Source: Mobula hypostoma
Lineage: Eukaryota
DNA length: 64,000 bases
Assembly: GCF_963921235.1 (NCBI RefSeq)
Contig: NC_086097.1
Coordinates: 52,454,001-52,518,000, forward strand
Direction: 5' to 3'
Shown one piece after another: positions 1 through 64,000 of the stretch. Below the pieces are notes generated by a model. That model worked only from the letters and a program-made list of their open reading frames with translations. It searched no databases and was not told the origin of the DNA. How positions within the stretch are numbered: position 1 is the stretch's first letter; every line of letters begins with the position of its first letter. Both the position numbers and the translations under genes were made by a program.

Positions 1-599
1 CAAAGATCACTTGTACTCAATGGCTTATCAATAAAAAATAAACTGGATTTAAAAACATTATAAAGATATGAAGATCTCTGGAATACCTGGTAAGCTAAAG
101 AGAGAAATATTTTAATCAAAGGAAGTTAACTTGGTCATTTCTCATAATTGTTTCTCAGTTTCAATCCCTTTTCTCTTTAAGTCTATTTGCAAAGCTTAAT
201 TGACAAAAAATTATCCAAAGCTGAAAACTTGAATTAATGTTTAATTAACTTAGAGAACAATGATGCCAAAGAAAATAAATGAATGGATGTAAGGGTTGGC
301 GAGAGTGACTTATAAGAAAGATGAAGAGGATTAGATGGGTGACATAATCAAGAGAGAACCCAAAGATCACAACTGAAAATGAATGTAATTAATGCAGTTA
401 TTTTAGATCAATAATAGTTCGTGTAGTGCCAACTGCACTTTGCAACTAGAAATGCTAAAATTAATTGTTTTCATTATGATCAGTTTGTATTATGTACTGG
501 TGGTTCATCAAGTTTTTAAATCAGTCTCAACAAAAACAATTTGTTAAGCTTCTTTTTTTTTACACACAATTGGAAAGGTGTTTTAAAATGCTGACTGAC

Positions 600-839
600 C
601 CGGCTCCCCACAGCGTGGCTGACCAGTTCCAGGGGCTGTCCTCGTCCCGGGAACCTCCTGTCCATTCTCGTACACACACCAGCAGTATCCTGTGCTGCTG
701 TGACACTGCATCAGCCTGAACTTTCCTTCTTCGTCACACTGAGGGATGTGGAGTCCAACGAGAGGCCCGCGCAGGCTCACCTCTGCTTGTGTCTGTTCTC
801 GCTGCTGCTCACAAGCAGACTTTGAACGTTCATTGGCCA
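600..839 (-). CDS. NID2: TY-domain exon (240 bp, class C)
   Basis: Acceptor ttattAG|TG GCC AAT, donor CCG G|GTCAGT; (V)ANERSKSACEQQ...[28 protein letters not shown]. Confidence 0.9.
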
Positions 840-1701
840 CTAATAAAATAGAATGGTTTTGAAACAATTTCTAATAAAAGTTGCAATTCTCTCAAAGAGC
901 CTCTGTTGACATCACTTCTATTAAACCTAGAGGGGGCCCTGTGGGCTAGAAATTTTGCAACCGCCAAGGTGCATTTAATAGACACAAGGTATATTGACAA
1001 GGCAACCTTGATATAGGAGTGCCTTGGGCAAGCATTTCTAAAATAACCAGTCCAAGCTCTCCCAATACTCTCAAGGGGAACTGCAAGAGGAATAACTCCA
1101 TTCAGTGTGCCCCAGTGGAGCAATCTCACTGGTGTATAAAAGCAACTCACACCAGGAAATGACCATTTAAGTGTTTGGAACATATATTATAGAACAGTAC
1201 AGCACAGGAACTGGACCTTCTGCCTAAATTGCCTGCACCGAACACAATTCCAAATTAAACTGCATCCCTTCTGTCTGCAAATGATCCACTTCTCTCCATT
1301 CCTTGCATAGTCAGATGTCTAGCTAAAAATCTCTTAAACACCACTACTCTATTGTACCTGCTTTCATTACCACAATGGAAGGAGACGAAGCTAAACAAAG
1401 TAGCCATTACCATCTTCTTTCTGGAAAAATCAATGGCTTTCTGTAACCTAATGTGGAAAAGCAGCTATATTAGGTAATTTCTCGGCAACTCAGTTTACAG
1501 GAGAGGAACCATCCTTGAGCTAATGATTTTTAGTTCCAATGCATCTCACATAATCCACCACCACAGTTCATCTGTATTTCATCACACCCAACGCAGTTTA
1601 TAATTTCATTACAGGCATAACTGTCAAAACTTTAATAGGGTTTCTCAGTACAGTATCGTTATTAAATATTTATTCTGAATAACTTATAGCAGGGGAATTT
1701 T

Positions 1702-2259
1702 GAAAAATCCTGAAGAAAACGGAACAGCAAGTCAGCTGTCGGAGGCTCTGTACTCGATGAATTGCGCTCTCCCTCTCTCGTTGGAGGGCGAAAGATTGTT
1801 GCCGATTCTGCGGGCGGAGAACTTGGGCGGAGTGGGGGAAGGTGGCGCGAGAGATTTTTAGCACTGTAAATCAGTGAGTTGTTTTGTTCTGTCTCCCCTC
1901 TCACTGTGAAAGGGGACACTTCCCTTTCCCTTTATTGGGGAGAGAGACAGCCTGTGGCATGTCGAATTGTTGGGTGAACGAACAATTTTGCTGTCCTTCA
2001 GATCATGGTCTTTCTTGAGGACTTTGCTGTTTTAGGTTTGGTGGGTGGAGGGGGCTGATGCTTTTTTTGCAGAAGTGTGTGGGGATGGGGAGGAGGAGGG
2101 TCGTTGCTTTGCTGCTGCATGTGCGTACAAAAGATCTTTGGGGGTCTAACGCTTTTTAACTCTCACTCTTCTGTGTTCATGGATGTCTGTGAAGAACAAG
2201 AATTTCAGGATGTATATTGCATACATTTCTCTGATATTAAACAGAGGAACTGAACTATT
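1702..2259 (+). mobile_element. Unclassified interspersed repeat insertion
   Basis: Absent from the paralogous introns near 4870 and 36580; flanked by GAATTTT (1695-1701 and 2260-2266), a possible TSD. Confidence 0.45.
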
Positions 2260-2529
2260 GAATTTTCACCCTGCTCTGCAAGGGAAGAGAAGTTTCATTC
2301 ACAACATGTGACCATGCAAAACCTTCCTATATTACATTGTAATTGTAACAGTCTGAACTGATAACAAAATATTTTGTCACAGGATGTTTAATAGAGAAAA
2401 AACGCAAGAAAGTCAGAAAATATTCAGTAAAACTTTAGAAAACAGGTGTCCAGTACTGTCTGTGTGCGTTTGACCTGTCTCTCTCTTTTCTCACTACTAC
2501 CATTGGGCAGGGGGTGTAGGAGTCTTAGG

Positions 2530-3087
2530 CCCCAACCTTGAGTATTGTGAACAGTTTTGGGCTCCTTATCTAAGAAAAAATGTACTGGCATTACAGAGGG
2601 TTCAAAGGAGGGTCACAAGGATGATTTTAGGAATGAAAGAGTTATCATACAAGGTACGTTTGATAGCTCTGGGTCTATACTCACTGGAATTCAGAAGGAT
2701 GAAGGGCGGGATCTCATTAAAACCTCTCGGATATTGAAAGGCCTAGATGGAGTAGATGTGGAAAGGAGCTTTCCCATGGTGGGGGAGTGTAGGACAAGAG
2801 GACACAACCTCAGGATAGAGGGGCATCCATTTAAAACGGAGATGCGGAGAAATTCCTCTGGCCAGATGGTGGTGAATTTGTGGAATTTGTTGCCACAGGC
2901 AGCTAAGGAGTCCAGGTCGTTGAGTTTATTTGAGGCAGAGCTTGATAGGTTCTTGATTGGAAAGGTTAGGGGAGAAGGCCGGGGTGTGGGGCTGAGGAGG
3001 GGAAAGAAAGAAGATCAACCATGATTGAATGATGGAGCAGACTTGATGGGCCGAGTGGCCTGATTCTGTTCCTGTTTCTTATGGTCC
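2530..3087 (+). mobile_element. CR1 LINE 3' fragment
   Basis: GECRTRGHNLRIEGHPFKTEMRRN..VVNLWNLLPQ, the CR1 ORF2 C-terminus, followed by a CR1-type 3' UTR. Confidence 0.85.
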
Positions 3088-3089
3088 CA

Positions 3090-3412
3090 TGCCGCCAGGT
3101 TCGGGAGTATTGTTGCCCTGTGGCCGTCGGGCTCCTGGACCCGCTTCACTCCCCTCAGCGCTGGACTGGCTTCACAGCTGTGGACTCACTTTCAGGAACT
3201 CTGCAGTTCATGTTCCATGTGCTATTTGTTTACTGTTTTTTAATGTTTGTGTGATTTGTCCTCTGTTGCATGTTGGATGTGTGGCAGTCTTTGTTGTATG
3301 TGGTTTTTCCTCCGTGTTTCTTTGTTTTTTCTGAGGATGCCTGCAAGAAAATGAATCCCAAGGTTGTGAATGGTAGACATACTTTTATAATAAATGTGAA
3401 CTTTGAACTTTT
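3090..3412 (+). mobile_element. SINE/LINE 3' fragment with (TGAACTT)n tail
   Basis: AATAAA followed by a TGAACTT tandem tail; absent from paralogous introns. Confidence 0.5.
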
Positions 3413-3941
3413 TAAGGGGGCTTCATTCTTTATCTACAAATGCTCCATCTTCAGTTCTGAAATGCTTTGTTGCACTATCTACTTACCTACAGTATACATT
3501 TCCAACTCTTGGGTTTAAGAGATAACAAAGTTTTACAAAGTCTCACTCAGTGGTGAGTTACTTTGATGACAGCATGGATGCCAGCACAACAGCTGTGGAA
3601 AAGGGCAATCCATTGACATAAATAATGCAAGTGGTATTCCCAAACAATTTACAATAGATCAGACTGACAGCTGAGAGAGAGCGGATGCAGTCAGAAGAAG
3701 AGCCAGACCTGCTGACTATGGGTGTGATCTGGCTATACCAGCAAAGTCAGCTTTAATCAGTGGTTTAAAGCCAAACACAATCATAAGAGACAACTGCTGC
3801 TCAACTTATTCATTATTATGCTAATCAACTTTTATGAAAACACAAATACTTCAAGAGTCTCTCTACAGTAATTAGAGCACCTTGGAATTCCGCATTTTTG
3901 CTCAGAAGTGGTCGTTAGACCTAATTATAGCCTTAACTGAC

Positions 3942-4181
3942 CTATCCACACACAGCGTGGTTGATTAGTTCCAGGGGCTGTCCTCGTCCCGGGAACCTCC
4001 TGTCCATTCTTGTACACACACCAGCAGTATCCTGTGCTGCCGTGACACTGCATAGGCCTGAAATTCCCCTCGTCATCACACTGAGGGATGTAGACACCAA
4101 TGAGAGGACCATGTGGGCTCATCTCCCCTTGCGTCCATTCTCGCTGCTGCTCACAGGCAGACTTTGGATGCTCGTTGACCA
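3942..4181 (-). CDS. NID2: TY-domain exon (240 bp, class C)
   Basis: ttattAG acceptor, G|GTCAGT donor; six Cys, CWCV motif, open frame. Confidence 0.9.
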
Positions 4182-5609
4182 CTAATAAAATAAAATGGTT
4201 TTGAAACAAATTCTGATAAAACTTGCGATTCTCTCAAAGAGGCTGTGGTAACATCCCTTGTATTAGACCCATAGTGGACGATATCGGCTGGAAATTCTGC
4301 ACTCTCAGAGGTACATTAAATGAACGCAAAGTGGATTGACAAGATCACTGTGTTTCAGGAGTGCCTTGGACAAGCATTTCTGGAATAATTGGTCCAAATT
4401 CTCTCGGCAATATTCCCAAGGGAATTGCATGGGGAATGACTCTATTAAAAGTGTGCCTCAATTGAGCAATCTCACTGATGTACAAGGACAGTTCTCTGCA
4501 GGAAATGACCTGTTAGATGTTCAGAACATCGAGCAATACAGTACAAAGCACAGGAACAGGCCCACTGGCCAAAATTGTCAGTGTCAAATGCAATGTCAAA
4601 TTAAATCAAGTCTCTTACTGGCACATGATTCATTAAACAAATTTATAAGCAAATCAGTTTACAGGAAAGAAAGCAACCTTGAGCAAATGAATTTTAGTTC
4701 CACGAGTTTCATGTAATATTTTTAATTTATCACTGGAGTTGATCCGTATTCTATTGGTACTCAGTACTGTTTATATTTTCAACTTGCATTTTACTGCTTA
4801 TTACAAGAATAACTACCAAAGTTTCTTAATAGTTTTTTTATGGTTCAAAATCTTCATTGTGTTTATTCCGAAGAACTTGTAGCAGGTAGAAGCCACATGT
4901 TTTTGTGCAGAACATTCTTATATTGTGGTTGTAACAATTTGAATTGAGAACAGAAGATTTTAAGTTACAGGATTACTGCCTGAGAAAAATACAAGAAATG
5001 TAGAAAATGTTCAGTCAAAATCGACACAAGAGGAGACATTTTTGAAGAAAAGGAACAGCTTTAAGGGGCTTCATTCTGTAATTTGCAAATGCTCCATCTT
5101 CAGTTTTGAAATGTTTTGATGCCTCGTCTACAAACCACATATATTTCTGGCTCTTGGGCTTAAGAGATACAGAAGTTTCATAAAATTAGAAACTTTCAAT
5201 ACAAGGTGAGTTCCTTTGAAGAAGAAACGGAAGGCAGCAGAACAGCTGTGGAAAAGACCAGTCCGTAGACATAAAGAATGCAAGAGGTATTTCAAAACAA
5301 TCTACAATTGAACAGACTGACAGGAGAGACAGGGGGAAGCAGTCAGAAGGAGAGCCAGACCTTTTGACTATGGATGTGATCTGACATTCCTAGTCATACC
5401 TACAGGCCAGCTTTAATCAGTGGTTTAAAGCCAATCACAATCATAAGAGATGTGTTGTCCATATCATTCATTACCATGCTAATCAGTTTCTATCAACTAT
5501 ACCGGTGCTTTGAAAAATGCCAATGAGTCTCTCAACAATAATTAAAGATTTTTTAAGATCTTGTTTTTGCTCAATAGCGGTCATTAACTTAATTATATTC
5601 TTAACTGAC

Positions 5610-5861
5610 CTGGATGCCCACAACGTGGTTGAGCAGATCCAGGTGCTGTCCTAGTCCCAGCAATTTCCCGTCCATTTTCATCCACACACCAGCAGTGGCC
5701 TGTGCTGCTTTGACATTGCATCGGCCTGAAGTTCCCCTCGTCATCACACTGAGGGATGTAGAGTCCCACCCGAGGTTCAGATCCAAATGCAGTCAACTCC
5801 GTTTGTAATCTCTCTCGTTGCTCTTCACATGCAGTTTTACGGCGTTCACTGGTTGTTAAAG
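5610..5861 (-). CDS. NID2: TY-domain exon (252 bp, class A)
   Basis: ttttgatcAG|CT TTA ACA acceptor, G|GTCAGT donor; LTTSERRKTACEEQRERLQTELTAFGSEPRVGLYIPQC...RCGHP. Confidence 0.9.
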
Positions 5862-6327
5862 CTGATCAAAATAAACAGATTGTCAAATACTCAAAGTAGT
5901 GCTTTGGGACCGGACCCAATGCCGCAATGTGACAGGGGAACAGTCAACCCTCTTGGGAAATAAAGCTGCTCAAGTAGGGACAGCACTGTGGAACAAGTTG
6001 TAAAGTGGTTATGGAAAAATATAGGGCTGGTCCACAAGTTAAAGGACTAAACTGGGATAAAGCTGATCGTGATACCAGTAGACAAGAACATGCAAAGGTT
6101 GATTGGGAGATATTGTTAGCAGGTAAAGGTATCACTGAGTTCCAAATCAGAAACTTCATTAATTAAAGTCCCTTTGAACTTCAAATGTTAACACTGATCA
6201 TGCTGTTTAACATGCTGTGCGATGGCCCCTTGGGTGTTATGGTTGTTAATGCAAATGACATTTTTAGCTTCTATTGAATGTACATGTGATAAATAAATCT
6301 GAACTAAAATCCAATGGCCTCACTTAC

Positions 6328-6564
6328 CTGGCACCTCACAGCGTGGTTGACCAGTTCCAGGTGCTGTTCTAGTCCCTGCAACCTCCTGTCCATTCTCGTA
6401 CACACACCAACAGTATCCTGTGCTGCCGTGACATTGCATCGGCCTGAAGTTCCCCTCGTCATCACACTGAGGGATGTAGAGTCCAACAAGAAGTCCGTGC
6501 TGGCTCCCCTCTGCTTGCAACCGTTCTCGCTGCTGCTCACAGGCAGACTTCGGGCGCTCACTGG
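6328..6564 (-). CDS. NID2: TY-domain exon (237 bp, class B)
   Basis: ctgcAG|CC AGT acceptor, G|GTAAGT donor; [33 protein letters not shown]...RCEVP. Confidence 0.9.
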
Positions 6565-7571
6565 CTGCAGATCAATTCAAGAAGGAATCTGTTACTGAGC
6601 AACAGTGGAAATATTTTAAACTGAGCTGTGTCATTTTTCTTCTTGCTGACTGTGTTGTCAGTTTACAGGGCATCAGGCAAGCCAGCAGGTTGTGTGACAT
6701 TGTGCCTGACGTGTTCAGCCTTTTGCTGCAATGGATGCTAATTGCTTGTGCAGAACAAGGATAAGCTGGATTGTCATTAAGGAGACAATTTAAATTGGGG
6801 TTTCAATGTTTTACATCTCTGTACGACTGAATGAGGAGAAAAATAAGAAACACAGAAAACATCCAATTAGAAGAGAGAAAGAAAGAGAGACAGGAAAAGC
6901 TGAAAATGCAGAACAGAGAAAAAAAATGACACAGATATATTTGATTTTGTGAGTCCATCTTAGACTTTTCTTAATTTTCCCTTTCGATTTAGACAGGTGC
7001 AATAAATAAAACAAACTTTGAATGTCTTGTTTTTGGAGCTCACATTGTGAAATATTTCTATTTGTTAACTGGGTGTGAGAAAGTCAGTTTATAGGGATAC
7101 ATAGTGTCATCAGCAGAATTCTTCTTCCCATAGATTTCGGGTGCAAGTTAAGGGGTTTAGATGGGATTTGAGGGGATTTGTTTTTGCAACTCAAAAAACA
7201 CCGCCTGAAGAGCTGCTGGAAGTAGCTACTCCCAGAGTTTAAGAAACAGCTAAAAAAAAAAGTACTGTACTTGAATTGCCAAAGTGTAGAAAGCTACTGA
7301 CCTAACACTTACGAATGGGATTCGTATCAGTAGGTACATTGGATAGAATAAACATGGTGGGCTGAAGGGCCTGTGCTGTAAGATGCTATGGGCCTTATTG
7401 ACACTTCACAGTTATAGCTGACACAAGATGCCTGAATAAATTCTTCCAATGATAATCTAAGGCTATGAAAAACACAGACGTGCTTCTGCAAATCGCAGAA
7501 TATTATCCTTTGTTATAAAATAAATTCCTTATGCATTGTAAAACAGTTGGTTTAATTTTAACCTGACTAAC

Positions 7572-7823
7572 CTGGAAGCCCACAACGTGGTTGAGCAGAT
7601 CCAGGTGCTGTCCTCGTCCCAGCAACTTCCTGTCCATTTTCATCCACACACCAGCAGTGGCCTGAGCTGCTTTGACATTGCATCGGCCTGAAGTTCCCCT
7701 CGTCATCACACTGAGGGATGTAGAGTCCCACCCGAGGTTCAGATCCAAATGCAGTCAACTCCGTTTGTAATCTCTCTCGTTGCTCTTCACATGCAGTTTT
7801 ACGGCGTTCACTGGTTGTTAAAG
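7572..7823 (-). CDS. NID2: TY-domain exon (252 bp, class A)
   Basis: gatcAG acceptor, G|GTTAGT donor, open TY domain. Confidence 0.9.
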
Positions 7824-8284
7824 CTGATCAAAATAAACAGATTGTCAAATACACTAAGTAGTGCTTTGGGACCGGACCCAATGCCGCAATGTGACAGGGG
7901 AACAGTCAACCCTCTTGGGAAATAAAGCTGCTCAAGTAGGGACGGCACTGTGGGACAAGTTGTAAAGTGGTTATGGAAAAAGATAGGGCTGGTCCACAAG
8001 TTAAAGGACTAAACTGGGATAAAGCTGATCATGATACCAGTAGACAAGAACATGCAAAGGTTGATTGGGAGATATTGTTAGCAGGTAAAGGGATCACTGA
8101 GTTCCAAATCAGAAACTTCATTAATTAAAGTCCCTTTGAGCCATATTTTAACACTGATCATGTTTAACATGCTGTGAGCTGGCCCCTTGATTGTTATGGT
8201 TGTTAATGCAAATGACATTTTTAGCTTCTATTAAATGTACATGTGATAAATAAATCTGAACTTAAATCCAATGGCCTCACTTAC

Positions 8285-8521
8285 TTGGCACCTCACAGCG
8301 TGGTTGACCAGTTCCAGGTGCTGTCCTCGTCCCTGCAACCTCCTGTCCATTCTCGTACACACACCAACAGTATCCTGTGCTGCCGTGACATTGCATCGGC
8401 CTGAAGTTCCCCTCGTCATCACACTGAGGGATGTAGAGTCCAACAAGAAGTCCGTGCTGGCTCCCCTCTGCTTGCAACCGTTCTCGCTGCTGCTCACAGG
8501 CAGACTTCGGGCGCTCACTGG
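8285..8521 (-). CDS. NID2: TY-domain exon (237 bp, class B)
   Basis: ctgcAG acceptor, A|GTAAGT donor, open TY domain. Confidence 0.9.
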
Positions 8522-8991
8522 CTGCAGATCAATTCAAGAAGGAATCTGTTACTGAGCAACAGTGGAAATATTTTAAACTGAGCTGTGTCATTTTTCTTCT
8601 TGCTGACTGTGTTGTCAGTTTACAGGGCATCAGGCAAGCCAGCAGGTTGTGTGACATTGTGCCTGACGTGTTCAGCCTGTTGTTACAATGGATGCTAATT
8701 GCTTGTGCAGAACAAGGATAAACTGGATTGTCATTAAGGAGACAATTTAAATTGAGGTTTCAAGGTTTTACATTTCTGTACAACTGAATGAGGAGAAATG
8801 AAAGAAATATAGAAACCATCCAATTAGAAGGGAGAAAGAAAGAGGGACTGCAAAACATGCAAAACCTGAAAAGCCAGAACTGAGAAAAAAAAAGCACAGA
8901 TATATTTAAATTTTGGCATCTTTCTTAGATTTTTCTTAATTTTCCCTTTCAATTTGGACAGGTACAATAAAGAAAAAGCGAATTTTGATTT

Positions 8992-9462
8992 GCAGTTACA
9001 AAATACACGTGGACTAAGATGTTAACTGTCCTGTGCTATCACTAGTGGGATCATCAGTTGATCTGCCACCTGTCTTCAGGAGTTTCGGCCCGCTAATGAA
9101 CAAGACTCCCTCGAGGTGGTGGGCCAGCAGTGCTAAAGCACCACCTCCCACTGGTGAGCTTAAAAACTTGGCATCTGCCTCTATCAGAGTTGTTGGTCGC
9201 TTCCATCCAACAGATAGTCTACTCTTCAGGTGTCTATGCAACTACTGAAGGGTTTGCAAGATATGTATACACTGTCTGACTATCTGCCCCTCTGGACATA
9301 CTTGGTCCACACCCATGCTGATCCTTTCTCTGCTGCCTCAGATACAGCCCCGCTGGTTGACTTGATCTCTCTTCTAGTGAAGCCAAGTTCATGCAGCCAC
9401 TTCTGGAGAGTGAACGCAATAAACCCACGGCAGTCTACTTCGTATGGATAGCATGAGACCTT
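8992..9462 (-). mobile_element. 5'-truncated HERO/NeSL-like (REL-endonuclease) non-LTR retrotransposon
   Basis: ORF 9280-9468 reads CYPYEVDCRGFIA...EAAEKGSAWVW, like the PVEVGCRGF...AERGSFWLW C-terminus of this group; it interrupts an intron that is continuous in the other unit copies. Confidence 0.65.
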
Positions 9463-9635
9463 GCTCATATTGTGAAATATTTCTTCTTGCTTACTGTGTG
9501 TGAGAAAGTCAGCTTAGTGTAAAGTAGTGTATATACACAAAGGTACTTCTGCAGTTCCCAAAATATGATTCTTCACTATAAAATAAGTTTGTTGTTCATT
9601 TTAAAACAGCTCATTTAATTTTAACCATAACGAAC

Positions 9636-9872
9636 CTGGAAGTCCGCAACGTGGTTGAGCAGATCCAGGTGCTGTCCTCGTCCCAGCAACTTCCCGTCCA
9701 TTTTCATCTACACACCAGCAGTGGCCTGTGCTGCTGTGACATTGCATCGGCCTGAAGTTCCCCTCGTCATCACACTGAGGGATGTGGACTCCCAGAAGAG
9801 GCCCCCGCAGGCTCATCTCTGCCTCTGTCCATTCTCGCTGCTGCTCACAGGCAGACTTTGGGCGGTCACTGG
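9636..9872 (-). CDS. NID2: TY-domain exon (237 bp, mosaic)
   Basis: ttgcAG acceptor, weak G|GTTCGT donor; [33 protein letters not shown]...HCWCVDENGREVAG...RCGLP. Confidence 0.82.
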
Positions 9873-11302
9873 CTGCAAATCAATTCAAGAAGGAACCTGT
9901 TACTAAGCAAAAGTGTGAATATTTTAAGTTGAGCTGTGCCATTTTTCTTCTTGCTGACTGTGTTGTCAGTTTACAGGGCATCAGGCAAGCCAGCAGGTTG
10001 TGTGACATTGTGCCTGACGTGTTCAGCCTGTGTTACAATGGATGCTAATTCCTTGTGCTGCATTGTCATTGGTTTACATCTCTATACAACTGAATGAGGG
10101 GAAAAATAAGAAATATAGAAACCATCCAGTCAGTAGTGAGAAAGAAAGAGAGACTGTAAAATCTGAAAAGGCTTAACAGAGAAAAAAATAGCAGAGATAT
10201 ATTTAACTTTGGGGGGGGGGTCCATCTTAGATTTTTCTTAATTTTCCCTTTCAATTTGGACAAGTGCAATCAAGAAAAAACAAACTTAGATTTTCTCATT
10301 TTGGGAGCTCACTTTGTGTAATATTTCTTCTTGCTTACTGTGCATATGAAAGTCAGTTTATAGGGATACATAGTGTCATCAGCAGAATTCTTCTTCCCAT
10401 AGACTTAAGGGGTTTAGATGGGATTTGAGGGGATTTGATTTTTTTTTTGCAGTGTTTTCTAACACTGCCTGAACAGCTGGTGGAAGTAGAAACCTTCACA
10501 GTGTTTAAGAAACAGCTAAAAAAAAAAGTACTTGAATTGCCAAAGAGTGGAACTGGAGTTGGATGTACTCGGGATCAGTTGGGAGGGTGAAGATATTATG
10601 AATGAGACTTTTGAACAGGTGGTCACACCCAGAGTACAGAGATAGAGGAGGAGGTAAAAGATTGGGGGAAGGGGGAGGTGGGAGTCACACTACAAATCCG
10701 GGACAATATCTCAGCTGCGCTCAGGGAAGACGTAACAGAGGGTTCTGACATTGAGTTCATTTGGGTGGAACTCAGGAATAGGAAAGGTGTAATCACACTG
10801 ATGGGATTGTACTGCAGACCCCTCTGAAGCCACTGGGACATTGAGCAACAGATATGGAATCAGATTAAGGAAATGTGTAAAAATAACAGGGTTGCTATCA
10901 AGGGAGATTTCAACTTCCCTAGTTAAACTGGGACCTTCTTAGTGCAAGAGGTTTAGGTGGGACAGAGATTGTTAAGTGTACCCAGGAAGGTTTCTTAAAT
11001 CAATATGTGGACTGTCCAATGAGAGGAGGGGCCATACTGGACCTGGTGTTGGGTAATGAGCCTGGCCAGGTGGCTGACAGTGACCACAACTCCTTAACTT
11101 TCAGGACACCTAGAGATAAGGTCCTTGTGGGAGAGTTTTAAATTGGAGCAGGGCAAATTATGAGGGCATTAGGCAGGAACTAAGTATTAATCGGGAACCT
11201 TTTCTCTGACAAGTCCACATCAGAAATGAGAAGGGTGTTTAAGGATCAATTGCACAGAGTACAGGAAAGGTATGTTCCTGTTAGAAGGAAGGACAGGGAT
11301 AG

Positions 11303-12154
11303 TGTTATGTACCCCGTAACTGCGTTGTCAAACCAGCGGAAATGGAAGACTCGTTGGAGTCTGTGATTACTAGAAACTGATAAAGTTTTATTAACAAAAA
11401 TAAGTAATACAGTACACTAACCTCAAGGATATAAATGTAACAGGTTAGCAATGATAGTACACACATATACACAGAAATAGGGTAATAGGAATCAACCAAG
11501 CTCTATCGCAGTCTGGGGGTAAAATGATCAGTCTTAAGGTGAAGCAGAGTTCAGTTCAGTCTAGTGTAGTCCGAAGTAATCACTATTGTTGTACCATTGG
11601 GGGGAAGAGAGAGAGAGTGAGAGATACAGTTGGTTTCAGGCAAATCTTTCGATGCCTTCTGATCCCGTTGTGGTCACCGACTGTGACCCCTCCATTCCGA
11701 ATGCGACCGTTCTTCCGTGGTGAACCTGGCACCCAGGCAAGGGCGGACACACAGCAGGTCCCCACCAGTCGTACCTTTACACCCTGTGAGCCTCTGACCG
11801 TTTCCCACGAATCAGTCCTCCAAACTCCCACCAAGTTGTAGGGCACAACGCTCTTTCCAGGGTCTCATGATGTGCGTGCTGTGCCTTTGCAAACTCGTTA
11901 TGTTTATCCCCCTGATGGGGTATGACCTGTCCATCAAACTTCACACTTCCTATTGTCTCAGCAGGATTGTTAACGAACAGTTCAGGTTCAAAGCAAACTG
12001 TCTGTGGCAGACACCACATACTGAATTATGTGTCTCTCTCTCGTTATCTCCCTCTTCTCTCTTATTAGCATTTTGAATGGCTCTCCATTGTCTCTCATTA
12101 GATCTCTCATTAACATCATCCATTCTGCAGCTCTGCTTGGCTTCACACATGACA
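11303..12154 (-). mobile_element. Solo LTR inserted in CR1
   Basis: TG...CA ends, 4-bp TSD ATAG (11299-11302 and 12155-12158), CR1 resumes on both sides; minus-strand AATAAA near 11390. Confidence 0.85.
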
Positions 12155-12275
12155 ATAGAAAGATAAGAGAACCTTGGATGTCCAGAGAGGTGTTGAATTT
12201 AGTCAAGAAGAAAAAGGAAAAGTTTGTACAGCTTTGGAAGTCAGGATCAAACGAAACACATGAGGAGTATAAAGA

Positions 12276-12375
12276 GGGTCCTGACGAAGGGTCTTGGCCT
12301 GAAATGTCGACTGTACCTCTTCCTAGAGATGCTGCCTGGCCTGCTGTGTTCACCAGTAACTTTGATGTGTGTTGC
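12276..12375 (+). mobile_element. 100-bp Penelope-like terminal-repeat fragment with hammerhead motif
   Basis: 13-bp TSD AGGAGTATAAAGA (12263-12275 and 12376-12388); matches the Penelope tail at 25780-25880. Confidence 0.8.
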
Positions 12376-13314
12376 AGGAGTATAAAGAAGCCAGAAAAGA
12401 ACTAAAGAAGAGAATTAGGAAAGCCAGGAGGGGCCATGAAAAGTCCTTGGCAAGTAGGATTAAGGTGGGTCCGAAGCATTCTAGAGATACATCCAAACCA
12501 AGAGCATAACTAGGGAGAGGGTGGAACAACTCAAAGATAAGGGGGAACAGTTGTTTGGATGCTGAGAATGTGAGTGAGGTACTTAATGGGTACTTTGCTA
12601 CAGTACTTACCAAAGAAACGACCATTGGAGATCAGTGCTGTGTGTATAAACACATTAAGGTGTTTCGAGGTCAAGGAGGAGGTTAATAAGTATTAAGATG
12701 GAGAAGTCCACAGGGCCTGATGGGATTTACCCCAGGTTATTGAAAGAGGCAAGAGACAAGATTGCCTGGCCTTTGGCCGCTATTTTCATGTCCTCTCTAG
12801 CCACAGGCGAGGTCCTTGTGGACTGATGAGTTGCTAATGTTGTATCTCTATTTAAGAAGGAAACAAGTGAAAATCTTGGGGACTATAAACTGGTGAGTCT
12901 TACATCAGTTGTAAGAAAAATGCAGGAGAAAAATCTTAGGGGTAGGCTAGATGTGCACATGGCCTAATTAGGGAGAGCCAGCATGGCTTTGTGCGTGGCA
13001 GGTCGTGCCTTAGCAACTTGATTGAGTTTTTTGACAAAGTGATGAGAGAGACTGATGATGGTAGGGCAGCGGATGTTGCCTACATGGATTTTAGCAAGGC
13101 ATTTGACAAAGTCCCTCATGGGAGGCTAATCCAGATAATGAAGCAGCACGGGGTCTGCGGTGAAGTGACTGTTCGGATTCAGAACCGGCTTGCACACAGC
13201 AGTGGCTGCAGGGACTTATTCGAGCTGGAGCTCCCTAATTAGTGCTGCCTGCAGGGATCTGCGCTGGGACCTCTGCTCTTTGTGATGGATATAAATGACC
13301 CGGATGAAAATGTA

Positions 13315-14200
13315 AGCAATGCACATTAAATGCTGGAGCAACTCAGCAGGCCAGGCAGCATCTAGGAAAAGAGTACAGGCGACATTTCAGGCCAATACCC
13401 TTCGGCAGGACTGGAGAAAAATATCTGAGGAGTAGATTTAAAAGGTGGGGGGACAGAAGAGAGCAAAACACAAGGAGATGGGTGAAACCAAGAGGGGGAA
13501 GGATGAAGTAAAGAGCTGGGAAGTTGATTGGTGAAAGAGACAGGCCACAGAAGAAAGAAAAGGGGGAAGAAGCACCAGAGGGAGATGATGGGTGGGTAAG
13601 GAGATAAGGTGAGGGGGGAAAAGGGGATGGGGAATGGCGAAGGGGGGGGGGTATTACCAGAAGTTAGAGAATTTGATGTTCGTGCCATCGAGTTGGAGGC
13701 TACCCAAACAGAATATAACATGTTGTTCCTCCAATCTAAGTGTGGCCTCATCACAACAGTAGAGGAGGCCATGGATGGATGAGCACCAGACACAGTATAT
13801 GACCTCAACAGACTCAGAGGTGAAGTGTCTGCTCACCTGGAAGGACTGTTTAGGGCCCTGAATGGTAGTGTGGGAAGAGGTGTAGGGGCAGGTGTAGCAC
13901 TAGTTCCGCTTCCAATGATAAACACCAGGAGTGAGATCAGTGGGGAGGACGAATGGACAAAGGAGTGGCGTAGGGAGCGATCCCTGCAGAAAGCAGGAAG
14001 TTGGAGGAGGGAAAGATGCGTTTGGTGGTGGGATCCAGTTGGAGGTAGTGGAAGTTTTGGAGAATTATGTGCTGGACGTGAAAGCTGGTGGGATGGTAGG
14101 TGAAGGCAAGAGGAACCCTATCCCTGGTAAGCGCAGATGTGCCTGAAATGGAAGAAATGCAGTTGAGAGCAGTGTTGATGGTGGAGTAGGGAAGCCCATT
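13315..14200 (-). mobile_element. Penelope-like element 3' fragment (GIY-YIG)
   Basis: FTSESVEVIYCVWC...LEEQHVIFCLGSLQ; TSD GGATGA/CAAATGTA (13302-13314 and 14201-14213). Confidence 0.85.
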
Positions 14201-15209
14201 GGATGCAAATGTAGATGGATGGGTTAGTAAACTTGCGAATGATACCAGGATTGGTGGAGTAGTGAATACTGTAGAAGACTAGCAAAGAATACAATACGAT
14301 AGAGTTCAGTTGCAGATATGAGCAGAGAGATGGCAGATGGAGTTTAATGCAGATAAATGTGAAGTGTTGCACTTGGTAGGGCAAATGCAAGGAGACAGTA
14401 TACTGTTGAGGGCAAGGTCATTAACAGTGTTGTTGAGCAGAAAGATCTTGGGCTCCAACTTCATAGCTCCTTGAAAGCTGCAACACAGGTTGATAAATTG
14501 GTTAAGACGACTGATGAAATGCTTGCTTTTATTTGTTGAGCCATTGAGTTCAAAAGTCAAGAGGTTATTTTGCAACTTTATAAAACCCTGGTTAGGCCAC
14601 ATCTGGCATATTGCATACAGTTTTGGTTGCTCCACTATAGGAAGGATGCTGAGGCTTTGTTATGGGCACAGAAGAGGTTTACCAGGATGCTGCCTGGTTT
14701 AGAGGGCACGTGCCATAAAGAGAAGCTGGATAAACTTGTGTTGTTTTCTCTGGAGCACCGAAGGCTGAGTGGAGAGCCGATAGAGGTTTGTAAGATTATG
14801 AGAGGCATAGGTAGAGTGGACAGAGAGTATTGGTTTACTAGGGTTGAAATGGTTAATACCAGAGGGCATGCATTGAAGGTGAGAAGGGGTAGGTTCAAAG
14901 GAGACGTGAGGGGTAAGTGTTTTGTTTTACTCAGAGAGTTGCGGATGTCTGGAATGCACTGCCTGGTATGTTGGTAGAGGCAAATCCATTAGTGACTTCC
15001 AAGAGATGATTGGATAGGCACATGGATGAAAGGATGATGGAGGGATATGGACATGGTGTAGGTAGGCGAGATTAGTGTCTAGGTGCTTTTGATTTGCTTT
15101 TTGTTTGGTTCAGCACAACACTGTGGGCCGAATGGCCTGTTCCTGTGCTTCTGCAAATCCCAGAATATGATCCGTTGTTATAAAATAAATTTCTTATGCA
15201 TTCTAAAAC

Positions 15210-15909
15210 AGAGAGAGTTAAAGGGCTTATGTCTCAGCAAGATCTAGAAAAACTTGTCCATGCATTTATTTTTAGAAGGTTTGACTGCTGTAATGGCATT
15301 TTCACAGGTCTCTGTAAAAAAAAATCCCTCAGACAGCCACAGCTCATTCAAACTACAGCTGCTGGAGTCCTCTCTAAGACCAAGAAAGCAGAACACATCA
15401 CTCCAGTACACTGGCTTCCTGTCCATCAGAGGACTGACTTTAAAATATTACTAGTGGTGTATAAATCACTGAATGGTCTCAGGCCAAAATACAACTCTGA
15501 TCTCTTGTTGTATTATGAGCTTCCCGAGCTCTCAGGTCATCTGGGGCGGGTCTGCTTACCGTCCCCAGAGTCAAAACTAAACATGGTGAAGCAGCTTTTA
15601 GTTACTATGCTCCACACATCTGGAATAACTTTCCAGATGATCTGAAATCTGCCACAACTTTAATCTCATTTACATCGAGCTTTAAACTTTTCTTTTTGCT
15701 GTAACTTTTAATTAGAATTGTCTGCGCTGTAACCTTTATTCCTTTTTAAATCTATTTATCATATCTATTTTTTGTGTGATTTTATTCTCTTTTATATTGC
15801 CTGAAATTTGATGTTTAATTTTTATATCTTGTTCGATGTAAAGCATTTTGAACAGCCTTGTGTTTGAAAAGTGCAATGCAAATAAACTTGCCTTGCCTTG
15901 TCTTGCCTT
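15210..15909 (+). mobile_element. L2 LINE 3' fragment
   Basis: LEKLVHAFI..FDCCNGIFTGL..HITPVHWLPV..DFKILLVVYKSLNGL; AATAAA followed by a (CTTGC)n tail. Confidence 0.85.
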
Positions 15910-16348
15910 ACTGTGCGTGAGAAAGCTTACAGGGATACATCATGTGGTCAGCAAAATTCTTCTTCCCATAGATTTAAGGTGAGAGTTAAGAGGTTTAGAT
16001 GGGATTTGAGGGGAATTTTTTTTCCCCAACACAGAAAACACTGCCTGAAGAGCTGGTAGAAGAAGATACTCTCACAGCTTTTAGGAAAGTGTTAAACAAT
16101 TACTTGAATTGATAAGGTGCAGAAAGCTATTGACCTAACACTTGTAAATGGGATTCATGTCAGTAGGTACATTGGGTGGAATGAACATGGTGGGCTGAGG
16201 TTTCTGTGCTGTACGACTCTATGAGCCTTATGGCCTTATTGACATTTCACAGTTACAGCTGACACAAGATGCCTGAATAACATCATCCAATGATAATCTA
16301 AGGCTATGAAACACACAGAGGTGATTCTGCAAATCCCAGGATATGATC

Positions 16349-16487
16349 GCAAACATGAGGAATTCTGCAGATACTAGAAATTCAAGCAACACACCCTGAC
16401 GAAGGGTGTCGGCCCAAAATGTCGACTGTAGCTCTTCCTAGAGATGCTGCCTGGCCTGCTGCATTCACCAGTAACTTTGATGTGAGT
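16349..16487 (+). mobile_element. Penelope-like terminal fragment with inverted 5' part
   Basis: 15-bp TSD TCCCAGGATATGATC (16334-16348 and 16488-16502). Confidence 0.8.
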
Positions 16488-16579
16488 TCCCAGGATATGA
16501 TCCTTTGTTATAAAATAAATTCCATAAGCATTGTCAAACAGTTTGTTTAATTTTGACCCTGACTAACACCCTGACTAAC

Positions 16580-16831
16580 CTGGATGCCCACAACGTGGTT
16601 GAGCAGATCCAGGTGCTGTCCTAGTCCCAGCAATTTCCCGTCCATTTTCATCCACACACCAGCAGTGGCCTGTGCTGCTTTGACATTGCATCGGCCTGAA
16701 GTTCCCCTCGTCATCACACTGAGGGATGTAGAGTCCCACCCGAGGTTCAGATCCAAATGCAGTCAACTCCGTTTGTAATCTCTCTCGTTGCTCTTCACAT
16801 GCAGTTTTACGGCGTTCACTGGTTGTTAAAG
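16580..16831 (-). CDS. NID2: TY-domain exon (252 bp, class A)
   Basis: gatcAG acceptor, G|GTTAGT donor; peptide matches the exon at 5610-5861. Confidence 0.9.
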
Positions 16832-17297
16832 CTGATCAAAATAAACAGATTATCAAATACTCAAAGCAGTGCTTTGGGACCGGACCCAATGCCGCAATGT
16901 GACAGGGGAACAGTCAACCCTCTTGGGAAATAAAGCTGCTCAAGTAGGGACGGCACTGTGGGACAAATTGTAAAATGGTTATGGAAAAAGATAGGGCTGA
17001 ACCACAAGTTAAAGGACTAAACTGGGATAAAGCTAATCGTGATACCAGTAGACAAGAACATGCAAAGGTTGATTGGGAGATATTGTTAGCAGGTAAAGGT
17101 ATCACTGAGTTCCAAATCAGAAACTTCAATAATTAAAGTCCCTTTGAACTTCAAATGTTAACACTGATCATGCTGTTTAACATGCTGCGCGATGGCCCCT
17201 TGGGTGTTATGGTTGTTAATGCAAATGACATTTTTAGCTTCTATTGAATGTACATGTGATAAATAAATCTGAACTTAAATCCAATGGCCTCACTTAC

Positions 17298-17534
17298 CTG
17301 GCACCTCACAGCGCGGTTGACCAGTTCCAGGTGCTGTCCTCGTCCCTGCAACTTCCTGTCCATTCTCGTACACACACCAACAGTATCCTGTGCTGCCGTG
17401 ACATTGCATCGGCCTGAAGTTCCCCTCGTCATCACACTGAGGGATGTAGAGTCCAACAAGAAGTCCGTGCTGGCTCCCCTCTGCTTGCAACCGTTCTCGC
17501 TGCTGCTCACAGGCAGACTTCGGGCGCTCACCAG
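17298..17534 (-). CDS. NID2: TY-domain exon (237 bp, class B)
   Basis: ctgcAG acceptor, G|GTAAGT donor, open TY domain. Confidence 0.9.
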
Positions 17535-18541
17535 CTGCAGATCAATTCAAGAAGGAATCTGTTACTGAGCAACAGTGGAAATATTTTAAACTGAGCTGTG
17601 TCATTTTTCTTCTTGCTGACTGTGTTGTCAGTTTACAGGGCATCAGGCAAGCCAGCAGGTTGTGTGACATTGTGCCTGACGTGTTCAGCCTTTTGCTACA
17701 ATGGATGCTAATTGCTTGTGCAGAACAAGGATAAGCTGGATTGTCATTAAGGAGACAATTTAAATTGGGGTTTCAATGTTTTACATCTCTGTACGACTGA
17801 ATGAGGAGAAAAATAAGAAACACAGAAAACATCCAATTAGAAGAGAGAAAGAAAGAGAGACAGGAAAAGCTGAAAATGCAGAACAGAGAAAAAAAATGAC
17901 ACAGATATATTTGATTTTGTGAGTCCATCTTAGACTTTTCTTAATTTTCCCTTTCGATTTAGACAGGTGCAATAAAAAAAACAAACTTTGAATGTCTTGT
18001 TTTTGGAGCTCACATTGTGAAATATTTCTATTTGTTAACTGGGTGTGAGAAAGTCAGTTTATAGGGATACATAGTGTCATCAGCAGAATTCTTCTTCCCA
18101 TAGATTTCGGGTGCAAGTTAAGGGGTTTAGATGGGATTTGAGGGGATTTGTTTTTGCAACTCAAAAAACACCGCCTGAAGAGCTGCTGGAAGTAGCTACT
18201 CCCAGAGTTTAAGAAACAGCTAAAAAAAAAGTACTGTACTTGAATTGCCAAAGTGTAGAAAGCTACTGACCTAACACTTACGAATGGGATTCGTATCAGT
18301 AGGTACATTGGATAGAATAAACATGGTGGGCTGAAGGGCCTGTGCTGTAAGATGCTATGGGCCTTATTGACACTTCACAGTTATAGCTGACACAAGATGG
18401 CCTGAATAAATTCTTCCAATGATAATCTAAGGCTATGAAAAACACAGATGTGCTTCTGCAAATCGCAGAATATTATCCTTTGTTATAAAATAAATTCCTT
18501 ATGCATTGTAAAACAATTGGTTTAATTTTAACCTGACTAAC

Positions 18542-18793
18542 CTGGAAGCCCACAACGTGGTTGAGCAGATCCAGGTGCTGTCCTCGTCCCAGCAACTTCC
18601 TGTCCATTTTCATCCACACACCAGCAGTGGCCTGTGCTGCTTTGACATTGCATCGGCCTGAAGTTCCCCTCGTCATCACACTGAGGGATGTAGAGTCCCA
18701 CCCGAGGTTCAGATCCAAATGCAGTCAACTCCGTTTGTAATCTCTCTCGTTGCTCTTCACATGCAGTTTTACGGCGTTCACTGGTTGTTAAAG
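18542..18793 (-). CDS. NID2: TY-domain exon (252 bp, class A)
   Basis: gatcAG acceptor, G|GTTAGT donor, open TY domain. Confidence 0.9.
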
Positions 18794-19255
18794 CTGATCA
18801 AAATAAACAGATTGTCAAATACACTAAGTAGTGCTTTGGGACCGGACCCAATGCCGCAATGTGACAGGGGAACAGTCAACCCTCTTGGGAAATAAAGCTG
18901 CTCAAGTAGGGACGGCACTGTGGGACTAGTTGTAAAATGGTTATGGAAAAAGATAGGGCTGGTCCACAAGTTAAAGGACTAAACTGGGATAAAGCTGATC
19001 ATGATACCAGTAGACAAGAACATGCAAAGGTTGATTGGGAGATATTGTTAGCAAGTAAAAGGGATCACTGAGTTCCAAATCAGAAACTTCATTAATTAAA
19101 GTCCCTTAGAGCCATATTTTAACACTGATCATGTTTAGCATGCTGTGAGCTGGCCCCTTGATTGTTATGGTTGTTAATGCAAATGACATTTTTAGCTTCT
19201 ATTAAATGTACATGTGATAAATAAATCTGAACTTAAATCCAATGGCCTCACTTAC

Positions 19256-19492
19256 CTGGCACCTCACAGCGTGGTTGACCAGTTCCAGGTGCTGTCCTCG
19301 TCCCTGCAACCTCCTGTCCATTCTCGTACACACACCAACAGTATCCTGTGCTGCCGTGACATTGCATCGGCCTGAAGTTCCCCTCGTCATCACACTGAGG
19401 GATGTAGAGTCCAACAAGAAGTCCGTGCTGGCTCCCCTCTGCTTGCAACCGTTCTCGCTGCTGCTCACAGGCAGACTTCGGGCGCTCACCGG
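19256..19492 (-). CDS. NID2: TY-domain exon (237 bp, class B)
   Basis: ctgcAG acceptor, G|GTAAGT donor, open TY domain. Confidence 0.9.
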
Positions 19493-20498
19493 CTGCAGAT
19501 CAATTCAAGAAGGAATCTGTTACTGAGCAACAGTGGAAATATTTTAAACTGAGCTGTGTCATTTTTCTTCTTGCTGACTGTGTTGTCAGTTTACAGGGCA
19601 TCAGGCAAGCCAGCAGGTTGTGTGACATTGTGTCTGATGTGTTCAGCCTGTTGTTACAATGGATGCTAATTGCTTGTGCAGAAGAAGGATAAACTGGATT
19701 GTCATTAAGGAGACAATTTAAATTGGGGTTTCAATGTTTTACATCTCTGTACGACTGAATGAGGAGAAAAATAAGAAACACAGAAAATATCCAATTAGAA
19801 GAGAGAAAGAAAGAGAGACAGGAAAAGCTGAAAATGCAGAACAGAGAAAAAAAATGACACAGATATATTTGATTTTGTGAGTCCATCTTAGACTTTTCTT
19901 AATTTTCCCTTTCGATTTAGACAGGTGCAATAAAAAAAACAAACTTTGAATGTCTTGTTTTTGGAGCTCACATTGTGAAATATTTCTATTTGTTAACTGG
20001 GTGTGAGAAAGTCAGTTTATAGGGATACATAGTGTCATCAGCAGAATTCTTCTTCCCATAGATTTCGGGTGCAAGTTAAGGGGTTTAGATGGGATTTGAG
20101 GGGATTTGTTTTTGCAACTCAAAAAACACCGCCTGAAGAGCTGCTGGAAGTAGCTACTCCCAGAGTTTAAGAAACAGCTAAAAAAAAAGTACTGTACTTG
20201 AATTGCCAAAGTGTAGAAAGCTACTGACCTAACACTTACGAATGGGATTCGTATCAGTAGGTACATTGGATAGAATAAACATGGTGGGCTGAAGGGCCTG
20301 TGCTGTAAGATGCTATGGGCCTTATTGACACTTCACAGTTATAGCTGACACAAGATGTCTGAATAAATTCTTCCAATGATAATCTAAGGCTATGAAAAAC
20401 ACAGACGTGCTTCTACAAATCGCAGAATATTATCCTTTGTTATAAAATAAATTCCTTATGCATTGTAAAACAGTTTGTTTAACTTTAACCTGACTAAC

Positions 20499-20750
20499 CT
20501 GGAAGCCCACAACGTGGTTGAGCAGATCCAGGTGCTGTCCTCGTCCCAGCAACTTCCTGTCCATTTTCATCCACACACCAGCAGTGGCCTGTGCTGCTTT
20601 GACATTGCATCGGCCTGAAGTTCCCCTCGTCATCACACTGAGGGATGTAGAGTCCCACCCGAGGTTCAGATCCAAATGCAGTCAACTCCGTTTGTAATCT
20701 CTCTCGTTGCTCTTCACATGCAGTTTTACGGCGTTCACTGGTTGTTAAAG
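20499..20750 (-). CDS. NID2: TY-domain exon (252 bp, class A)
   Basis: gatcAG acceptor, G|GTTAGT donor, open TY domain. Confidence 0.9.
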
Positions 20751-20979
20751 CTGATCAAAATAAACAGATTGTCAAATACTCAAAGTAGTGCTTTGGGACC
20801 GGACCCAATGCCGCAACATGGCAGGTGATAAAGATGATGTAATATTGAATTTAACGTGAGCAGGTCCAAGTGACTGGACAGGAAGGGTGAGTATTGGGAT
20901 TGAGAAATGTTTTGTGGGCTTTATTGTGTTTATTTTAATGCAAAAAGCCTGACTGATAAATATTCAAACTTTGGACATG

Positions 20980-21292
20980 GATGGGCTCAGGGGCGGGGGT
21001 GTCGTGACATTACACCGCTGGGCTCAGGGGGGGTGTGACATCAGACCGATGGGCTCGGGGGGGGTGACATCACACCGATAGGCTCGGGGGGGGTGACATC
21101 ACACCGATGGGCTCGGGGGGGTGTGACATTACACCGATGGGCTCGGGGGGGGGTGACATCACACCGATGGGCTCGGGGGGGGGTGTGACATTACACCGAT
21201 GGGCTCGGGGGGGGGTGTGACATTACACCGATGGGCTCCGGGGGGGGGGGCACGTGACATTACATGGATCAGCTCAGGGGGTGTGACATTTC
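20980..21292 (+). repeat. G-rich minisatellite, ~30-33 bp unit (GATGGGCTCGGGGGGGGTGTGACATTACACC), ~10 copies
   Basis: Direct tandem repeats with variable G-run length. Confidence 0.9.
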
Positions 21293-21900
21293 ATGGTTGA
21301 GGGATTGGCACATGTGGCAGCTCAGTGTTCTAGGGTATAGATGCCTTAGGTATGAACGAGGTGAGGACAAAAGAGGAGGAGAGCTAGATTTTTGATTAAA
21401 GGGAACATTCCTGGGGAATGTCTATGGGGAATAAGAGGCTGGTCATGTTGATGGGGTTGTACTATAGATCCCCAAATGGTCAGAGGAAAATAAAGCAGCA
21501 AATATGTTGGGAGATCACCGACAGCTGGAGGAGCTATAAAGCTGTAAGAGTTGGTGATTTTAACTTTCCTGATGTGACTCGGACAAACATAGGAAAGGGT
21601 CAGATGTAGGCAGAATTCATTAAATATGTTCAGGAAAGGTTTCTGAAGCAATGTGTAGACACTGTTCTGGAGAGGATAACAATTAATCTCTTGGGAAATG
21701 AGGCTGGTCAAGTGGGGCAGCACTTTGACACCAGCTGTAAAGCAGTTATGGACAATGATAGGGCTGGTCCACAAGTTAAAGGCCTAAACTGGGACAAGTC
21801 TAATCCTGTTATCATTAGACAAACAATTTGCTAAGATTGATTGGGAGCCTATGTTTGCAGATAAAGGGATCACTCAGATCCCAGGCAGAAACTTTAATAA
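21293..21900 (+). mobile_element. Ancient CR1 ORF2 (endonuclease region) relic
   Basis: MGLYYRSPNGQRKIKQQICWEI..VGDFNFP; paralogous copy at ~43600-44270 and shorter copies in each A/B unit. Confidence 0.7.
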
Positions 21901-21956
21901 TTAAAGTCTTTGAACTTCTCTATTTAATATAACATGTTACTATTACCCTGACTAAC

Positions 21957-22199
21957 CTGTAAGTCCACAACGTGGCTGACCAGTTCCAGGTGCTCTTCTC
22001 GTCCCAATAATTTCTTGTCCATTCTCGTACACACACCAGCAGTATCCTGTGCTGCTGTGACACTGCATCGGCCTGAAGTTCCCCTCGTCATCACACTGAG
22101 GGATGTGGAGACCAACCAAGGGCAGGGATCCACGCTGGCTCATCGTTTCTAAGTGTTCTCGCTGCTGCTCACAGGCAGTCTTTGGGTGCTCATTGTCTC
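21957..22199 (-). CDS. NID2: TY-domain exon (243 bp)
   Basis: tttgtttgttcAG|GA GAC acceptor, G|GTTAGT donor; DNEHPKTACEQQREHLETMSQRGSLPLVGLHIPQC...RCGLT. Confidence 0.9.
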
Positions 22200-23087
22200 C
22201 TGAACAAACAAACAAAAATGCTTTTGATATAGTCAATAATTTAAAAACGCAGCTCTTTTAAAATGGGTCAAGTAACATTTCTTGATCAGAATAGATGATT
22301 TAAAAAGAGCACAGTCAGTCAATATGTTTTAAAGGACTAATAACCTTCTTGTTCTTAGAAGTTTGCAATATAAGGTGGTTTTGTGTGGGGAAAACACCTG
22401 ATTGTACCAGAGCTCGGTTTTGCACTGACCACCACACGAAATAGCACTGCACTGCTTTACAATATATGGCACGTCATTTTCTTTAATGCAGGTGAAGAGC
22501 TTGCTATCAACTACTGCACACTTTTTAAATTGATTCTGTGCTATCAATGTCAGAGACGAGCTCTTCAAGGAGATCCAGTTACTGACGTCAGTGCTGGAGG
22601 GATTGGTTTGTTTTGGCTGGGCCGCTGGTATCGATTCTACAATGGACAGGGGCATCTCTCAGGGTGAAAGTTACTGCTGTAGGTCACAGCTACCACCTGA
22701 CAACAACACATACACACCTAAACTTCCTTATGCTGAAATATTGCACCTTAACAGCTGTTGCTATTACAATGATTGTTTGTCCTTAACTTTGCAACACTGT
22801 AGGAAAACCTACACGGTCAGCAATCATACACATCACTTTCCCTTATTTGAGACATGACTTTAACCATTGAAGTGATTTTCTCTTGATGCCCACTGATATC
22901 CATTCTACTGGGGTTCCTTCAAACCAAACTTAGTCAAACATTACCTTGGTGTCAAGGGCCACAACTCTCACTTCACCTCACAATTCAGCCCTTTGGTCAA
23001 CTCTTGCCTGAACCATTTTGTGATGGGGGTCTGGCACCACATGGTCCTGACAAATCCCAAACTATGCTTCAGTGAGCAGGTTATCAG

Positions 23088-23730
23088 TCAGAATCAGAAC
23101 GAGGTTTATCGTCGTTGACACCTGTCGTGGAATTTGTTGTTTCGTGGTAGCGAGACAAAAATTACGGTCAGCAACAAAAATAAATAAATAGTGGAAAGAG
23201 GAATGTTGGAGCAGGGTTCATCAACTGTTCAGAAATCTGAGGGTGCAGGGGAAAAATATTCCTAAAACAGTATGTGTGAGTCATCAGACTGCTGTACCTT
23301 TGCCCCGACAGTAGTAATAAGAGGGCATATTCAACTTGAAGGCCTTTAATGATGGATACTGCCTTCTGAAGGTACCAGCTTTGGAAGATGTCCTTGATGG
23401 AGGGGAGAGCTGTGCTCGTGATGGAGCCACAGGGGCCAGCTGAGCCTACAGCTGTCTGTAGCCTCTTTCCACTCTGTGCATTGGAGCCTCCCTACCACGC
23501 TGAGATGTAACCAGTCAGAGGCCTCCCCACCACACATCTGTAGACACTTACAAGTCTTTGGTGACATACCAAATCTCTGCAAACCCCCAACAAAATAAAG
23601 CCACTGGCGTGCCTTCTTCACCATTGCATGAATGTGTTGGGCCCAGGATAGATCCAAGACGTGGATGCCCAGGAACCTGATGCTGCTCACCCTTTCCATT
23701 GCTGACCCCTGTGCTCTCTCGACTTCCCTG
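23088..23730 (-). mobile_element. Rex/Babar-like LINE 3' fragment
   Basis: ERVSSIRFLGIHV.DLSWAQHIHAMVKKARQWLYF..LQRFGMS; short tandem tail near 23090. Confidence 0.7.
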
Positions 23731-24337
23731 TCAAAGTTCAAACTTCAAAGTTCAAAGAAAAACTTATTATCAGAGTACATGCATATCACAGACAACCCTG
23801 AGATTCTTCTTCTGCAAGCATACTCAGCAAATCTACAGTACAGTAACTGTAAACATCAGGAACTGTTAACTGTAAACAAACTGTGGAAATGCAGATATAA
23901 ATAAATAGCCATAAAGAATGAGCATGAAATAACAATATAACAGAGTCCTTAAGTGAGTGTAGTTATCCAGTATCCTTCAGGAGCCTGATGGTTGAGGGGT
24001 AGTAACTGTTCTTGAACCTGGTGGTGTAAGTCCTGAGGCACCTGTACCTTCTACCTGATGGCAGCAGGGAGAAAAGAGCATAGCCTGGGTGGTGAGGATC
24101 TTTGATGATGGATGCTGCTTTTTTACAGCAATGTTTCATATAGATGTGCTAAATGCCTTATTGATATTGAGTGAGAGGTTGTTGTTATGACACCACTCAG
24201 CCAAGTTCCCAATCTCCCTCCTGTATGCTGATTCATCACCCCTTTGATACAGCCCACAACAGCGGTGTTGTCAAGCAACACACATCAAATTTGCTGGTGA
24301 ACGCAGCAGGCCAGGCAGCATCCCCAGGAAGAGGTAC

Positions 24338-24373
24338 AATCAACGTTTCAGGCCGAGACCCTTCGTCAGGACT
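24338..24373 (-). ncRNA. Minimal hammerhead ribozyme motif (sense to the TY gene)
   Basis: Minus strand AGTC-CTGACGA-AGGGTCTCGGCCT-GAAACGTT-GATT. Confidence 0.55.
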
Positions 24374-25781
24374 AACTAAAGGAAGAGCTAGTAAGAAATT
24401 TGAAAATGGGAGGGGGAGGGGGAGATCCAAAATGATAGGAGAAGACAGGAGGGGGACGGATGGAGCCAAGAGCTGGACAGGTGATTGGCAAAAGGGATAT
24501 GAGAGGATCATGGGACAGGAGGCCTGGTCCATTTCTGACACCTCCCTCCCCTTTCTAGATCTTTCTGTCTCTATCTCTGGAGACAGCTTATCTACTGATG
24601 TCTACTATAAGCCTACTGACTCTCACAGCTATCTGGACTATTTCTCTTCTCACCCTGTCTCTTGCAAAAATGCCATCCCCTTCTCGCAATTCCTCCATCT
24701 CCACCGCATCTGCTCTCAGGATGAGGCTTTTCATTCCAGGACGAGGGAGATGTCCTTTTTTAAAGAAAGGGACTTCCCTTCCTCCACCATCAACTCTGCC
24801 CTCAAACGCATCTCCCCCATTTCACGCACATCTGCTCTCACTCCACCCTCCCGCCACCCCACTAGGAATGGGGTTCCCCTGGTCCTCACCTACCACCCTA
24901 CCAGTCCCCGGGTCCAGCACATTATTCTCCGTAACTTCTGCCACCTCTAATGGGATCCCACCACTAAGCACATCTTTCCCTCCCTCCCTCTCTCTGCTTT
25001 CCGCAGGGATCGCTCCCTATGCAACTCCCTTGTCCATTCGTCCCCCCATCCCTCCCCACTGATCTCCCTCCTGGCACTTATCCTTGTAAGCAGAACAAGT
25101 GCTACACACGCACTTACACTTCCTCCCTCACCACCACTCAGGGCCCCAGACAGTCCTTCCAGGTGAGGCGACACTTCACCTGTGAGTCGGCTGGGGTGAT
25201 ATACTGCGTCCGGTGCTCCCGATGTGGCCTTCTATATATTGGTGAGACCCGACGCAGACTGGGAGATCATTTTGATGAACGCCTATGCTCTGTCCACCAG
25301 AGAAAGCAGGATCTCCCAGTAGCCACACATTTTAATTCCATATCCCATTCTGATATGCCTATCCATGGCCTCCTCTACTGTAAAGGTGAAGCCACACTCA
25401 GGTTGGAGGAACAACACCTTATATTCTGTCTGGGTAGCCTCCAACCTAATGGCATGAACATTGACTTCTCTAACTTCCGCTAATGCCCCACCTCCCTCTC
25501 GTACCCCATCTGTTATTTATTTATATACACACATTGTTTCTCTCTCTCTCTCCTTTTTCTCCCTCTGTCCCTCTGACTGTACCCCTTGCCCATCCTCTGG
25601 GCTTAACCCCTCCCCCTTTCTTTCTTCTTAGGCCTCCTGTCCCATGATCCTCTCATATCCCTTTGTCAATCACCTGTCCAGCTCTTGGCTCCATCCCTCC
25701 CCCTCCTGTCTTCTCCTATCATTTTGGATCTCCCCCTCTCCCTCCCAATTTCAAAATCTCTTACTAGCTCTTCTTTCAGTT

Positions 25782-25817
25782 AGTCCTGACGAAGGGTCAC
25801 GGCCTGAAACGTCAACT
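25782..25817 (+). ncRNA. Minimal hammerhead ribozyme motif
   Basis: AGTC-CTGACGA-AGGGTCACGGCCT-GAAACGTC-AACT; one stem I mismatch. Confidence 0.6.
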
Positions 25818-28800
25818 CTACCTCTTCCTAGAGAAGCTGCCTGGCCTGCTGCGTTCACCAGCAACTTTGATGTGCGTTGCTGGAATTTCCAGCATCTGCA
25901 GAATTCTTCGTGTAGTGGTGTTGTCAGCAAACTTGTATATGGTTTTAGAGCTGTACTTAGCCAGACAGTCATAGGTGTAAAGCGAGTAGAGCAGGGGGCT
26001 ACGTACACACCCCTGTGGTGCTCCTGTGTCGATGGAGATTGTGGAGATATTTTTGCCAATCTGAACTGTCTGGGGTCTACAAATGAGGAAATCCAGGATC
26101 CAATTGCACAAGGAGGTATTGAGGCCCAGATCTTGGAGCTTACTGATTAGTTTTGAGGGGATACTGGTGTTAAATGCCAAGCTGTGATCGATAGAGAACA
26201 TCCTGATATATGCACCTTTGCTGTCCAGATGCTCCAGGGTTGTGTGAAGAGCCAACAAGATAGCATCTGCTGTAGACCTGTTGTTCTGGTAGGCGAATTG
26301 GAGCGGATTCAAGTTATCACTCAAACAGGAGCTGATATACTTCAACACCAGTGTCTCTAAACACTTCATCAATGTGGATGTAAGTGCCACTGGGTGATAG
26401 TCATTCAGACAGGTTAGCGTGTCTTCTTGGGCACTGGTACGACTGAAGCCTGCGTGAAGATGTTGAAGATATTTGTGAGCGCGCCAGCCAGTTGGTCGGC
26501 ACAGGTCTCCAGTACTCGGCTAGGTACTCCGTCCAGACCGGATGCTTTCCTTGGATTCACTCTCTTGAAGGCAATCTGCACGTCATCTTCAGGTACTGAG
26601 ACCAAAGGATCATTGGGAGACATAGGGGTGTATGATAGTTCCTCCTTGATCTGGTGGTCGAAGTAAGCATAGAAGGCATTGAGCTCATCTGGAAGTGAAG
26701 TGCTGCTGTCTCCTATGTCGCAGGATTTAACTGTGTAGGAGGTTATGGGATTCAAACCCTGCCACAGCTGTTGAGCCTCCCTCCTTGATTCCAGTGTCGT
26801 CTGGAATCTCCATTTCGCCGGAGAGATGTTGACAATAGAAACCATAGAAAACCATAGAAAAACTACAGCACAGAAACAGGCCTTTTGGCCCTTCCTGGCT
26901 GTGCCGAACTATTTTCTGCCAAGTCCCACTGACCTGCACACGGACCATATCCCTCCATATACCTCCCATCCACGTATCTGTCCAATTTATTCTTAAACTT
27001 TAAAAAAGAACCCGCATTTACCACCTTGTCTGGCAGCTCATTCCATACTCCCACCACTCTCTGTGTGAAGAAACTCCCCCCCAATGTTCCCTTTAAACTT
27101 TTCCCCCCTCACCCTTAACCCATGTCCTCTGGTTTTTTTCTCCCCTTGCCTCAGTGGAAAAAGCCTACTTGCATTCACTCTATCTATACCCATCATAATT
27201 TTATATACCTCTATCAAATCTCCCCTCATTCTTCTACGCTCCAGGGAATGAAGTCCTAACCTATTCAACCTTTCTCTGTAACTGTGTTTCTCAAGTCCCG
27301 GCAACATCCTTGTAAACCTTCTCTGCACTCTTTCAACCTTATTTATATCCTTCCTGTAATTTGGTGACCAAAACTGAACACAATACTCCAGATTTGGCCT
27401 CACCAATGCCTTATACAACCTCATCATAACATTCCTGCTCTTATACTCAATACTTTAATTAATATAGGCCAATGTGCCAAAAGCTCTCTTTACGACCCTG
27501 TCTACCTGTGACGTCACTTTTAGGGAATTTTGTGTCTGTATTCCCAGATCCCTCTGTTCTACTGCACTCCTCAGTGCCTTACCATTTACCCTGTATGTTC
27601 TACGTTGGTTTGTCCTTCCAACGTGCAATACCTCACACTTGTCTGTATTAAACTCCATCTGCCATTTTTCAGCCCATTTTTCCAGCTGGTCCAAGTCCCT
27701 CTGCAGGCTCTGAAAACCTTCCTCACTGTCCACTACACCTCCAATCTTTGTATCATCAGCAAATTTGCTGATCCAATTTACCACATTATCATCCAGATCA
27801 TTGATATAGATGACAAATAACAATGGACCCAGCACTGATCCCTGTGGCACACTGCTAGTCACAGGCCTCCACTCTGAGAAGCAATTTTCTACTACCACTC
27901 TTTGGTTTCTTCCATTGAGCCAATGTCTAATCCAATTTACCACCTCTCCATGTATACCTAGCGACTGAATTTTCCTAACTAACCTCCCATGCGGGACCTT
28001 GTCAAAGGCCTTACTGAAGTCCATGTAGACAACATCCACTGCCTTCCCTTCATCCACTTTCCTGGTAACCTCCTCGAAAAACTCCAATAGATTGGTCAAA
28101 CATGACCTACCACGCACAAAGCCATGTTGACTCTCCCTATTAAGTCCCTGTCTATCCAAATGCTTGTAGATTCTGTCTCTTAGTACTCCCTCCAAATAAC
28201 TTACCCACTACCGACGTTAAACTTACCAGCCTATAATTTCCCAGATTACTTTTCAATCCTTTTTTAAACAACGGAACAACATGAGCCACTCTCCAATCGT
28301 CCAGCACCTCACCCGTAGACAACAACATTTTAAATATTTCTGCCAGGGCCCCTGCAATTTCAACACTAGTCCCCTTCAAGGTTCGAGGGAATACCCTGTC
28401 AGATCCCAGGGATTTATCCACTTTAATTTTCCTCAAGACAGCAAGGACCTCCTCCTTTTCAATCTGTACAGTTTCCATGATCTCACTACTTGTTTCCCTT
28501 AATTCCATAGACTTCATGCCAGTTTCCTTAGTAAATACAGACGCAAAAAACCCATTTAAGGCCTCCCCCGTTTCTTTTGGTTCCGCACATAGCCGACCAC
28601 TCTGATCTTCAACAGGACCAATTTTATCCCTTACAATCCTTTTACTCTTAATATACCTGTAAAAGCTCTTTGGATTATCCTTCACTTTGACTGCCAAGGC
28701 AACCTCATGTCTTCTTTTAGCCCTCCTGATTTTCTTGCACTTTTTATACTCCTCAAGCACCTTATTTACTCCCTGTTTCCTATACATGTCATACAACTCT

Positions 28801-29471
28801 CTCTTCTTCTTTATCAGAGTTGCAATATCCATTGAGAACCAAGATTCTTTATTCTTATTCACTTTGCCTTTAATCCTGACAGGAACATACAAGCTCTGCA
28901 CTCTCAAAATTTCTCCTTTGAAGGGTTCCCACTTACCGATCACATCCTTTCCAGAGAACAACCTGTCCAAAACCACGCTTTTTAGATCCTTTCTCATTTC
29001 TTCAAATTTGACCTTCTTCCAGTTCAGAACCTCAACCCTAGGACCAGATCTATCCTTGTCCATGATCAAGTTGAAACTAATGGTGTTATGATCACTGGAA
29101 CCAAAGTGCTCCCCTACACATACTTCCGTCACTTGTCCTAACTCGTTTCCTAACAGGAGATCCAATATTGCATCCCCTCTAGTTGGTACCTCTATATATT
29201 GATTTAGAAAACTTTCCTGAACACATTTTACAAACTCTAAACCATCTAGACCCCTAACAGTATGGGAGTCACAATCAATATATGGAAAATTTAAAATCCC
29301 CTACCACCACAACTTTATGTTTCCTGCAGTTGCCTGCTATCTCTCTGCAGATTTGCTCCTCCAATTCTCGCTGACTATCGGGTGGTCTATAATACAACCC
29401 ACTAATGTGGCCATACCTTTCCTGTTTCTCAGCTCCACAGATAAAGACTCAGTAGACAAGCCCTCTAATCT

Positions 29472-30059
29472 AATTTTAATTCCACATCCCATTCCCATTC
29501 TGACATGTCTATCCACGGCCTCCTCTACTGTAAAGATGAAGCCACACTCAGGTTGGAGGAACAACACCTTATATTCCGTCTGGGTAGCCTCCAACCTGAT
29601 GTCATGAACCTCGACTTCTCTAACTTCCGCTAACGCCCCATCTCCCGCTCGTACCCCATCTGTTACTTATTTTTATACACACATTCTTTCTCTCACTCTC
29701 CTTTGTCTCCCTCTGTCCCTCTGAATATGCCCCTTGCCCATCCTCTGGTTCCCCCCCCCTTGACTTTCTTCCCGGACCTCCTGTCCCATGATCCTCTCGT
29801 ATCCCTTTTGCCTATCACCTGCCCAGCTCTTGGCTCCATCCCTCCCCCTCCTGTTTTCTCCTATCATTTTGGATCTCCCCCTCCCCCTCCAACTTTCAAA
29901 TCCCTTACTCACTCTTCCTTCAGTTAGTCCTGACGAAGGGTCTTGGCCTGAAACGTCGACTGCGCCTCTTCCTAGAGATGCTGCCTGGCCTCCTGCGTTC
30001 ACCAGCAACTTTGATGTGTGTTGCTTGATTTTCCAGCATCTGCAGAATTCCTGTTGTTT
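29472..30059 (+). mobile_element. Penelope-like 3' fragment nested in CR1
   Basis: 12-bp TSD GCCCTCTAATCT (29460-29471 and 30060-30071); homologous to ~25330-25910. Confidence 0.88.
29926..29961 (+). ncRNA. Minimal type-I hammerhead ribozyme motif (Penelope-associated)
   Basis: AGTC-CTGACGA-AGG(GTCTTGG)CCT-GAAA-CGTC-GACT: stem I AGTC/GACT, intact core, palindromic ACGT stem III, GUC cleavage triplet. Confidence 0.75.
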
Positions 30060-31846
30060 GCCCTCTAATCTGTCCTGCCTGAGCACTGCTGTAATATTTT
30101 CCCTAACAAGCAATGCTACTCCCCCACCTTTCATTCCACTGCCTCAATCACATCTGAAACATCGGAACCCTGGAATATTAAGCTGCCAGTCCTGCCCCTC
30201 CTGTAGTCAAGTTTCACTAATTGCTATAACGTCATAATTCCACATGACAATCCACGCCCTCAACTCGTCTGCCTTCCCCGCAATACTCCTAGCATTGAAA
30301 TATATACACTTCAGAAGATTTTTACCACCACTCACAACCTTTCTATTAGCGGATTTGCTTGAACTTTTAACATCATTTATTTTCACCCCAGCCACACTGT
30401 CAGCTCTGTCACTCTGGTTCCCATTCCCCTGCAAATCTACTTTAAAGCCTCCCCAGTAGCACTAACAAACCTCCCTGAAAGGATATTGGTCCCCTTGTAG
30501 TTCAGGTGTAACCCGTCTCTCTTGTACGGGTCCCACCTGCCCCAGAAGAGGTCCCAATTATCCTGAAATCTGAAACCCTGCTCCCTACACCAGTTCCTCA
30601 GCCACTTGTTCATCCTCCAGAGCATCCTATTCCTACCCTCACTGGCATGTAGCACAGGTAGCAATCCTGAGATTACCACCCTCGAGGTCCTGCTTTTCAA
30701 CTTCCTACCAAGCTCTCTATACTCACTGTCCAGGACCTCCTCACTCTTCCTTGCTATGTCATTGGTACCGATGTGCACCACGACATCTGGCTGATCACCC
30801 TCCCACTTCAGAATGCAATAGTGCAAGCTCCTTGGGAACTTCGTACTGAGCAGGAAAAAGTATCATTTTATAGTTTGACAGCAGCTGGGTGTTCAGGAGT
30901 TCACCTGGGTCACTGGGTTGCCACACGGGACCTAGAATGGCTCAAGTGGCAGCCTTTCAATTCCAGGATTTTTAACAAACTTGTAATCCTTGTAAATTCA
31001 TATGCCTGTGTCCTAAAGAGCTCTTCTGAGTGAAACAGCAATTTATTTAACTTCTTTCAATCTACTGCATGGCATTCATTTTGCCTACAATATAGCACAA
31101 TCTACTTTGAAGGCACCAAATGCAGATTAGGCAACTGCTTTGCTGATTACCGCTGCTCAGTTTGGAAAATGACCCCTTGTCAATCGGTTTTCTTATCTTA
31201 CTCCCAGTCTCTCTGTCTCTTAGCACTGCTCAAATCAGGCTAATGCAAGCTTTTGTGCTTATTCTCTTCTCTCTAACAGTCCTTACTTATTTATTAAGTA
31301 GATGGTGCCTAATGCTATTTGCCACTTGGACAACCTCAGACTCCACCCTGCAAGTATTCCTTTTACTCTCTCCACCACTTCTCTCTACAACTTAAAACAC
31401 ACTTCTTTTCTCACTTACCCAGTTGGTTAATATTTATGGTTGAGTGGTCATCAACCATAAATATTAACTCTTTCTCCCTGCCCTCAGAAAGCATCTAACC
31501 GGCTAATTGATTCCAGATTTTGCTCCCTGATGGCAGTGTTCTTCCAAATGGCCGACGGTGACTTCTTGACGTTGTCATTTGCTTACCGCCATTTGATGGT
31601 CATGTCCCCACAGTAGACAACATCAAAGCATAATTCCTCTCTGGAGGGGACCACAGGACATGAATCATTTGACCTGGCACTTGACAAGTGGTTTAGAATT
31701 CCAATACACTAATCAACCATAACCATGAGAACTGATTGCTAAAACACACAAAGATAATCAACAAGTTCCAAGAAAAGCTCACTGTAAAATAGAAATCATT
31801 TTAAACATATTTTTGCTAAACTACCATGAGACTATTTATGACTGAC

Positions 31847-32086
31847 CTGGCTGTTCACAATGTGGTTGACTTGTTCCAGGAGGTGTCATAGTCCCTGGAA
31901 CTTCCTGTCCATTTTCATAGACACACCAGCAGTATCCTGTGCTGCCATGGCACTGCAGTGGACTGAAGTTCCCTTCTTCATCGCACTGAGGGATGTGGAG
32001 TCCAGAAATGGGTCTGCGCAGGCTCAGTATTGCTCGCAGTCGCTCTTGCTGCAGTTGACAAGCAGTCTTTGGCCGTTCGTTGGTTT
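31847..32086 (-). CDS. NID2: TY-domain exon (240 bp, most divergent copy)
   Basis: tttgttAG|AA ACC acceptor, G|GTCAGT donor; [55 protein letters not shown]...[13 protein letters not shown]. Confidence 0.9.
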
Positions 32087-33842
32087 CTAACAAATCAAAG
32101 ATAAATATACTCGGGAAATGATAAATAATTAAGAATCATATTTTTTATCACTGATATATGAAACGAAATTTGTTGTTTTATGGCAGCAGGTCAGTGCAAA
32201 AAGATCAAATTACTACAAAGTTAAGTAAGTAAATAATGCAAAGAAAGAATTAACAAAGTAGTATTCATGGGCTGTTTAGAAATCTGACAGAAGAGGGGAA
32301 GAAGCTATTCTTATGTCATTGAATGTGGGTTTTGAGGCTCCCGTACCTTCTCCTCAATGGTAGCAAAAAGAAGAGAGCATGTCCTGGATGGTGGGGGTCT
32401 TTAGTAATGAACATCACCTTCTTGAGACACCACATAGAATCTCAGTAATCCTGTTTCACTGCCACCTGCCTTGAAACAAAGGCCTTTAAAAACCTTCATC
32501 TGCACAATCAGCGGTGCCAAGCCTGGCTGCAAGAGGAGGGGGGTTGGGCATGGGGCTTGCAACCCCATCCCGTTAAAAACCCTGAGCTACAAAAACACCA
32601 AGAGAAGCTCAAAAGAGTACTCCGGCATGGTGCTGCTGATGGGCTGAAGTACGTTCTAAAGCATTCAGACTGATCACATCGGATTGGGCCTGCCAGGCAG
32701 AATAATTACAGTAGCTGTGCCTGTCTGGGCCAGTTGTGGAAGACCTACTTTGCTCACCCTCTGCACTCTTCAGTCAAGCAACAGGCTAGACTGGACCACA
32801 TTGGTCTGGTGCAGAAGATCCGTCCCGGGAAATCCTGACTTACTGGGCCCAAGGGGAAAACCGGGGCACAGTCTTACCTTCTCTCAATCCTTCCTTTAGA
32901 TTTAATAACTGACTTTTAGGGACACGTAAGGTATTTAAAACACAAGTCGTCAAAGAAAGAGCTAAATTGTACCTTTTGCATTTGGTTTAAGTTTTTTTTC
33001 CATCTGCAGGCTTTGAATTGGCATTAAAAATATCAGAGACAGAGCGTGCAAATGCTGGAGTCTGGAGCAACAAAACAGAATCTGACTTGTGTATCATTTG
33101 GCTTTGGCTCTCTACGAATGTATACAAACATTCGACAACATTGTTTAGAAGAACAGAAATCTATAAGAATTACTTGTAAACTTTACAGCGGGGAAAAGCC
33201 TCAGGCCAAGCTTTGGCAGCTGTCAGATCCATCTGAGGCATGGGGATGGGGCCACCTCACTGCTCCACGGCACTGACAGCCCCAGCAACGTGCGACAGCA
33301 TGGCAATAAGTTTGACCCTTTGCAGAGGCCAGGCAAGTGCAAGTGCAGGGATTTCAACGTACTGGATTTCTCTGCTATAGAAAACTTCTGGTCAAGTATT
33401 TTTTTTTCCCCTATTACAAAGAAAAACACTTTTAAAGATTGAAAATCTGACTGGTCAATTAACTTACAGCAGTGGCAAAAGTGAAGAAAGGACATTTGAG
33501 ATAACTTGCAATAGAACATAGGGAGAGAAGATGGAAGATTAAACTAGAAAGTGAAACAGTCTGTATAGAAAGCAAATATTTAACCTTACTTTTAATCTAA
33601 CATTTTGTCCTTCAGTTTGCACCTTATCCCATTGTACTTTAAACTACATTGTTTGTATGAAACGTGCTGTGTAAGTTATTAAATAACTGTAGTTATATTT
33701 CATATTTTAAAATGACATTGCACAGATCATATATCAAATTCCAAATGCGATCAATTTTAGATTAAAAATGGAAACCTTTTCCAATTATGGATTTTGCTGA
33801 ACATAGAACAATTGATTGAGAACAATTAAAGAAGTGACTGAC

Positions 33843-34079
33843 CCAGCTCCCCACAGCGTGGCTGACCAGTTCCAGGGGCTGTCCTCGTCCCGAGAACCTC
33901 CTGTCCATTCTCGTACACACACCAGCAGTATCCTGTGCTGCCGTGACATTGCATCGGCCTGAAGTTCCCCTCGTCATCACACTGAGGGATGTGGATACCA
34001 ACCAAGGGCTGGGACCCACGCATCTCTGACTCTACCCGTTCTCGATGCTGCTCGCAGACAGACTTAGGGCGTTCAGTTG
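33843..34079 (-). CDS. NID2: TY-domain exon (237 bp)
   Basis: ttggcAG|CA ACT acceptor, G|GTCAGT donor; [33 protein letters not shown]... Confidence 0.9.
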
Positions 34080-34176
34080 CTGCCAATAAAGCAATTTCAT
34101 GAAAACATGGACACCAGAGGAATTGCAATGGAGAAAAACAAGGAAATATACTGGAAGTATGGGTGAATTATAATGT

Positions 34177-34476
34177 GTTGGCATGCGGCCAAGTGGTTAA
34201 GGTGTTCGTCTCGTGATTTGAAGGTCGTTAGTTCGAGCCTTGGCTGAGGCAGCGTGTGTGTCCTTGAGCAAGGCACTTAACCACACATTGCTCTGCGACA
34301 ACACTGCTGCCAAGCTGTATGGGTCCTAATGCTCTTCCCTTGGACAACATCGGTGGCGTGGAGAGGGGAGACTTGCAACATGGGCAACTGCTGGTCTTCC
34401 ATACAATCTTGCCTGCGCCCTGGAAACTTTCCAAGATGCAAATCCATGGTCTCATGAGACTTACAGATGCCTATAT
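34177..34476 (+). mobile_element. tRNA-derived SINE
   Basis: A-box-like GGCCAAGTGG and B-box GTTCGAGCC, followed by a GTGTCCTTGAGCAAGGCACTTAACC body. Confidence 0.7.
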
Positions 34477-34674
34477 ACCGGAAGTAAAGGTGGAACACAC
34501 TGATGCAGAAATTTGATGTAGTGGTCACCCATACCACTCCAGCACTCCCTCTGGGATGCATTAACATTTCCATATATTGCCGCACATAATTCTGTCAGCT
34601 GTTTTCACAAAGACTAATTTCCATGAAATACTGAATTTTTTACATTTGCACATGATTAGTCCATTTGTTTAATT

Positions 34675-35135
34675 TTTGTCTGGATTGGGGAGCATGCCTT
34701 ATGAGAATAGGTTGAGTGAACTTGGCCTTTTCTCCTTGGAGCGACGGAGGATGAGAGGTGACCTGATAAAGGTGTATAAGATGATGAGAAGCATTGATTG
34801 TGTGGATAGTCAGAGGCTTTTCTCCAGGGCTGAAATGGCTAACATGAGAGGGCACAGTTTTAAGGTGCTTGGAAGTAGGTACAGAGGAGATGTCAGGGGT
34901 AAGTTTTTCACACAGAACATGATGGGTGCGTGGAATGCACTGCCGGTGACAGTGGTGGAGGGGGATACAATAGGGTCTTTTAAGAGACTCTTAGATAGGT
35001 ACATGGAGCTTGGAAAAATAGAGGGCTATGCGGTAGGGAATTTCTAGCCAGTTTCTCGAGTAGGTTACATGATCCACACAACATTGTGGGCTGAAGGGCC
35101 TATAATATGCTGTAGATTTCTATGTTCTATGTTCT
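34675..35135 (+). mobile_element. CR1 LINE 3' fragment
   Basis: LGLFSLERRRMRGDLI..RGHSFKV..WNALP; (TATGTTC)n tail. Confidence 0.88.
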
Positions 35136-35695
35136 TAAACCTGACTGACCTGACAGCTCACAGTTGCATAGAATCTAAGAGCTGTGATGTCATGTTATAC
35201 CTTTGTAAGACATTTGTTAGGCCTCATCTTTGGAATTGTGTGTAGTTGTGGTTGCCACACAATAGGAAGGATGTGATTGCAATGCAGTGAGAAGACACCA
35301 GGATATTAGCTGGAGTATTACAGTTATAAGAACCCATTGTACAGGAACAAGGTCTGTTAGGCTGGGCAATAATTTCTTACCCCAGTCTATGAACTTTTGA
35401 ACAATCTGCTATCATCCACTACACATTACTTATGACAGTGCCAGTAGCATTATACAGTTATAAATTTAACTTTAATCCATTGACATAAAATGCACACATT
35501 ATCTACAAAATATATTATCTGTTAACATTATTGTATCAATGTTCTTTGTGTTATCTATGATATATGTACCACATTTTGTTCGTTGTTCCAATAAGAAGTT
35601 TGTTTCATTTAGCTGTAACATGTTTATGGTTGAATGAAAATAAACTTGAACTTGTTATAATGATTAATCAATGCTTGATTTTAACACTGACTGAC

Positions 35696-35935
35696 CTGGC
35701 TCTCCACAGCGTGGCTGACCAGTTCCAGGGGCTGTCCTCGTCCCGGGAACCTCCTGTCCATTCTCGTACACACACCAGCAGTATCCTGTGCTGCTGTGAC
35801 ATTGCATCGGCCTGAAGTTGCCTTCTTCGTCACACTGAGGGATGTGGTGTCCAACGAGAGGCCCGCGCAGGCTCATTTCCGTTTGTATCCGTTCTCGCTG
35901 CTGCTCACAGGCAGACTTCGGGCGCTCGTTGGTCA
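35696..35935 (-). CDS. NID2: TY-domain exon (240 bp, class C)
   Basis: ttattAG acceptor, G|GTCAGT donor, open TY domain. Confidence 0.9.
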
Positions 35936-37287
35936 CTAATAAAATAAAATGGCTTTAAAATAATTTCAAATAAAACTTGCAATTATCGCAAACAGTATAT
36001 GGTAACATCTTCTCTCTAACACCCATAGGGGACCACATGGGCTGGAAATTCTGTATCCTCAGAGGTGTATTAAATTGACTTAAGATATGTTGGCAAGACC
36101 ATCTTGTTTTCTGAGTGCTTTGGACAGCATTTCTAGAATAATTAGTCCAAGTTCTTCTCCTAATATTCCTAAGTGAGATTACATGGGGAATGACTCCATT
36201 AATTGTGCCCTTTACTGAGTGATCTCACTTATGTACAAGGACGACTAAAAGTTTGGAACATCGACGAATGCAGCACAGGAAGAGGTCTTGCGGTCCAAAT
36301 TGTCTCTGCCAAAAAACAATGCCTGCACATGATCCATTTAATGAATGTATTGGTAAATCAGTTAACAGGAAAGGAACCAACCTTGAGGCAATGATTTTCA
36401 GTTCCAACAAATTTCACACAATAATTTCAATTCATCACCATAGTCGATCCATATTCCATCAGTACCCAACACCATTTGTATTTTCAACTGCTCATTACTG
36501 GCATAACTCTCAGAACTTTACATTGTAATAGGCTTTCTCAGTACAGTATCTGCTTCAATGTTTATTCTGAAGAATTTATAGATGAAGAGAATTTTGTTTG
36601 GGCACATCTGATCACACAGAACATTCCTATTTAGAATGGAACAATTTGAATTGAGAACAAAAGAGTCACAGGATTATTGATTGATAAAAATACAAGAAAT
36701 GTAAAAACTATTCGATTAAAAGTTAGATGAAGAGGTACTAGTAGAATAAAAGGAACACTATTTTGGGAGCTTCATTCTTTAGTTTACAAATGCTTCGGTT
36801 CTGAAGTGTTTTGTTGCACCTATCTATTCGATGTATACACTGCTGACTCTTGGGCTTAAGAGAAAAAGAATCTCAATTTTTCAACCTTTGAACACGTGGT
36901 GAAGCTGCAAAACAGCTGTGGAAAAGACCAGTCCGTTACCAACAAGAATGCAAGAGGTATTTCAAAGCAATTTACAATTGAACAGACTGACAGGAGAGAC
37001 AGGGGGAACAGTCAGAAGGAGAGCCAGACCTTTTGGCTATGGATGTGATCTGACATTCCCAGTCATACCTGCAGGCCAGCTTTAATCAGCGCTTTAAAGC
37101 CAGTCGCAATCATAGGAGGCAAGTGTGGTCCATATCATTCATTACCATGCTAATCAGCTTCTATGAACCATATTGGTACTTTGAAAAAATGCTAGTAAGC
37201 AACTCCACAATAAAAATCAGAATTTTATAATTCCCTGCTTTTGCTCAACAATAGTCATTTTACTTAATTATATTACCTGGCCACAAA

Positions 37288-38520
37288 CATTCTCATCCAA
37301 GTCATTTATATATTTTGACAAACAACACAGCTCCAAAATTGATCACAAAGTACACTATTGAGAAAACTACTTCAGCCTCTTATTGCAAAGTTGATTTTGG
37401 ATCCAGTTTGCCAAAACACCTTGGATCATACGTGCACTAACTTTCTGGATCAGTCCCTTTGCAGGACCTTGCAAAAAGCCTTTGCTAGATCACATGCATT
37501 CCACATCTGCCACCTTGCCTTCAATTTTCTTAGTAGCTTCCTCAAACTTGATTAGATTTGAGAAGCAAAGTTCTCATGCATGAAATGATGCCAACTCACT
37601 TTAATCAGTCCCTGCCCTTCCAAATGATCATAAATGCTATCCCAAAGAATCTTTTCCCAAATAGTTCCCTTATACATATTGTAAGGCTCAGACGCTCTGT
37701 AGTTTCCTGGCCTATTTCTATTGCCCTTCTTGAATATGGGATCACCATTAGCTAATGATATCACACACACAGCTAAAGATGATACAAAAATTCTCTCTCT
37801 GATCCCAGCAGCATCCTCCCTTATTTCCCATAGCTCCCTGGGATATGTCCAAATCTCTAACTTGATCGTGACAGACATAAGCCTCCTCTAATACTCCCCA
37901 TCCTTCTCACTGGTGACTACTGATGCAAAGGATTAATTCAGGATACTCTATGTATGCCCTGGCTCCACAAAATTACATTCCTCTTTTGACAGGACTTTCT
38001 CTTTTCCCTAGCAATCCTCTTACTGCTAAGTTATTTACGAAACGGCACTGTGGAATTGAATGCAATGTGGAGTAGGAAATATAGAAGCTACCAATCAGAA
38101 CAGAGAAAGAAAGAAGAGAGAGCGTACAGGGCAAAGAAACAAAAACAATACATTAGAACACAGAATGTAGAACAGTACCACAGAGGAACAGACACTTTGG
38201 CCGAGATGTCTGTGCCAAATTAAACTAGAACTATTTAGCTACACATGATCCGTAACTCCCCACTTCCTGCATGTTCATGTCCATGTCTAAATCTGTTAAA
38301 CCCAATATCGTGTCTGCTTCCACTACCACCCTTGATCATCATTTATGTAAAAAACTTGCTCTGCCCAAATTAATTAAACTTTCCTCCCCTCACATTAAAT
38401 TCAGGCCCTCTAGTTTTTGGCATTTATACCCTGAGAAAAAAGCTCCATCTATACCACTCATTATAAATCCCCATTGGGTCTCTCCACCTCAGCCTTCAAC
38501 ACTCCACAGAAAACAATTCG
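37288..38520 (-). mobile_element. Old degenerate CR1 fragments
   Basis: PIFKKGNRNRPGNYR and a decayed CR1 3' end. Confidence 0.6.
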
Positions 38521-41135
38521 TTAGATAGAAACATAGAAAACCTACAGCACGATACAGGCCCTTCGGCCTGCAATGCTGTGCTAAACATGTACTTACTTTA
38601 GAAATTACCTCAGGTTACCCATAGCCCTCTATTTTTCTAAGCTCCATGTACCTGTCCAGGAGTCTCTTAAAAGACCCTATTGTATCCGCCTCCACCACCG
38701 TCACCAGCAGCCCATTCCATACACTCACCACTCTCTGCATAAAGAACTTACCCCTGACATCTCCCCCGTACCTAGTTCCAAGCACCTTAAAACTGCGCCC
38801 TCTCGTGCTAGCCATTTCAGCCCTGGGAAAAAGCATGTGACTATCCACACGATCAATGCCTCTCATTATCTTGTACATCTCTGTCAGGTCACCTCTCATC
38901 CTCCGTCACTTCAAGGAGAAAAGGCCGAGTTCACTCAGCCTGTTCTCATAAGGCATGCTCCCCAATCCAGGCAACATCCTTGTAAATCTCTTCTTCTTTC
39001 TGTGGTTTCCACGTCCTTCCTGTAATGAGGTGACCAGAACTGAGCACAGTACTCCAGGCAGGGTCTGACCAGGATTCTATATAGCTGTAACATTACCTTT
39101 CAGCTCTTCACCTCAATCCTGCGGTTGATGAAGGCCGATGCATTGTATGCCCTCTAAACCACAGAGTCAACCTGCGCAACAGCTTCGAGTGTCCTATGGA
39201 CTCGGACACCAAGATCCTTCTGATCCTCCATGCTGCCAAGTATCCTCCATTAATATTATATTCTGCCATCATATTTGATCTACCAAAATGTACCACCTCA
39301 CACTTATCTGGGATGAACTCCATCTGCCACTTCTCAGTGCAGTTTTGCATCCTATTGATGTCCTGCTGTAACCTCTGACAGCCCTCCACACTATCCACAA
39401 CACCCCCAACCTTTGTGTCATCAGTAAATTTACTAACCCATCCCTCCACTTCCTCATCCAGGTCATTTATCAAAATCATAAAGAGAAGGAGTCCCAGAAC
39501 AGATCCCTGAGGCACACCACTGGTCACCGATCTCCAACCACTCTTTGCCTTCTGTGAGTAAGCCAATTCTGGATCCACAAAACAAGGTCCTTTTGGATCC
39601 CATGCTTCCTTACTTTCTCAATAAGCTTTGCATGGGGTACCTTGTCAAATGCCTTGCTGAAATCCATATACACTACATCTGCAGCTCTACCTTCATCAAT
39701 GTGTTTAGTCACATCCTCAAAAACTTCAGTCAGGTTGCCTATGACAAAGCCATGCTGACTATTCCTAATCATATTATGCCTCTCCAAATGTTCATAAATC
39801 CTACCTCTCAGGATCTTTTCCATCAATTTATCAACTACTGAAGTAAGACTCACTGGCCTATAGTTTCCTGGGCTATCTCTACTCCCTTTCTTGAATAAGG
39901 GAACAACATTTGCAACCCTCCAATCCTCCAGAACCTCTCCTGTCCCCATTGCCAGAGGCTCAGCAATCTCCTCCCTTGCCTCTCACAGTAGCCTGGGGTA
40001 TATCTCATCTGGTCCCGGAGACTTATCCAACTTGGTGCTTTTCAAAAGCTCCAGCACATCCTCTTTCTTAATGTCTATATGCTCAAGCTTTTTAATCCGC
40101 TGTAAGTCATCCCTACTATCGCCAAGGTTCTTTTCTGTAGTGAATACTGAAGCAAAGTATGCATTAAGTATCTCTCCTCCAGTTCCATACACACTTTTCC
40201 ACTGTCACAATTGATTGGTCCTATTCTCTCACATTGTATCCCCTTGCTCTTCACATACTGGTAGAATGCCTTGGGGTTTTCCTTAATCCTGCTCGCCAAG
40301 GCCTTCTCATGGCCCCTTCTCGATCTCCTAATTTTATTCTCAAGCTCCTTCCTGCTGGCCTTATAACCTTCTAGATCGCTATCATTACCTAGTTTTTTGG
40401 AACTTTCGTAAGCTCTTCTTTTCTTCTTGACTAGATTTTCAACAGCCTTTTTACACTACGGTTCCTGTACCCTCCCATCCTTTCCCTGTCTCACTGGAAG
40501 ATACCTATGCAGAAAACCTCGCAAATATCCCCTGAACATTTGCCACATTTCTGCTGTACATTTCCCTGAGAACATCTGTTCCCAATTTATACTTCCAAGT
40601 TCCTGCCTGATAGCTTCATATTTCCCCTTACTCCAATTAAACACTTTCTTAACTTGTCTGTTCCTATCCCTCTCCAATGCTATGGTAAAGGAGATAGAAT
40701 TGTGATCACCATCTCCAAAATGCTCTCCCATTGAGAGATCTGACACCTGACCAGGTTCATTTCCCAATACCAGATCAAGTACAGCCTCTCCTCTCGTAGG
40801 CTTATCTACATATCGTGTCAGGAAACCTTCCTGAACACATCTAACAAACTCCACCCCATCTAAACTTCTTGTTCTAGAGAGATGCCAATCAATATTTGGG
40901 AAATGAAAATCTCCTACCATGACAACCCTGTTATTATTTCACCTTTCCAGAATCTGTCTCCCTATCTGCTCCTCTATGTCCCTGTTACTATTGGGTGGTC
41001 TATAAAAAAATACTCTGTAGTGGCCACAATATCATAGCTCCAAGTACTGATCTACGCTCTAAGCTCAGCCGCTTTGTTCATGCTTCTTGCATTAAAATAG
41101 ACACATCTCAAACCATCGGACTGAGCACATCCCTT

Positions 41136-41360
41136 CTGTGGAATTCTCTGCCACAGCAAACTGTTGAGGCCAGTTCATTAGCTATGTTTAAAAGGAAGTT
41201 AGATACGGCCCTTGTGGCTACAGGGGTCAGGGGGTATGGAGGGAAGGCTGGGTTCTGAGTTGGATGATCAGCCATGATCATAATAAATGGCGGTGCAGGC
41301 TCGAAGGGCCGAATGGCCTACTCCTGCACCTATTTTCTATGTTTCTATGTTTCTATGTTT
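41136..41360 (+). mobile_element. CR1 3' end nested antisense in CR1
   Basis: LWNSLPQQTVEASSL.. followed by a (CTATGTTT)n tail. Confidence 0.8.
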
Positions 41361-41582
41361 ATCACCTGCCTATCCTCCCTCTCGCACTGTCTCCAAGCTT
41401 TCTCTATTTGTGAGCTAACAGCCCCTTCCTCCGTCTCTTCAGTTCTGTTCCCACACCCCCCCACCCAGCAATTCTAGTTTAAACTCTCCCCATAGCCTTA
41501 GCAAACCTCCCTGTCAGGATATCGGCCCCCTCAAATTCAAGTGCAACCTGTCCTTTTTGTACAGGTCACACCTGCCCCAAGA

Positions 41583-41682
41583 ATCCTGTGTCCTGATGAA
41601 GGGTTCCAGCCCGAAACGTCGACTCATTGTTTCCACGGATGCTGCCCGACCTGCTGAGTTCCTCCAGCATGTTGTGAGTGTT
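41583..41682 (+). mobile_element. 100-bp Penelope-like terminal fragment
   Basis: 10-bp TSD TGCCCCAAGA (41573-41582 and 41683-41692); carries a hammerhead motif. Confidence 0.8.
41590..41623 (+). ncRNA. Minimal hammerhead ribozyme motif
   Basis: GTC-CTGATGA-AGGGTTCCAGCCC-GAAACGTC-GAC. Confidence 0.65.
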
Positions 41683-42346
41683 TGCCCCAAGAGGTACTGA
41701 TGATCCAGAAATCTGAATCCCTGCCCTTTGCTCCAATCCCTCAGCCACACATTTATCCTCCACCTCATTCTATTCCTATACTCACTATCATGTGGCACAG
41801 GCAGTCATGCTGAGATTACTACCTTTGTGGTCCTGCTTCTCAGCTTCCTTCCTAACTCCCTGCAGTCTGTTTTCAGGACCTCCTCCCTTTTCCTGCCTAT
41901 GTCGTTGGTACCAATATGTCCCACGACCTCTGGCTGTTCACCTTCCCACTTCAGGATATTGTGGATGTGATCAGAAACACAAACACAGAGTTGTTGAAAC
42001 TCTGCTAGGAGCTAATACCCACTAAATCAGGCAGCACTCTGGTGAACTGGACCATCTTGAGCTACAGTGTAAATAAACACAGACTAGCTGAAGCATTTGC
42101 ACCAATCAAGGCCAATAAGCAAACATAGATAGCAGGCATCAAGTGAATGGTAGAGCCCTGGGGAATGCTGAGGAAGAGAGATAGGTGAGATACTTCTCCT
42201 GGCAATCTGGCTGCAGTTCTGGTTGCCGTACAAGAATAGGAAGGATGTGATTGCAATGCAGTGAATGCAGAGGCAAGTCACCAGCATGATAGCTAGAGTA
42301 TTACAGTTATAAAGATTTATGAATGCTTGTCGTAACGCTAACCAAC

Positions 42347-42583
42347 CTGGCACCTCACAGCGCGGTTGACCAGTTCCAGGTGCTGTTCTAGTCCCTGCAA
42401 CCTCCTGTCCATTCTCGTACACACACCAACAGTATCCTGTGCTGCCGTGACATTGCATCGGCCTGAAGTTCCCCTCGTCATCACACTGAGGGATGTAGAG
42501 TCCAACAAGAAGTCCGTGCTGGCTCCCCTCTGCTTGCAACCGTTCTCGCTGCTGCTCACAGGCAGACTTCGGGCGCTCACTGG
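42347..42583 (-). CDS. NID2: TY-domain exon (237 bp, class B)
   Basis: ctgcAG acceptor, G|GTTGGT donor; near-identical to the exon at 6328-6564. Confidence 0.88.
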
Positions 42584-44312
42584 CTGCAGATCAATTCAAG
42601 AAGGAATCTGTTACTGAGCAACAGTGGAAATATTTTAAGTTGAGCTGTGTCATTTTTCTTCTTGCTGACTGTGTTGTCAGTTTACAGGGCATCAGGCAAG
42701 CCAGCAGGTTGTGTGACATTGTGCCTGATGTGTTCAGCCTGTTGTTATAATGGATGCTAATTGCTTGTGCAGAACAAGGATAAGCTGGATTGTTATTAAG
42801 GAGACAACTTAAATTGGGGTTTCAAGGTTTTACATCTCTGTACAACTGAATGAGGAGAAAAGAAAGAAATACAGAAACCATCCAATTAGAAGGGAGAAGG
42901 AGACGGACTGCAAAACCTGAAAAGGCAGAATGATGAGATAAAGAACAGCATAGATCATCTTGATGTTGGTGATCTATCAATTCAGACAGGTTTTGCAAAT
43001 GAAAAGCAAACCTTTGATTATTTGACTTCGGGACCCCACTTTGCAAAATATTTCTTATTCTTCTTCTTTAATATTTCTTTATTCTGGGTATGGGCAAGTC
43101 AGTTTAAAGAGATACATAGTGCAGAGAGTTGAAGTCTTTTTACCATGGATTTAAGGTGAGAGTTAAGAGGGTTAGATGGGATCTGAGGGGAATTTTTCTC
43201 TCTAACGCACAAAGCTCTGCCTGAAGAGCTGATAGAGGTTAAACTCTTGCAATGTTTAGGAATCACTTGAATTGCCAAGGTGCAGAAAGCTACTGATCTA
43301 ACACTTGTGAATGGGCTGCATATCAGTAGGTACATTGGGTGGGATGAACATGGTGGGGTGAAGGGCCTGTGCTACACGATGCTATGGGCCTTATGACACT
43401 TCACAGTTACAGCTGACACAAGAATAAATTCTTCCAATGATAATCTAATGCTATGAATCACATAAAGGTGCTTTTGCAAGTTCCAGAACAAATTTAGAAC
43501 TTAAAAGCAAGCAAGTGCAAGAGACTGGACAGACTGAGGCAGGACAGCAAGTGAGAAAGGCTATGCTGCATTTATTTGAATGGAAAAAGCCTGACAGGTG
43601 AGGAAAGTGAGCTCGGAGCATGAACAGGCACTTGGGATTGATACTATAGCATGAGTGAGGGATGGGCACATGTGGCAACTCAATGCTCTGCGGTATACCT
43701 GCTGCAGGTATGAGAGAGGTTGGGATAAGAGAGGAAGGGAGTTGAATTTTTGATTAGGGAGAATGTTACAGCAGTATTTTTTTTTAATTAATCCTGGGGG
43801 ACGTTCAGTGAGGCGACATGCATAGAAACCAAAAAAAATAAGAATAGAGTGATCACTTTGATGATGTCCCAGAATGGTCAGGGGGAATTAGAACAGCAAA
43901 TACGTTGGGAGATCATAGATAGCTTCAGGAACAATAAAGCTGTAATAGTAGGTGATTTTAACTTCCACTAATATTGACTCAGACAGACATAGTAAAGGAT
44001 TAGATAAAGGTTTCTTGATCAATTCGAAGACTACCCTTTAGACAGGGTAACAGTTGACCCTCTTGGGAAATAAGACTGGTCAAGTTGGGTGTCACTTTGG
44101 GACCAGTTTGAAGAAAGATAGGGATGATCCAGAAGTAAAAGACTTAAACTGGGACAAGGCTTAATCTGATATCATTAGGCACAAATTTGCAAAGTTTGAT
44201 TGGAAAATGTAGTTAGCAAGTAGATGGATCACTGAGTTCCCAGTCAGAAATTTCAATAAAATCCCTTTGAATTTCTCTATTTACTATAATCTTACTTATT
44301 ACCCTGACTAAC

Positions 44313-44552
44313 CTGGCTGTCCACAATGTGGTTGACCAGTTCCAGGTGCTCTTCTTGTCCCGGGAACTTCCTGTCCATTCTCGTATACACACCAGCAGTG
44401 GCCTGTGCTGCTGTGACATTGCATCAGCCTGAAGTTCCCTTCGTCATCACACTGAGGGATGTGGACTCCCAGAAGAGGCCCACGCAGTCTCATCTCTGTT
44501 TCTAACCGTTCTCGCTGCTGCTCACAGGCAGACTTGGGACGCTCATTGACTG
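44313..44552 (-). CDS. NID2: TY-domain exon (240 or 237 bp; tandem CAGCAG acceptor)
   Basis: gatCAG|CAG|TC AAT acceptor (exon start at 44552 or 44549), G|GTTAGT donor, open TY domain. Confidence 0.88.
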
Positions 44553-45414
44553 CTGATCATTCAATTTGAAACAAGATATAGTGAAAGTACAAATTACACA
44601 GACTGGGTCTTGTAACATGTTATTTTGTACAGTGCTCATTGCTGACAGTCCAAAAATTATGAGAGAATTACATCCAAACTACATCTTTTAAATAAAATAT
44701 ATTTCAATATCTCAAGCTGTTTAAAATTCTACTGCCATCAGGGAGAGCTATACCCAGTAAAATTTACCTATAACCTGCAGAATTCATTCCTGACTTACTG
44801 TACAAGCTGTGTGGATCTTTTTCAATAAGGGTTTCCATTTGAGTTACTTCCCATGCTAAAACATCTCACAGGACCTTCCTTGCTGGGATATAATCAGAAG
44901 ATGTTCTGCTTAGTAGAACAGGTGCATGTGGGATACAGTTCATTGGCAGGGAATTGGGCTGAACTCAGACAAAGGAATTAAGAATGGTTATTTTTAATTA
45001 AAAGTATTAAAGAAAAATAACATGTAGCAAACAGCTAATCAGAAAGGAGAAAGGGGTCATTTTCAACATTGCCTCCAAGGAGGTAATCTGAAACAGCAAA
45101 GGATTGTCTGAAAAGATGGAAAGCACAAAAGACTACAGAGAAGGGTACAAGGAGAATAATGTGGCATTCAGAATATATGTAAATTAGATCACTCTTTGGT
45201 TCGTTATATGCAAGCACTGCTCCAATGAATGGTGAGACGAGGTTCATAAACTTAGGAGATAACGGACCCTGAAACTAACACTGTCCACAAATCAGCTTGC
45301 TATGAAATACTTACAAGCCTTTCTGCAAGTTACAGGTCAGTCATATATACTTTAAAGTCTCTTCTCATTTTAGTTGCAATAGTGACCAATTGCTTCACTA
45401 AAATTCTGACTCAC

Positions 45415-45651
45415 ATGGGAGCTCACAGCGTGCTTGACGGGTTCCAGGCGCTACCCTTGTCCCGGGAACTTCCTGTCCATTCTCGTACACACACCAGCAG
45501 TATCCTGTGCTGCTGTGACATTGCATCGGCCTGAAGTTGCCTTCATCATCACACTGAGGGATATGAACACCAAAAAGAGGCCCACGAATGCTCCCTGCCT
45601 GCAGTCTCTCTCTTTGCTGTTCACAAGCCGTTTTTGGACGTTCACTGGTTG
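45415..45651 (-). CDS. NID2: TY-domain exon (237 bp, most 5' TY exon seen)
   Basis: ttttcttAG|CA ACC acceptor, T|GTGAGT donor; [33 protein letters not shown]...RCELP. Confidence 0.9.
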
Positions 45652-45849
45652 CTAAGAAAATGGAAATAATTTTGAATCTAGCACAAAAATAAAGGATCAT
45701 TCACATATTTCAATGATACATCAAATACTGTCATCACCCTTTCAGAAAGAATATTCACACAGGCCAATGTGCTTTGGATACAGAACAATTCATGGGATAT
45801 TCGTACCTACCTCACTTCATGAGATTTTGCAGTTGCTGGAAATAAAGAA

Positions 45850-46040
45850 TAACACACACTAGATGCTGGAAGTACTCAGCAGGTCAGGCAGCATCTATAG
45901 AAAGGAATAAAGTGTAGACCTTTCAGGCCGAGACCCTGATAAAAATCCTGCTGGAACGGTCTTGGCCTAAAACATCAACTCGTTCTCTTTCCGTAGATGC
46001 TACCTGAACTGCTGAGTTCCTCCAGCATTTTATGTGCTAC
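45850..46040. mobile_element. Penelope-derived short inverted-repeat element
   Basis: Two inverted, degenerate copies of the Penelope tail (GATGCTGGAAGTACTCAGCAGG / GCTGAGTTCCTCCAGCAT). Confidence 0.6.
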
Positions 46041-47337
46041 TCTACAATATACTGTAGCTAAGTCAACAGTACAAACAGAAGCAAATTCCATCACTGACAG
46101 GGTTCTATAAAAAGTGCCTTGTAAAGGCCACAACCCTTTGTTCACATAAAGGAGTATTACAACCAGGGATTCTGTTCTATTTAACTTAGAATTTTGATTT
46201 GTGAATCACATGCTCCTTTTTCACAGTACAGCCCTATAATCAAGGAAAATTGTAAAGCATTGAAACACTGGTTTCCTCAGCTGCGTACATCTAGGGAAGA
46301 CAATATCCGGCCCTGCCAAAAGTGTGAGCCCCTCCCCCCCCAATCCCATCTGTGTGGATTCTGTGTAATTTGTTACCCTGTTACAAATTACTGCCACGAA
46401 ATAACCAACAGTACACTGCACACGATTAAAGGAATTATATTTATGAACCTTAACTAAAGAGTTAGTAAAGAATAACTAAAAGAATTGGGCCCATTCTAAT
46501 TAAACAGTCAAATGTGCACAAGTTGGAGCTCCTCTGGAACTTCTCTGTCACTCATGTGCTGGGCCCTCGGTCAACGTGACTGCACACACCACCTACCGAA
46601 TGTCGTTCGCAATCCATCTCCAACAAACGGGTCTCCCACCGGATCGTATGTTGTGACCGGTTCTCCCCAGCGTCTTTTCTCTTCATCTCCTCTCGAGCAA
46701 AAGCCCAAGACCAACCTTAATGTCCCTCATCAAGAAAAGCCTCCTGCTAATTGATGGCACGCATTCTACATCATCCCTCATCTTCAACAATAACCCAACC
46801 TGGCTGAAAGCAGAACAGACTGTTCTTACAGAGCTGCTAAGTGAAATATCTACAGCATCACAGTAACGATGTGAACCAGGGCATTACACTCCCCCCCACC
46901 CCACCCCCCAACCACAAATAGAAATAATTTGTCATCCCGTCATTAACAACACCATTTTCAAAGGAATTTCATGATTTTCAAAGGAATTTGTAAATGGTAG
47001 CGACATATCTCACTGGGGGATAGTCTGTTCCCCCGGTGCTACATAGGCCAGCCTATCTGCGGGTCTCCTGACTCTTTGAGACCTCCATATCCCGTCCAGG
47101 GGCAGGGGCTGATTTAATCTTTCCTGCTGCTGATCCTTCAGACTCGCCACAGAGCTCTCTGACTAGGTGTAGGCTCCAGGTCAGGCTCTGGGCCAACACA
47201 CACTTCTTGTCCGAGAGGCATGGAGAATCTTGACATCCTCTGGTTTCACCCGGAAAACAGGTACATCCGGTGTGTGACTCTCCACTTCTTAGAGCCTAGT
47301 TGCCCAGTGATCAGCCAACTAGTGCTTCCCAGGTAGC

Positions 47338-47780
47338 CAGTCAGTCAGTCAGTGGGTGCCGTCCCGAATCCGGGGTTGGCGGCTATGCACCTCCATCTTC
47401 TTCGATCTTGCGACAGCACCAAGTACAGCCTCTCCTCCAGTTTGTTCTCACTGGCCGCCTTGGCACCACCCACCGCTGCCCCCGCCGAACTTGAGCCCGA
47501 GGCCGTGTCGGCCTCCAGCCACGACCACTTCTTCGAGCTCGGCCCTTCCTTAGGCGGCGGCCTTGGGCAGGTCCAGGCACACGGTGCAGCGCCCAGGTTC
47601 ATCATGTCTCTTCTAACTAAGTGCATAACATACGATTCGTAGATACGTGGTGAGGCTTTAGTCTCTTCCACGGAAGACAGCCGTTGGCTCACAAGGAGCT
47701 CATCCACCCTTTGTCAGGTCTTGTTTTTTTTTAGTCCTGCTGAGTACAGCCTCTCTCCGACCATCTGGCACCCGACCGAA
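47338..47780 (-). mobile_element. RTE-like non-autonomous insert inside Gypsy
   Basis: VRRDMMNLG..SQDRRRWR C-terminal signature and a (GACT)n tail; interrupts the integrase C-terminal region. Confidence 0.5.
47413..47590 (-). pseudogene. ZFTRAF1: Circularly permuted fragment of ZFTRAF1/CYHR1 coding sequence
   Basis: Minus strand encodes [11 protein letters not shown] (47590-47556), then in another frame PKEGPSSKKWSWLE..ENKLEERLYLVL. From memory, CYHR1 reads KKR..[21 protein letters not shown]. The W and L differences fit CpG transitions. Confidence 0.75.
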
Positions 47781-50241
47781 GACCTCAGCTAATTCATAAG
47801 CCTTTTTCAGCTCCCTTCTCATATTAGACGCATAGTTCAGATAAGTCTTCTCTTTATCAGCCTCACCCATGGGTATCTGGTAATACCCACTTCTCAAGTC
47901 CAGCACACTGAACCATGTTGCACCATTCAGGCAGGCCAGCACGTCTTTGATTCTTCAGACTGTATACTGGTCGGGGAACGTACACCTGTTCAGAGTCCAA
48001 TAGTCCATCCGTTCCTTGCCTTTCTTCTTCCTGGCCACTACTACTCAGTGATGATCCCAGCTTCCTTCAACTTCCACAGATGCTGCCAAACGTCTTCCAC
48101 TTCTGTAGGTGCCAGTTGCCTCAACTTTTCTCTGAAGCTACTGTCCTCTGTCACCCAGATGGTGTGGCAAATGCTCTTGGAACAACCCACATGAAACTCT
48201 TCAGTAGAAAAGACATCTTCTAGCTTCAATATTTTCTCTATCAACCTCTTCTTCTAACCTCCATGTACTGGGGAGTCCCCAAAGTTAAAAGACTCGGCAG
48301 TCATCTTTCCTCTTTTTGGAGAGAATTTCTCCCTGACTTGTCTCACAGGGACACTAGACATTACCATCACCGGGAAGAGGTACGTCATTAGCATCCTCCG
48401 CCTGAGGGTGACCTTCTGCTCCGAAGTGTTCCTGACACTCACTGTCATCCTGTTCGCCTGTACAAGCGAGGCCTTCTGCAGTTCGGGCCTCACCAGTGCC
48501 CCAGCAGGTAAGCCTGACTCCTCTTTGTGGTCTTCCAGAGCACCCACCTCATGCATTCCGGGAAATTTGCGGTTTCCCCATCACTGTCACCACTTCCCCA
48601 GGCCGTAAGGTGAACCACACAGTCCTTCGTTTACGATCATCATCCAGCCCAGTGCAGCCACGCACTTCCTCAAAAGCAGCTTGGAACACAGGGTGAATGG
48701 ACAATGCCTTCAGAAAGCTCTCTCCAACTTTCTCTTTGCAGGCTCCCACTAGCCTCCTCACATTAGGAGTATTCATCCCCAGGAGAATTGAAGCTTCGTC
48801 CCGCTCGATCGGGTCCGGACAAACCAGCACTAATGTATCAGGGACCTCAGCTACTCCCACATCTGCCTCTGAAAACTCCAGCTTCAATGACAAGTAACCA
48901 TCGTACGGATAGTCATCCGTACTAAGACCCCAGATCTCTAGCGCACTGAGTGGCGTCAATGGTAAATGCATCAAATACCGGTTGTAAAACGAGTACAGTA
49001 GAGTAACCTGGGATCCTGTGTCAAGTATGGCTCCAGCATAATACCCTCAATCCATAGCGATACACTGGAGCTTGGCCCCTCTGAGCCTTCAGGAGTAGGG
49101 TGTTTTGCTTTTGGGTGTTCCTTGATATATTGCTGGATATGTGCTCCCCCTGAGAAGCCAGGCCGTTCCCTCACTGGGTCTCTCCGCTTAGATACCCGGG
49201 GGCTCACACTCTTGCCTGAAGTGACCCTCTTCACCACAGTTATAACAGACAATACCGGCCGCTCCCCTTCTCGCGGGACCCAGGTCTCGCTAGCAGCCCT
49301 CTGCGTAGTCCGTCCCCTTAGGGGATCCACCTATCAGCTCTGTCGTACTGGGGGCCACCATAACAACTGGGACGTCTCAGTTCTAAACTCTGCCACAAGC
49401 TCCTTCACCACTCCCCGGGGCGGGTTATTAGTGGTCAGCTCAGCCAAAGGGACCACTTACCAAGGACCGTACCCTGTGGACGGAGGCCTCCCGCGCCTCC
49501 ATCGCATCCTCCTCCTCTCTTACTTCAGCTCAACAAACGAGGGGGGGGGCTCGTCTTACAAGACATTCTGCGACCACAAGCGATCAGATCCGGCAAATGG
49601 GTGCCTTTCGCCACTTGGTCCATTCTTAACTGATTCACCTCAGCCATTTGAATGCCCCCCTACGCCGCAAGCCATTTAGCTGCCTCACTAGCCGAAAAAT
49701 GGAGACAGAAAGCTTCTCCTCCTTCTCCTGAAACTTGTTCTGAAACCCCGTGATAAACTCCAGTGGACCTTCCGTCGCGCAAAACATCTTTTCTAGCGCT
49801 TCCATGTAGCCCGCAGAGGCAGAAAGGGATTCTTCTGTGTCTTTATGGCTCTCACTCCATCAACAGCCGGTCCTTCAAACCTTTAACCAATCGCTCTCTG
49901 TTTTCATCATCAGGGCACTGCTACTCATCCAGCAACTGAGGGGTCTGCTCTGCCCAAGTCTCATACTCCTCCCCCCCCCTTTCTGGGTGGGCTTCGTTCC
50001 TGAGAACAGGCTGAGCCTGCGATAGCTGGGAATTTGAACCTGGGCATTTTGCCATTTATTCGCCAGGGAGGTAAGGGCCGCTACCAACTCAGAATGCTCA
50101 GCCCTTGCTGGAGGACTCTTTAGACCCTCTACATCAGACTCCCTTGCTCCGCAGAAATGAGAGCAACTTGTCTTTAAAGTCTCTGCCCCCAGCTACGGAA
50201 AACCTTGTTTCCAATTCGACACACTTGCCTTCACTCCCCTC

Positions 50242-50390
50242 CTCCCGGGAAGTGTGGACAGTCCACGGCCCCCTCTCTCCCGGGAAGTGTGGACAGTCCA
50301 CGGCCCCCTCTCTCCCGGGAAGTGTGGACAGTCCACGGCCCCCTCTCTCCCGGAAAGTATGGACAGCTCACGGCCCTCGCTCTCCCGGGG
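50242..50390 (+). repeat. 35-bp minisatellite (CTCCCGGGAAGTGTGGACAGTCCACGGCCCCCTCT), ~4 copies, within Gypsy gag
   Basis: Units start at 50242, 50277, 50312 and 50347. Confidence 0.9.
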
Positions 50391-50849
50391 CCCCAAATGT
50401 ACCGGACGGTTCTACTGCCGTTACGTCCGTGCTAATCTGAAGTAAAACAAAGTCTGTGGCCGCCGTTTTATCAAACCTCAGCTCCACCCCTACAGCATAC
50501 ATAACCACGTATCGTAATCACTTTACTGAAGAATAATTTAACACAGACTTAAAAACACAACATAAAAAACTAAAAATTCAAAAACTAGAATGTCAGCACT
50601 TCAGAAGTGTTCTTCCCCTTTTGCCCAGTACTTAGTTGAACCAACTCTCGCAGCTATTGTAGCCAGTAATCTTTTTGGATAAGTCTCTAGTCCCTTTTAA
50701 CAACATGATAGAGTAAGATTTGACCATTCCTTATTACAAAATTGCTCAGGCTGTGCCAGGTCATTTGGGGTGGAACACTGGTCAGTAATCTTAAGGTCTT
50801 GCCAGAGATATTCGATTGAGTTAAAGACAGGTCGCTGGGTCAGTCAAGT

Positions 50850-52258
50850 AGAAACATAGAAAACATACAGCACAATACAGGTCCTTCAGCCCACAAAGCT
50901 GAGCCGAACATGTCCCTACCTTAGAACTACCTAGGCTTTACCCAGAGCTCTCTATTCTTCTAAGCTCCATGTAGCCATCCAGGAGTCTCTTAAAAGACCC
51001 TATCGTATCTGCCTCCACCACCGCCACTGGCAGCCCATTCCACACACTCACCACTCTGCGTAAAAAACTTACCTCTGACATCTCCTCTGTACCTACTTCC
51101 AAGCACCTTAAAACTATGCTCTCTCATGCTAGCCAATTCAACCTTGGGGAAAAGCCTCTGACTATCCACACGATCAATGCCTCTCATTTTCTAATACACC
51201 TCTATCAGGTCACATTGCATCCTCCATCGCTCCAAGGAGAAACGCCCGAGTTCACGCAACCTATTCTCATAAGGCATGCTCCCCAATGCAGGCAACATCC
51301 TTGTAAATCTCCTCTGCACCCTTTCTATGGTTTCCACGTCCTTCCTATAGTGAGACGACCAGAATTGAGCACAGTACTACAAGTGGGGTCTAACCAGGGT
51401 CCAATGTAGCTGTAACATTACCTCTCGGCTCTTACACTCAATCCCAAGGTTGATGAAGGCCAATGCACCGTACGCCTTCTTAACCACAGAGTCAACCTGT
51501 GCAGCAGCTTTGAGTGTCCTATGGACTCAGACCCCAAGATCCCTCTGATCCTCCACACTGCCAAGAGTCTTACCATTAATACTATATTCTGCCATCATAT
51601 TTGACCTACCAAAATGAACCACCTCACACTTATCTGGGTTGAACTTCATCTATCACTTCTCAGCCCAGTTTTGCATCTTATCAATGTCCTGTTGTAACTC
51701 CTGACAGCCCTCCACACTATCCACAACACACCCAACCTTTGTGTCATCAGCAAATTTACTAACCCAACCCTCCACTTCCTCATCGGAGTATTTATAAAAA
51801 TCACAAACAGTAGGGGTCCCCGAACAGATCCCTGAGGCACACCACCGGTCACTGACCTCCATGCAGAATATGACTTGTCTATAACCACTCTTTTGATTTC
51901 TGTGGACAAACTAGTTCTGGATCCACAAAGCAATGTCCCCTTGGATCCCATGCCTCCTTACTTTCTCAATAAGCCTTGCATGGGGTACTTTATCAAATGC
52001 CTTGCTGAAATCTATATACACTACATCTACTGTTCTACCTTCATCAATGTGTTTAGTCACATCCTCAAAAAAATTCAACCAGGCTTGTAAGGCACGATCT
52101 GCCTTTGACAAAGCCATGCTGACTATTCCTAATCATATTATACCTCTCCAAATGTTCATAAATCTTGGCTCTCAAGATCTTCTCCATCAACTTACCAACC
52201 ACTGAGGTAAGACTCATTGGTCTATAATTTCCTGACTATAATTTCCTGTCTATAATTG
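50850..52258 (-). mobile_element. 5'-truncated CR1 LINE
   Basis: YIDFSKAFDKVPH, KFADDTK; TAGAAACA tail. Confidence 0.88.
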
Positions 52259-52409
52259 CCGGACCCTTGATGATCCTGTTGTACATAATACATAATATTT
52301 ACTATAAATTACTATAGTTGCACATTGTACATTTAGACAGAGATGTAACTTAAAGATTATTACTCCTCATATTTACAAAGGATTTAAGTAATAAAGTCAA
52401 TTCAATTCT

Positions 52410-54110
52410 TTGACCATGCTGGCTGGTTTACCTGGATAGTGAGAAGCACAGGCAGAATCCATGGAAGGGAAGCCTTTAGCAATTCTCTGCAGTTCCTTGC
52501 AGTCATGGGCAGAGCAATTGTCATATTAAGTTTCGAAGCATCCAGATAGGATGCTTTTCTGTTGTACATTGATAAATATTGATGAGGGCCAAGGAGGACA
52601 TTCCAAATTTCTTTAGCCTACTGAGGAAGTAGAGGCACTGGTGAGCTTCCTCAGCTGTGGTGTCAATATGTTTGGACCAAGACAGGCTATTAATGATGTT
52701 CACTCCGAGGAACTTAAAACTCTTAGCCCATTTGACTTCAGCAGTGTTGATATAAACAGGGTCATATGCACCATCTCTCTTCCTGGAGTCAATGATCAGC
52801 TCTTCTGTTTGTTGACATTGAGAGAAACTTTGAGGTCGTGATCTAATATTACCGTGCTCTCTATCTCCTTTCTGTACTCCAACACATAATTATTTGAGAT
52901 TCAGCTCACTACAGTGGTATTATTTGCAAACGCAGATGGAGTTAGAACAGAATCTGGCTGTGTAGTTATGAGTGTGCAGGGCGTGGTGCAAGAAGTAATG
53001 ATGCAGACTGGTGGGGCACTGGTGTTAAGGATAATTGAGGAGGCAGTGTTGCATCCTATCCTTATTGATTGTAGCCTGCTGGACAGCAGGTCAAGGATCC
53101 GGTTGCAAAGGGTGGTGTTGAGTTCCGAGTCCAGGAGTTTGGAAATATGTTTGCATGGATTTATAGTACTGAAGGCAGAGTTGTAGTCAATAAACAATCA
53201 AGTGACGCAATGGGTCAGGATTGTCAGGAAGACTGCATTTAGTGCACTTGATGATGGGGGATATCAGAGCCACCGGGCTGTAGTCATCAAGGTACATTGC
53301 TTTGTTTTTCATAGGTGCTGATATGATAGCGGTCTTCGCAAACCAGCTGGGAATTGCAGACTGATGCAGGGAGAAGTTAAAAATGTCTGCAAATAACCAT
53401 TAGCTGATCTGCACAGGATCTAAGGAAACAGCCAGGGACACCATATGAACCAGATTCTTTTGTACTGGAAGCCATTGGGTGGACAGTAACGTTCTAATCC
53501 CTTTCTGTTCAAAACCGCGCATGGAATATCTTAAGCTTATCGGGAAGGAATGTGCTAGTGTGGGTGATGCTGCTTGACTTTGTTTTGTAGCCCCTTATAA
53601 TATGTAAGCTCATGGCTGGCCTGGGACTCGATTTTGGGCTAGAGCTGTCTTTTGGCATCATTGATAGCTTTAAAGGTCTTATCTTAATTTCTTGTCATGC
53701 CATGGTCACCTGACTTGAATATTGCAGTCCTGAACTTCAGTAGGGAGTGGGTCTCCCAGCTTATCCATGGTTGTCAGTTTGGGAACACTCAGAATCTCTT
53801 CTTTGGTACACAATCCTCAACATATCTGTTTATAAAGTCTGTGACGGTAGTGACATGTTCATCTCAGCTGGCTGTTGAGTCTTTGAACATGGACTAGTCT
53901 ACTGACCCACAGAAGTCATATAGGAACCCATCAATTTACTCAGATCAGTGCTGTACAACTTTCTGTACTGGTTCCTCACATTTCAGCTTCTGTTTATACA
54001 CAAGAAGGAGTATGGCCTGGTGGTCTGATTTGCCAAAGAGTGGGCGGGGAAGAGGTATAGGGGAGGGTAGGTGTGAGTGGGTCAGCAGCCGTCGTTGTTG
54101 GATTTGTCAC
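52410..54110 (-). mobile_element. Degenerate Rex/Babar-like LINE
   Basis: FIDYNSAFSTI..LCNRILDLL; SLSWSKHIDTT..AHQCLYFLSRLKKFGMS. Confidence 0.7.
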
Positions 54111-54117
54111 AATGTTA

Positions 54118-54840
54118 TGACAATAGACAATAGATGCAGGAGTAGGCCATTCGGCCCTTCGAGCCAGCACCGCCATTCACTGTGTTCATGGCTGATCATC
54201 CACAATCAGTATCCAGTTCCTGCCTTATCCTCATAACCTTTGAGTCCGCTATCTTTAAGAGTTCTATCAATCTCTTTCTTGAAAGCATCCAGAGAATTGG
54301 CCTCCACAGCCTTCTGGGGCAGAGCATTCCATATATCCACCACTCTCTGGGTGAAAAAGTTTTTCCTCTATTCCGTTCTAAATGGCCTACCCCTTATTCT
54401 TAAACTGTGGCCTCTGGTTCTGGACTCGCCCATCAGCGGGAACATGCTTCCTGCTTGCAGCGTGTCCAATCCCTTAATAATCTTATATGTTTCAATAAGA
54501 TCCCCTCTCAGCCTTCTAAATTCCAGAGTATACAAGCCCAGTCGCTCCAGTCTTTCGACATATGACAGTCCCGCCATCCCGGGAATTAACCTTGTGAACC
54601 TACACTGCACTCCCTCAATAGCAAGAATGTCCTTCCTCAGATTTGGAGACCAAAACTGCACATAGTACTCCAGGTGTGGTCTCACCAGGGCCTTGTACAG
54701 CTGCAGAAGGACCTCTTATACTCAATTTGCCTTGTTATGAAGGCCAGCATGCCATTAGCTTTCTTCACTGCCTGCTGTACCTGCATGCTTACTTTCAGTG
54801 ACTGATGAACAAGGACACCTAGATCTCGCTGTACTCCCCA
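54118..54840 (-). mobile_element. CR1 LINE 3' fragment
   Basis: RPHLEYYVQFWSP..RRLRGDLIETYKI..RTRGHSL; CAATAGA tandem tail. Confidence 0.88.
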
Positions 54841-54988
54841 TTGTGAAGAATCTTCCATGTATCCCCATCAGGCAGATAAAATCTCAAAGGTTTGGAGAGC
54901 TGATGCCTATTGAAGCAGAGTTTATGCAAGTGTGCATTTCAAGTTAAGAAACTATTGGACTCTGGCATAATAGAGCCCTGCTGACATA

Positions 54989-55586
54989 CAAGGGGTGATT
55001 GATAATTTCGTGGCCTAAGGTAGAAGGAGTCAATTTTAGAAAACCTAGCACATTTATTTTTCAACATAGTCCCCTCCTACATTTACACACTTAGTCCAGC
55101 GGTCGTGGAGCACATGGATCTTGGACCTCCAGAAAGTGTCCACAGCAGGGGTGGTTGATAAGTTCGTGGCCTAAGGTAGAAGGAGATGAGTTCTACAGCT
55201 CTCGTTACATGCACATGCAGTTCAACTCTTTGAGTGATTATGCAGAAAGTTTGAAGTTAATAACTCATCAGAGGTGATCGATAAGTTTGTGACCTAAGGT
55301 AGAAGGAGATGAGTTATTAACCAAATTTTCTGCATAATCACTCAAAGAGTTGAACTGCATGTGCATGTAACGAGAGCTGTACAAGTCATCTCCTTCTACC
55401 CTAGGCTATGAACTTATCAATCACTCATGCTGTGGACAGTTTCTAGAGGTCCAAGATTTGTGTGCTCCACGACTACTGGACTAAGTGTATAAATGTAGGA
55501 GGGGACTATGTTGAAAAATAAATGTGCTAGGTTTTCTAAAATTGACTCCTTCTACCTTAGGCCACAAACTTATCAATCACCCCTCG
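54989..55586. mobile_element. Palindromic Tc1/mariner-type MITE
   Basis: TA TSDs; termini CAAGGGGTGATTGATAA / TTATCAATCACCCCTCG; the two halves are long inverted repeats. Confidence 0.88.
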
Positions 55587-55624
55587 TACATTGTTGTGGC
55601 TTGATTTTCTCAAGAACTGCAACC

Positions 55625-57575
55625 ATAAGACTATAAGGCATGAGAGAAGAATTAGGCCATTTGGCCCATTGAGTCTACTCCACCATTGAATCGTAGCTGA
55701 TCCTTTTCTTTGCCCTCCTCAGCCCCATTTCCCAGCCTTCTCCCCGTAACCTCTGATGCTGTGGCCAATCAAGAACCTATTAATCTCCACCTTAAATACA
55801 CCCAACAATCTGGCCTCCACAGCTGCCTGTGGTAACAAATTCCACAAATTCACCACCCTCTGGCTAAAGAAATTTCTCTGTTTTCAATGGACGCTTCTCT
55901 ACCTTGAAACTGTGCCCTCTTGTCCTAGACTTCATCATGGAAAACATCCTTTCCACATCTACTCTGACTAGGTCATTCAACATTCGAAAGGTTTCAATGA
56001 GACCCCCCCCCCATCCTTCTAAATTCCAGCAAGTACAGACCCAGAGCTATCAAATGCTCCTCATATGATAACTCTTTCATTTCTGGAATGATCCTTGTGA
56101 ACCTCCTCTGAATCCTCTCCAATGCCAGCACATCTTTTCTAAGATGAGGGGCCCAAAACTGTTCACAACACTCAAGGTGAGGCCTCACCTATGCCTTATA
56201 AAGCCTCAGCATCACATCCCTGCTCTTATATTCAAGACCTCTTGAAATGAATGCTAACATTGCATTTGCCTTCCTCACCACCAATTCCGCACAAAGATTC
56301 CCAAGTCCCTCTGCATCTCAAATTTCTGAATTTTCTCTCCATTTAGAAACCAGTCTTCGCATTTATTTCTTCTACCAAAGTGCATGTCCGTGCAGTTTTC
56401 ATCATTGTATTTCATTTGTCACTTTCTTGCCCATTCTCCTAATCGGTCTAAGGCCTTCTGTAACTTATCTGTTTCCTCAACACTACCTGCCCCTCTACCA
56501 ACCTTCACAACGTCTGCAAACTTGTCAACAAAGCTATCTACTCCGTCATCTAAATCATTGATATACAGTATAAAAAGAAGTGGTCCCAAGACTGATCCCT
56601 GCAGAATACCACTGGTCACTGGCAGCCAATCAGAAAAGGATCATTTTATTCCCACTCGCTGCCTCCTACCAATCAGCCAATGCTCTAACCATGCCAGTAA
56701 CCTTCCCGTAATACCATGGGCTCTTAACTTGGTAAGTAGACTCATGTATGGCACATTGTCAAAAGCCTTCTGGAAATCCAAATATACAACATCCACTACA
56801 TCCCCTTTATCTATCCTACTTGTAATCTCCTCAAAGAATTCCAACAGGTTCGTCAGACAAGATTTTCCCTTAAGGAAATCATGCTGACTTTGTCGTATCT
56901 TGCCCTGTGTCACCAAGCACCCGACAGCCCCACCCTTAACAATTGACTCCAGCATCTTTCCAACCACTGAGGTGAAGCTAATTGGTCTGTAATTTCCTTT
57001 TGGCTGCTTCCATTCTTTCTTAAAGAGTGGAGTGACATTTGCAATTTTCCAGTCCTCCAGAACCATGCCACAGTCCAATGATTCTTGAAAGATCATTACT
57101 AATGCCTCCACAATTTCTGCTGCTAGCTCTTTCAGAACACAAGAGTGCAGTTCATCTGGTCCAGGTGACTTATGTACCTTTAGGTCTTTCAGCTTTTTGA
57201 GCAAATGTTCCCTTGTAATAGTAACTGCACTCAATTCTCTTCCCTCATCCTTCAACACCTAACACACTGCTAGTGTCTTCCACAGTGAAGACTGATGCAA
57301 AACACTCATTTAGTTCATCTGCCATTTCCTTCTCCCCCATTATTATTTCTCTGATGTTATTTTCTAGCAGTCCTATATCTCATCTCTCTTTTATTTTTTA
57401 TATAGTTGAAAAAACTTTTTCTATCCACTTTGATATTGTTTGTTAGCTTTCTTTCACATATCATCTTTTTTCCTCTGAACTTTTAGTTGCTTTCTGTCTT
57501 GTCACTAATTTTTGTTTTATTGTATGCCCTCTCTTTTGCTTTTACATTAGATTTGTCTTCCCTTGTCAGCCACGG
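55625..57575 (-). mobile_element. Degenerate CR1 LINE (ORF2 3' half)
   Basis: KSPGPDELH, GKSCLTNLLEFF, YLDFQKAFD, QGSVLGPLLF, RPHLECCEQFW. Confidence 0.88.
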
Positions 57576-58284
57576 GAATGTATCCAGGAGCTGTGGAGTC
57601 AAATTGTAACAAAGTGCCTTCGAAAGAGCACAAGATCAGACAATAAATCTTGCTGCATTGTGATCAGAGGACTGGTGGTTCAGCCTAATTGCAGGCTACT
57701 ATACAAACACAGTTAGAGCTAAAGACACTTATGACCACATTCAATTCGGACTGTTGATCAGATGATCCATCTCGACTTCATCCCAGGATCCCCACTATCA
57801 CAGAAACCAGTCTTCAGCCAATTTCTTTCACTGTCACCAAAGAACAGATGAGTCCTGGATGTAGCAAAAGCCATATAACCAGGCAACATCCATTTAATAG
57901 CTCTAGGCCTAGTCTTCCATGCTTTGGCAATTAAACTGCTTGCCTAGATACTTAGATATTATGAGATTGCCTGTGTCCTTTGTTTTCTCAGACAGTACGT
58001 TCCAGACTTCAATCACCTTCTAGGTGAGAAGTATTCTCAATATTCCCTTGGAACTTCTTAGTCTCTACCTTAACTCTATGCAGTCTAGTTATCGGCATCT
58101 CTGCTACTGGGGGAACAGTTTACTCATCCTGCACTATGTTCCAGTTGTACACCTCCACCAGGTTCTGCAAAAGAAACAAACCAAATCTATCTAGTTTCTC
58201 CTGAGCAGAGACACTCCATCCTAAGCAACATCCCAGTGAATCTCTGCTACATTCTCTCCAGTGCAATCACAGCTGTTCTATTCC

Positions 58285-58490
58285 CACTGGTGCTTGTAAC
58301 GAGTTTGTCTGTTTTCCCCATGACTGCATGGGCTTCCTTCCACAGTCCAAAGATGTATCGGTTGGTAGCTTAATTGGTCTTTGTAAATTGTCCTGTGATT
58401 AGCTGAGGATTAAATCGGGGGATTGTTGGGTAGTGTAGCTTGAAGGGCCGGAAAGGCCTATTCCACACTATACCTCAGTAAATAAAGAAA
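58285..58490 (+). mobile_element. V-SINE (HE1-like) fragment
   Basis: GAGTTTG..TTTTCCCCATGACTGCATGGG..CCACAGTCCAAAGA..TTAATTGG..TGTAAATTGTCC resembles the V-SINE central domain. Confidence 0.55.
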
Positions 58491-58837
58491 CCCTGGCAAT
58501 CAAAACTACACATAATCTTCCAGTTGTGTACTCACCTCCGTTTTGTAAAACTGCAACATAAATATCTTGCACTTACTGTATATTCATCCCTAGCTAATTA
58601 AAGTTAGCATCCCATATGCTTTCTTCTACACCATACCTACCTGTACTGTCACTCACCAGGAATTTTGGACTCCCCTTGTTCCTCAATACTCCACAGGGGC
58701 CTACTATTCATTGTGTAGCTCCATCCTTATTTAATCTCCCAAAATACATCACTTTACACTCAGAATTCCATTTGCCATTCCTCAACCCAACCTGACAACT
58801 AATCAGTCTTTCTGTAGCCCAAGACTATCCTCAACCA

Positions 58838-59900
58838 CATAAATGGTAAGGCTCTTGGCCATGTGAAGCATCTGAGAGACCTTGGGGTCTGTGTCTATAG
58901 GACACTCAAAGCTGCTGTGCAGGTTGACAATGTTGTTAAGATTGTTAATATGTATAGTGTATTGGCATTCATCAACTATGGGATTGAGTTCAAGAGCCGT
59001 GAGGTAATGTTACAGCTATACAAGCCCTTAGTTTGACTCCACTTGGAGAACCACGTTCAGTTCTGGTCACCTCATTACAGGAAGGATGTGGATACTATAG
59101 AGAGAGTGCAGAGGAGATTTACAAGGATGTTGCCTGGATTGGAGAGCATGCCTTATGAGAATATGTTGAGTGAAACATAGAAACATAGAAAATAGGTGCA
59201 GGAGTAGGCCATTCGGCCCTTCGAACCTGCACCGCCATTTATTATGATCATGGCTGATCATCCAACTCAGAACCCCGCCCCAGCCTTCCCTCCATACCCC
59301 CTGACCCCCGTAGCCACAAGGGCCATATCTAACTCCCTCTTAAATATAGCCAATGAACTGGCCTCAACAGTTTGCTGTGGCAGAGAATTCCACAGATTCA
59401 CCACTCTCTGTGTGAAGAAGTTTTTCCTAATCTCGGTCCTAAAAGGCTTCCCCTCTATCCTCAAACTGTGACCCCTCGTTCTGGACTTCCCCAACATCGG
59501 GAACTTGGCCTTTTCTCCTTGGAACGACAAAGGATGAGAGATGACCTGTATAAACGAGAGGCATTGAGAGGTGTGGATAGACAGAGGCTTCTTCCCAGGG
59601 CTGAAATGGCTAACACGAGAGGGCATAGTTTTAAGGTGCTTGGAAGTGGGGTACAAGGGGGTTGTCAGCAGTACGTTTTTCACACAGAGAGTGGTGGGTG
59701 CGTGGAATGCCAGCAACAGTGGTAGTGGTGGATACGATAAGAGTCTCTTAAAAGACCCTAGGTAGGTACATGGAGCTTAGAAAAAGAGAGGGCTATGAGG
59801 TAGGTTTCTCTACAGTTTCTAGAGTAGGTTACATGGTTGTCACAACATTTTGGGCTGAAGGGCCTGTAATGTACTGTAGATTTCTTTTTTATATGTTCTA
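58838..59900 (+). mobile_element. CR1 3' fragment with a nested antisense CR1 3' end (~59175-59500)
   Basis: CR1 C-terminal peptides on both strands; ACATAGAA tail near 59176. Confidence 0.85.
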
Positions 59901-60576
59901 ATTTTTTGGACCAGCCTTTCTTGTGGGGCTTTGCCAAATGTCTTTAAGTCAATGCATGTTACTTCAGGCTTACCACCTACATCCACATACAATTACTTCT
60001 GTGAGCATACATCATCTGTCCTAAAGCCTAGTGTATGCTTTATCAAAATTTAAAAATCTATGACATATTAACAATAATAATTCATCAACACAAGATTTCT
60101 GTCAAAAACAGTCCAAACCGCTTAAATATCTCACTGATGTCTGTAAACCATATGGAAAATGCAATAACTACAAATCTCTTTGGATGTCAGCCGATTGTTA
60201 AGTTTAGTTTTCAATTTCACTGGAGCAAAAATATTTGTGGTAATCCTGTGACCTGTCAACTCCAGCAGAATACATGGGCTGACGCATCAGAACTACAATC
60301 CTGCAGTCTCATCCCTAAACCATGTTTTTCTTGGGTTGTCAACAGGGAACGTAAGGTACTGGAATTAATCCTTTTATGGTTGCCAGTTAACTGCAAGTAC
60401 ATTTTATTGCACTGCAGCTCAAACTTTTGATTTATTAAGATCCCTGGAGAGCAGGGGTGCCCAACCTGGGGTCCACAGGCATCAGTAAATGGTAGGGAAC
60501 CCCTGCAAGATTCTCTGGCCAATTCTTCTCAATTATTCCAAGTCATAGCATTATTCAGTATGTAGAGTGCAACGTA

Positions 60577-62147
60577 CACCCAGTGGCCACTTTGTTAGGT
60601 ACCTCTTAACAAAGATTAGTGTTTGAGAATGATTTTTTTTTGTGGTCTGCCGCTGTTGTAGCCCATCCACTTCAAGGTCCGAAGTACTGTACATTCAGAG
60701 ATACTCCTCTGTAAACCACTTCTCGGATGTGGAGAATATTCTAAATGTTTGCATCACCATCTGATATGGAGGGGCCACTGCACAGGATCCAAAAAAGCTG
60801 GACAAATATGTAGATTCTGCCAGCTCGATCATTTTAGATTAGATTAGATTCAACTTTATTGTCACTGTGCCGAGTACAGATACAAAGCCAATGAAATGCA
60901 TTTAGCATCTGACCAGAAATGCAAAGAATAGTGTTATTTACAAAATAACTGTGAATAAAAAAAGTGCTACAGCACACAAATATAAAAGTACTGAGACAGA
61001 ACAATATGGGTGCAATACTGCTTAGCGCTGTGATGTGAGGTTCAGCAGGGTCACAGCCTCAGGGAAGAAGCTCTTCCTGTGCCTGCTGGTGTGGGAGAGG
61101 AGGCTCCTGTAGCGCCTAACGGATGGCAGAAGAGTAAAAAATCCATGGTTAGGGTGAGATGCATCCCTGATAATGCTTTTCGCCCTGCCCAGGCAGCGTT
61201 TATGGTAGATGTTCTCAATGGTGGGCAATTGGGTGCTGATAATCCGCTGGGCAGTTTTCACCACACGCTGGAGTGCTTTGCAGTCCAATATGGGACAATT
61301 GCCATACCACACTGAGATGCAGTTGGTGAGTATGCTACACTATCATGGACACTATTGTTCCAGCATTGAGGTCACCTTCAAAGGACAATGCCTCAAAAAG
61401 GCTGCATCCATCATTAAGGATCCCCATGACCCAGGACATACCCTCTTCTCACTGCTACCCTCAAGGAGGAGGCACAGGAGCCTGAAGACACAAGCTCAAC
61501 ATTTCAGGAACAGCTTCTTCACCTCTGCCATCAAATTTCTGAATGGACAATGAACCCACTAATACTACCTCAGTATTTCTTTTCCTCTCTTTTTGCACTA
61601 CATATTTTATTTAATTTTCTTTTTTCATATATACTTATTGTCATGTATAGTTTTTATTTTTATGTATACAATGTACTGCTGCTGCAAAACAACACATTTC
61701 ATGGCACTGATATCAAATCTGATTCTGATTCTGTTGTAACTTGTGCTTAATTGAGTTATTGTCACCTTCCTGTCAGCTACAAATACTCTGGCCATTTTCC
61801 TCTAATCTTTCATTAACAAGGCATTTTCACCATAACACTGCCAAGCACTGGATGTTTTTTCTTTGGATTCTCATACCATTCTCTGTAAACTCTAGAGAAT
61901 GTTGAGCATGAAAATTCCAGCAGTTTCTGTGATACTCAAACTACCCCATCTGGCCTTAATCATTCCACAGTCAAAATCACTGAGATTACATTTCTTCCCC
62001 ATTCAGATGTTTTGTCTGAACAACATCTGAACCTCTTGACCATGTCTGTATGCTTTCATGCACTGAGTTTTTGCCTCATAATTGGCTGATTGGATATTTG
62101 CATTAACGAGCAGGTGTACAGGTGTACCTAATAAGATGGTCACTGTG
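60577..62147. mobile_element. Tc1-like non-autonomous DNA transposon with nested Rex/Babar-like LINE fragments (~60720-61735)
   Basis: TA-flanked TIRs CACCCAGTGGCCACTTTGTTAGGTAC / GTACCTAATAAGATGGTCACTGTG; nested WYGNC..LQRVVKTAQRI..SHPNHGFFTLLPS. Confidence 0.75.
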
Positions 62148-62329
62148 TACATTTACAAGCAGTCCATGGTTTACAGTACCACACAATTAGTTTTAGCAAT
62201 GAATGCTAAAGAGTTCATTAAAAATAAAGAACAGAAATGGTGGAGAAACTCATTCTGTTCCTCAAACAGTTAATGTTTCAGGTCAAAGACACTTTGGCAC
62301 AACTGAGCTTGAAAAAAAGCAAGTTGTCT

Positions 62330-62540
62330 AAGACACAGGAGATTCCGCAGATGCTGAAAATCTTGAACAACACACATAAAATTCTGGAGGAACTCAGCAA
62401 GTCAGACGCCTTCTAAGAATAAAAACAGTCAATGTTCTGGGTCCTGATGAAGGCTCCCGATCTGAAATATCGTCCGTGTATTCCCCTCCATAGATACTCC
62501 TGACTCACTGAGCTCCTCCAGCATTGTGTGTGTTGCTCAA
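62330..62540. mobile_element. Penelope-derived short inverted-repeat element
   Basis: Inverted Penelope-tail copies with degenerate GTCCTGATGAAGG..TGAAA. Confidence 0.55.
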
Positions 62541-62584
62541 ATTTGTCTAAGTAACAGAACGGGTGGGTGTGGCAGTGGGTGGTG

Positions 62585-64000
62585 TGTTATTATGTGTATA
62601 CATAATAAAAAACTTCACTTGCCAGTGGTTCACGGGAAACCAGAAGTGTCATTGGAGTGAAATGGGAGTACGTGCTTCAGTGTGGGGCTTGAAGCTATGA
62701 TTGTTAATAAATGTCCTAGCATTTGAAAACCCATTCAAAGTTTGTCTTTTATCAAGAAGAAACATAACAGAAGCTGGCATGAGGTCTGTACACAAAGCAT
62801 AAAAATACCGCGAGTGACTAAGAAAAAGGCACTAGGTTCCAACAGAGAGAAGCTGCTGGCAAGACAGCACACTGTTTTGAAGTTCACCAAGAGAGTGAGG
62901 TGAGAACCTAAATGTCCCCTCGATGGATAACCTAAGTCCTCGCACAGCTATGCAATTTATGGGTAATCTAGCTGATAACTGGAAATTCTTCAAACAGCGA
63001 TTCAATATATATTTAGCGGCCGAACAGAGCTGGCAGGGTGGAGGAAAAATTTGTAAGTGTCTGTCTTTCTACACATGATTGCTGAAGATGCATTGGACAT
63101 CTTCAACAGCTTTCAAATTGATGAGACAGACTTAAAATTGGACACTGTGATGACAAAATTTGAGGAGTACTTTGTCCCAAATTTGAGGAGTATAAACATC
63201 TTGTTTGAAAAATATAAATTCTTTTCCTGTGAACAGAAACACGGTGTTAGATTTGACCAATATTCAGCTGAGCTTCTCACACTGAGTAAGTCCTGAGAGT
63301 TTGGAGATTTGAGGGACTCACTGGTTAAAGACAGAATAGTCTGCGGAATCCCAGATAATGGGTTAGAAAAAGATTTGATACTGAAACAGGCAGTGGATAT
63401 GTGTAGGGCAGAGGAGACCACACAAGCACAAGCTAAAGAGCTGCACAGGGTGGAAACAACAGTGTATGCTGTGAAAACAGAGGGGCAGATCACAAGGTGT
63501 TTCACAAAGTAACCGCAAACCAAACAGATGGGCTCAAACAGCAAATCTGGAGGTAGGCACATCCAAAGACATGTCCTGCTTATGGAATGTCCTGTAATAA
63601 TTGTGGTAAGAAGAAACATTTTGCAAGGTACTGCAAAGCTAAGGCTACCAAGAGAAAGGTGCACATGGTTGCTGAGGAAACCTTCATAGATTCTCCACAG
63701 ACCGCTGGTGCTGGTAAAACAGAATCAATCATTCCAGTGACTGTGAATAAGATAGAAATTTCATTCAAACTTGACACTGGAGCCCAGGTAAATCTGTTAT
63801 CCATGGATGATTACAAGACTCTCAAAGTAAAGAACAAGATTTACCCAGTGAAGTTGAAAGTGACAGGCTATACTGGGGAGAACATTCCAGTATAGTGAAC
63901 TTCAAGCACAAGCGGCAGCACCCAAAGGCATGGCTACTGTTTGGTGAAAAGTGAGTACAGCCAATGTTAGGTCTGACTGCATGGTGGAAAGAGTTTTCAT
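62585..64000 (+). mobile_element. Degenerate Gypsy/Ty3 LTR retrotransposon, 5' part (LTR 62585-62769, gag, protease); runs off the window
   Basis: TGTTAT...ATAACA LTR; GNLADNWKFFKQRF gag, VKDRIVCGI, CCHC knuckle CNNCGKKKHFARYC, protease FKLDTGAQVNLL; stops and frameshifts. Confidence 0.85.

What the first reader, a model, noticed from the sequence alone, without database searches (positions are those of the whole stretch)
47413..47590. Circularly permuted ZFTRAF1/CYHR1 gene fragment captured inside nested retroelements
Seen: a 178-bp GC-rich island whose minus strand starts GC TGC ACC GTG TGC CTG GAC CTG CCC AAG GCC and ends GAG GAG AGG CTG TAC TTG GTG CTG T. Joining end to start rebuilds KLEERLY(S)[13 protein letters not shown] with no base lost, matching the CYHR1 RING start as I recall it. 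The internal junction is a GCC repeat. Inference: a host fragment was circularised by microhomology (eccDNA or circular RNA/cDNA), reopened elsewhere and integrated into an RTE-like insert within a Gypsy element. If the composite is multicopy, it is a non-autonomous retroelement carrying a permuted host exon piece.
Basis: partly seen in the sequence, partly recalled or inferred. Interest (0 to 1): 0.75.

Follow-up and report, generated by a model that had tools for sequence, protein, structure and literature searches.

The report
Rotated host-exon piece inside retroposon
A 178-base piece of the ZFTRAF1 gene, with its two halves swapped as if a tiny circle had been cut once, is real, but it is most likely the built-in core of a short jumping-gene family, so this spot is one ordinary copy and not the place where the capture happened.

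Summary
Confirmed. The island 47413-47590 (minus strand) is ZFTRAF1 coding sequence in swapped order. Against sawfish ZFTRAF1, block B is residues 114-123 (10 of 10 identical) and block A is residues 60-112. Codon 113 is split between the island's two ends with no gap or overlap. The inner junction fits a 5-base overlap (chance about 0.01) and no GT-AG splice register.

The island sits in sense between about 190 and 75 bases that look like the two ends of an RTE LINE. That resemblance is recalled; my homology searches found no RTE. The unit ends in an (ACTG)4 tail, has no target duplication, and lies in a decayed Gypsy.

Unchecked notes of this scan report the same piece at 11 other places in this genome and estimate 700 to more than 1000 copies. 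Best reading: it was captured once in the founder of a bipartite RTE-type retroposon and then copied passively. For the origin of the rotation, a nucleosome-sized DNA circle (about 45%) narrowly beats reverse-transcriptase template switching (about 40%). I obtained no genome, no reads and no native DNA, so copy number and junction bases remain unverified here.

The parts
47559..47590 (-). Block B: ZFTRAF1 bases 2-3 of codon 113 plus residues 114-123 (start of the RING finger); downstream of A in the native gene, upstream of A here
   Evidence: tblastn 10 of 10 identical to three batoid proteins; Pfam Sina_RING starts at residue 114 of P0001
47413..47563 (-). Block A: ZFTRAF1 residues 60-112 plus base 1 of codon 113
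   Evidence: 68.5% over 54 columns, E 2e-21 to Pristis; CpG-type decay
47559..47563 (-). Inner junction: 5 bases readable both as the end of B and as the start of A (inferred microhomology, closure point of the circle or loop)
   Evidence: codon compatibility, chance about 0.01; native DNA not seen
47591..47780 (-). Left arm, about 190 bases; probably the 5' untranslated part and first codons of an RTE-type LINE. The outer boundary is approximate, set where the Gypsy frame ends
   Evidence: RTE resemblance recalled and stated in earlier notes; no significant Rfam head, no homologue, fold not better than shuffles (z 0.18)
47354..47412 (-). Right arm: RTE-like ORF end (DRxxWR-type motif, recalled) running into the tail
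   Evidence: translation; no database confirmation
47338..47353 (-). (ACTG)4 microsatellite tail, the 3' end of the retroposon
   Evidence: only run of three or more ACTG units on either strand of the window
47345..47605 (-). 86-codon open frame from an ATG in the left arm, through B (shifted frame) and A (native frame), to the stop in the right arm; probably incidental (chance about 1 in 10)
46400..50840 (-). Host: decayed, internally deleted Gypsy-type LTR retrotransposon (ends approximate) interrupted by the composite at 47780/47337; no target-site duplication
   Evidence: PNMA gag E 2e-5 at 49723-50052 and RVT_1 E 6e-5 at 47781-48080, both just below Pfam's cut-off; longest shared flank word 5 bases, chance level; no LTR pair found

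Best explanation
This is one passive, decaying copy of a short non-autonomous retroposon built as RTE 5' end, rotated ZFTRAF1 piece, RTE 3' end with tail. Step 1 (shown): 178 bases of ZFTRAF1 N-terminal coding sequence are present as an exact cyclic shift. Step 2 (inferred): that piece was closed into a one-nucleosome-sized circle by end joining at a 5-base microhomology inside the GC-rich 5' part of the gene. Step 3 (inferred): the circle was opened once, at codon 113, and captured between the two ends of an RTE element, either in place of its interior or in an already shortened derivative. Step 4 (inferred; rests mainly on unchecked notes): the founder kept both RTE ends, so RTE proteins copied it in trans to many sites. 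Step 5 (shown in part): one copy landed in an older, broken Gypsy here and has since lost CpGs. Its 5' end or target duplication was lost at insertion or by a later deletion. Within this frame I put a DNA microcircle at about 45%, an RT-made rotation at about 40% and other routes at about 15%. No function is implied.
For: Exact swap and split codon 113. A 5-base overlap at the inner junction. A size of 178 lies in the 175-185 class of germline eccDNA, which is GC-rich, 5'-enriched and microhomology-closed in mouse (PMC10581685 passages). The unit has a microsatellite tail, and arms of about 190 and 75 bases match RTE-N2_Lch, 5' 214 plus 3' 70 (PMC5786205). CpG observed/expected is 0.69-0.89 across all three parts against 0.33-0.48 in the Gypsy host, as expected for one younger unit. 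As a lead only: earlier notes place the same 176-181-base piece at 11 other sites, 7 on this sequence piece between -44.7 and +35.0 Mb and 4 on other pieces.
Against: No RTE sequence was retrieved to confirm either arm (negative). There is no target-site duplication and no second copy in this window. Neither arm folds better than shuffles. Copy number was not measured here, because no genome is held and no read-level data were obtained. The piece is in sense to the element, as RT chimeras are (PMC13174262 passages). Human cyclic insertions almost all stay within 10 Mb of their source (80 of 82 on the same chromosome); this could not be tested for the founder.
Confidence: 0.72

Rival explanations
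1. The same family history, but the rotation was made by the RTE reverse transcriptase on RNA. It copied the RTE 3' end and jumped onto ZFTRAF1 RNA at codon 113. It copied back to residue 60, hopped at the microhomology to residue 123, stopped on meeting its own RNA-cDNA hybrid or a nick at codon 113, and jumped back to the RTE 5' end. A once-nicked intra-exonic circular RNA gives the same product.
For: The piece is in sense and lies between two LINE-like ends. Retroviral RT makes exon-shuffled products at short homologies in vitro (PMC2923612 passages). LINE-1 chimeras by template switch are sense-oriented. Earlier notes report several RTE chimeras with host mRNA or first exons in this genome (unchecked). 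The opening site is mostly unpaired in the predicted circular fold (0.63-0.98 for 6 of 8 bases, mean 0.35), which is weak support.
Against: It needs three jumps, or a non-spliced RNA circle. It does not explain the mononucleosome size. The fold is no more stable than shuffles (z -0.97). No GT-AG register fits the junction, so ordinary back-splicing is unlikely (codon constraints).
Confidence: 0.35
2. A one-off event at this locus: a circle or repair patch was inserted into an RTE remnant already sitting in this Gypsy.
For: No second copy lies in the 64-kb window. There is no target duplication, and the host has several deletions.
Against: Eleven other sites with the same piece are reported by separate readers of other windows (unchecked). 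CpG content is uniform across the unit.
Confidence: 0.07
3. No circle: a fragment cut from a tandem duplication of this stretch in the source gene, or two independent DNA-repair template switches.
For: GC-rich, low-complexity exons do duplicate (general knowledge). The exactness of the outer ends is uncertain by a few bases.
Against: The five full-length batoid sequences with an N-terminus (P0001-P0005) and the unnamed P0009 show the stretch once. Independent ends would close exactly with chance about 0.006, or within 5 bases about 0.06.
Confidence: 0.1
4. Assembly or library chimera.
For: No read support was obtained, and no listed run holds half of the stretch's words (best 0.36).
Against: CpG-type decay inside the piece needs evolutionary time, and the same piece is reported at many other sites.
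Confidence: 0.02

Closest known systems
Bipartite non-autonomous RTE LINEs (Bov-A, RTESINE1/2, RTE-N2_Lch; Kojima 2018, PMC5786205, parts 1-2 of 5 read)
   Same: A 5' piece of about 200 bases plus a 3' piece of about 70 bases with a microsatellite tail and no Pol III head; presumed mobilised in trans.
   Different: Here a host coding fragment lies between the two LINE pieces, and it is cyclically shifted. No such case appears in the parts read. RTE homology of the arms is not confirmed here.
eccDNA-mediated germline insertions with AB->BA order (bioRxiv 10.64898/2026.09.03.749254; section 7 and passages read, supplements not seen); cattle KIT circle (passage in PMC12722694)
   Same: Cyclic block order, full coverage, terminal microhomology.
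   Different: Those are single, non-repetitive insertions, nearly all within 10 Mb of the source. This one appears to have become the core of a dispersed repeat.
circRNA-derived pseudogenes (Dong et al. 2016, PMC4897178, part 1 of 2 read)
   Same: Non-colinear junction, no poly(A), retroelement neighbourhood, multiple copies from one circle (33 for circRFWD2).
   Different: Their junction is an exon-exon back-splice. Here it lies within continuous coding sequence with no GT-AG register.
LINE-host RNA chimeras (PMC13174262, passages read) and SVA_F1 carrying MAST2 exon 1 (recalled and named in earlier notes; not read)
   Same: A host 5' exon sequence in sense within a retroelement, and for SVA_F1 amplified as a subfamily.
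   Different: The host piece is colinear and at the 5' end in those. Here it is internal and rotated.

Membership tests
Bipartite non-autonomous RTE LINE | 5' part homologous to the 5' UTR of an RTE LINE | tested here: inconclusive
   No homologue retrieved; these libraries hold little vertebrate repeat DNA. Resemblance recalled.
Bipartite non-autonomous RTE LINE | 3' part homologous to the extreme 3' end of an RTE LINE | tested here: inconclusive
   The 21-aa piece gave no RTE hit; Atlas hits were all under 0.9. Motif resemblance recalled.
Bipartite non-autonomous RTE LINE | Microsatellite or poly(A) tail | tested here: met
   (ACTG)4 at 47353-47338, unique in the window
Bipartite non-autonomous RTE LINE | Dispersed multicopy family of fixed structure | not testable with these tools
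   No genome held. Eleven other sites and 700 to over 1000 copies appear in unchecked notes.
Bipartite non-autonomous RTE LINE | Target-site duplication at the copy (mark of target-primed insertion; can be lost later) | tested here: not met
   Longest shared flank word 5 bases, reached by 1871 of 2000 shuffles
Pol III SINE | tRNA, 5S or 7SL head | tested here: not met
   Rfam scan of 47593-47900 gave 5 matches, best E 0.39, all far below gathering; the copy may be 5'-truncated
eccDNA-mediated AB->BA insertion | Cyclic shift of source blocks with at least 95% coverage and at most 5% overlap | tested here: met
   At protein and codon level: residues 60-123 fully covered, overlap 5 of 178 bases
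eccDNA-mediated AB->BA insertion | Terminal microhomology in the source DNA | tested here: inconclusive
   5 bases codon-compatible, chance 0.01; native DNA not seen
Germline microDNA (mononucleosomal eccDNA) | Size 175-185, GC-rich, 5' gene region | tested here: met
   178 bases, GC 0.67, residues 60-123 of about 400; compatible, not diagnostic
Germline microDNA (mononucleosomal eccDNA) | Existence as a free DNA circle | not testable with these tools
   Needs Circle-seq
circRNA-derived pseudogene | Reversed exon-exon (back-splice) junction at canonical splice sites | tested here: not met
   From the codons allowed by residues 59-63 and 121-125, no register gives both a GT donor and an AG acceptor; one register allows a weak GC-AG pair (my reading). 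Exon borders themselves were not seen.

The most novel reading that the evidence does not exclude
A single mononucleosomal microDNA from a CpG-island exon entered the germline, became the body of a new RTE-driven SINE-like family and was amplified to about a thousand copies. This would be a traced origin for a SINE body, and a case of a microDNA fixed and multiplied in a vertebrate genome.
Probability: 0.3. Interest if true: 0.72.

Novelty: new variant of a known kind. Interest (0 to 1): 0.42.

Why it matters
The origin of SINE middle bodies is called enigmatic (PMC5786205), and heritable reinsertion of small DNA circles rests on few cases (PMC12722694 passages). A retroposon family whose core is a host exon piece with a base-exact circular footprint would link the two. 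Its many copies would let the founding junctions be reconstructed and dated. Hundreds of near-copies of a conserved ZFTRAF1 stretch would also confuse annotation and read mapping. This locus itself adds little: it is one more decayed copy of a family already noted repeatedly in this scan. Searches returned no paper describing this family or a rotated exon inside a retroposon. The library lacks most subscription journals and Repbase.

Tried and rejected
Whole genome: none held, so no copy count.

Read-level support: none obtained. The run listing had 20 of 24 rows holding part of the stretch, best share 0.36, with no RNA holder on record. These unlaid shares are not used as evidence.

RTE confirmation failed:
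- 40-aa queries from each arm gave 0 of 6 and 0 of 7 candidates.
- phmmer of a 30-aa piece gave 4 hits; the two I opened were unrelated repeat proteins.
- Atlas top score 0.83, at chance level.
- Pattern scans gave 0, 115 and 9 matches. The 124 fetched loci share no more than 26 bases with the arms, i.e. chance seeds.
- No motif was found in paper texts or in the Kojima supplement (its alignments may be pictures).

Other negatives:
- Rfam: nothing significant in the left arm, and no twister or tRNA head.
- Folding: arms z 0.18 and 0.68; island z -1.0 circular and -1.4 linear.
- A 13-base word shared by block A and the left arm looked like a templated patch. It was rejected because an 18-base match to A also occurs at 40776-40793.
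- The 86-codon frame was judged incidental.
- The size of the Gypsy deletion at the insertion site could not be measured (no PDB hit).
- Look-ups of earlier findings by sequence, by relatives and by a long word list were blank.

Full report
Setting. The window is vertebrate DNA rich in LINE-like reverse-transcriptase fragments and thyroglobulin type-1 exons. The only ZFTRAF1 hits were from rays and skates, so a batoid genome is likely. No whole genome is held, and I obtained no read-level data.

Observation. The letters and coordinates are correct. The island is 178 bases at GC 0.669, in the top 0.2% of the window. Its longer block, translated as 49 residues, found 3 proteins among 224 candidates, all ZFTRAF1/CYHR1: Pristis pectinata E 2.5e-6, Leucoraja E 0.05 and Amblyraja E 0.16. 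In all three the native order is block A, Cys113, block B. A local tblastn maps Pristis residues 60-112 to 47563-47414 and residues 114-123 to 47588-47559, 10 of 10 identical, so B precedes A in the window. The next-best alignment anywhere in the window has E 0.56. The chance of B's exact match near A is about 2e-11. Codon 113 is split: base 1 ends the island and bases 2-3 begin it, and compatibility ends immediately outside on both sides. This is an exact cyclic shift. One caution: those one or two terminal bases could belong to the flanks, so true breakpoints are uncertain by a few bases. Independent ends would close exactly with chance about 0.006, and within 5 bases about 0.06 (uniform model).

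Inner junction. The five bases 47563-47559 read as part of residues 122-123 in B's frame and as residue 60 plus two-thirds of residue 61 in A's frame. Both residues are conserved in the three species; the chance is about 0.01. The next three codons each differ from Pristis by one base (chance 0.08; 0.30 against the skate), so another register a few bases along cannot be excluded without native DNA. From the codons these residues allow, no register yields both a GT donor and an AG acceptor; one allows a weak GC-AG pair. This is my reading, and exon borders were not seen. Three of four replacements in the conserved blocks are CpG-type transitions, as expected for a methylated, non-coding copy.

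Flanks. On the minus strand the island is preceded by about 190 bases (47780-47591) and followed by 59 bases and an (ACTG)4 tail, the only such run in the window. The right arm ends an open frame with a DRxxWR-like motif, and the left arm ends in an ATG-led frame. I recall both as typical of RTE-clade LINE ends; no call confirmed it. Protein searches from each arm were blank, as were phmmer, Pfam, the Atlas, pattern scans, paper texts and one supplement. These collections are mostly microbial or protein-only, so the blanks say little. Rfam found no head RNA or ribozyme, and neither arm folds better than shuffles. CpG observed/expected is 0.70, 0.69 and 0.89 in left arm, island and right arm, against 0.33-0.48 in the surrounding Gypsy, which fits one younger unit. 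An 86-codon frame runs through the whole composite; two frame coincidences make that about 1 in 10, so I give it no weight.

Host. The composite interrupts a Gypsy-type element: PNMA gag E 2e-5 and RVT_1 E 6e-5, both under Pfam's cut-off, broken by stops and internal deletions. There is no target duplication. From general knowledge of Gypsy integrases, some tens of codons seem to be missing at the site, which I could not measure. A target deletion at insertion or a later deletion across the 5' junction would explain both features.

Copy number. No second copy lies in this window. Earlier notes of this scan report the same 176-181-base rotated piece at 11 other places, 7 on this sequence piece from 44.7 Mb upstream to 35.0 Mb downstream and 4 on other pieces (8 rows shown per call out of 14, 12 and 10). 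Their follow-ups estimate 700 to more than 1000 copies, one says thousands, and one gives a 488-base copy, so this 443-base copy may be 5'-shortened. These are unchecked AI notes and I treat them as a lead. They changed my reading from a local event to a family member. Eight flagged copies in about 80 Mb would be at least 0.1 per Mb, which is of the same order if the genome is a few gigabases (my rough inference).

Mechanism. The best-supported account is a single capture in the founder of a bipartite RTE-type element, followed by copying in trans. Bipartite RTE derivatives with similar arm lengths are known (RTE-N2_Lch, 5' 214 plus 3' 70; PMC5786205, parts 1-2 of 5 read). For the rotation itself two routes are close. 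A DNA microcircle fits the size: mouse germline eccDNAs peak near 180, are GC-rich and 5'-enriched, and are closed at microhomologies (PMC10581685 passages). Any opened circle gives AB->BA (bioRxiv 10.64898/2026.09.03.749254, section 7 and passages; supplements closed). Against it, 80 of the 82 human cases stay on the source chromosome. An RT route fits the sense orientation and the position between LINE ends (PMC13174262 passages), and RT makes shuffled products at short homologies in vitro (PMC2923612 passages). An RT without RNase H that loops once would stall at its own hybrid, giving the same exact closure without any circle (inference). Exact closure therefore does not separate the two. 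I put them at about 45% and 40%. Canonical circRNA retroposition (PMC4897178, part 1 of 2 read) fails its defining junction test.

Novelty and score. Each ingredient is known: bipartite RTE elements, host-exon capture, and cyclic insertions. Their combination, a rotated intra-exonic piece as the fixed core of a retroposon family, was not found in my searches (some searches were background; PMC12722694 seen as passages; PMC8501958 as a listing only). I rate it a new variant of a known kind. The family is interesting. Interest 0.42.

Noticed in passing
window 610-45652, minus strand: 19 thyroglobulin type-1 exons (69-100% to the one at 42351-42590), far more than in a typical nidogen (recalled). 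Gene identity was not established; best PDB hits are thyroglobulin and saxiphilin. No further TY1 exon was found beyond 45652 and a crude EGF pattern found nothing, so whether the Gypsy is intronic is open.
   Followed up: partly
window 5604-8988 and 16574-19949; unit about 1.96 kb: Recent tandem and segmental duplications (93-97.5%) of TY1 exon pairs; an expanding exon array, or partly an assembly effect.
   Followed up: no
window 50207-50416: 35-base tandem repeat, about 5 units, in the Gypsy leader region.
   Followed up: no
window 54987-55588: Long inverted repeat, 267-base arms at 93%, with internal sub-repeats; MITE- or foldback-like.
   Followed up: no
window about 47845: The Gypsy frame passes directly from the RT match into integrase-like sequence (recalled) in frame, i.e. 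a large internal deletion; no LTR pair was found at the element's ends.
   Followed up: partly
window 40776-40793, 47420-47437 and 47743-47755: An 18-base word of block A recurs at 40776 and 13 bases of it recur in the left arm; judged chance.
   Followed up: yes
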